From Octopus sinensis (Eukaryota): a stretch of 64,000 nt of DNA. Both the position numbers and the translations under genes were made by a program. The notes below the pieces were generated by a model. It worked only from the letters and a program-made list of their open reading frames with translations. It was not told where the DNA came from and made no database searches. Below are positions 1 through 64,000 of the stretch, piece after piece; positions within the stretch are counted from its first letter, which is position 1, and the number at the start of each line of letters is the position of its first letter. The stretch covers positions 1,054,001-1,118,000 of the forward strand of contig NC_043015.1 in assembly GCF_006345805.1 (NCBI RefSeq), read 5' to 3'.

Positions 1-180
1 ATGGGCCGTGACAGTACAAACTCTGACATCGTAAGAGCGTAACACATTAAATTAGGTGAAGCTTTTCAGTTAGACACGGTCTGGGTTACTTTTTGTCCGA
101 AGCACACTTAAGCTTATACACTCACACATGCCCACTCGCTCACCTACATACATACACACGCATACATATATACATACATA

Positions 181-235
<55 letters not shown>

Positions 236-315
236 ATAACGCATATATATACATATATGTGTGTGTATGTATATATATCTATGTATGTATATGTATATAT
301 ATAATATATATATAA

Positions 316-540
316 GGCGGCGAGCTGGCAGAAACGTTAGCGCGCCGGGCGAAATGCTTAGGGGTATTTTGTCAGTCGTTACGTTCTGAGTTCAAATTCC
401 GCCGAGGTCGACTTTGCCTTTCATCCTTTCGGGGTCGTTAAATAAAGTTCCAGCTTCGCACTGGGGTCGATGTAATCGACTTAATCAGTTTGTCTGTCCT
501 TGTTTGTCCCCTCTATGTTTATCCCTTTGTGGGCAATAAA
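316..540 (+). mobile_element. tRNA-headed SINE family A, near full-length copy
   Basis: Head GGCGGCGAGCTGGCAGAAACGTTAGC (A-box-like), B-box GAGTTCAAATTCC, central GCCTTTCATCCTTTCGGGGTCG (resembles the Nin SINE domain). Sits in (TA)n; more than 10 related copies in the window. Confidence 0.9.
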
Positions 541-553
541 TATATATATATAT

Positions 554-596
<43 letters not shown>

Positions 597-1304
597 TACA
601 TGTATATATATGTATATATATGTATATATATATATATATAATTCCTTTTTTATGAGTTTATTCTATTATCTCCGAAATTAAATATATAACACAAGATAAA
701 TTTCAGTTCAAAATCAGGGCAATTGCTCCTCTTTACACCTCATCAACTTTAAACTTTCAATATACATTCCTTAACTCCTCACCTGAAAAATCTTTCAAAG
801 TCAGGCAACCTGTGTGGGCTATGGAAAGTAGTGTTAAGACACTACGACTATCAATGTGGGAAAAACAGTTGGTCATTATTGCAGGTAGTTTTGAATGTGG
901 GAGAGACGAGAAGAGACACTGAAGCTACAATGAATGACTTTAACGTAACTCAACAAAAGGCTAAGATCTTAAGCATTGAAATCTTAAATAGAATCCTCCA
1001 ACAATAAAGAGACTTATTGACAACAGAATCAAACACATTGTATGTTCGTTCGAATTATCCCACACAGAAGCACACACATTTAACTCCATACACACCAATC
1101 CACACAAACGCATACAGACTACTAGAAGCGGGCACACACACATCCATATATACGTATGCATGAAATACATGAAATACATATATAAATATATATATATATA
1201 TATATACATGTATTATATACAAATTCGTACATATGTGTATACATGTATATATATATATTTAAATGTATACACACATGCATTTATATATATATATATGTGT
1301 ATAT

Positions 1305-1714
1305 ACTCTTTTACTTTTTTTAGTCCTTTGACTTTGGCCATGCTGGAGCACCGCCTGTATTCGAACAAATCGACCCCAGGAATTATTCTTTGTAAACCTA
1401 GTACTTATTCTAGCGGTTTCTCTTGCCGAATCGCTAAGTTACGGGGTCGTAACACACCATCGGTCGTTAAGCGATGTTGGGAGTTAAAGACAGACACACA
1501 AACGTATACACACACACACACATACACGCACACACATACATACACATATATACGACGGGCTTCTCTCAGGTTCCATCTACCAAATCGACTCACAAGAATT
1601 TGGTAGGTCTGAGGCTATAGTAGAAGACACTTTCCAAGTTGCCACGCAGTGGGACTGAACACGGAACCATGTGATTGGTAAGCAAGCTACTTACAACACA
1701 GCCACTTCTACACC

Positions 1715-1715
<1 letters not shown>
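1305..1715 (-). mobile_element. tRNA-headed SINE family B, full-length copy
   Basis: Minus strand reads AGTGGCTGTGTTGTAAG (A box) ... GTTCAGTCCC (B box), with an internal (CA)n. Colinear with copies at 53409 and 57507. Confidence 0.88.
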
Positions 1716-1753
<38 letters not shown>

Positions 1754-1930
1754 ACAAACATATAAGGGATGGCCATAATAGGACATCCGATTCACATCTT
1801 ATGATCATGCCTTATATGTTTGAATGTATATTACATAGTCTTTTGACTATTTTGTCTTTCTCACTTGACCGCTGGTAGCGGCGAAGTTTTCTAGAATATT
1901 TTGCTACCCTATAATTTATTAATATATGTA

Positions 1931-1976
<46 letters not shown>

Positions 1977-3274
1977 ATATATATAATATATATATAGTAT
2001 ATATATATAAAGATGTAAGAGAAAAATATAAAAAGCGAAAATAAGTGTTACGTCCTCTTTGATTGCAAAAGTCATAATTAAACTAGTTGTAGATAAATTC
2101 AGAAATATGTGCCATCCAGTGCACCAAAAGGAATTTTCCCATATGTTTGTATTTAATGACAATTTCGAATTTCCTAGAATCATTTGGTATAGTTGAATAC
2201 ATAGAACTAAAAAGAATGTGCGCATATTCAGCTATGAAAACGCTTCATTTCTAAGAGGTTTCTCAGCCTCGATACGAATCTCCAAGGCAAGAAATTATTG
2301 GTAGCACACAACCTTATTCTGTGTACATTAAATTATATTCAATAATCACTGTATGGAATACTTCTTTGTTGATCTTAACTAAACGGAACAGTAAATTTTA
2401 TACATACTTTCATATATACATACCCCGCCCAAAAACACGCAGATGCACACATAAACAAATAAAGTCATATATATAGGTACAATATATATACTTATAAATT
2501 AAAGGTTATAAATAGAAAACTTAATTAAAGTGTACTGTGGGTATTTTACATCTACATTTAGCATATAGGTGCTGGCATTCCAGACCCCTGAATTATAAAT
2601 ATGCTTTGTAATTATATAATTAAAAATTAATTTTACCCATGTAATCACTTTATATAAGCTAGCCACTGATATAATCATTTTAATGATTATATCCTTAATT
2701 AATTAGTATAAATAAATTTTGCGTTCTGTAGTCATTACCTTATACGGCGGGACTGCATTTACGCCGTATGTTTTCTGACATTAACCACATGTGCGAGATG
2801 GGCTAGTAGATTGAACGTATAACCGGGAAATGCATGAGTATGGTGGTATCTACATTTAGATTTATTAGTATATGTATATGTATTCCTTGCTTATAAGTTT
2901 ATCTCTGTATTTCTAAGAAGGAGGGCAAAGCAATTTCTATTGCACAGCATAAAATCTTAAGATATAGATAGGATTATCCGAATTTTTGTAAATCTTCTTG
3001 CTAATTACTTTGCATCAAACATTGGGTTATACATAACAAAACTAATTTACAGTGGATTGTAGGTATTTGACATCTACAATTAGCGTATAGGCAGCAGCAC
3101 ACCACAGCCCTTAATTATAATTATATTTTATAATTTTATACTTAAAAATTAATACTGTAAAACAAAGCACCGTCAGCTTAAAGTATAAATAAGTATATAT
3201 ATATATATATATATGGATACATATATATGCATACATACATATATATACATACACACACACACGCACACACACAC

Positions 3275-3307
<33 letters not shown>

Positions 3308-3310
3308 TAT

Positions 3311-3344
<34 letters not shown>

Positions 3345-5175
3345 GTAAAGCTTTACTATAGCGTCGTATATTATCAACTGCTTTTTCAAGTACTTGGTGC
3401 ATTGTTGTAATATTATCTTATTTATATTCATATACATACATACATACATATACATATATATAGATATATATACATGAGAATTATATATAAGGGTATGTAA
3501 GAGATATCACCATACTTGAAATAGCAGTCGAAACCTGCATTATTCCCATGCTGCCATTTGATTTGATCGTTATTTAAACAAAGGTGCTTTCCTTATTTCT
3601 ATAGAAATACGTACATGCATACAAATATATACATGTATATATACATACATACATTATATATATATATATATATATATAATTTTATCAGAAAAGCACCATA
3701 TTTTAAAGGGCCGTATAAGTAAACACAAAACAACAAAAAAGAACTGAAGAAGCAAAACTAAAAATACACCACTTCGCGATACACCTGTTGATTCCTCATG
3801 TTTACGTGATTTGACATTCACTCTTCGATTTTCCACTGTTTTCCATTACACCTTTTAAAATTTCTATATGTATAATAAGACATATTTTATACGCATACAG
3901 ACAAGCACGCACACACAAACAGACATACATACATATAAACACACACATGCACATAAATATTTATATATACATATATTTTATGTATATATACGACTTTATT
4001 GTTTTTCTTATCTTTGCATTGTTGTTTTTTTTCATTTTTTGCAGGGATTGTTATTTTGATTGTTAATTTCTGGGAATTTTGAATGTCCCCGAAGCTGACT
4101 TGTGACTAGAGATAATTCTTCCCTTCCCGTCTCTTATGACGAACGAAGTCTACATCAGCAATACGCTACGAAAGCTGAGTGAATTATATATATATATATA
4201 TATTGCATGATAATTTACGACCGACTCCAAGAGTAAAGTATCTTAGACAGCTGTCTGTGCACATGCTATATTCATACAGTGATTCACTTTAGGTAACATG
4301 GCTGAAGCGACTAGCTAGTGTTTCTTATATACGTATATACTAAGACGACAGACACTCATCCGCGCACACTTGAGCATTTACTCACGCACGCAGTCATAGA
4401 CACACATCATACATACGCATGCATATATATGGCCGTAGCTCTGATCTGAAACTTAAAAACAAAAAAAAAATATATATATATATATACATATACATACATA
4501 TAGGCACACACTCACATATATACATATGAATACATATATATATATGTACATATATATATATACACACATAGATATACATATATATATAGAGAGATATGTA
4601 TATATTTATATATATATGTATTTATATATACATACACATATAAAAATATATACATCTCTCTCTATATATATATGTATGTATATCTATGTGTATATATATA
4701 TGTATATACAAGCGTGTGTATGTGCGCGCGCGAGCGTGTGTTTGCTTCCATAGATAGTTTCATAGATATAAATATGCATAAGCATGTGTTTGTGTACGTG
4801 ACACTTTATCTTAGGCTGAGAGTAGGTTTGGTGTGTGCATGTGCACAGATATACTTACACCCAGATATATGCGGAGCATGACTAGTAGCTTCTGCAGCAA
4901 TATACCTTTATGGAACATCTTAAATGACACACACATACACAATATTCACGTTGCTAGAAACACCGCAACGTAGAGAGGAATAAAACAAATCTCATATAAG
5001 CATAAAGCAGGTACATTTATGCAAGGGCATACTCCTTTGTCGACGGACAACGAGAGACACAAATATGACGTATCACTTAAAGTACATCGCCGACCGTACA
5101 GAATAGAAAAAAACTGGCACTAGACACACACACTCTCGTATACATATGAAGGATATACTCAAACATACATACATG

Positions 5176-5712
5176 CACAATAATTCTGATATAATAATTT
5201 GGGATAGAGAAGAGAAACTGTGCACAGTCGTGGAGATTAGCTACCCAGCAGGTGTTAACTTAAATGTGAAGATCAATGAAAAAGCGAGCACCTATGCTGC
5301 ACTATTGAGAAAGATGCGTTTACTCTATCGACACTACAATTTCAGGTTTATACCTGTAATTATTGGGGCCCTTGGATATGCAACACACTGGCTAAACTCC
5401 AGTCTTGAAAAATTAGGCTTCTCAAAACCAGAAAGGAGAAAGCTAATTCGAAGACTGCAGATCAAATCCAACACTGGATCTGTAAAAATCTATTAAGTTT
5501 CCAGATGTTTATCATTTAAATATATATATTAGCATGTCTAGATATGCAACTATATGCACAAGAATACATACATACAACATACAAATCTGTACATACATAC
5601 ATAAAAGCGAAAATACCCTGTTGTTGAAGGTGAAATTCCAATGACGGAACATTGGATCTAGATTAGAAACCGGTCCTTTCTATATTGGCCACAAATCTTG
5701 AAATAAACTTAA
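5176..5712 (+). mobile_element. 5'-truncated R4/Dong-like non-LTR retrotransposon: REL endonuclease C-terminus and 3' UTR
   Basis: ORF 5146-5496 has SDIIIWDREEKLCTVVEISYP...EKASTYAALL...FIPVIIGALG, a PD-(D/E)xK REL pattern. The 3' UTR matches 30250-30462. Confidence 0.85.
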
Positions 5713-5723
5713 TGAAATCCATG

Positions 5724-5943
5724 AAAAGATGTACTCACTCTTTGACTTCCCAGTACTCATGCATTTTGTTTTGAAGTAGATGTTTATTGATATACATACA
5801 ATCCTAAAAAGTTAAATCAAATTCAGGAAAATAAATTGTTGAAGAAAGAATTATTGAGTGTCATTTGCAATTATTTAATGTTCTAATTCCTGCGAATTAG
5901 TAATCGTCTGTCAAGAGTGAGTACATCTTTTGGGGACACCCTG
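5724..5943. mobile_element. Tc1/mariner-type MITE with truncated left TIR
   Basis: Inverted repeat AAAAGATGTACTCACTCTTTGAC (5724-5746) vs GTCAAGAGTGAGTACATCTTTT (5910-5931). Right end GGGGACACCCTG is Tc1-like. Confidence 0.7.
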
Positions 5944-5951
5944 TCTACATA

Positions 5952-6059
<108 letters not shown>

Positions 6060-6074
6060 TGTGTGTATCTTGTT

Positions 6075-6292
6075 TTCTATTTGCTTCAGGAGATGCTGAT
6101 ATGTTTCTGGCCATAAGCGTATCGCAAAAGGCCAGATTTCCAAGTACATATACTTGGACTAGAGAAACTCTGAGGACCGGTGCAATAAGCGTGTGTGAGT
6201 ATGGGAAGGGAATATGTTGAATAAAATCATAACAGATCCTCCTGTATTTCATTTTACTCGAAGCCAGGAAGTTTTCAGCTCCCACTCGTGTA
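6075..6292 (+). mobile_element. mariner transposon 3' end remnant
   Basis: GGGAATATGTTGAATAA encodes the ...EYVE* mariner transposase terminus, followed by a TIR-like AAGTTTTCAGCTCCCACTCGTG. Confidence 0.55.
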
Positions 6293-6418
6293 TATACATA
6301 CATATACGTATATATATATAACGGGAAGCTTTATGAAAATAAACAAAAGACGAAGGCAGGTGGAAAACAAACGAACAATTGTATTAGTATGGCGCTCAGG
6401 AAATATAAATAAAACAAG

Positions 6419-6457
6419 TCTTTAACGTTTCGAGCCATACGCTCTTCAACAGAAAGA
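6419..6457 (-). ncRNA. Minimal type I hammerhead-like motif, copy 1 (PLE terminus)
   Basis: TCTTT-CTGTTGA-A-GAGC(GTATG)GCTC-GAAA-CG-TT-AAAGA: stem I, variant core, stem II, palindromic ACGT stem III. Confidence 0.7.
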
Positions 6458-6639
6458 TACACGAGAGAGAAAAACACAGAGAAGTAGGAGAGAAAAAAAA
6501 TGCGTGCAGTAGCTAACGAATCAACATGGCGATCTGATTTCGGCCAGAGGTCAAAGATCAAACATGAGACGCGAGAGCAAAATAAGGGGAGATAATAGGG
6601 TTGATAAACGGGTGAGGGACCAGCTAAAAGTGCGTGGAG

Positions 6640-6968
6640 GGGTCTGGATGTGTGTATGTATAGGGTTGGTGTATGTATTAGTATGTATAAGGGTGTGTGT
6701 GTGTGTGTGTGTGTGTGTATGAGAGAGTATTAGTGCGTAAGATTGGTCTGGACGTGCGTATGTATGGGGTTGGTGTATGTATTAGTATGTATTAGTATGT
6801 ATTAGTACGTATTGGTATGTATAGGTATGTGGTGTGTGTGTGTGAGAGAGTATAAGTGCGTATGCGGGGTCTGGACGTGTGTATGTATAGGGTGGTGTAA
6901 GTATTAGTATATACTAGTATGTATTAGTACGTATTAGTATGTATTAGTTGGTGTGTGTATTAGTATGG
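6640..6968. repeat. Three ~105-120 bp tandem units in the PLE 3' region
   Basis: GGTCTGGAYGTG...GGTGTATGTATTAGTATG recurs near 6640, 6746 and 6868, with (TATTAGTATG)n sub-repeats. Confidence 0.8.
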
Positions 6969-7007
6969 CACATCATGTGATGTGATGTGTAAAGTCATGT
7001 GGTGTAG

Positions 7008-7335
7008 TGAGGAGAAGAGGGGAAGGGGGAGAAGAAAGGGGGGAGGGGGAGAAGAGGAGGAGAAGAGGGGGAGAAGAAGAGGGGGAGGAGAAGGGGGAAG
7101 AGGAGAGGAGGGGGGAGAGGAAGGGGAGGAGGGGGATGAAGGAGGAAGAGGGAGGGGGGGGAGAGAGGGAGTGAGGGAGCAGAGGGAAGAGGGAGGGGAA
7201 GAGCGAGCGAGGGAAAGAGGGAAGCAGGGAAGGGGAGTAGGGGTGAAAGGATGAAGGACTGAAGAAGTAGGGGTGGGGGAGAAAGGATAGGTGAGGAGGG
7301 GGGAGAGGGGGTGGGTTTAGATGAGGAGGGGGGAG
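7008..7335 (+). repeat. Polypurine G/A-rich tract
   Basis: About 330 nt of almost pure G/A with many GGG+ runs. Confidence 0.9.
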
Positions 7336-7374
7336 CGTTGAGACCAAATGGCGTATAAGAGCGAAGAAAGAAGA

Positions 7375-8293
7375 TTAATTCTGTTCACGGCGCAAACGGG
7401 AATCCGGATGGCCTCTGTGTAAGGACAAACGAACACAGATAGGTGTTGCAAGGAGTGACCGGTGGAGCGGAAATGGCGTGAGACCGGTTGTGTCGTTCGC
7501 AAGGTGGATGTCACGAAGGTGTTCCGCGAACCGGTCAGCCAAGCGGCGTCCCGTTTGTCCGATGTACAAGGAATTGCAGAGAGAGCAAGAGATGCAATAG
7601 ATAATATTGCTGGAGGTGCAGGTGAAGGAGTGGATGATGGATAGGGTCGATGGTGGGTGCTAGTGAGGCGGGTGGTGTTGGAGAGGTAAGGGCAAGTGCG
7701 GCAACGTGGGCGGGAGCAGGGGAACGAGCCGGGTTGGGAGGTAGGGTCAGGGAAGGAGCTATGGACCAAAAGGTCTCGAAGTTGTGGGCTCGTTTGAAAG
7801 AGGGGAGGGGTCGGTTAGGGAAGAGGTGTGAAGTGGACGGGTCGGACTGGAGATGACGGAAAGCTCGAAGAATGGTGCGTTGGAGACGTAGGGTCGTGGG
7901 GTGGTAAGTGAGGGGAAAAGGGAGGCGGGAGACTACAGGGCGGGTTCGGGGAGAGAGAGCAGATACACGGTCCACGGACCGTGCTCTGGCAAGGGCGGTG
8001 TGGATAGTGGTGAGGGGGTATCCACGTAGGGTGAAGTGGTGAGCCATACGTTGAGACTGAGTCTCAAAGTCATGGTCGTCACTACAGAGCCTACGTAGAC
8101 GGAGGAATTGGGAATAGGGGATGGAAAGCTTGGTGTGTTCTGGGTGGGAGGAGGAAGAGAAGTTGAGGTATGAGTGTGAGTCTGTGTGTTTGTAGTGAAT
8201 GGAGGTGGTAAGAGTGGAGTGAAGAATGCTAACGAAATGTCGAGGAAGGAGACAGAGGTGTTGGAGATAGTGGAAGTGAAGTGGAGGGCTGGT
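7375..8293 (-). pseudogene. Disrupted PLE RT C-terminus/GIY-YIG endonuclease coding region
   Basis: Motifs are split among ORFs 7933-8505, 7535-8359, 7317-7769 and 7375-7569, indicating several frameshifts. Confidence 0.88.
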
Positions 8294-8296
8294 ATA

Positions 8297-8360
<64 letters not shown>

Positions 8361-8628
8361 CATATATATATATATACATAGCTATTATAGATAGATATAG
8401 ATATATGTATACATATATATTCCTATATACACACACCCACGCGCACGCACACACATACATATGCACCAACCTAGTGCTAACGTAAATAGTATCAAAACTA
8501 CTCAATCAATTTTGTTTAAATTGTGACATAGTTTTTATATTGTCTAATAAACATTTTGTATTAATAGCAATATGTGGACACAGAACCACACTTATACACG
8601 AGCATATGTGTGAATGTATGTTATATAT

Positions 8629-8962
<334 letters not shown>

Positions 8963-9538
8963 TGCTTACATACATTCATATATGCATACACAAAACCCTG
9001 CATACACGCATACTTTATTAGCGAACTTGACATGTTTTCGCACTCATTACCAAGACTTCCCTTCAGATATTCTTCTTCTTCGGCTTCATTTGGGTCTGAA
9101 AATATTTATAAGTATACTGAACAGTGTTTCTGAAAATTCGAGTTGAAAGTCATTAAATAATTATATGATCTTCTTTGAACTCAATGATATCATACGCATA
9201 TGCACGCAAGCACACTTTCGAATACATGTCACTGCGTATATACATATACATATATATATATTTATGTATATATAATATATATATTATATATATATAATAT
9301 ATATATATATACATGTATATATATACGTATATACATATATAAGTGTATATAACCATACATGTAGGCCTGTGCGTGTGAATTGTATAGTTCTATAGATACA
9401 AACATATGCATAGCTACCATATACATGTATATATACGCACACATACATGCATATGGCTGTGCGCATGTGTACAAACAACAGCCATTAGAACTCCCCCACA
9501 TAGATTAATTTTCATGAAACTTGTCATTCAGCGTGCGC

Positions 9539-9569
<31 letters not shown>

Positions 9570-10594
9570 CATGAACATGTATATATTCAGAAAAATGTAT
9601 GTCTATATGTGTGTGTGTGTGTGTGTGTGCATGCTCGTGCGTGTCTCTATGTATAAATACATATATTTATGTTCAATATACATGTATAAATATGTTTACA
9701 TATAAACATATAAATATATATATATATATATATACACCTAGTTACATATATTTGTTTACCCTATTACTCAACAGCGTACCCATATGCATACACCTACATG
9801 TTACGCTCATGACGTTGTAATTATTGTCGTTTTTCTATAAGTTAATGCGTGTTTGTGCAAGTCTGTGTATATGTTCGGTTTTGGAAGTATGTATATATAA
9901 ATATATATAACGCAATTAACACACACGTCTATATGGTGTTAAAGACGTATGTATAAATTAATTTCCGATGTATTGAAGCATTTTTGCTCAATTCTCCGCT
10001 TTTCCTTACAAAAGCTCTGCTAAATATCCCATAGTGTTAGTGAAATGGAGTTATTTACAATTAGCTGTCATAACTACGAATATTATGATTATTTTAGAAG
10101 CACTCCAATAAAATGCGAGCGCAAAAAGAAAATAAACAAAACAAAACCAGAGTAATAAAAGGCATAAAATAAAATTAATATATGAATGAAATCATTGAAG
10201 ACACCAAAAGAACAATGTGACAAAACATAAAACAAACGTAAAAATAAAATGTAATATTAATAACAAAAATAAAAATTTAAAAAAATAATAATTCCTCTCT
10301 TGATGACGTTTTGTACTCTAAAACGAAACGAGAATTGTAGCCAAATTCATAATATTCTTTCCACTAGACTACATTCTCATACAATTACCAAAAATTAAAA
10401 ATGCAAAACAAGAAGTAATACTTTTATCAGGAATTGCTTAAGCGGTTAAGTGATAAGCCAAAAAAAAAAAAAAAAAAAAAAGCAAAGACACAAAAACATG
10501 CAAAATGAACAAAAATAATTATATAAATATAAATAAAAATGCTATGGTATTAATAAAATATATCAAATATCTTTAGAAGTATTGATGTCGTCTA

Positions 10595-10850
<256 letters not shown>

Positions 10851-11368
10851 GAAGTAATATAATCGGCAAATGTGTACACTGTTAATATTTTCATATGAGG
10901 GATGTTTTTGGGAAAATAATTCAATGAGATTATCCAATAAACATCCTGTTGAAAATTATGAAAATTTAATTAATTAATGCATAAGCGTAAGTATGAATAC
11001 AAAAACAGCACAACCTTTACGATTCCGTTTATATTCTACAATCAACCCACTCATACCTCTTGCTCTCTGCCTCTCTATCTTGTTAATCTATCTATGTATC
11101 TATCTATCTACTTATTTATCTATCTATCTATCTATTTCTTCTTGAAATATATATCTTCTTCAATTTTTCCCTGTGTCTTTCTATGAGAATTCAGTTATCA
11201 AAATGATGGTCGCTTCAATGTGTACAGCATTTAAATATTTGATGTTCGGTTTGATTATTGTTTAGCGGGATATCACAAGATATATGTATTCAACGTAAGT
11301 AATAAGAAAATATAAAATATCTAACGCATTGAATTATATTTTAATTTTGTATATTTTTTGCCTTCCTC

Positions 11369-11437
<69 letters not shown>

Positions 11438-12212
11438 TATATATACCTGTGTATTATGTGTGCTCATGTATATATATATATAATATATATGTATATATAT
11501 ACATATATATATGTGTATGTATGTATATATATATATATATATAATATATATATATATATATACATATATGTATGCATATATTTCAAGAGAATCCATTACA
11601 TTCAAAATTAAAGAGATGTAATTGTATGAGAGTGACTTGCACAAAACATCACATAGTAATATACGTATATATACACTTCTCCAATCATACATATACACAT
11701 TCACACATATACGCTCATGCATACACAAATTTATAAATAAATACATGTGTACATAGAGGCAGTATATATATGATATTCGATAATTACATAAACAACTTAA
11801 AATAAACAACGCATAAACAACATAAATAAAATTTTGGTTAAATTTTACAGTCTAAATCCTTTAAACTTTAAAATTTTATCGGGTGACAATATATATATAT
11901 ATATATACATGCAAATTGATATATTTATGTTTGACCGCCTATGTATATGTGTGTGTATGTACGTTTATAGCAAATAAGGATGCGTATATGTTTCTTTCTT
12001 ACTTCCGACTTACGTTTCACCAATATGGCTGTTTGAATCCCGAGTATAGACGTTTCACATTCTCAAACACAACGGTACATTTTCTGCTATTATTTATATA
12101 CGTATGTATGTGTTATGAATGTATGCATGTATGTATATTTCTATCTATCAATCTATCTGTCTCTTTGTTCGTCTGTCTCTCTCCCTCTCTCTCTCTCTAT
12201 ATATATATATAT

Positions 12213-12505
12213 ATCACCGTGATCATCGTGACCGACAAGGCTATCAGATGTTGCTACACATTGCTGGTCACAATGCGCTTCGCATTGTTTTAGCTTTCAA
12301 ATGACGCCACCCCGCTGGCTAAGCGAGCAGGCCAACATAAGAAAGAGTGAGAGAAAGTTGTGGCGAAAGAGTACAGCAGGGATCGCCACCAACCCCCTGC
12401 CGGAGCCTCGTGGAGTTTTAGGTGTTTTCGCTCAATAAACACTTACAATGCCCGGTCTGGGAATCGAACCCGCGATCCTACGACCACTGGGCCATTGCGC
12501 CTCCA
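12213..12505 (-). mobile_element. tRNA-headed SINE family C
   Basis: Minus strand begins GGAGGCGCAATGGCCCAGTGGT (A box) and has GGTTCGATTCCC (B box). GC-rich body, flanked by (TA)n. Confidence 0.75.
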
Positions 12506-12511
12506 CATATA

Positions 12512-12549
<38 letters not shown>

Positions 12550-12757
12550 AATACCCCAACACACATACGCATAGACACACATATGTATGTAGATAGTAAT
12601 GTCCGATAATATAATGAATCTCCGTTAAAAAATCAACTCATGCGATTTCTGTTGCTTAATGAACAAAAGTTTTATGCCATTGCATATTCGTGCATAATAT
12701 TCAGCTTCACACATGCAGTTGTATTCTTCATGTTTGCCGCGGAAATCTGATACAACT

Positions 12758-12965
12758 CGGCGAGCTGGCAGAATCGTTTGCATGCAGGAAAAAATGCACA
12801 GCGGCATTCTGCACTTTTTTTCACTTTTGATTTCAAATTCAACCGAGGTGGTTTTTGCCTTATATGCTTTCTGGACGATAAGTAAGTAATTATTGAACTC
12901 TGGGGTCGATGTATTCGACTTATCGCCTTTCCAAGATAGCTGGCCTTGCTCCAACATTTGAAACT
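12758..12965 (+). mobile_element. SINE family A, diverged copy
   Basis: GGCGAGCTGGCAGAATCGTTTGC...TTCAAATTC...CTGGGGTCGATGTATTCGACTT. Confidence 0.75.
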
Positions 12966-13180
12966 GATATAAATGTCATATAGTTTGGGATCGATGTGGC
13001 ACAATATATTCGGCAAGATTTTACCCAGTTTCCGGATCTGAATTTCATTCGGAAATCGCGGATAAATGTGAGGCTTGAAAAAATGACACTTGCTGAAGAT
13101 TAAACTTATCAAAAACGAAACCGAGACCTACTTAACTTAATAGATATCCAGCCTTACTTTGTGTGTGAATATATATATAA

Positions 13181-14090
13181 CTGGGGAGTTAGGTGGCCAG
13201 ATGTCAGTGAAGTGGTCGTAGAAATTGTCTGACAGCCATGACTGGCTTCTCCTGCTTCTTTACCATGGTACAGAGTCCTGTCACCAGATTTAGGTCTTCC
13301 AGCAGCCACCGCCTTGACCAAGGGCACCATTATCTCCTCCAGGCACTAATTTTAGGCTTCCGTATTGAGTCTGAGGCGATGTGGGAAGGTAAATGGAGGC
13401 ATAACGTCGCCATCAATATTGATCGCTCCAAACACCATGATGCTGACTAGATGTTTGATTCTTATCACTCTCGGTACGTGTTTTGGGGACACGGCAAGCC
13501 AAAGAATATTCTATGTGTTCACCATCTGATCCTGGCAGAAAAATTTTCTTCTGAAAAAAACCAAAGCATGGGTGTTTTAGGGGATACTTGAGTTTGCTCA
13601 AACACTTCGTAGCATGGTCTTTTCTCGCCCTTGAAGGCTTGGTACAAAGATTAACCCTTTATCATCTTGTATGTAGAATACCAAATGTCTTCATGCACTA
13701 TCTACCTCATAAGAGACTTAGACACTCCCATGTTCCTGGTGATGGACCTGACTTGGAGGGATCGTTGTCAATCATGGCCTCGATCTCATCAACAAATTAA
13801 AGAGTTCTTTCTTTATCAGAAGGATGAGAGTGAGTTATTCTACAAGTCATACCTTCATAATCACCATTTGACTCATGCAACACATTCGGAATCCTCTCCA
13901 CTGTCCTCAGCTTCACTCCCAAACACTGTGAAATGTTCGTATCGAAGATTCCGTGAATGCTAATCAGTACAGCATGTCGTTTCCACCTTTCTGGCAGATT
14001 GAATTGGGTCATGGTGTTGTTTTTTCCACAAACGGTGCGCATATGACCCTACTATAAGTGTTGTCGACTTAATCCCAAACAAACACACAC
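13181..14090 (-). mobile_element. Tc1/mariner (maT-like) transposase pseudogene
   Basis: Minus-strand translation with stops and frameshifts gives FFSEENF/CQDQMVN and W*QDSVP...WLSDNFYDHFTDIWPPNSP. Truncated at (TA)n before the third catalytic residue. Confidence 0.85.
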
Positions 14091-14103
14091 CTATAGATAT
14101 ATA

Positions 14104-14158
<55 letters not shown>

Positions 14159-15694
14159 TATATAAATAGAGAGAGAGAGAGAGGAGAGAGAGAGATAGGT
14201 AGATATATGGATAGATAGATAGAACTATATATATATACGTACGTATATATTTATGTATTTACATACGTATATATGCATACAGTTATAATGTAGCCTATTA
14301 TCCATAGCTGATTGGTCAGATGAAGTTGGGTCGTATGTGAAGAGCACTACACCTTTCTGCTATATCTGGTCCTTGGCCGTATATTTAACCGCCGGAATTT
14401 GCAATCTATGTCGTTCTCCGTTTGACCCTATTTCACTACCCCTTAGGCAATTATAATTAATATATGATTAGATTATAAAATGCAGGCGTTAATATAGAAA
14501 GCTTACTAGAACTTATGAAGCTGCGATGTATGTTTTGCACTTTCTGGATACATAAGTGATATGACATCAAGCATGCCTTCGACCTATTCCCAGTTTGACC
14601 AGAGCATTGATAGTGAAATTAAATCGAAAGGATTCATTCATCAGTTCACTGAATGGACAACAGCTTCCTTTGGTTAGAAGCCTAGTCCATAACCCGGTTT
14701 GTACAACACTCCATGGTTTTGGTATAACTTTATCGGACTGCACTCTGTTGCATTCGTTTGCATAAGGTTTTTCATTCAGAAGGTAACGTGGTATTCAGAG
14801 CCTCTCCCTCGTACTGAAGCAACAGATGTGTTACGGGTTTTACCTCGCTTTCCTGGTCAGTCTCCCAAGACCTGCGAAACACCTTGAAGATTTTATATGC
14901 TATTTCTATTGCAACAAAGCAATACATGAAATTACAATGATCATTGATCTATTTTTCCTTTAGTTTTAATATATTTATCACGTTCATAGTTCTGCTTAGG
15001 TGATTAATTACCAGAATCGATAGAATATCGAACAAAATACTTCGTTTGGTTTTATTACATCCATTTACGTTCTCTGTTCCAATTCCAAAGAGGTCACCTT
15101 TGGCTTTCAGCCTTCCGGGATCGATAAAATATCGCACAAGTCAAAGACTGCGATCGATCAAATCGACTATATCTTCCCCCAAATTTGTGGTTTTGAGCCA
15201 ATATTAGTAATCGATATTATGACTGTTATTCTTGTTGTTTTTTCTCTTGTTATTGCTGTTGTTGCTGTTGTTGTTCTCATTATCGGTATTAAAGTAACAA
15301 AGTGACAAAATTAGTAGCGTGCTGGTTAAAAGGGTGGTCTGCAAATGGCAGGAACAGAGTGTGAGGCACAATGGCAAGCAATCAGACTTAGAATACATAG
15401 ACGGCTTGACGAGATGGGGAGCTACGAAAAACAGAATCGACTCCTGTCTGGAAAATATGGCAGCTTGTGTAAGGTAGAACGGGTTAAATATTGGGGTGTA
15501 GGTGTCTTGTAAAACGCAGATTGCATCTTCATCTTCTATGCTCTCCTTGTTTCAGATATTAAACTGCAGTCCTGCTGGAGCAACATCATGAACGGTTTTA
15601 GAGGAAAAATGCAACCCAATATAATCTGGCAAAAATTTAATTCTTACTCTGGGAGGCTCTTAAACTATACCACTAACAAGATGTCGTGATAAAA

Positions 15695-15940
15695 GGCGGC
15701 GAGCTGGCAGAAACGTTAGCACACGGGGCGAAATGCTTAGCGGTATTTCGTCTGCCGCTACGTTCTGAGTTCAAATTCCGCCGAGGTCCACTTTGCCTTT
15801 CACCCTTTCGGGGTCGATAAATTAAATACCATTTACGATATAATTGACTTAATCCGTTTGCCTGTCCTTGTTTGTCCTCTCTGTGTTTTAATCGACATGC
15901 GGGTAGTAAAGAAATAGGTATTTCGTCTACTGTTACATTC
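15695..15940 (+). mobile_element. SINE family A plus 24-nt start of a second internal unit
   Basis: Near-consensus copy; the tail AAAGAAATA is followed by GGTATTTCGTCTACTGTTACATTC. Confidence 0.9.
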
Positions 15941-16234
15941 CCCGAAAGGATGAAAGGCAAAGTCGATCTCGGCGGAATTTGAACTCAAAACGTTGCGGCA
16001 GACGAAATACTTATTTCTTTACTACCCACAAGGGGCCAAACACAGAGAAGACAAACAAGTACAGACAAACGGATTAAGACGATTATATCGATACCAGTGC
16101 GTAAATGGTACTTATTTAATCGACACCGAAAGGCAAAGTCGACCTCGGCGGAATTTGAGCTCAGAACTTTGCGGCAGACGAAATACCGCTAAGCATTTCG
16201 CCCGGCGTGCCAACATTTCTGCCAGCTCGACGCC
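15940..16234 (-). mobile_element. SINE family A plus ~72-nt partial second unit, inverted to its neighbour
   Basis: Reverse complement of family A; re-enters at GTATTTCGTCTG after the tail. Confidence 0.9.
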
Positions 16235-17394
16235 TTTACGATTAAAATATTACGAAGAAATTGACTACAAAAAATGTTCGGCTAATATGACTGATGATTA
16301 CAGCATTTTTTTTTTTTACCCTAGCCCCTAGGTATAGGATGTGATTCAGTGGGCCAAATGTATATTCAGAACTACAAAATCGAAAAATATGACAAAGCCT
16401 CTCAGTTGAGGTACCAAAATTTCTGCCAATCCATTGCCGGGATGTGACATTTTAATTATTGATCAACAAATGACCAAAAGCAGACGGATTTGATCCCGGC
16501 GGAAATTGAACCCAGAGCTCAGGAACCAGAAGGAAAAGCCCATCGTACGTGATCTCTTCCTCAAAAGCAGAATCCCAGTTCGTATCGGTCAAGTACAACG
16601 TTGTCTCCAGATGCAGGGTCTGCGTTCCATACATTTAGCTACCATCAATAAACTTGGTATTTTTGTCTGCAGTTGTTGAAGCCTGTTATTGTTGTTGCTG
16701 TATTGTTGTTGCTCCTGTTTCTACACTTGGTGCAGTTGCTGTTGTTATTATTGTTGTTGTTGTTAGTGATGTTTTAAAATATAATTGACTACAACATATA
16801 ATTCCTGGTCCGGAAAAATTAAGTGAAAGTCCATCCAGATCACCATGTCCACAGCCTACGCTAGCAACTTTACCACCACCACCACCACCACCGAAACCAA
16901 ATAACACCAACAACAATAACAACAACAACAACGACAACAACAACAACAACAACAACAACGATATAACAACAACGCTATCAACAACACAAACAACAACCAT
17001 TACCTCGTCTCTCATTGCCCCCACCCCAAACCACTCACCGCTATCAACGACGTCTACATTTTACTGCACACCACACCAACTATCGTATACACGGCCACAA
17101 CTACATACATAACCAACACCACTACACACTGCCGTCCTTACGTTCGATCAGAGACGAAACTAATGGTCAGAAGAATGTAATGAACAAATGCGGATGTGGT
17201 TGAATGTACATCCTGCCTAAATGGTAAAATGTATCCTTTGAGGAAGAAATTTTCATTAGCATATAAACCGTCTGACCGGAAGTGGCCGAATTTCGACTAA
17301 CGTAATTAGAAGTGAGTTTATTTTGATGGAGGATATTTACTTCATACAGATATCGATTTTTTTCTGGAATAGCAGTGACTAATGAATGTGTACA

Positions 17395-17925
<531 letters not shown>

Positions 17926-19073
17926 CTAAGAACAGAGGCTTATATGCATCGGCGTGTAATATTCTGCTCATAGAACGACAACCACACTTGGGCATGACGT
18001 CAATGAATTTGGTCCTTGACGGTGACCCAGTGTTTATAGTTTACTTTGGTATTTAATTTGAAAATTTACATTAGTCGTAGCACTAATGTAAGGGGATGCG
18101 GAGACTTGACACAATGGTTTCTCTGACGTCAAAACGTAATGGCACTCATATCCAGACATCACGAAACACGCATTTGCACAGACACACGCAAACAAACAAA
18201 TACAGGTACATATTCTCTTACACATAGAAAGGCAATCACGGGACTGTAGGTAAGCGTATAAAACGAACGAATGCGAGACAAGCTAAAGTAAGTATGGGCT
18301 TGTAAAGTCAAGAGTGAACAGACTTCAATTTTGTTTGCAGTGTCAAATTTTTCCGACTCCCGTGTTGTATCGAAATCTGGCGCAACTTATCAACAAATGG
18401 AAGGATATGCTATCCTACGCTAACCTTCTATACGCATACATTCATACATATACATACGCATTCACATACATACAATCACACACATACTCACACATATATA
18501 TGTAGGTAGATACATGGAAAAATATATACATATATATAAACAGTAAATTATACAACTGACAATTCAATAAGTTATTTATATTATAATATAGCATAATATA
18601 GTATGAGTATTATGTAATGCAAAACATTAAAAATCATTAAAAAACCAAAATAGCCAAAGGTTTGTTCCGACTTCTGTACATTTTTTGACATATAAGCAAT
18701 TCGATTCACTTATATAAGTCTCATCAGAGCTGATGTTTAAAGATAGACGGAATTCTGTGTGGAAGGACGGCTAGATTATAGAAACAGAATAATTGAAATG
18801 CTTATGTATTATGAGCGTGAACGTTAATTTTTCAAATACATATTTTTTACAATTGAATCTGAATTACCCAATAGATCTAGATTTAACCTATAAGAATGCA
18901 TATCAAAATATTACTAGTTATTTTATAAGAAACTACCAATATATATACGTACACACACATATATACAAATACATATATATATATACAGATGCAAAATTAT
19001 AACAGACAAAATAACCGAGCAAGTAGAACACACAACTATCGAAATATATATCTATATATCTCAAATAATATTT

Positions 19074-19302
19074 ATTTTTTACTACCTACAAGGGGCTAAA
19101 CACAGAGGGGACAAACAAGGACAGACAAACGGATTAAGTCGATTATATCGACCCCAGTGCGTAACTGGTACTTAATTCGTGGACCCCGAAAGGACGAAAG
19201 GCAAAGTCGACCTCGGCGGAATTTGAACTCAGAACGTAAAAACTGACGAAATATCGCTAAGCATTTCGCCCGGCGTGCTAACGGTTCTGCCAACTCACCA
19301 CC
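19074..19302 (-). mobile_element. SINE family A, full-length single unit
   Basis: Reverse-complement match to 316-540. Confidence 0.9.
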
Positions 19303-20726
19303 TTTATCACAAATAATATTAATCTAACCTTGAAGACATTCTTTCTCTGTTATAATAACTTGCAACAACAACATATATGTATATAAATTGAATATCAGGG
19401 TCTTAATCTAGAAACTGTAACAAAACGCGTAAGATAATATAAATGTCAATCATATTGGTAATATATAAGAAATCCTCAATCTATTTAAAGCTATTAATAT
19501 AAAAGAAGATGGTTACAGTAAATATTTAAAGAAATGTTCTTTTTTTATTTAGTTTATCGGAGGGAGAATTCCATAATAAAAATGAAAAGAAACCCAGCAA
19601 AAGTGTTCTGTCTTCTTAATGTATCATAAGGAGAAATCCGTAATAAATATGAAGATAAACTTAGAGCTAGAATCACTTGAACCCGAATTACACAATAGAT
19701 AAAGACTAATACGGTTGTGTTTCATTCACTTCATCTGAGGGAATTGCTATAGAGTGACGTCATATCTATTACACACGCTGAATCGGTCACGATCAGAACA
19801 TTCATACGTATCTTCAACACACAGATCCAGAGAAACCCATGTAAAGTTATCCTGGGATTTTATTTGACTGGGCGGAAATGTAGTTGGTCTGACGGGCTGG
19901 CTGGTTGGCTGGTTGGTTAGTTGGTTGGATGGTTGGTTGATAGGTTGGTTGGTTTGTTCGTTGGTTGCTTGTACTGCATTCTCTCTCAATGTAACCTTAT
20001 TAACTTGAATGCATTCTCAATGACAATTCGGAGTGTTTTTATCGCGTTAACACAGCTACGATTCGCCATTCAAATCAACCCAGCCTACAGTCCAACTGTC
20101 GTTCAGTTTCTAATCAAATTTGGCAACTGTTGCAGGTATTCTTATAGAACTGCAGATATGAGGAAAAATTTCTTGGCACATCCTAATCGATCTTCATGTC
20201 CAAGAAGCATAAACTATTTAAGGGTATCTTAATATTATGTAGAAATAGCTGACTAACTCTATTATGTCTTTCAGTAGAAATGCCAAAGGCATTTTTCTTA
20301 TGATAGAAGCTTACACGAAATTATACAGAGCTGTACAGAAATAAGTTACCTTATCCTATTAAAGGCTATTGCAATTCTTCTCATTCTAATTCCATTTTCA
20401 TTGTGGTTGCTCTATGTGTTTCATTTATTTGTTTTACAATTTCATTTACGTTTATGATATTCTCTGCCATAATGATTTTTTTTTATAATTCTTTAGCGTA
20501 ATCTAAAACCAAGGACAAATTGATTTTTCTTTCCACCTACAAGTTCTGGTGCGACAAAATGCGTCATGAAATTTCACTGAAATATTTCGCATAAATAATG
20601 GTTGTTTTGCTTTTAAAAAATGGAATAAAGTAAACAGAGTCAATGTAGTTAGCTTAATTGAATAGTAGAGGTACTTACAAATCTCTTATCGTATTTCACG
20701 ACTAATTTCTTGAAATTACGGATATA

Positions 20727-20937
20727 CAGGGTGCGGCACAATTGATCCCCTATTTGCATTTGACAACTTTTATAGCTTATAGATGTTTAAGTAATTTTTT
20801 ATTGAACACGAATTTATTGCATTACTTAAAGAAACGAATAATAAACTAATGAAAAAATCGCAGAAGCTTCAGGAAATACAAAATAACTAAAATCTAAGAA
20901 AGTAAAATACAAAAGGCGTTACTTCTGCCGCACCCTG
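20727..20937. mobile_element. Tc1/mariner-type MITE, 211 bp
   Basis: Perfect 12-bp TIRs CAGGGTGCGGCA / TGCCGCACCCTG, with TA on both flanks. Confidence 0.85.
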
Positions 20938-21058
20938 TATTACATATTTGAATCTATCTGTCTGTCTATCTGTATAATTATCCATCTGTTTGTCTTTCTA
21001 TTTACATATCTATCTATGAATCTATCTATCATCCTATCTATCAATCTATCTACCTATA

Positions 21059-21113
<55 letters not shown>

Positions 21114-23033
21114 TCATACCGGGAACATGTGGACTCTGTGCAACACAGAACTACTTACCCGTGAAAAACTCGAAAGCCTGAACATAAATATAAATTATTG
21201 AAGCGAATAGCTAAACCGATTTGAACATGTAAACATTTAAAGTATAATGCATGCTTAAAAAATATACAAGAATAACAAAGGATTTCCACATCCAATAACT
21301 TTTATAAGAAGACCTTGTAAAAATAATTTATAAATTACAAATATTTGGAAAAAGTATGAAAGGATATATGAATGCATAAAAATATCACGTATATGTATAC
21401 AATTTATAAGACATAATGTGTAATTATAAATTAGAATAATTTGGTACACATTATAGTATTGTATTATGAAAAGAAATTATAAAAATCTTTTTAATTAATA
21501 GAAGCTATACAAATGTATAGGAAGGTGTATAGATAAAAAAAATTAATAATATAAAATATAAAAAATATAGAACATAAAATTTTATATATTTGTTTGCGAA
21601 TGATATAAATGGTATAACAGAAATAAAAAAAAAACATAAGAATATATCAAGATAAAATAAAATGAAATAAGAATTATTTTATAGATTATGATATAAATTA
21701 TAAATTATATTTGTATATTGAAAGTAGTCTTAGATATATTATTAATATAATACCCTATTAAAAATTAGATCATGTATATCAAATACTTATTGAAAAAAAT
21801 AATAAATTAAGATAAAGATACCTTTGGAAAAGGGGTTTATAAAATAATTCCAGAATATATCAAGGACACTGATCTATGTAGGGCAATAACAGTTACTGGG
21901 AGCTATACCTTATAAATAGGAGAGGGGGAAGATTTCGTAATTCGTTGCAATTTTATATATTATACAAACTATAATGGAACGGCTTAATATGTAATATAAT
22001 ACAGAACGGCTAAATATGTAATATAATTATTGAAACATTGCAGATTAATGTAATAAAGGTTCATTAGAAAACAATATTACATATATTTCGAGAAAATAGA
22101 GGATATGCTATGAATAATATGACTCCCCGTATCATAGCATGATATACTTATCATTACTTCTTTCTAAAGTATTTGAAGGTACGGGTAATCCTATGGGCAC
22201 ATGATACTCTATATATGAATATTTCATATATCTACATACAACATATTTCACATCCATATCGGTTATTTGTATATGGCAGAGCTCTACCCAAGATGTCCCA
22301 TTTTAGGCTATATTCACTATTACTATCCTTGAGTCTCAAGACAATCATTGATAATGCGGTACCAATGACGAAAAATGGTTATTCAATCGATTTTTTGTTT
22401 TCGTATTCACAGAAATGTTTAATATCTGTCCTTATTGTACATTTATATATGACATTTTCAGCTAAACACTGACCTAATGACTGATAACGGGATCCTTCTC
22501 TACAATTGCAACTGTGGATATTATAATTAGCATTACTTACTCTATCATTAACATTTATAGTGATGTCATACGAGGTATTACTGATATTCGTAGAAATATT
22601 GTCAATTGTTACGGACACACGTACATCATTGTTACTCATTTACATTCTGATCTCCTGGTGTGGAGTGGTGCGAACTATACCGAACTGGCAAGGTGCTTCA
22701 GTCTAAGTACCAAATTCAACTAAATGTTAATTATATTCATATAAAATATATGCGTATATCGAGCAGGCTGTCAGCTAACGGCTATTCACAGGCGCAATCC
22801 CACTGCTACACCACATAGGATATTTTTACTAGCTACGTTTCCATCATGCACCGACACGAGCCTCACTAGACAACCTGGTCCTGATGAGTTCACACTCCAG
22901 CACCATATTGATGCATAGTTTAACACAGACACCCAATCGACACATAAGTCAGTCTACCAGGAGGTTCATAATCAAACCGGCCACGCAATCAATGCTTAGT
23001 ATCCCTGGATTACAGGAATGCACCACAATAACC

Positions 23034-23066
<33 letters not shown>

Positions 23067-23244
23067 AGTGTGTGTATTTATGTTTGTATATATGTGTCTG
23101 TGTATGTGTATATATATATAACTTAGAATAACTAAGAAAGGTTTTCGCCAGTATTGGCCCAGGCCATGTCTAACTTAATAGTACCAACTGGTTTATCATA
23201 TATATATGTGTATGTGTATATGTATATATGGAGACATACATACC

Positions 23245-23284
<40 letters not shown>

Positions 23285-23779
23285 GATAGATAGATAGATA
23301 TACATACATACATATATATAAGGATGGGTGCATGTTTATGCACATACACTCAGATATTTATAATTATGACTCGCTGCGTATTTATGAATATGCATGTATG
23401 TATGCATCCATTGTGTGAATGGTATGTGTTGACATGCTTCGAGACCAACTGACAACATTATGTATCCAACTATACTGTAAAAGGTTAAATAGGTTCGGAA
23501 TGTCCGAATCACTGTGAAGTTATTTTCAGTGTTAATTAAGTTTTACGGCGACACTCGTGGGCCCATGAGAACATCGTTCCTTCATTCTTTACACATTTAA
23601 AAAAAAAATGCATTTCTGCTTTTCTGTTTTGTTTTTTATGTTTGTCAGTTTCGTTCTAAACGTGTGTTTCTTACCTTATGCTTTTGCACACCTGCCTAGA
23701 GAAAAAAAAGACATATAAGATTAAAGGTGGTTATGATGATGACTAGTAATAATACTAATTTTACTACTAATAATAATAA

Positions 23780-24195
23780 ACCTTAAGACTATAGGCAGAA
23801 TTCCTGATATTTGGGGTAGGTTGTAATGCGATTACATCTACCCCAGAGCTCAACTGGTATTAATTTTATCGATCGCGAATGGCGAAAGTCGAGTTCAGTG
23901 GAGTTCGAACTCAGAGCATAAAGATTGACGAAATACTGTTAAGCATTTCACCCACCACGCGAACGATAATAACAATAATAATCCTATCTGCTTTAGTCAC
24001 AAGGGCTAAACATTTGGTGGTAGGGTGAGACTAGTTGATTAAATCGACCCCCATTTTATTACTGGTACATAATTTATCGAACCTGAAAGGATGGAAGGTA
24101 ATGTCGACCTTGGCGGCATCTCAACTCTGAAAGTAACGAAGGGCAAAATACTGCTATTATCTTGAGCTTGCTAACGATTCTGCCAGCTAGCCGCC
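23780..24195 (-). mobile_element. Two tandem diverged SINE A copies
   Basis: Two degenerate versions of AACTGGTAC...TTTATCGA...AACTC(A/T)GA...; the second ends TTCTGCCAGCTAGCCGCC. Confidence 0.7.
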
Positions 24196-24232
24196 TTAAC
24201 AACAACAACAATAATAATAATGATAATAATAA

Positions 24233-24264
<32 letters not shown>

Positions 24265-24300
24265 GTAATAATGGTGGTAGTGCTAGTAGTAGTAGTAGTA

Positions 24301-24370
<70 letters not shown>

Positions 24371-24530
24371 GCATAAACTCAGGGGATAAGTTGGAAATAG
24401 ATTGGTGAGGCTTAGAATGGATCAGTTACATCGCAGAGACATTATTTAAAATGAAAATGTCCAGGTATTAAAGAAACACAAATGACATTGGTAACGGCAG
24501 TAGAGGAGAACCAACCGATATATATATATG

Positions 24531-24595
<65 letters not shown>

Positions 24596-24596
24596 A

Positions 24597-24635
<39 letters not shown>

Positions 24636-24791
24636 ATGTAAAAATACTTTTAAAATTACAAAACAATAGAATGACATTAAAATCATAAAATCAACGTACG
24701 AGAACAATAATTTAGTCCACATGTGAATAGTATGTGTGTGATTGTGTGTTAGTATACATACATATATACGTAGGCATGTATATAAGTATAC

Positions 24792-24832
<41 letters not shown>

Positions 24833-25450
24833 AGTGTGTGTGTGTGTGTATTATATATATATATATATATGTACACCGAGAAAGAGAGAGAGAAAGAGAG
24901 AAAACATACACAGATATTGATCAATATATATATACACATACATATACACATATGCAAACAAACACACACTCTCGTATGTATTTATCTATACATCTACTGT
25001 GTTATCGTACTTAGTATTGTCAAGTAAAGCAATTTGCCATTTACTGAACGATTTACAATGTTCCTATTTTTTTTTGTTATCAACTTATTCGGTAGTTTAA
25101 CTATTTCAGAGCATAAACATACCTCTTGTCATATAAGGCGCTAATTTGCTCATGGGTATTTTCAAAAATTTCTTTTGTCCCCATTGTTAAAGTCCTTAGC
25201 TATACATGTATCCGTTATTTATTGATCTCGCTCACCGGATTGGGTTACCTGCTTCAAGTGTTTTAAACAAATATATCGACCCAGTGCATGCTTTAGTACT
25301 TGTGTTAACCTCGTAAGAGCTGAGTCAAAGCTGAACTTTACGTAAAAGAACACAGTTCGACTCTTAATATTTTTTATTTCCCCTTTCATTTCATTACTGT
25401 TACAAAACAAAGCGTTTCGAGTGTGAAGAAAGTATTTAATTTCCAACAAA

Positions 25451-25744
25451 GGCGACGAGCTGGCAGAACTGTTAGCAGGCCGGGCGAAATGCTTAGCGGT
25501 ATTTCGTCTGTCGCTACGTTCTGAGTTCAAATTCCGACGAGGTCGACTTTGCCTTTCATCCTTTCGCCTTATATGACATGAGGAATGTCGATTAAATAAG
25601 TACCAGTTACGCACTGGAGACCGATATAATCGATTTAATCCGTTTGTCTGTCCTTGTTTGTCCTCTCTGTGCTTAGACCTTTGTGGGTAGTTAAGAAATT
25701 TGTATTTCGTCTGCTGTTACGTTCTGAATTCGAATTCTGCCGAG
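25451..25744 (+). mobile_element. SINE family A plus ~43-nt partial second unit
   Basis: Near-consensus copy with a ~20-nt insertion near 25567; re-entry GTATTTCGTCTGCTG at 25702. Confidence 0.9.
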
Positions 25745-25816
25745 TAGAAAAGAAAATTTAATTTCTAACTACCTAGCTTTCTAATTAGCTATCAATCTAC
25801 GCTGTATTAATGTACA

Positions 25817-25888
<72 letters not shown>

Positions 25889-26075
25889 ACAAAGGGTGAA
25901 ATTAATTAATTAAGAAGTAATCAGTAATTTCACCAAGTAGAATTCGGCATGTAAAAGACCAATTCCTGGTAAGTTTAAGTAATACTAAATAATTACGGTT
26001 CAGCAACGATTTGCCTCACCACACACCGAATTAGAAATAGCAACCAAAAAGTCTTGGCTATTCCTTCTACTTTAA

Positions 26076-26159
<84 letters not shown>

Positions 26160-26439
26160 TTAGATATATTAGAGTTATTAATAATTCTGATAATTTTTGG
26201 GAAAGAATAAGCTGTTAAGAAATTTAATAGAACAAGGTTATAAACATGGTATGTTAGTTAAAATTTTTAATCGCTGTTTAGGAGGGAGACTTGAGATGTT
26301 AAATAAATATGGGGCAATATCTATCTCATCTTCAGCTTAGCAAATAAGAATTTGAAGGTTTACGATTCGAGTCACTTGCTTACTACGTCACCGGTATTGA
26401 GGCAATTAAGAAATGGGTTATTACGTACTACGTCATCAA

Positions 26440-27060
26440 TATTTAGTTGCTCTTGAAATTCTTTGTGAAGGATTCGTGTATCTGATTAAACATGTAAGTG
26501 TTAATACTTGCAGTTTTATTGTCTTTTAAACAGTTTTATTAGCTGTAAACATAACAAGGCTTATAATATCAGTTTATTACACTTACTTTTATTAATTCCT
26601 ATTTAATGAAATTTAAGTGTATATTAGTCACTGGTAATTTAATAGAACTTGTAGTAGTAATATATTAATGAGCATGTAGCGTTTTATTATTAACTTTGAT
26701 TGATGAAATAATGTATTTTTCTCATAAAAATATTAGTTAAATTAATTTTAATCGGGTTTTATTTAAGAAAAAAAATTATAAGGTTTGAACTGTGATAATT
26801 GTTGTATCTATGAAAGGCCAGTGGGATTATTATTTATATTGACTTAAAGATGGATCGCAATTTAACATATAATTTAGTTACTGCAGTTTGCTATTAATAC
26901 CGATACAATGTACAGTTGTGTACATGTCTCTTGTTGCAGTCTTAGTAAGGTTAATGTTTAATCATGCCTCTATATTGACTGATTGAAATAATGTGGCAAT
27001 TAAGATTTTCTCTTATATTATACTACGGAAGACGGTAGGGATTATAATTTTTTATGACTT
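26440..27060 (-). mobile_element. Possible heavily decayed Penelope-like GIY-YIG remnant
   Basis: AT-rich non-microsatellite block between (TA)n tracts. Only weak by-eye echoes of PLE C-terminal motifs. Confidence 0.25.
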
Positions 27061-29344
27061 AATAGATTAGTCGCCGTTTAGTTACGTATTTCGGAACGGT
27101 TGTAATTCACTTATGGAATTTAGTTACCGATACGGTTTTTCATTGGGTAAATGTATTTGAAAGTTGTGATTTCCTTGGTTTGTTTGTTGCCAATCAACAC
27201 TTATCTTAGTGCTGTTGATACCGCTGAATTGAACGTTACTGACCAGGTGTCGAAAACATAGTGATATCCGTGGGGCAGCCGATGATGGGGGGTATGTCGG
27301 ATTGTAAGTATGGCTGTATATATATATATGAGCTAGAGATATATATATATATATAATATAGTTACATATTTACCACTATGTGTGTGCGCGTGGGTGTGCG
27401 TGCGTGTATTGGTGCGTGTGAGTTTGCGTATATATATATATATATATACATAGTCTAACTTATCTGTTACTTGCTTCAATCCGTAAGCTCTTGTAGATGC
27501 GAGAGTTCAAATTTGCCACCCTTAAATGTATGTTTCTCCCAAGGTAGGTTTATCTGCTGTTCTAGGCAGCAGTATTCCCAGCTGATGTTTGAAGATATCT
27601 TCTTCGGTACCATGCAGTTTCCAACCTCTTTTATTATTATTTTTGTTTTTGCTGTGGACCTTTCACTTATAAGCAGTTGCACTATCTATTTGTAAATCTG
27701 GATGGCTCTCTCCCAAAATCAGTTCGAGAGTAGTTTAACTTTGAATATGGAAGTCGTATATAATTGCTTCCAAGATTTTCAATACATATATTTATGTATA
27801 TCTTTCCACTCAACATTCTAGGAAGTATATCTTAACCTTTTATCCTTAGCCAGGCGCTGGTCTGTGACTTTGAAGAAGTCACTTCGTATATCAGCAATGA
27901 ACTGTCGCAAGATCCACAAATAATTTTACACTATATGGTAACCACAATTGAAACCAACATTCTAGAAGCTTAGAGACAAATGCCTTTAGGAGGTGTATCA
28001 TAAATCCCTGCTGTGTTGTTTCGAAATTTCTTCGAATCCATTTGACTGGCTGTCTACATCTCATTGCCATCTTTGTAATATGCTGATGGTAGGATGTAGC
28101 ATTTCTCGTGTTAATGCATAGGTCATTTGCTGGGAGTAACCCTGGGCTGCAATGCCTCTTGGTTCTGTGTATTTTGAAATCATTACCTTTACTTTGGAAA
28201 ATTTTAGCAATGAATTTAAATTGCAAATTGTATATACAGGCCCACATATGACGAATATTTATATATAGGTAAATGCACAACTCACACATAGAAGCACGCA
28301 TACATATACACACGCATATAAATGCACACAAACACACACATACACACACACACTTAATATTTCTTGTTCCCGCTCTCAATTCCTATTAACTTATGTGACT
28401 TTCATGTTATACTTCCATCTCATTCATTCACTCGATCAATGGTTCCTTTCTTTCCTCATGTCTTCTTTCATTCATTGATTCACTCCTTCACTCACTCCTT
28501 CACTCTTCATTCTCTCACTCATTCACTTACATATTTATTCGCACTCTAACATACATAAACAAACACACAGGGAAATCCATACACGTGCAAGCGCGCACAC
28601 TCACACACACACATACATACAAAGCTACACTCCTCTATACTAAACGTACTACCTTCTTTCTTCCATAACACTGTCCATCATTTTACCCAAAGAGCTATTA
28701 AGCTGCCTGGCTGTCTGTGTTACATTTTCCACTTCCTATAAACCTGAATGCCATGTCCAAACCATTGTCTAGCGGAATCTTTATTTGCTGTAGTCTTTGT
28801 CCACAGTTAGCGACCACATTGACGGCTTTATGGAGCATTGTAACGACCTGCTAATTATTGGATTTCATTGCCTACTTTTCAAAGTAGGAGACATTTTGGT
28901 ACTTTAATTCTTTATTTATTTATCCTTCGGTATTTTGTGTATTTGTTAGAGTCTATTTTTCGCCTTAACACTATAATATTAGTATTGTTGTTATATATGT
29001 TTCTTTTTTTTTTGTATATATTGTTTTAGCTAATGTGTATTCATTTCAAGATAAACTAAGCACTCAGTAGCTTCAGAATGCAAAAACCACTACAAAATTA
29101 CATGCATTATCATGCGTACATGCAGACATGCACACATTCATAAAAAGAGTACACACACTCACACACACATATATGTATGAATGATTTTACATCATGCATA
29201 TACATGTATATACGTTTATGTGTGTGCGCGTGGATGTATATCCACATATATAAACATATAAATATGCATGCATATTGTATATACACCTATGTACACATGC
29301 ATACATACATACGTGCAACATATATACATACATGCATATCGATC

Positions 29345-30462
29345 AAAAAATGTCTTTGAGTGTCCTATCAGTGCAGTAGCATCTTTTAACCACCAAGTAT
29401 CGAAATGCATCTCTTGGCCAAGATTGCATACATGAGGCTCATAACTTCATAAGACTTGGAAGGCATTCCTTGTCTGATAACCTTAGATACTTCCCCAAAA
29501 ACGTCGCACGACTCTACCGCAACGTATCATCAGATGAAAGGATGAGCATATAAGAGCAGAAAATTATACATGGATATGTTAGTAGAAAGCTCCGGGATGA
29601 TAGCAACATTGATCATCAAAGCAGTCTATCATAAGCCATTAACCGAATTACTACCTCCAACTATTTGCAATCAGGAATAGGAAATATCAGCCAAATGCCT
29701 GATGCACAAGATGCACAGGGATGCAGGAAAAGCAGTAAAATGTGATAACTGATGAGGACTTTGTGAGCTAACACCGAAGATATCATCCACATCATATGTA
29801 GTTGTCCGAAAATGTAATGACGGTGTTATCTACCGATGAGTCATGATTTGGACACTCTATAATGTAATCCGTCGGAAGGATAACCCGAAGGACAAAGAAT
29901 TATGAACCCATAGTATGGTAGAACCTGAAGATCAGTGAACAAGAGAATACCTATGCTGAACTATTGAGAAATCTACAGTTACTTTATCCATATAACAAGA
30001 TCAGGTTTATACCTGTAACTATTGGGGATCTGGGATATGTAACACACTCTTTAAATACCAATCTTGAGAAACTAGGCTTCTGAAAACCAGAAAGGGGATA
30101 GCTAATTCGAAGAATACAGATTTGTAAAAACCTGTAAAACTTTCAAGAAGTTTTAAATATTTAAATATTTAAATATTATTTAAATATATAAAATTGTATA
30201 TACTTAAATATCATTTAAATATTTTAAATTTTATATATTTAAATATCTTTTAAACATATATGACCATGTAAGTTATGCAACTATGTGCATGAGAATAAAT
30301 AAAAGATAACATACAAATCTGCACATATACATACATGCATGGATACATAACATAAATGCAATCAAAAATATCCTGTTGATGTTGAAATTGCAATGAAGGA
30401 GACTTGGATCTAGATTAGAAACCGACTCTTTCTCTATTGACCAGAAATCTTGAAATAAAACT
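29345..30462 (+). mobile_element. R4/Dong-like LINE 3' fragment, same family as 5176-5712
   Basis: EDIIHIICSCPKM...YLPMSHD (CCHC knuckle region), then FIPVTIGDLGY. 3' UTR is shared with the first copy. Confidence 0.85.
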
Positions 30463-30552
30463 CAATAACGTTATATATACATACATACATACATACATAC
30501 ATACATACATACATACATACATACATACATACATACATACATACATACTACA

Positions 30553-30583
<31 letters not shown>

Positions 30584-32208
30584 GTGGTATGCATTATGTA
30601 TTTCTGCCTCTCCAAGTAATTGTGAACAGTTCTTCTCTTACACGTATCCTCAGCCAAACTCCTGTGCATTTCACAGAGCAAAATATAGTGAGAACAATAA
30701 GAAACGTCATGACATCTCGTTACTTTTGCTCTTCATAAGTTATCATCGTTGCTTTTAAATATAATTTTTAAAACAATATATAGGGAGGAAACTAAAAACA
30801 AGTATCAATACCTATTCATATATAGATTTATAAATGTTAACTATCTTGATGAAAAGCAAGATAATAACGTCAACACTTAGGAAGTGTGACTATGTCTGTT
30901 TATCTAAAATTTATGATAAAGCTAATTCATTTTTGTTTGAAACACCCACATCGATATTTCAAACAATATACTCCAAATCTTGCCTCGATTTTCTTAGTTT
31001 TTTTTTTGACATTGAATCTGCCAAGATATTCCATATTTACAATAATAACGACCTGGCAGTTGATAGCATGTAGAACCAGATTTGTAGAACAATGCATCCA
31101 GTACTATCCATGGAATGAACTTGTTGAACTACTTATGACATATTTTGATTTAGCGATTGTTGGAAAAAATGAAAACTACACGTGACAATTTTTATAAAAA
31201 GTTTTGTTTTGTTCATTCAATAAAAACTCTACAGAAACAAATTTATCGATCGTGTATATTTTAGATAATAGCAAAATATTTACTACCGTTGCCGGTAGGA
31301 TATTTACTGTCTCTGAATTACTACAACATGGTACTTTCGCGTAGAATATGACCCAATGACCAAATTTAAATATTACGTTTCAAAGACGCTAGATAAAGAA
31401 CTTGAGGTACAAATGATCGAGTTACCACTAAGATAGATAAAAAATTGCTGAGAAGGCGCATAAAAATATGACGTAATTTCTGTCAAACGACGGGTTTAAA
31501 TTTACGTAACGGAGATAAAAATTTTAGCAAATGATGGCGTTTGTACAAAGGCCTAACTAAGAAAAGAGTGGTTTTCATTTCATTGAATGCTATACATATA
31601 CAATCTATATTTGAAGACACTTCGTAGTTGGTATTAATGAAAGGAGAAAAGTCAAAGCAATTTGAACCTTCTTTTGTAGCTTGTGTTCCATTTTTTACTT
31701 CAGTATTTTTGTACTTTAACACTCACCTTTGATAAATTCCCCTTCCACTTAACAATATAGCTATAATCATCCGAGAAATTTACTGTTGGGCTATTCACGT
31801 ATCTGTATATAACATTAAACCGGAAAAATAATAAACGATATAATATTTGTGACATATACTACTATATATATACAAACTACGTTACACATTGAAAACGGAA
31901 CGATTACGGCTTGCTCTTAAGAGAGACTTCAAATACCAGTCTGTTAAAAAGAGAACATAAAACACGGGAGGAAAATGATTACCTTTGAATCTCAAAGTGA
32001 AAGAGTGTAAAATGCACACATACACATATAAGCTATTTTGTTGTAGTGAAATGAGTATCGGTCAAGCAATCATGGCGTAATGATAATTCAGATCAATTAC
32101 GGAAGAAAAACATATATGATTTAATCATACAGTTAAACATTTGGAATGATAAGGAGATAGTGGAATTTAATAAATGGTTTCTTCATTATATATATATATT
32201 ATATATAT

Positions 32209-32420
32209 GTGACCTCGTGAGTGCCGCTGGCGATTTTTTCCCTCTGTCTTCCCTTCTCGGGATCTTTCCTTCTCCTATGTTTCCGACGAAGAGCTCCGCT
32301 CGAAACGTTAAACCCTCATTCTTGCCTTCTTTCCTGAGCGTCCAATAATACTTTATTTGTTCCACGTCCTCGCGTTGTTGTGTTTTTTTTTTGTGTTTTC
32401 TTGTTTGGATTAACTTTATT
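32209..32420 (+). mobile_element. Divergent PLE terminal-type unit with hammerhead-like motif, copy 5
   Basis: 32279-32313 GTTT-CCGACGA-A-GAGC(TCC)GCTC-GAAA-CG-TT-AAAC, followed by TTCCTGAGCG...AATAC as in the other copies; (TA)n both sides. Confidence 0.75.
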
Positions 32421-33245
32421 ATATATATATATATACATACTAAAGAGTATTTTCCCATTATGGGCCAGTTTCGCTATTTATATAGGTACCTGAAATAGTC
32501 CAATCTACGCGAAACTTGTTTCATTCCTTTTGTATTTACGTTTCAGTGGTCATAACTTACAAAGCATTTTCCCATTGTGAGCCGATTTGACTCAATTAAA
32601 TTACAGACAAGCACCATCGCACAGAAGCACGCAAGCAGAACTGTCCAGCTGGTCATAATAAAGGGCAATAACTCCATGTTTCACTGGCTAAATTGGTAGA
32701 AACAAGCCACAAGAAAAATATATTTCAATAATCTGTGTTCCGATTTAAGTGAAACATGCTTTATTCTGTTTGTATTCCCATATCTGCGGTGCCTTTTTAC
32801 AGAGTATTTTCCAATTATAGGCCGGTATGGAATTATTAAATTACAGAGAAACGCAGAAGCAGGCAACCACCGACTTTTAGTATTATATAGATATACGCCC
32901 AAGAGTGACTCTGTTTAAAGTTAAATTATTATTATTTTATGAATGTCGTACTTCCTCATATCCATAGAGGCAAAAATATTCTGCCAGTCTCTTCCATCAT
33001 ATTTTTGCAGTGTAAAGCTATATACATCGCACCTATGGGTTTCTATATTCTTATGAGGTTACACTGCTGTGTCTGATGAAATGCTTCCGAAAGGTATGAA
33101 GAAATTTGAAGGAAACTTTTAGTAGAATGGTAGATAGTATGCAATATTAAAGAAAATAACATGGGTTCGAGTAGAATGGGCAAACTTTGAATATTTCCAT
33201 CCAAGGGTTCAAACAGCCCACAATAGTACATGCTATTATCTGTAG

Positions 33246-33332
<87 letters not shown>

Positions 33333-33431
33333 GTGTGTGTGTGTGGTGTGATAAATAAAAAATATATATGCATACATACAAACATATATGTACGTACCTA
33401 CATCTACATGTATATATACATGCATATATAA

Positions 33432-33504
<73 letters not shown>

Positions 33505-33795
33505 ACAGGGAGATATGCGTATAAAAATATATATATATTCTTGCACTTGCATCAGTCAATTAACTGTGGCCATGCTTGAACACCTTAAGTGTGTGTACGC
33601 TGTGTGCGTATGTGCGCGTGTTTGGGTCTGTAATTATATATATATGTATATATATATATATATAAGAATGAATGTTTTTATATATAATGAACGTGACATA
33701 CAGGAAGGGACGAACACGGAACACAGACAAATCATTCGAAGCCTTCAATCTTCATATATATAGGTATGTATATATGGGTATATATGAGTATATAT

Positions 33796-33849
<54 letters not shown>

Positions 33850-34774
33850 TACTACTTCTTTTCACTTTTATTTTGTCTTTGGCCGCCTCTACTCTAGTAT
33901 GTAGAGTTTCCTTCTTTCACTTACAATTCGGCTCACTTACTCACCGACTCTGTTTTACTTCCCTCCCTCCCTTTCTTATCCCTCTTTATTTCTCTTCTAC
34001 TCTGTTTGTCCCTCTCTGTCTCCAACTCTCATATCCTCATCATTGACATCCGTCCCATCTTCACGTGTTTTTCTCTCGAGTTTTACAGTGAGTGTGTTTT
34101 CAGACTAAGACACCCTCCTTTGTCATTAACCATTCAAACGGAACGAAGAATACACTTTGTTGATCGTCTTTTATTTCTTACTTCTTATCTTAGTTTTATA
34201 TTTTATTTATCATTTATAACCTTTATTTATTTACTATTTGTTTGTTTTTTACATATTTATTTAATTGTGTATTTATTTATTTATTCGTCCATCAACCATA
34301 ATGTTAGACTTCACTTCCCGCTTCACAATTTTCTCTTGTTTATATTGCTTTATAACTATAATCCCTCATCACCGTCTTTGTGAATAACTGTTTAGCGACA
34401 TTCTTATTTTTACGTCTTTCTGTATTGCCTTTTATAATATCTTTTTTTTCCCCTGGTCACTCTGTTAGCATGTGTCTACATGAATGAGAGCATTGAAGAG
34501 AAACACTAGTGTCTAATACAGAGGAGAAAATAAAATATAGACAAGAGGGAGACAGAGCGAAATGAGAGTGAGAGAGAGAGATGAAGAGAAGAAACAGTCA
34601 TAGAGAAAAAAGCTTTCTGCTTTAGCTGTTTTACTTTTTTTTTACTATTTCTTTAGTTAAGTATTGTTTAATCGTTATATCATTTTTCTTGATTGTTTTA
34701 TGAAATCATTCATTATTTCCATCATTTTGTACATCAAATATTTTCTTATTCTTTTCTGTTACACTTTTGTTTGC

Positions 34775-35150
34775 GCTTCTTCTTCTTCTTTCTTCTTCTT
34801 CTTCTTCTTCTTCTTTTCTTCGGCTTCTTTCTTCTTCTTCTTCTTCTTCTTCTTTCTTCTTATTATAGTCTATTATTATTATTATTATTATCATCATTAT
34901 CATCATCATCATTATTATTATTATTTTTATTATTATTATTATTATTATTACTATTATTATTACTTTCTTCTTCTTCTGCGTCTATTTCTTCTACGTCGGT
35001 TTCTTCTTCTTATTCTTATTCGTATACTTCTGCAACTTTCTCCGCCTGTTGTCGTCGTCATCGTCATCATCATCATCATCATCATTTTCATTATCCCCAT
35101 TGACAACATTATCATCGTCGTCATCTTCAATAATAATAATAATAATGATA
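34775..35150. repeat. (CTT)n/(TAT)n/(CAT)n compound microsatellite
   Basis: Direct reading. Confidence 0.95.
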
Positions 35151-35154
35151 TTGA

Positions 35155-35868
35155 TTTCAAATTTTAGCATAAGGCCAAAAAGATGGGGAAGGGAATGGGT
35201 CGACTACATCATTAACTCCAGTACGCAACAGGTACTTATTTTATCGGCACCGGAAAGAGGAAAGGCGAAGTCGATTACGGTGGAATTTGAACTCAGAACG
35301 TAAAGACAGACGTAATATCGCTAAGCATTTCACTCGGCGTGCTAACGTTTCTGCCAGCTCGCTGCCTCAGAAATAATAACAATAATAATAATGATGATGA
35401 TGATGATGATGCTGATCATGACGATGATGATGATAAGGATTTCAATTTTTAGCACCAGGCCAGGGTGTGAACAGGGTGTCAGTCATTGTACATCGTCTTC
35501 AGTACCAACTGGTACTTATTTTATCAAGCCCGAATGAATGATAAGGCAATGTTGACCCCGGTGGAATTTGAACTCAGAACGTAAGGACTGACTAAATACC
35601 GCTAAGGAATTTTTCGCGGTGTGCTAATGATGCTGTCAGCACTACAGCAGCAGCAACAGTAATAATAATTGCTTTTAATACAGGCACAAGGCGTGAAATT
35701 TGAGGGGGGGGGGGGCTAGTCGATTATATCGACCCAAATGCGCAACTGGTTGTTAATGTATTGACCTCGAACGGATGAAAGGCAATGTCGGCCTCGGTGG
35801 AGTTTGAACTCAGCACGTGAAAACGGAATAAATGCCCTGTGTGCTAACTATTCTGCCAGCTCTCCGCC
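35155..35868 (-). mobile_element. Three same-orientation SINE A copies (alternative tail) separated by trinucleotide repeats
   Basis: TTTGAACTCAG(A/C)ACGT recurs near 35286, 35567 and 35803. Confidence 0.8.
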
Positions 35869-35893
35869 TCAGAAATAACAACAACAACACAAC

Positions 35894-35963
<70 letters not shown>

Positions 35964-35964
<1 letters not shown>

Positions 35965-37620
35965 TCCTTTTCTTTGCCACCAGGGTGAAAGGTGATGGGA
36001 ACAATACGAAGACATAAAATCACTCGAAGAGAGCACCTCCCTCACCACCCTCATTTGCCATTTCGATTGAATCTTGAAAAGGTCTATGAGGGCTTTATCA
36101 AAGATGTCTTCATTCTTCTCGGCGTAGTACACCAGACAACCTCTTTCGCCACAACCTCCAGGCAAAGGAAAACTGCCTCGCCTGCCCGATTAAAGGAGGC
36201 GGTGGGGAAAGCATCACTATAGACTCGGATGACAGACAGATCCCTACCACAAGTGACATCATGCTGTTCCACATAATTCCACAAGTCAGCAAATGCTCGG
36301 CCACTGAACAAGTGTATGCAGAACAGGTTCGCCGCTTTGCGCGCACCTCGGAAAATCCGTCTGACAGCTCATTCGTGCCTGTAGAGTTTATCGCGAAACG
36401 TTACCCCCCAGTAGCACTGCCAAAAGAAATGTATCTGGAAATTATCCCTAATAATCCCAGACCCAAATGACCTCTGGAACAAACTAACCAGTTTGTCTTG
36501 GTCAACAACAAGATTCTCTATTAGGATGTCGTTGCATTTTCCGCCGCTAATCCTCTATAAAGATCTGAAGTGGAAATTCCATCGATCCTATTTCCTGATT
36601 GGTAGAGGACGTTGTGCGCCTGACGACATTCTTGGTGCCAGACGTCCTGTCTTGGTTTGTCCTTCACCCAGGATTGCAGAAATACGTGCCTCACTGAGGA
36701 GGCCCATGCATGTTCACCATCTAGTAATCGTTGCAAGTAGCGCAACCTTAGCGCTTGTCTGAGCATCGAAATCCACGGCATGCCTAAGCTGTTACACAGA
36801 GAGATCTGGCAGTGAACTGACCACGTGATCATTAGAACGTGTCCCTTCCGCAAGAACATGGGCGGCTGATATTTTTTTTCTTTTTGCAGGCATCCGACAC
36901 TATGACGGTGACGTCGTCCGTCTATGCAAACACTAAACTTTTGAGTCCGATTTCGGATTTTCGAAAGGGATGCCCCTCAAGTGTTCCAGCTTACGCAGCA
37001 GAGCTCGAGAACCATCACGTACAGAAGAGGTGAAAGCGGACCGAGTTTGCGATGCTAAACGGTTCCGATAGATGGCTATTTACTTTGACCACCGAGAAGT
37101 CGCCACTGTGTATTGCAGCAACTCAGTCCCTGAAAACGTGTCCGAAACCAGCTGATTTAAGGACGACTTCCAAGTAGCGATGGTTGACTCTATTGAATGC
37201 TTTCGATTGATCCAAATTTATCAGGGCTCCATTGAAGCCAGCTTTCGTCCAAGCCTTCTCTATGATGTATTGCATAAAGTGGAGGTTGTTGTGGATAGAC
37301 CCGGTCAGGATTGCTTCCGCTACTAAAATACTAACGGCCGTCGGCAACCTTTTAGCTAACACGTTGTCTAAAAATCTTGAAACCTGTCTTTAGCAGAGTT
37401 ATGGTCCAAAAGTTCCTTACTATCTCTTCATTGTGTCATCCTTCTTCAGTAATGTCACCACACCCCGACTAACAACACTAGGAATTCTCCCGTTCTGTTG
37501 CCAGTTTCGGTCAACATCTGCCAAGAGATCGCCAAACAAATCTCGCATGTATACATACAGAGACCATCTAACCCACGTGATTTCTGAGTTTTCCAGTCGC
37601 TCATCCTCTCACGTATTTCA
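35964..37620 (-). mobile_element. L1/Tx1-like LINE, decayed ORF2 (RT and C-terminal knuckle)
   Basis: LINLDQSKAFNRVNHRYLEVVLKSAGFG; FA*TDDVT (YADD-equivalent) near 36910; PRCAQSGEPVLHTLVQW knuckle remnant; 3' end runs into (TTA)n. Confidence 0.85.
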
Positions 37621-37962
37621 GTAGCCGTTATCGGCTAATGTCTGGAATTTTATGAGGATTCCAGTCCTCTTGAGTTGTGGGGTGTACTTCACCTCCACAA
37701 TCTCTTCATGCTCCTCCAGAATGGCTGAAATCCTCGTCGGATCACGGTGATCCCGCAAGTTGTTGATTCGAACTGGAGTCAGAATTTTACCCATGTAATT
37801 GGGAATCAGTACAAAATTCTGGGACGTGCAACTTGTAGTAACCATTGCTCTGGGTGCCTACTAACTGTTGCATATATCAGCTACCGTCCCATTTTATTTA
37901 CCTTTCTGTACATGTATCACTGAGGGCCACATATCTTCCAGCCATTTTTCGTATATATATAT

Positions 37963-38154
37963 AGATCGTTTGCTCGTACACACATTTTTTTCTCTACTTG
38001 TTTCTCTCCTTGCTTTTTTTCTGTGTATCTATCTGTCGAAGAGCGTAGGCTCTAAACGTAAAAGACTTTTTCTATTCCTGAGTGCTATACTAATACATTT
38101 CTTTGTTTGTACTCCACCTGCCTTCGTCTTTTGTTTATTTTAAACTTTCCCTTT
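37963..38154 (+). mobile_element. Solo PLE terminal unit with hammerhead-like motif, copy 3
   Basis: Colinear with the PLE terminus. 38028-38065 TCTAT-CTGTCGA-A-GAGC(GTAG)GCTC-TAAACGTA-AAAGA; (TA)n both sides. Confidence 0.85.
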
Positions 38155-38180
38155 ATATATATATACATACATACACACAC

Positions 38181-38222
<42 letters not shown>

Positions 38223-38241
38223 GTGTATATATATATATATA

Positions 38242-38340
38242 TACGAGGGGCTTCTTTCAGTTTCCGTCTGCCAAATCCACTGGAACTGAACCTGGATCCA
38301 TGTAGTTGGTAAGAAAGCTACTTACCACACAGCCACTCCT
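38242..38340 (-). mobile_element. SINE B, internally deleted fragment
   Basis: GCTTCTTTCAGTTTCCGTCTGCCAAATCCAC joined directly to TGGAACTGAACC...CACACAGCCACTCC. Confidence 0.75.
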
Positions 38341-38341
38341 T

Positions 38342-38387
<46 letters not shown>

Positions 38388-38401
38388 TTCTATATATATA
38401 T

Positions 38402-38439
<38 letters not shown>

Positions 38440-39020
38440 TATACACACATGTATTTATATATATATATATGTGTATATATGCATCATCCACGCACTTATC
38501 TAAAGTTGTGTGAGATGATCTGTGTGTTCATAATTGGTGTTATCTGTCTGTGTGTCTAAGGACAAATATGTTAATGCATTAACTTTCTGCCTGGCTCTTC
38601 TCCATGAAAATCTACGTCGATAACACTTCAAGACAATTTCCGTTGTTTCACATTAGGCTGCTTTAATGCATTTGCTTCTAAGAGCTCTTTTGCATTTTGT
38701 GTTATAATAAATAGTTCTTTTTTATTTTATTTTTCGTTTTCTTGTATTATTTTTTGACCCCAGCACACACTCACGTGCGCTTTATAGCGCGCCATTGGAT
38801 CCGATTGTATTTTTTTTTTCACTGGATAGCAACATACTGGATGTGTACACTGCACAACAATCGATTTGGTTTGCAATCACACGCATATGTTCCCTGGTAT
38901 TTACGCGTACAAACACACTTATACCCGAACGCTAACGGAAATATAAACACACTCTGAATGACACATAAGCGCACAAGTTTTTTATATACATACATATATA
39001 TACACACATACACACACATA

Positions 39021-39056
<36 letters not shown>

Positions 39057-39294
39057 CATATATTATATATACATATGTATTTATGATGTATTATTTATAT
39101 ACGTATACATATACATATACTATATTATATATATATATTATTTATATGTATATGAATATATATATTTATACATACACACATATATACATAATGTCTTATA
39201 TTTATACACATATGTATGCATTATGCATACATATATATACATATTGAAAATGGATGTATGGATAGATGCATAGCTATATTAAGCATCCACAGAC

Positions 39295-39334
<40 letters not shown>

Positions 39335-39337
<3 letters not shown>

Positions 39338-39517
39338 GGAGTTTACGAAAAAAACAAAACACGAAGACAGGTGGTGCACACAAAAAAAAACAGATATATA
39401 GTATAACGCTCGGGAGTAGAAAAGTCCTTTACGTTTCGAGCCTGCGGTCTTCTACAGAAAGGAACATAGAAAAAACAAGGGGAGAAAAAAATGTCTGTAG
39501 TGGCTAACGATCTGTCA
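39335..39517 (-). mobile_element. Solo PLE terminal unit with hammerhead-like motif, copy 4
   Basis: 39425-39463 reverse complement TCCTTT-CTGTAGA-AGACCGCAGGCTC-GAAACGT-AAAGGA; 3' end at (TA)n. Confidence 0.8.
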
Positions 39518-40419
39518 TAGCTAGATACATACATCCACTCACACACACATATATATGTATATATATATGTTTGTCTGTGTGTGTGTGTGGATGTATGTAT
39601 CTAGCTGTCTATCCATTATATATATATATATATATATATACGTGCGCGCGAACACGTATGTATTTTACATATCTTGATTACAAAAATATCTTTCTTTCTC
39701 ACCGCACGCATAGACACATACTATGTTGAAGTATTGTTGTATTATTACAACAATTAATAAATAGATTCGTTTCTCTAACATATTCATTACAATGCAATTA
39801 TTTCATTTTTGGGGTTTGACAAAAAGTGGGCTCCTATTTCCGAAATATGTGTCTTATTTCTTCTCTTTAATTCTCGCATTCACTCACTGAACATTAATTG
39901 TCAATAATATGTGAATTCGCAATTTGAATTTTATAAATATCTTGGTTATGTTCACCGTTATCTTATAATTTGCTGAATACAATTCAAATGCAGATATTTT
40001 ATGCAGTTACTTTATTCAAATACTAAATCGCTTTATGACATACAAATGCGTCAAGGATTAAAGGTTTAAATCTAAAAGGCTGTTCGAACTGGTGGAGAAA
40101 TTATATTTTCTCATTCATTAATTCTAAATGCAATGTTAACATAAATAGTATTACTGAAGTTGTCTACTGCAAATTATGTCTGTCTTGTGTCTCAATCCCA
40201 TAAAACAGATATAGTTGTTTATAATTTTCGCTTTGAAAATTTCATTCTACCAACAGTTCTTGTGATAGATGCTATATATGCATGATGTTTTTTGAAGTTG
40301 TGAAACTTCCAGCTTTGTAGTGTATGTTAGTATTCAAACGAACGGCGTATTTCAAGGATGAATATTACATATAAGGTACATTTTAAAACATAATCACGTT
40401 TTTTAATCCATAGAAGATA

Positions 40420-40625
40420 GTTTCAAAATTTTGGCACATGGCAAACATATTTGGAGAAAAGGAGTTAGTCGACTGCATCTAACCCAGTACTTCAGGAGCT
40501 CTTATTTTATCGACCGCAGAATGCTGAAAAGCAACGTCAACCTCAACGGAATTTTAGATTAGGGCATAAAGTAGGACTGAACTGTTACAAGTATTTTGTC
40601 CCCTGTGCTAACGAATCTGCCAGAT
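40420..40625 (-). mobile_element. SINE A, highly diverged copy
   Basis: TTAGTCGAC...CCCAGTAC...TTTTATCGACC...GTGCTAACGAATCTGCCAG. Confidence 0.6.
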
Positions 40626-40664
40626 AATATATATTATTTGGAAGATAACAGATATTTTGACAGA

Positions 40665-40697
<33 letters not shown>

Positions 40698-41337
40698 CTG
40701 ACAATAGATATTTTGACTGCAGCATAATGGTTGAAAACATTTTTGTCTCTTGTTGAACATATAAATATCTCTAATTAACTGGATTTAATTAGAATAAACT
40801 TCAAATTTCTAATAATAATTAATGATCCCAAAAGGAGGTGAATTGACACGTCCTCTCTATATTGCTCCAGTTCTCAAGCTAATTGTAAGCAGACATAAGC
40901 ATAAAACTTTGTTTTCGTGTAAAATATTGACCGTTCAGTTTTTCATTAAACACCGATCGTCCAATGGTTTTGAAAGTTTAAATAACTCGTCCATTATTGA
41001 GTTTTTTCGCAAAGCTTTTTTTCGTACTTCACTATTAAAAAGAATTGCTGCTATATAAAAGCTACTATTTAACTTTGCGATATTCAAAAGCTGCATGAAT
41101 TGATTTTACACCTTGTTTAGTTGAGCATATATACACATATATGTATCTATTTGTTTAATTGTCTGTATCCTTGCTTATGATATATATGTATACATATTTT
41201 TGTGCATGCGTTTTATAATCAATTTTGCAGGCATCGAAGGGAAGAATCATGATATACAGCGTGTCTTGGTCATTAACAATTGGCGTAACCGATATCGCCT
41301 CAGATCTGACTACACGTAATTTATTTCAAAGACATAC

Positions 41338-41384
<47 letters not shown>

Positions 41385-42626
41385 AATAGAGAAAAATAGA
41401 AATAATGATATAATACGGGAATGGTAGTTAATTGCCTGCCTCAATTGAATGTTAATTACTGTGGCATTTAATATAAGAAGGAAGGAACTGGGAACAAACC
41501 CTGTAAGGCTGTGTTCTGAGTTCCTATTGATTGCGCAGTTTCCCCGCCACATATGTGTAGGTATGAATATAAAATTTTATACATTGAGTAATTGATTATT
41601 GCCTTGTCAGAACTGTTCAACCCTCAGCAACATGCCACACAAGAGTCTTATCCCTTACAGCTCTATATCTCTTGGTCTATCAACCAGATTTGCTTCTTGC
41701 TTCTGGTAGACTATTCACTCCACTACTTACCCTTGGCAAACAGTTTAACGAGTGACTGTTATAATCTTGTTAGGCATATCTTTTCACCCTTCCCCCTCTA
41801 AAATGTTAATGGTTTATGTCTCCCAAGTTGTTTACTGGTAGTTTCGCTGTATCATGCAAAAAACATGACCTACACGCCTGGAAGATCTTACTCAATATTT
41901 AGTAATAGCTGACATATACCCATCAGTGTAAAGCCTGTAAAACTTATATCTGGCTTGCAAAGTATACCTTCGTACGTGACATGAACGTAGCTGATGTGCT
42001 TCCCCCTCGAAACAGCTGCAGAACATTCTGGTTGTTTGCACACAGAGGCCTTCACCAACTTTGTTCATTCTCCACTTCTTCTAAACAATGATGGCTACGT
42101 AAGGTGTGCGTAGAGTCAACAACATAAAAGGAAATGAGAGAACATCATTTTGTCAATGCTAACGGGATCACTTTCAGCAGAACAAAAACCATGCACAGCT
42201 CATATCAAGAAAGCACCATCACTCTACATTCCCTCTATCCAAGTGAGGCAGTTAGCCGAAGGCCTCGCAGCTTCTCAGAATGCTGCTCTGCGAAAATCAT
42301 CGTTGATTTTTCATGACGAATGCGTAGCGATAGTAAGTTTTGGATCATATCCCCAAAATGAGCCCTTCACATGGCTAGCAGATGTTTAACATCGGCTAAC
42401 ATGGTAACAGCTAAAATATCTTTGTCTGTGTCTCTATCTACCACTCTCCCTTTCTATGATATAATAGATTGGCAGAGAGAACGACGGATATACCGACAGA
42501 CAGATAGATAGACAGAGAGACAGAGAGAGAAATATATATATGCATATATATATATATATACATAATATATATTATATATATAATATATATATTATATATA
42601 TATATACATACATACATACATATATG

Positions 42627-42673
<47 letters not shown>

Positions 42674-42692
42674 TAATATATATTATATATAT

Positions 42693-42745
<53 letters not shown>

Positions 42746-43734
42746 AAAGAAAGAGAGAATGAAAAATAGGAAGAGGGAGAAAGAGAGGGACATGCAGACA
42801 TAAATGTAGACGGATAAACTGAATTGACACGCAAATAAAGAGAAAGAAGTGTGTGTGTGCGTGTGCATGTGTGTATATATTTTATGCATGTTTGTGTATT
42901 CGCGTGCGTGCGTGTGTGAGAAAGATAAAGTGACAGAGTCTGTGTGTGACATGGAAGAAATTGTGAATGTGATATAAGGGGGAGTAATACAGAATGAAAT
43001 ATGCGTGATACGTGTTATTCAACATGAAGAATATTAATGAAGGCCACTCTGAAAACTAAGAAAGGTTTATCAAAATATAATGAAACAAAATACAATAATT
43101 TTCATTGTGGAGCGACGAAAGGCGTGATAAGCTCTTCAACAGATGAAAATGGAATATATTTTATCACAGCATTTGTTTAATTGTTCATATATATATTTTT
43201 GTTTCATAACGTAAGATTGAGTGTGTGTATACATGTGTGTGTATATTTGTTTATGGGATTGTCATTTTGTGTTTGTGTTTGTGTAACATGATGTATGTGT
43301 GAATGTGTGTGTTTCTATTTTTCACTTTGTTTTTTTTTTTAATGCTTTGCATAACTTAGTATTGTTATCGTTTTTATTATGTGTTTGTATTTTTGTTTTT
43401 GAATTAATTATTTTATCTCTCCACCTCTCTTTCTTTCATCCATTCCCACCCTATCTATACACTGCAAGGTCCTCGAATGAGTGAACTGAAACCGAACGAA
43501 CAAACTAATTGAAATCGAATGACAACAGTGTTCTAAATTATGGTAATTAAAGATTTTTGCATAAAAACATAACAGAGGAGAATGTGCAAATTCAGTGAAA
43601 AAACGTTACTAGTGATGATTAAAATAATGATAATAATAATAAATACATATTAAGCGTTATAATAAAATATTCATAAAATTATTATCATTAATATTATTAT
43701 CGACAATAATTATAATAATAGTAATAATGATAAT

Positions 43735-43932
43735 CCTTTCTACTGAAGGCACAAGGCCTTGAAATTTTGGAGGATGGGACTAGTCGATTACATTAACCCT
43801 AGTGTTCAACTGGTACTTAATGTATTGACTCTGAAAGAATGAAACGCGGAATTTGAACTCACAACGTTGTGACAGGCGAAATACCGATTGGCATGTCGTC
43901 CAGCATATTAGCGATTCTACCAGCTCACCGCC
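43735..43932 (-). mobile_element. SINE A (alternative tail), diverged
   Basis: GGCACAAGGCC...GGAATTTGAACTC...CAGCTCACCGCC, between trinucleotide tracts. Confidence 0.75.
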
Positions 43933-43953
43933 TTAATATTATTATTATTATTA

Positions 43954-44016
<63 letters not shown>

Positions 44017-44087
44017 TATTATTATTTTATTATTATTATTATTATTATTAAAAATAAGAATAATAATAATGATGATGATAGTGGCGT

Positions 44088-44340
44088 CTTAAACTGAGAT
44101 TTGTTCCTCTTATTGTGGCTGACCTCAGTATGATAACAAAAACAGATGTCAGAAATATCTAGAGAACATCCCAGGAGAACCATGTCTCAGAGAAATCCAG
44201 AAGACTTTGCAGACAATTACGGCCCATATCCTCAAAAAAACCCTACTGATTTAAATGTCTATGTTGTATTACTTGAAGATATTTTGCTACTGCACCTGCC
44301 ATTGCCCCTCTTCGGGCTTCCAATCATACTGTTAAATCTT
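44088..44340 (+). mobile_element. R4/Dong-like LINE extreme C-terminal fragment (second family)
   Basis: FVPLIVADLSMI / CQKYLENIPGEPCLREIQKTLQTITAHILKKTL resembles the VPVVVGALG...LQK..LLGTAHILRK terminus; adjacent to a TAA/TTA tract. Confidence 0.65.
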
Positions 44341-44973
44341 TTATCCTTGAGCTGCTCTAGGACGATTTGTGTGCATGTTTGCACACGTGCGTGCGTGAGT
44401 GTCTCAAAAACGAAAGCTTTTCTAATTGCGAATGCCACATTATGTGCAGTCGTGCAAAATTACAAAAGGCAACTCATTCTTCTAAATTCCGATGAAGACT
44501 TAGGGGTCACTTACTCAGAAACATGCTTATACATCCAAGCCCTACTCAGTGATTCTACAAATTACTTGAGGGCAGCACATCTTTCACCGATTGTGTTGAC
44601 TGCAGTTCACAATACCAAGTTCTAAAACGACTGAGAGTGTTTCATTCTTTAAAACCGAAATATTATGTTGCTGTCATTTTTCTATAGACGAATGTCGTAG
44701 GCATATTACAACTACTGAATATAACAGCGGTTAGTCATATGTCCACCAGCTGTGAAGGATGGATTTAAATGTTGAACTAAATTAGTGTTTAACTCAGAAT
44801 TGTTCTTAAATGTTATTGGAATACGCTCTCAGCAAATTGAAATTTGCTCTCGGTGAAGTAGTCAACGCCGTCGTCATCGTCATCATCATCACTACTGTTT
44901 CCTCTCGTCGACTTCCTCAGTATAATCATCATTATATATGTAAACTTACGTACACATACACATACGTATATGC

Positions 44974-45006
<33 letters not shown>

Positions 45007-45707
45007 AATCTATAATATATATATACATATATATATATATATACATATATATGTTTATACACACACACACACACCCCCACACACACATATATATATATAA
45101 TATATATATATATATATAACACATATAATATATAAAAATGTAAATAGAGACAAATGTCATAACATTACTGAGTATACAACCTGGCAGATGACAGACACAG
45201 AGAGTCACTAATTCCCCTTTGGTTATCAACCAAATGTTATTACTAAGTTTCGCTTCATTACACATATATATTCCTCAAAAGATTACAAGATTAATTAAGG
45301 AGACAACACTCATCATGATAAAGTTGCAAAATAAAGAATGAGACAACGCACTCGTAAATGCATCGCTACTGGAATGAAAGCTTAACAGGCAAAACATTGA
45401 CCAATACAAACCAAAGTGCGTATGGCTGTTGAGATAGAAGCCTAAGAGGCAAATAAACTTCGGCGGAGATGAGTACATGTTGAAGATTATTCTAATTCTG
45501 AGAACATCTGGAATTGTCGAAGATGCATTTAGATACTTCGTTCTTTCCATATTTGATATAAAACTCTTAAAAGATAGTATGAAAACTCTAAATTAAAAAC
45601 GAAGAAGTTGAACACTGAGGTCTCTTTAATGAAGCACATGCGCGTATATGTCAATCTGTATACGTGTGTATCTGTAAGTGTGTGTATTTGTAATATATGT
45701 ATATATA

Positions 45708-45745
<38 letters not shown>

Positions 45746-46414
45746 TATAAGCACATATTTGTTATAATCTCTATCCTCATGCGCCTATCACAACAGCTAC
45801 AACAGGAATACATTAGCATTATGATTTCATAATAAACAACTTTTGTTCAACTTTATTTTCACAGATATGGCGGAAAACTTATTTTTTAAATATGAAATTT
45901 TTGTTTGCATTTTGTATTCCACTTTCGCTACTTTTTGTACATTTTATTATCATTCTTTCTTTGTATTATTCGTGCTGTCCAATTGCTGGAATAAATGCTA
46001 TGGCCATTATAATCCAATAGCTTCAATAATATTTCAGATACACTTGTCTATAAAGAATTGCTTTACAAGTGGTCGAATGGTCTTGCTGTGATTCGTGGGG
46101 CCGTAAATGAGAGAACTAATCAATCGTTGGGAATATGTGTGTGTGTGTGTGTGTGTGTGCGTGCGTATGTGTGTGCATGCATATAATATATGCATATATA
46201 AACGTATGTTTGTATACATATATGTATATGTATATATATGTATATGTATACATATATGTATATGGATATATATATATATATACATGTGCATATATATATA
46301 TATATAATATATATTATATACATGTGCATATGTATAATATACACACGTATAAGCGCTTGTGTATTTAAATCAGTAAAGCTTCGAGCAGGAACAATGCAGA
46401 TGATGAGACAGGAA

Positions 46415-46590
46415 GGAGAAGCAGAAGAAGAAGAAGAGAAAAGAAGAAGAAAAAGAAGAAGTTAAAGAAGAAGAAAATAGAAGAAGAAGACGAAGAAAAA
46501 GAAGAAGAAGAAAAAGAAGAAGAAGAAGAAGAAGAAGAAGAAGAAGAAAAGAAGAAGAAGAAGAAGGAGGGGAGGAGGGGGGGAGGATGA
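46415..46590. repeat. (GAA)n polypurine tract
   Basis: Direct reading. Confidence 0.95.
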
Positions 46591-46913
46591 GGAAAGACAA
46601 CCACAAGACGCCGAATGCAATGATGAATATGATAGTGATAATATAAAAATATATTTAAGCAAAATCTATGCACACAAATCTTAAAATCCATTTTTATCTC
46701 TAAAAATTTGGGGTTTTAGATTTAAGGCTTGGAATTATTCCTCGTGTTGGTGATGTTGATACTTTTTGCCGTCGTGTTTTTAATATTATTTTTATTGTTA
46801 ATTTTCAAATTTATGCTCTTTTTACACTTAGATACAGACCTGCGTGAATTCCAAATGTAATCATTACGGTTGTTGACACTCTCCATAGTTCTCTGTCCAT
46901 TTATATTTGCATG

Positions 46914-46947
<34 letters not shown>

Positions 46948-47124
46948 CGTGTGTATGTATATATAATATTTCCTATTTATTAATGCTTTTCTTTGTTATG
47001 GAAAATTATTGTTTTGCTTTTTTTGTATTATTCTCTTTTTGTCCTAAGATTGTTTCCACATGAATGCAAAGAAAGCTACAATAATACAAAGAAACACATA
47101 ACTTACACAAATAGGCAAAGATAT

Positions 47125-47625
47125 TAGGGTTACCCAAAAGAAACCGGAATTTTTAAATATTATTTATTCACTTACATGTGAATACATTTTTACATGTTTA
47201 CATGTGTTTTACACGTTTACGCTTTAATTGCATTTGAAGTATTGTCCATATGAAGCAATGCATCGTCGGAGACACTTTTTTGCACTTTTACAATCAGTGT
47301 TGGAATGCTTGAAAAGTGATTCTTATAACACCTCCGGCGTTTGTTTCTTTAATTCTGCCACATCTTTAAATTCCGTTGTAACAGCTTTCCTCACCAGTAA
47401 TGACCTTCGAGAAAAGGTCCGGATCAACTTCCTTCTGTTTTTTCAGTTCACGACAAGCAGTTATAGGTGACTGCTTTTAATCTTCTGTTAGAAAGCTAGA
47501 CACATATTCTGATGCAACACTTTTCATTCGCATTTCCTCGTTCATAATTACTTGGCAGGAGCCCCAGGATACACCACAGTTGTTCAGTGACGGTCCTTCA
47601 AGGTCGGTTCATAAATAGTCGTGAT
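47125..47625 (-). mobile_element. mariner remnant, internally deleted
   Basis: Minus strand gives QAFQH...RRCIASYGQYF, like the mariner C-terminal RCI...GxYFE motif. Confidence 0.55.
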
Positions 47626-47909
47626 GTATACTCACGGATACTCACAGACTTACTTTAAAGGATACACTCTCACAAGATAAATACATACGACTAAATATTG
47701 CAGACATCTTCATTCACGTAAATAAAGGCTCATTCAAGTAAATACATAGAAATTACATATCCCTACCTATCATTCTCTCTCTCTCTCCCCCTCTCTCTCT
47801 CTATCTATTTATCTATCTACCTGTCTGTCTGGCTATCTGTAAGTCTGCTTGTATGTCTGGCTGTCTGTATATCCATCTTTCTATCTAGCTACTCATCTCT
47901 CTCTCTCTC

Positions 47910-47961
<52 letters not shown>

Positions 47962-47972
47962 ATATATATATA

Positions 47973-48014
<42 letters not shown>

Positions 48015-48202
48015 GTGAAGTATACTTGCCACTTAAATGTGTTTCACCCATATGTGCCGATGCTACTCTAGTTTGTAGCCCAGGAGACCTCTCCTCCAGC
48101 TATAAACTACAGCATCGTCCCATATGGGATGGGTCATCTACATTTAAGCGGAAATATACTTCACGATGCTACAATTTACTTCTTGCTCAGAAATTTATCA
48201 TG

Positions 48203-48258
<56 letters not shown>

Positions 48259-48914
48259 CACATCACACACATAAGCATTCATTCACTTCCACACTTATGT
48301 TTGGAGATGGTCTAATGCAGTTGCGAACATGCGTACATAAATTTAATGAAGTCATACGCAGATGCACTGACGTTTATGCAAAAATAAAATAGAACATTTA
48401 CACTCGCATTCCCACAAATACGATCACACGCACAAGTAAAAGCGCTAACACACACACACATGCACATACAAGTCGTTCGTATACTTAGAAAAATACCCAG
48501 ACCCATTCACTTACTGCGTCTTTCTGCAACAGATTCTGTTTAGTATGCACTAAAGTGGCTTGCAATGCGGCAAGAGAAGAATTATTTAACCGATTATATT
48601 AGCATTAGAAAATTATATTTAGTAGCAAAGAATATTCTCTGAACCAAAATGGAAATAAACACTAACATACTCAATTAGATGTTAATTTTCACTTGACTTA
48701 ATTAACATTTCTTTGTTTATATTTTTTTGTTTCCGAAAATTTTTTTTTCTTTTTTCTGCGAACATCACGACTGCGTATTCTAGCAACAGTAAGCAATTTT
48801 ATTTACAAATGAACAATGGTGGTGACGCAATTTTCTCTTAAAGAATATTGTGTTGTTAAGTTGGAAAGAAATTCTTCTCGCATATACAGATGATTACTAT
48901 TGTCTTTTATTTGT

Positions 48915-49660
48915 CTCTATCATAAGATTGCGGCCATGTTGGGGCACTGCATTGAGGACTTTTTAATTGAATATAAATCCTTTTAAAACCTGTTACATAT
49001 TCTATCGGAAAATTTGCTGGACGGTTATGTTACACGACTGCTAAGCGGTGGTGCGGACAAACACTGACATGCAAACATACACACAGACGCTCAAATGCAT
49101 ACACACACACATACATACATACATACATATATATATATATACATACATAAACACACATACATCCATACATACATGCATACTTACGTACGTATGTACATCC
49201 ATACATATATCTTCTTCTACTTACAGCATTCACCCGGGGTAGGTTGAGCTGGCTTCATTCGTCCTCAATGCTGCATCTCTCACAAACGCCGATCAGGCCT
49301 GGCGATTTGAGACTAACGACCACGTGATCTCCAACCACTCCTTATTCCAGCGGCGAACGCCGTAGATATGGAGGCCTAGGTTGTGTTCCAGATTAGCCTT
49401 GACCGTCATCAGCCAGGTTTTTCGTTGTCCACCACGACGCTTTCGCCAACCCAGACAAAACACTCATTGCCCTCAATGGTGATATTCTTGAAGAAGTTGA
49501 GAGTTTCAAATACCTTGGCGCCATCATTACATACATTACATACATATGACGGAGTTCTTGTTGTTTCCGTCTACGAAATTCACTCACAAGGCTTTTGTCG
49601 ACTCCAGCAGAAGACACCTGCACAAAGTACCACACCAGTAAACCGAACTCGGAATCTTAT
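48915..49660 (-). mobile_element. Diverged SINE B interrupted by an RTE fragment
   Basis: GCGGCCATGTTGGGGCAC...GACAAACAC (48930-49065) and GTTTCCGTCTACGAAATTCACTCACAAGGCTTT (49563-49595) are the two halves of family B. Confidence 0.65.
49210..49531 (-). mobile_element. RTE-like LINE 3' fragment with inverted RT piece
   Basis: Minus strand GWRKRRGGQRKTWLMTVKANLE...NRQA*SAFVRD...; plus strand 49463-49531 LIALNGDILEEVESFKYLGAIIT. Confidence 0.8.
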
Positions 49661-50637
49661 TGTAACAGTCTTGCCAAGCAATCTAAGTTGTGCCTTGATG
49701 CTACACTTAAGGCAAATTTTCCCTTATTAACAATTAACTAGTTGTAAATTTTAAAACCTGTAGATTTTATGTTCTAGGGCTCAACAGGTTTTCAAATAAA
49801 TGGGAATATATTATCAATATTGAGTTGAAATATTATGATGATTAAATATATCAATTAAAACCCAAGACTAATTGTAATAATTTGTCTAAACTTGAGATTT
49901 GACAGGACTTTTTTCCAATCAAATAATCGCTCTCTAATTTAGACAAAAGTCCAAAATTTGATGAGAATAATTCAATCAATTTCGTATCGATTCAAGTACG
50001 TAAATGGTGCTTCATTTTTATCGTATCCCAACGGATAAAATGGGATATCGGCATCATTGGATTTTGAACTCTGAGAGTTAAATGTCAGTAAAGGGTAATC
50101 GAAAGGAATTTTGCCGACGCTATAGGGAGTCAGTCTATTCAACATCCATACGTTTGTTCCACAAGAACACGATCTGCAATTTTGAGAGCAAAGAAACAGT
50201 TGATTTTATCAATTCAAGTGTTGAAAGGTACGCCGTATTATCGAACCTGGAAGAATGAAATACAAAATATTAGGAGTCATAAACATGAAATAAAAAATTT
50301 AAAAAACCTGTAGCCAAAAGATACTGTGATGAATTTTGTACAACTCTCTAATGATCTTGTCAAATCACTACCTTTAAAAAATCCATCATCACTAAAAAGA
50401 GGAAAGAACAAGTGATCTTGCTGGGAGTTGAACTCGTAGCGGAGGAACAAGGAAATTACTGTAATATTCTTTAGCTACCATTCTAAGGATTCTTCTGTTT
50501 CTATAGAATAATAGCGTTTATAAATATTACTTAGTTGGCTGGTTGATAAATATATATATATATACATAGGTACGTTGGTGCCAACAGGAAAAATAGTACT
50601 CAAAATATGTAGCATATATATATATATATAAACTTTT

Positions 50638-50776
50638 ATTAATATTTAGCAGAAGGAAGGGAGTGATTCAGGTTCCGAGACTTTCGTGTATTGGCACTTA
50701 TCAAACTCTTTGATAAGTGCCAATGTCCGAAACTCTGGGACTTTGAGTCACTCAGTTGCTTCTTCTAAATATTAAT
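50638..50776. repeat. Imperfect ~139-bp palindrome with a perfect 16-bp core
   Basis: ATTGGCACTTATCAAA (50690-50705), CTC loop, TTTGATAAGTGCCAAT (50709-50724). Pairing continues outward to ATTAATATTTAG/CTAAATATTAAT. Confidence 0.9.
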
Positions 50777-50801
50777 ATATATACATACACAAACACACAC
50801 G

Positions 50802-50845
<44 letters not shown>

Positions 50846-51589
50846 CATACGTCTTAGTTCTCTTTTCTACATTTTCCCCTTCACTGCACACCTTTCTAAT
50901 TACAACTTTACATATCTATGTCCATAATTATGGACAGACACACTTGCAGTCACATAGGCATTAACTCAGATATACGCGCGCACATACACACATACACTCA
51001 TACACACGTGTATATACATATATATGTGAGTGTGCGTTTGTGTATATATATTCTATGCATATCAGTATACACATTTTTAATAAGTATGGCTAGATATTTA
51101 TGGATGTATGTGTCAGTCTATTGGTAGGTAAGGATTTATTCTTGAATATCTACATACTATTCTATGCATGTGTGAATTCATTTTCTCATACGAAAACTTC
51201 GACCATATATCTACGAGAAACCCGTTAGCTGCCATACTACTTAGGTAAAGGTTTTATAAGATATGCAAGGAAGATTAGTGCCAGGAACCATATGCATTTT
51301 TAATTATAGGAAGTTCTACAGAAGATTAGGTACCTGATATGAGCTGATATGGAATAATAATCGCATAAAATGTTTCTTGAAGAGTGTTAAACTCAAGACT
51401 ACCGTATGAATCAAGATGGACGTTTGATAAACAAGGCGATTTCCGTTCTGTTCGCATTTCATTTTCAGGGATTTATCTACATATATATCCTTCATTATAA
51501 GATACCGGTATGTTCTGCTGTTCGTGTTATTAATACTGTTGTTTTGGTTTCTATATTCGTTGTTGCTTAATACCGTTACTGCTGTATTT

Positions 51590-51708
51590 GCTGTTGTTGT
51601 TCTTCTTCTTCTTCCTCCTCTTCCTCTTGTTCATGTTGTTAAAGCATGCGATGAGATTCTAATGATGTTGCTGCTGTTATCTTTTAGTATTGTAGTTACT
51701 ATTCTTCT

Positions 51709-51740
<32 letters not shown>

Positions 51741-51867
51741 TTCTTCTTCTTCTTCTTCTTCTTCGTCTTCTTTCTTCTTCTTCTTCTTCTTATTCTTCTT
51801 TCTTCCTTTCTTCTTCTTCTTCTTATTCTTCTTCTTCTTCTTCTTCTTCTTCTTCTATTATTATTAT

Positions 51868-51947
<80 letters not shown>

Positions 51948-52030
51948 GCCTCTTTTAATTCTTCTTTTACTTATTCTTCTTTTTTCTTCTTCTTTTGTAC
52001 TATCATTATTATTGTCGCTATTATTATTGC

Positions 52031-52076
<46 letters not shown>

Positions 52077-52187
52077 ATTATTATTATTATCATTATTATT
52101 ATTATTATAATTATTATCATTATTATTATTAATATTATTATTATTATTATTATTATTATTAGTAGTAGTAGTAGTAGTAGTAGTAGC

Positions 52188-52222
<35 letters not shown>

Positions 52223-52282
52223 CAGTAGTAGTTGTAGTAGTAGTAGTAGTAGTAGTATAGTAGTAGTAGTAGTAGTAGTAGT
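51590..52282. repeat. (CTT)n/(TAT)n/(TAG)n compound microsatellite
   Basis: Direct reading. Confidence 0.95.
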
Positions 52283-52634
52283 TTATGTGCAATCTCTTAA
52301 GTAAGTCAGTCAGTAAATGCCTTATGAATGTGCATTACATCCATGTATTATGTTAATGAATCGGGAAGTAGGTTTACGGAACCACATTCCATAACATGGC
52401 ATTAAATTGCATTGATTTAAAATTCAGTGATTTTCTGCACTTCTCTGTTTTTTATGCATAACAACCGCTGCATTCGTCTACTGAACGGCTGCAAACAAAA
52501 TATATTCCTATTATGCATGTATGTGTCTAAAGTAACTACCTGTATACCTATGTAGAATGTATGTATCTCTCTCTCTCTTTCTATCTATCTATCTATCTAT
52601 CTAGCCCACTATCTCTCCCTCTCCATAAATATTT

Positions 52635-53130
52635 CACTGTGTGGCACCTTGGGCAAGTGTCTTCTACTATAAACTCGTGCCGACCAAAGTCTTGTGAGTG
52701 GATGTGGTAGACGGAAACTGAAAGATGCCCGTTGTATAAGTATCAGCCTGTCCAATGGTTGTATATATGTATAGCCTTCCATTTTTTTATGAGATCTCCT
52801 TTTTATAGAATATATATTTGACTGCTATTTCTATTCGGTATGTGGTAATTCGTTGCTATTATTGCTTAGTATATATATATATATATATAATATATGTATA
52901 TAATATATATGTATGTATGTGTGTGTGTGTGTATAAGTTTGTGTGTCTGTGTTTGTCCACCCTCCATCGCTTGACAACCGATGCTGGTGTTTTACTTTGC
53001 ACTTCGACAAAACAGTTCGATAGAATAAGTACTAGGCTTACAAGGACTAAGTCCGGGGGCGATTTGCTCGACTAAAGGCAGTGCACCAGCATGGCCACAG
53101 TCAAATGACTGAAACAAGTAAAAGAGTAAA

Positions 53131-53133
<3 letters not shown>
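52635..53133 (+). mobile_element. SINE B, 5'-truncated, with extra sequence in its internal microsatellite
   Basis: GTGGCACCTTGGGCAAGTGTCTTCTACTAT...CAGTCAAATGACTGAAACAAGTAAAAGAG. Confidence 0.85.
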
Positions 53134-53207
<74 letters not shown>

Positions 53208-53354
53208 TACATACATATATACACAGATACATAGATATGTTTCTTTATTAGCCACACAGGGCTGAACACAGACGGGACAAATTACAAGGTACAGCTTTTC
53301 TTTTTGGGGAGAAAACATAGATAGATATATAGATAGATACGTAGAGACATGCAC

Positions 53355-53385
<31 letters not shown>

Positions 53386-53408
53386 GATAGAGATTTTTTT
53401 TTTTATAT

Positions 53409-53775
53409 TTTAATTGTTTCAGTCATTTAACTGCTGCTATGTTGTAGCACCGTATTTAATCGAAGAAATTGACCCCACGATTTATTCTTTGTAAGCCTAG
53501 TACTTATTTTATGGAACACTTTTGCCGAAGTTCTAAGGAAACTCACCAAAATCAGTTGTCAAGCGATGGTTGGGGTACAAACACAGGCACATGTATATAT
53601 ACATGTAAATACGACGGGCTTCTTTCAGTTGCCGTCTATCAAATCGACTCACAAGGCTTTGGTCGGCCCGAGGCTATAGTAGAAGACACTCAACCAAGGA
53701 GCTACGTAGTGGGACTGAACATGAAACCATATGCCTGGTAAGCAATCTACTTACCACACAGCCACTCCTGCGTCT
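53409..53775 (-). mobile_element. SINE B, full-length
   Basis: Colinear with 1305-1715 and 57507-57870. Confidence 0.88.
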
Positions 53776-55578
53776 ACATATATATGTGTGTGTGTGTTTG
53801 ATTGTGTGTGTGGGTGTGATTGTGTGTATATATCCTTCTATGTATATGTATATATAAAAATATAGAAATACACTTATTTATATAAACGCGCACAGACGCA
53901 CATACACTGTCACACACACATACACACACACACATATATATATACATATATAAAGTAATATAAGCCGCTACTCGCAACATAAAGCCATAGAGGAACATTA
54001 TAATTGTTAATAATTTTGACAGAGGATGCTGAATATCACATATATTACTAGAAATATGTTTTAAAACACTTGAAGCTGCATAAGAACATATATACAATAT
54101 CCGTGGAGATAACCACCCATGCGCAAAGCTAGAAAACCATTGGTCTAGCTTAGTTACGTCTGTTATTTGCAGACGGGAAAACTTGTGATTCAGTGTTCAT
54201 AAGGCAGAGTACGATTACCAGGTAAGATATTAAGTGATATAGTGGCTGAATTTTGAGTCTATAGCAACCATGTTCGTTTCTTTGGTGTGGGGTTCATAAT
54301 GAGTGGGAGAAAAAGCTATTCGTTCCTTGAAAAGGATAGTGAATGGAAGTTTGTGTTGTTGAACAAGACAAGATTGTCGTCGTAATTCAATGCCGCCTTA
54401 GTGAGAAGTATTTCGAGTTCGAGCCTGTAAAATATATATTGTGGAAGAAAAATGTATGCTATCATCTACAGGCATTTTCGGAAGTGTTGGCACATACGTT
54501 GTAGGATTATAAAAGCAATTGTGTGCGCAAGGAAGAGTCAAAAATATCTCCATCAACAGGAGATTCAAATGTAAGACACGAACAAAATAATCGTTGAAGC
54601 CATAACATCCAATACGGCTTTCATCGACGTTTCTGATAGCAAAAGTGTCACTGAAGTATATGTGGGGAGTTATTTTACTGTATCATAATCTTTAACAAAG
54701 ATATAATGTAAGAGATTAAGAAGCAAAGTAACCCTGTTCTTTTGTAGACTAAGGACGGTAGTGGCCCTCTTCAATACCTCTTCGATATTAACAATGCTAG
54801 AAATATGCTATTATTAGTAGGGAAGCAAAATTTGTTAATCCTCTAGGGATATAAAGAGACAGAAAGAGAAGGAAAAAGAGAAACGGGTAACTTAAAAACA
54901 TTTGAAGAGGTTTAGCACCGATCAACTATGAGAATAAAAGAAGGACAGTGAACAGGCCAAGGAAACTTGTTGACTTTTAATTCCACTAAGTATTCAGTAC
55001 ATTGCTGTACATTATTTATCCAACTGTGGTAATAATTGAGATTTGAAAAAATTACTAGAAATCCCAACGTGAGGCTACATATATATTAACTGATATCTCT
55101 CTCCACAACCTTATCAATATTTTAAAAGATTATGGCTTATATATCAGTGTATATACGTAGTAAACACTTATACGCACAAGCATAGGTGTATATGTATGTG
55201 TGTGTGTGGGTGTGTATGTTTGAGAGAAAGACGGTGTGTGCGTATGTAACTGCGAACGTAAGTATATATGTATGTATATACGTATGATTTTAAATAGGTA
55301 TATATATATATATATGCACACATGTATACATATACAGACATACAAACAAACATATACACACATATATTACATGTATGTATATATATATAGTAGATATAGA
55401 TATAGAAAGATATGTAGATAGATAGACGGATACATGCATATATACATATAGCCTCATATAGAAAAGGTACGTACATGTATATAGGTATATATACAAATAT
55501 ATATTTATATATGAATATAGATATATGTACATAAGTATATAAATATTAAAAAAGGTTAATATATCTATGTATATACAG

Positions 55579-55609
<31 letters not shown>

Positions 55610-55655
55610 ATATATATATATATATATAGATAGATAGATATAGATATATAAATAT

Positions 55656-55699
<44 letters not shown>

Positions 55700-55938
55700 T
55701 TGTGCGTGTAATGCGTTTATGTATATATGATAATTTTCGCAGTACATCACTATCTTTGATGTATATTCATATACGGGTGCGTAAGTCGGGGGTGAAATAA
55801 TAAAGTGCGCATGATCAACTGTCAGCTAATAATTTTATGTGTTTACACACGCAATATCATACAAGTATGCATACATACACAATAACGAAACACATACATT
55901 TCATTACACACACAACGTGCTCATATATATAATATATA

Positions 55939-55988
<50 letters not shown>

Positions 55989-57087
55989 TATATATGGCAA
56001 TATAAATTAACGCAATATTCTTACATATATGTATGTATATGAACTTACCTACCATCTTACATACAATATAAAAGCAATCAATCACATAGCAAAGATACTT
56101 GCATAATTTAAAGTTATACATTTCAATATATTTTTGTCACTTTCTTTTTTTTCTAAAATTATTGCAAAATATCTCAACCACCCGCATCTCTGAACAAGAT
56201 CATATTCACAGATATAAGCATATATACATATATTTATACATATATGTATAAATTTATAGATACATTTCAGTTATCACTTTTTTGATGTACATCATTGAAG
56301 ATAAATACCCAAGAGTGTTAGAAATATATTCAAATGAATACAAGACGTGTTACAAAATTTTCTTGTCGGTGTTAATGAACTGTGGAAAAATGTGTTAAGC
56401 ACGAAATTGTCCTATTAGAACCTAGATCTTCATCTCGTTTATGATTATCATCTTGTAACTACATATATTAAACTTTTTCTCCTTCTTAAAGATTACCCCC
56501 CATACGCTCTCACGTGGACAGAGACACATATACAGAGGCAAACATTAGCTTAGTCAGATTACATATATAGACGAGCATATATATACTTACGCACACACAC
56601 ATACATACATATATACATATACGACCCCCAAGCACACAGACACACAAACACATACATACACACACATATACATATACTTACATACACACATACATACATA
56701 TATACATATACGCCCCGCCAAGCCCACATACACACACACACATATACATATATATATACATATATATAATGTGTGAGAGATAGTGAATATAAATGAATTA
56801 CAATTCGTTTAAATATATCTTATATGTCAGATGAAAGACGAAGTGGGAAGCTGTATGTATGTATATGTGTATATGTAGGCCTATGCACGTATGTATGTAT
56901 ATATATATATATGTATATATACATATACATATATATATATATATGTATATATGTGTGAGTGAGTGTGTATATATGTGTGTGTAGGTCTATGTATATATGC
57001 ATGTATGGGGCGTGTGTGGTATCTACATCTCAATTTAAGTACCTATTTCAACGGAATCTTAATTTCATATATATATTTATATATGTG

Positions 57088-57124
<37 letters not shown>

Positions 57125-57140
57125 GTATGTATATACGTGT

Positions 57141-57175
<35 letters not shown>

Positions 57176-57194
57176 GTGTTATATATATATATAT

Positions 57195-57236
<42 letters not shown>

Positions 57237-57506
57237 CAGAGACAGAGAGACAGAGAGACAGAGAGGCAGAGACAGAGAACAGAGAGACAGAGAGACAGAG
57301 AGAGAGAGGGGGAGGGAATGAGCGGGAAACACAGAGAGAGAAATAGATAGATATAGTTAGATTAGATATATAAGTACGTAAACTATATATATGAGATGTA
57401 TGTCTATATAAATTTATATCTATCTATCTAGCTGTCAGTCAGTGTATCTATATCACACTCTCTCTTTCTCTTTCTCTCTCTCCCTCTCTCTCTATAAATA
57501 TATATA

Positions 57507-57869
57507 TTACTTGTTTCAGTCATTTGACTGAGGCCATGCTGGAGCACCGCCTTTTAGTCGAGCAAATCGTCCCCAGGACTGATTCTTTGTAAGCCTAGTA
57601 CTTATTCTATCGGTCTCTTTTGCCGAACCGCTAGGTTACGGAGGACATAAACACACCAGCATCGGTAGGGGGACAAACACAGACACACACACACACACAC
57701 ATATATACGACGGGCTTCTTTCAGTTTCCGTCTACCAATCCACTCACAAGGCTTTGGTCAGCCCGAGGCTATAGTAGAAGACACTTACCCAAGATGCCAT
57801 GCAGTGGGACTGGACCCGGAACCATGTGGTTGGTAAGCAAGCTACTTACCACACAGACACTCCTGCGCC

Positions 57870-57870
<1 letters not shown>
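57507..57870 (-). mobile_element. SINE B, best-preserved copy
   Basis: Minus strand starts AGGCGCAGGAGTGTCTGTGTGGTAAG; flanked by (TA)n. Confidence 0.9.
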
Positions 57871-57929
<59 letters not shown>

Positions 57930-60237
57930 ATATATATACTCACACATACATAGATATATGTGTATATGCGTATGTCTGTATATATGCATGTATAACTACG
58001 TATGTAGGCGTTCGAATATAAATCGCGAGTTTAGTTCTTCTATATATCATTCTTACATAATTTTGGTCAATTTTTTTCCTACCTCTTTTGTAACATCGCT
58101 TGAAATTTCCCTTTATTCAGTTCTTTGATTAATTTTTTTTTAATTTGCTGGGTGAGAAGGAAGGAACAATACCCATGGCTGTCTGCCTATCTATCTTTCT
58201 CTCTGTTTATCTATCTATCTATCTACCTGTCTCTCTGTCTGCTGTTTGTCTGTCACTCTGTCCCTTTGTCCATCTGTCTCTTTCTCCCTCTCTCTTAGGC
58301 ATTCTTTCTCTATCTCCATCTATCTAACAATTCATCTCTCAGTCTATAAAACTATAAACCTATCTACCTATCTATCTTTCCCTATCTCTCTCATTCTCTC
58401 TCTTTCTCTTTCTCTCTCTCTCTCTCTCCCTCTCTCTCTCTCTACACACACACACGCGCGCACGTATATACATATATTTATATCTATCTATTTACAAATG
58501 TCTCTATCAATCTATGTATGTATTTATCTATGAATCCATCTACCTATCTATTAATCTACACACACATACAAGTACTCACACACACACATACATACTTTGA
58601 ATTCCGTTCCGGTTGTAGTTCAGTGAAAATTGTTGGTCTTCAAGTTTTTAATTAATAGATTTTATTGGCATGTTTCAATATGCGGATGTCTATTGGGAGA
58701 GGCTGATACAGGAGAGTATGAAGTAGTAGAAAGTTGGACGTAGAACGAAAAAAATATAATAAATTTGTTTACTAGGATAAATATTAAAGTTGGATATAAT
58801 ACAAAAATATTGGTGTTACAAAGTATATGTTTTCTATGCACCTATGTGTCGACGGAAGGCGCTGTATAAACCATACATAATTGGTGATATAAGAAGTGTC
58901 TACATTTTCCTATTAGTTCTTATCTTGCGCTTGGATAGAGGTTTTGTTTGAGAAGATTATTTCTTTAGAACTTTCTCTTAATTTCTGCATGTAACGTTGC
59001 CTAATTTACAACGAATGTGAGAAAGGATTGGATTTTGTTTTATTTATCCAATACATATTTTCTAATGGCTTTGTCTTTGTTCTCATATGCCATCGTCAAA
59101 TATTTTAATATTTAAATTATTTGATCGTTTGGCCTTTTTTATTCTAACTCAATCTTCTTGCGTCGTTCATTTACTAGTGTTAATTGTTTTGTCTTTCCGA
59201 TCCACTCACCTATAACTAAGATAAAGGAATATAAATTATGTTTAAGTTTAACTTTTTTCCTGTAATCTTCTTAGTTATTTTCATCAATATTTTCATCAAG
59301 CACAATTGGGAAAAAGAAAATTCTAACTTGACTTTGGAGTGATTATTCAATTGGTCGAAGCGGCAGCTTGAAAACAGTATCAATACTTCTGTATAATATT
59401 TCTCCAGCTTTTTGATCCCATGCAAACGTAATGTACTTGGACACAGAGAGTGAAAGTACCGGTAGCGTGTTCGATATAATAACACACATTGCTGTGTATC
59501 CATTTGTGTGAACTTTACTCACGAAACCTTCAAGATGTATAAATATAATTTCAAGTTCAGCGCTGTAAGTTTAGTGGATCTTTCAGAATGCCGGACGCGA
59601 TACTCGTGGTCTTCGTTCAAGCTTTTTTTTTCTTGAGTTTTTGGGTAGTAGGCTTCAAATTCCGTACGGTTTAACTGTGTTCCTTGCTGTCTTTAGCGTA
59701 GCGTTCTGTTGTCACCATTAGGATCACGATTACGACTTTATTGTAATGTCATCCATTTTGTACAAGCATTAGACGCACTGAAAGATTTGACGTTAAAAAG
59801 AAGTGAGAAAGAAAAAATATGGATCATGAGTAAAATGAATTAATGGCGAAAATACGAGATAGGAAGACACCCGAATTGGGCGAAAGAGTGACAGAAAGGA
59901 AGATAGTAAAACTTAAATGACAGACCAAGACTAAATTCGATGACTTAGTGAGAAATAAACGAGATAAAAATGAATTCTAGAATATAATTAGAAATAGATG
60001 AGAGAGAGAGAGACAGAGATTAAAAAACCAAGAAACTGGGATGAAGAGAGAAGTAAAGATTGCCAGAGAGAAAGAGTATCTGGGAAAATATTACAATGAG
60101 GTACGAACAGTTTTAAAAAGGAAGAATTAAATAACAATGGCGTATATAAGAGAAATTAACCCAAAGTAAACGTAAGGGGGAAAATAGAAAATTGAATAAA
60201 GAAGAGCAATCAATATTGTGTTTATGAGTGTGTGTGT

Positions 60238-60275
<38 letters not shown>

Positions 60276-60999
60276 CTGAGTGAGTGAGAGGGACATAGAG
60301 GAGTGGAAGAAACGGAGAGAGTTAGACAGTGAGAGCACAAGGCGAAACGCAAAACTAGTGGCAAAATTGAGAGATAGGTTTCGATTTTCGACAGAAATTT
60401 GAAGTAGAGAGAGAGAAGTTATAGAGCGATAGAGAGAAAGAGAGAGCGAGAAAGAGGCAGACAGACAGACAAAGACAGAGGAACTGATCGAGTGGTTGAG
60501 TTTTAGACTAAATGTGAGCGTAGAAGTATGATTGAATGGGTGATTGAAGGGAGCAAAGGAGGGAATAGGTGAGGGCATATATATGAGAAAAGGAGAAGGA
60601 TGGAGCAGACAGTCGAAGAAAATGGAGCAGGGAAAGATAAATACAAAGACAGAGAGAAAGCGGGGTGCAAAGAGAGAGAGAGGATAAAGCAGAAAGAGAT
60701 AGTAAGAGATAGTGATGATTTATAATACTTGCAAATTAAGCAGAAGATGACGCGTGAACAACTTCAATGTGGGGTTTCACGTGTTTCTTACATGCAAAGA
60801 TGAAAGACAAAAAGAGATATTAGAAAAATGAAATATGAAAAAAAAAAAAAATGAAACGAAAAACCATAAAAACGTGCAGAAGAAGAATACACAAATAAAA
60901 ACTACAAAAAATATAACATATTGAGAAAGGATAAAGAATACCACCAGCATTGACAACAACAGACAAGTCAAAGAAGAAAAATAAGAAATCTGAAAGATG

Positions 61000-61030
<31 letters not shown>

Positions 61031-61049
61031 TAATAATAATAATAATAGA

Positions 61050-61090
<41 letters not shown>

Positions 61091-61100
61091 TAATAATAGA

Positions 61101-61146
<46 letters not shown>

Positions 61147-61199
61147 GAAATAATAATAATAATGTTGATCATGATCATGAAGACGACGACGACGAAGAC

Positions 61200-61239
<40 letters not shown>

Positions 61240-61288
61240 TTGATGTTGATGTTGATGTTGATGATGATGATGATGTTGATGTTGATGT

Positions 61289-61337
<49 letters not shown>

Positions 61338-61379
61338 GGTGGTGATGATGATGATGATGATAACAACAACAACAACAAC

Positions 61380-61435
<56 letters not shown>
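61000..61435. repeat. (AAT)n/(GAT)n/(GGT)n/(AAC)n compound microsatellite
   Basis: Direct reading. Confidence 0.97.
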
Positions 61436-61436
<1 letters not shown>

Positions 61437-61732
61437 ATCCGATCTTACAAATACATAAAAAAAACAATCAGAACAAATTTAGCAACAATAACAAGAGCGA
61501 CAAGATATTCTACGAACGTATATTAAGAAAGATGTTGTATGAAAATTTATTCATCAGCAAAATTGTATTAAAAAAAAAGAAGAAAAGTAAAATTATAAAA
61601 TAGAGGTTTGAGTCTTCGTGATTTGAGCCATTGCACTGCAGCCTTGCTAGTGGGTAGGGCCAATCTCTTCTAGGGATGTAAGCAAAAATTTCAATCCAGA
61701 ACACATTTTGTCGCTATTATTATAGAGATACA

Positions 61733-61935
61733 GGCGGCGAAATGGCAGAATCGTTAGCACGCTGGACGAAGCGCTTAGCGTATTTCGCTCGTCACCACGC
61801 TCTTAGTTCAAATTCCGCCGAGATCGATTTTACTTTTCTGGGTAGATAAATTAAGTACCAGTTGAAAACTGGGGATGTTGTAATCGATTTATTCCTTCCC
61901 CAAAACTGTTGCCCTTGTGGGAATATTTCAAACCA
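61733..61935 (+). mobile_element. SINE A (alternative tail), diverged
   Basis: GGCGGCGAAATGGCAGAATCGTTAGC...GTTCAAATTCCGCCGAG...GATAAATTAAGTACCAG. Confidence 0.8.
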
Positions 61936-64000
61936 CTATTATAGCGATACACCGAGCATATGTACGATTCATAGATGCAAAATACATGCACGCATATGCA
62001 CATATTTTTGAGACATACCTATATATGGAATGTAAGGATACACACAGACATCCATGCACATACATACGAAAAACCCTTTACATATCCTATGAAAGATCAG
62101 GATTTTTTCTAGGACACTATCTTGCAGAGTTTTGTGGGGCAAAAATCCACTAGCTTTATTTGAATTTAATACTTATTCAGTCGATGTTTTTGATCTAACT
62201 TCTAAGTTACGTTGATGTTAGAAGCCAAAAATAGTTGACAGTGGCGGTATGATACACACAAACAGGAAGACACATTCACATACACATACATACACACACA
62301 CATGACGCTCAGACGCACACTCACACGGACACACATACATACACACACATATACATATACACGACAGACTTCCATACTTCTTTTCCAAATTCACATGATA
62401 GCTTTTATCTCTAAGTTACTGTTTCACGTACATATTCCTGAAGGAGCACTATTTGTCTCACATACGAAGCTATTATCAAACATTATGTTTTTCTAAGAAT
62501 TTCCCCATTCCCAGTGACCTACATTGCTCATTAAGGTAACACAACTGAACTCACCTGTAATGCTATTATACTATCAGCTTGAACATGTATAAGTATACAA
62601 GGTAGATAAATGTTGGTATAGTTTATATTAACAGTTCTCTTAAAGAATTCCTCATTAATTTTCCAAAGGGTGCCTTTACAAATAATCATCTCTTATTCTT
62701 CCTTGTGAATATTATGTATGAAAGACCTGGTTGCAAATTATATTTTTTATGGGCATGTTTGAAACTTTCACCTGTATATATGATGTGTATATACACAGCT
62801 GAAAGAAATAAACTTTTTCTGAGCCTATAACGAACCTTACTTTTTGTCTGTCAGTTTTATATAGGTACGCTTCAAGATTTCTACTATATCAGCATGCGAG
62901 AAGATTTAATGAAAACTATATTCCAAATAGTTATTATCCTTTCTTCGTAGGTCAATTTGGAAACAACATCAAAAGAGGTCAACCGTAAATGCAGGCACAA
63001 GATCAGGAAATGTAAGGAGATAAATCATTGATTTGACACCAGTATTTGATCAGCACTTTAGTTTACTGGATACAAATGGATGAAAATTGAAATGTCCCCA
63101 ATGAGATTTGAACTCTGAAAATTAAAAATGTCACAATTTTCTGTTTCCGAAATTTTCTACTGTTCACCGACAGAAAAAGAAATACGACATGTAAGTCTAT
63201 TTGCATGTGATCTGATATACTGGTAATTCATTCAGGATGTCCTTTGGAGAAATGCCGTAGACGCCACTCTACCTTACTCCCCATTTCTGGAACATAGCAA
63301 AATATTCTGTTCCCTGTAAAGATATTTGCTTCTGACAAGAGTTGCTTATCAATATGGGTGCATGAAATGAGGATGATGATTATATCAGCAAGATATTTTG
63401 AAAACTTTATATGTCTGAATCAAGTACAATTTCAAAGCATGCACAGTACCATACAAAAAATAATCATACTTGATCCATGAAATGAAATTGATCATTGCTG
63501 CTAACCGAACTACCGTGTACCTACAGATTAAAAGGAGCAACCATTAACAACAGATATCAAGAGCAATTCGGCTAAATTGTGCGCTCGTAACCGTTCTTAT
63601 ACTGCCCTCATTTCATCTTAAAATTTTCTCGGGATATATTCAAAATGCGTAAGGAACTAACACTAAAATAGATCTACGAGCGAAAATACAATACAACCCC
63701 ACAAATTCTAAACTTCATACATTCATGTTATATATCTCACTTTACGGGTGTGGAACTCCGGGTAATCTACATAGTAGAATATATAAACCTACAAACGCCA
63801 TACTTCATTGATATGCACAGTATCTACGCAGTTTTACGTTCGTTGAACCCTAACGCACTGAGAGATCATTGCTCTTATTTTTGTCAATGGTTAGGGCATA
63901 ATTTCGGTCGAAATATTATGACGTTTAGGATATACCGTTAAAATATATATTTCTTTAATTTTTTCGTTAATATTTTATATATTTTCAACGATGTTCTCAA

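Follow-up and report, generated by a model that had tools for sequence, protein, structure and literature searches.

Introduction

Penelope-like elements (PLEs) carry minimal hammerhead ribozymes that cut weakly and as dimers (PMC4209133; also the available text of PMC6765202), and it is debated whether these motifs serve to cut, to circularise RNA, to bind protein or do nothing at all. The motif we describe here comes from a 64,000-nucleotide window of Octopus sinensis DNA (the whole stretch analysed). It is like the PLE minimal hammerheads in its location in a pseudo-LTR (pLTR), the extra base after A9, the G10.1-C11.1 pair, the palindrome (15.2-16.2) that replaces stem III, the short stem I and the predominance of solo truncated copies (PMC4209133), and its stem II and GAAACGUH segment are nearly identical to those of the Acropora Neptune entry in the same paper. 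All core positions are those expected of a PLE minimal type-I hammerhead except A6, which is U in the family, while the extra nucleotide, the pair and the palindromic stem III remnant are all present. Hammerheads are held to be invariant at A6, among other positions, and unlike here A6 stands in 56 of 56 motifs in Fig S3 of PMC4209133, a count biased by a search descriptor that was built on the conserved core. The core variant described in that work is U3-A8, whereas here U6 is fixed in the family that has the most matches of the motif shape.

A natural substitution at position 6 is known from the Bcep176 phage hammerhead, in which A6 is replaced by C (PMC3088659 and PMC7151607, in the parts available). 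That case is a C in a single phage motif with slow but measurable cleavage, favoured by Mn2+ (PMC7151607), whereas ours is a U in a dimer-type motif with tens of thousands of copies, known from sequence alone. For the CUGA turn of a type III hammerhead, the available text of PMC9901934 reports low activity for every mutant, whether single or double, except a C3G/G8C swap. A natural A6U hammerhead was not found in the literature we searched, which holds A6C only; the alignments of Lunse, Weinberg and Breaker (RNA Biol 14:1499), which lay outside that search, may hold A6U. The PLE variants of those authors, as related in the available part of PMC6765202, are like ours in their reduced stem III, dimer cleavage and PLE context. 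The string A6U itself occurs once in the accessible text of a twister paper (PMC11662667).

The Anolis Poseidon hammerhead (Frangieh et al. 2024, PMC11167929, in the part available) is likewise a PLE minimal motif upstream of an internal reverse-transcription start. It cuts only with the element's protein, it is dispensable for insertion in vitro, the main insertion template is uncut RNA, and in the text available no RNA ends were seen at the cut site. Poseidon has the canonical A6, its motif overlaps the ORF start and protein-assisted cutting has been shown, whereas the motif described here is located some 0.6 kb 3' of the endonuclease domain and a long way 5' of the ORF that follows. Non-LTR retrozymes (PMC7229834; bioRxiv 10.64898/2026.07.22.740005, both in part) also form short head-to-tail arrays with one pLTR-derived hammerhead per unit. 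The arrays of the present family differ from them in carrying the minimal motif with U6 and in having their own junctions; because no junction recurs among 10, they are not an amplifying family. The U6 motif is a genuine core variant that runs through its whole lineage; it belongs to a known kind of ribozyme, shows evidence of continued constraint and has putative activity.

The motif and its host element

On the minus strand, positions 6419-6457 read UCUUU CUGUUGA A GAGC GUAUG GCUC GAAA CG U U AAAGA, with UCUUU and AAAGA as the strands of stem I (Table 1). Loop II carries a private 1-nt insertion at 6437 that is absent from most or all of the sequencing-contig depth, and sequencing contigs (runs X2, X8 and X19; coded organisms B and E) cross the core without a substituted letter, an observation that speaks to presence only. 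A preliminary description had listed four copies with the cores CTGTTGA, CTGTCGA, CTGTCGA and CTGTAGA, and a stem III consisting of the palindrome ACGU, as in dimer-type minimal hammerheads; all four copies and the palindrome can be read in the window. The copy at 8641-8678 is likely a separate older insertion, because it is only 87% identical to the first; its other subfamily and this identity rule it out as the inverted 5' end of the same insertion. An Rfam search of the window returned no match to the hammerhead families, either among the matches listed (150 of 326) or in a targeted check.

Table 1. Coordinates of the hammerhead motifs and their host element (window positions; loci for the arrays)
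Feature	Position	Strand	Basis or remark
5'-truncated Penelope-like (Neptune-like) insertion	6320..8292	-	between (TA)n tracts
Remnant of a frameshifted ORF, with the C-terminal part of the RT, a C-x4-C-x2-C linker and a GIY-YIG endonuclease	7330..8292	-	
Minimal hammerhead of type I with A6U in its core; belongs to the youngest subfamily (U7, H17=U)	6419..6457	-	sequence
Core C3 U4 G5 U6 U7 G8 A9	6446..6452	-	U6 = 6449, N7 = 6448; sequence
Extra A following A9	6445	-	sequence
Stem II GAGC/GCUC plus loop	6432..6444	-	
G12 A13 A14, then palindrome A15.1-C-G-U16.1 (6428-6425), H17 (6424)	6424..6431	-	sequence
Predicted cut	between 6424 and 6423	-	numbering per PMC7151607 and PMC4209133, available parts
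Second U6 hammerhead copy, CTGTCGA	8641..8678	+	C7 subfamily, decayed, H17=G
Third U6 copy, CTGTCGA (C7)	38028..38065	+	G12 lost by decay
Fourth U6 copy, CTGTAGA (A7)	39425..39462	-	sequence
Fifth hammerhead, sister family, A6 (CCGACGA)	32278..32314	+	3-nt loop II; stem I GUUU/AAAC
Retrozyme-like arrays, 2-5 U6 hammerheads	L403, L412, L414, L427, L434, L442, L454, L467, L470, L476		

Elsewhere in the window, a stretch at 36371-36411 (+) shows the CTGTAGA ... GAAACGTT spacing without the family stems and is probably there by chance. A metazoan SRP (7SL) RNA match at 22745-23036 (-), at 79 bits against an Rfam cut-off of 70, is a gene or a derived copy. The open frame at 5107-5496 (+), which we take to resemble the C-terminal restriction-like endonuclease of an R2/HERO-type retrotransposon, gave no match in a Pfam search.

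The hammerhead sits in the 3' pLTR of a young element whose 3' end lies about 105-110 nt beyond the predicted cut. Among 3,285 candidates, 39 other copies are 96-99% identical to its ORF remnant. Pfam found nothing in four fragments from the window; the matches came from the intact genomic copy L164, a 926-aa open frame with RVT_1 at E 1e-7 and GIY-YIG at E 0.007 (below Pfam's cut-off), in which DKG and YIDD motifs are present. Three loci (L191, L193, L194) have a pLTR-ORF-pLTR layout, with two motifs each, 4.5 kb apart around the ORF. The host had been proposed to be a Penelope-like element, and the RT, the GIY-YIG domain and the pLTR layout agree with this: a single ORF with RT followed by GIY-YIG, partial-tandem pLTRs and 5' truncation are the marks of an endonuclease-bearing PLE. 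Neptune elements have a C-x2-5-C-x2-C linker and target (TA)n, the linker finger being found in Nematis as well (PMC8557442, available part). In our element the linker CSRPRCRTC precedes the endonuclease both in L164 and in the window, and (TA)n lies on both sides. Its protein relatives carry the hammerhead that PMC4209133 gives for Acropora Neptune. The element also shares 55% identity with a protein recorded under the name of a bamboo shark, which is about as close as the A6-bearing metagenome relatives. We read the host as a Penelope-like element that has been active recently and that bears features of Neptune.

Within the 3' UTR of the element, GTATGTATTA units make up an internal direct repeat at 6732-6958, whose identity is 79% over about 230 nt; the 3' UTR also has a purine tract of some length at 7009-7330. 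A block, CCYGAGCG, lies 15-25 nt past the cut site (6380-6410 (-)) and is conserved in U6 and A6 families; it might serve as a protein-binding site or as a pairing partner for the GCUC arm of stem II.

Position 6 in the family and its relatives

We searched a 2.72-Gb animal genome assembly with motif patterns. With positions 4-7 left free, the pattern found 13,610 exact matches and its reversed control found 0, and with stem II free the U6 pattern CTGTNGA-N11-17-GAAACGT found 22,622 against 449, so the motif is not a product of chance. A6 motifs with stem II free gave 8,621 matches (442 in the control). Among the 13,610 exact family copies, CUG is followed by a letter other than U in 431, and a hand count of the 100 listed among these 431 gave 69 C, 22 A and 9 G, a spread such as decay would be expected to leave. 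So that the motif itself played no part in the choice, 90 copies were taken by their downstream flank alone; 76 retained the motif region, with U6 in 74, and the remaining 2 are truncated through the core. These counts sustain the earlier proposal that U6 is a family trait rather than decay in a single copy, and where a genome-wide A6 consensus would have spoken against that proposal, the family consensus is U6. N7 had been described as varying freely. It does differ between copies, but along subfamily lines: each subfamily keeps one letter at N7, and the changes separate one subfamily from another. The 3' hammerhead of the youngest ORF-linked copies has U7 and U17 in 30/30, which excludes per-copy hypermutation at N7 or H17.

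A further 90 copies were chosen by the old-type flank, of which 80 were kept, with 66 U, 7 C and 7 A at position 6. Two of the seven A6 copies are truncated, three belong to an older group (3-nt loop II, C17) and two are basal, with C7 (L335, L393). Within the old U6 group, a separate subfamily with C6 or A6 is not supported: the 100 copies listed out of 219 gave 85 U, 11 C and 4 A, a slightly high share of C, and C6 is scattered on the tree.

Older relatives, sister families and metagenome relatives all point to A6 as the ancestral state. Three loci with old shared flanks (L322, L343, L354) have A6, C7, C17 and a 3-nt loop II, and the sister families (about 8,600 motif matches) carry A6. Eighty metagenome loci fetched as protein relatives, their best segments mostly 45-65% identical, held 14 motif matches, all A6, where five shuffles gave 2; seven of the 14 match the Acropora Neptune hammerhead (PMC4209133 Fig S3). 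A6 thus appears to have changed to U once in this Neptune-like lineage and then to have been kept, which makes U6 derived. A covariation check had been suggested earlier, and across related families the stems do covary: in 12 hand-picked family representatives, 87.5% of the cells in stems I and II are paired and 21 cells changed on both sides, a number reached by 0/500 shuffles, inflated by relatedness and far lower in slid controls. Inside the U6 lineage the stems are invariant, so covariation is uninformative there. U4C cores (CCGACGA) recur in a sister subfamily and in 4/7 related metagenome motifs (32278-32314 (+); L026, L059; L199, L225, L237, L249), so position 4 also varies at the family level.

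One might suppose that the loss of A6 was compensated, for instance by Mn2+, by the element's protein or by a roughly simultaneous lengthening of the 3-nt loop II to GUAG, and that the motif is about as active as its A6 sisters. The change in loop length does fall near A6U on the subfamily ladder described below, Mn2+ rescues A6C (PMC7151607, available part), and the U6 family has more motif matches than all A6 motifs together (22,622 vs 8,621). Yet in the basal copies L335 and L393 A6 stands beside a loop of 4 nt, and the lengthening of the loop may therefore precede A6U; the CUGA-turn mutants in the available text of PMC9901934 come without second-site rescue; and no footprint of cutting was found at the predicted site in the genomic copies considered below. 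We regard such compensation as improbable.

Constraint after the change at position 6

Copies were ordered into a subfamily ladder by flank-only diagnostics and a flank-only tree (109 columns, with few strong branches and the branching order at the base not settled), within-group divergence going from about 0.10 to 0.03. Across seven subfamily majorities 0/34 motif columns changed, as against 43/106 ungapped flank columns (Fisher p = 7e-7); this comparison included motif-selected copies, and flank-only picks give the same majorities. In all, 34 of the 36 motif columns never changed along the ladder. The other two are N7 and H17, which are the free positions of the hammerhead consensus (PMC7151607, in the part available). 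On the flank-only tree N7 ran U>C>G>A>C>U and H17 ran A>U>A>U, in both cases probably with C earlier; just 214 copies have G or C at H17, and no subfamily has a majority with G17.

Between an old and a young copy, fourfold sites differ by 0.58 and second positions by 0.16 (99 sites, one good comparison), and we read the fourfold value to mean that a neutral site on the master line changed about 0.4 times. N7 and H17 changed more often than 0.4-0.6 per site predicts, and at least four changes at N7 would have P about 0.001-0.003, uncorrected for number of sites or CpG. A neutral site would remain unchanged with probability 0.55-0.67, so U6 by itself gives no power. Because 34 of 36 columns are fixed and the changes fall only at the hammerhead-free positions N7 and H17, the fold probably stayed under selection after A6U, a claim that covers the fold and not U6 itself. 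Other flank blocks are also invariant across subfamilies, so the constraint is not unique to the motif.

These patterns bear on the idea that U6 is neutral or even harmful and hitch-hiked in a single master lineage, the region being conserved for some DNA-level reason such as a pLTR promoter. One master lineage accounts for the fixation of any single letter, promoters are located in pLTRs (PMC6765202, available text), and half of the array junctions described below begin at what may be a start site. But variation just at N7 and H17 is not what one would expect of a DNA element, and neither are the paired changes that distinguish stems I and II of one family from those of another; we consider this explanation very improbable. 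The pattern of constraint speaks for a catalytic fold that was kept.

Looking for traces of cutting

Genomic copies might be expected to record cleavage as ends or junctions at the cut site. Of 98 pLTR-5'UTR junction rows (from 100 listed of 160 genome matches, a few being the same locus twice), 1 has its start no more than 5 nt from the cut site, and in 89 the sequence continues through an intact motif. Flank-anchored 5' ends show no cut-site excess, with 5/153 at -2 to +2 compared with 5-7 per 10-nt bin nearby, in a count whose length rule left out sixty 417-nt old-group loci. Short head-to-tail arrays were found at 10/95 loci, with units of 260-610 nt, one motif per unit and at least three motifs in 7/10. 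Every array repeats its own 5'UTR-to-pLTR junction in each unit and, where it is seen, has a normal 3' end in (TA)n. None of the 10 has its junction at the cut site; in five the junction starts 81-88 nt upstream, a possible start site. The arrays fit reverse transcription round an RNA circle, repeated template jumps or DNA-level expansion, and they are no demonstration of cleavage. The 5' end of one of them (L470, minus strand, about 755) falls exactly at the predicted cut site beside a (TA)n tract, which could supply the same letters by microhomology.

Predicted folding energies give the motif no support (z -0.8 to +1.5) and fail to separate U6 from A6 motifs, and the dimer hammerhead fold has an energy above that of two folded monomers in 11/11 cases. 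U6 does allow a predicted helix of U4-G5-U6(-U7) with the ACG palindrome, at a probability of 0.98 in U7 copies.

Because a genomic footprint of cutting was not found, the observations are compatible with a slow ribozyme and also with a dead fold that is bound by protein. On the latter explanation the motif no longer cuts, and its shape and sequence are kept for binding by the element's protein or a host factor, in packaging or in the choice of where reverse transcription starts. It would account for the missing footprint in junctions, 5' ends and arrays, for the invariance of loop II, which is free for catalysis, and for the alternative helix just described. It would also sit well with the dispensability of cutting for insertion in vitro (PMC11167929, available part) and with Naiads, which in the available text of PMC8557442 are reported to thrive without canonical hammerheads. 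However, the sole changed positions are the catalytically free N7 and H17, several times each and never to a majority G17, and the A6 sister motifs likewise have competing monomer folds, so the alternative helix is not special to U6. We take a dead fold seriously, although we think it unlikely. The absent cut-site footprint and the published A6 mutant data speak for slow or no cutting.

A proposed slow ribozyme and its meaning

What the sequences show is the element, its tandem pLTR-ORF-pLTR arrangement with some 4.5 kb between the motifs, a U6 that is derived, and a motif invariant at every position but N7 and H17. From these we lean, with modest confidence, towards a Neptune-like PLE hammerhead in which A6 changed to U once and was kept, and which is a slow, dimer-type, probably protein-assisted self-cleaving RNA whose fold is under selection. 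Two motifs on one transcript would pair through ACGU/ACGU and cut only rarely. Reverse transcription would start about 110 nt 3' of the cut site, so that every motif-bearing copy must come from RNA that was uncut or re-joined there; with such templates fast cutting would be costly, and a weak cutter would be cheap and might be favoured. If cutting or joining happened now and then, selection on the core would be maintained.

Going one step further, it is tempting to speculate that A6U is an adaptive throttle that successful Penelope lineages have reached independently, in this case starting from an A6 ancestor of which the genome still holds copies. The ribozyme would have to cut rarely, as each cut would part the site where reverse transcription begins from the remaining template, and the repeated swaps at N7 and H17, faster than synonymous sites, would record a continuing tuning of a slow ribozyme. 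We offer this extension tentatively and hold it to be doubtful.

For the family as a whole, searches based on CUGANGA miss this U6 group, although its matches outnumber all A6 matches of the same shape in the genome (22,622 vs 8,621). The lineage is also a natural test series, with an A6 ancestor, A6 sisters and a ladder of U6 subfamilies that differ within the motif only at N7 and H17, and its young copy with an open reading frame suits protein-assisted assays of what a Penelope-like hammerhead does.
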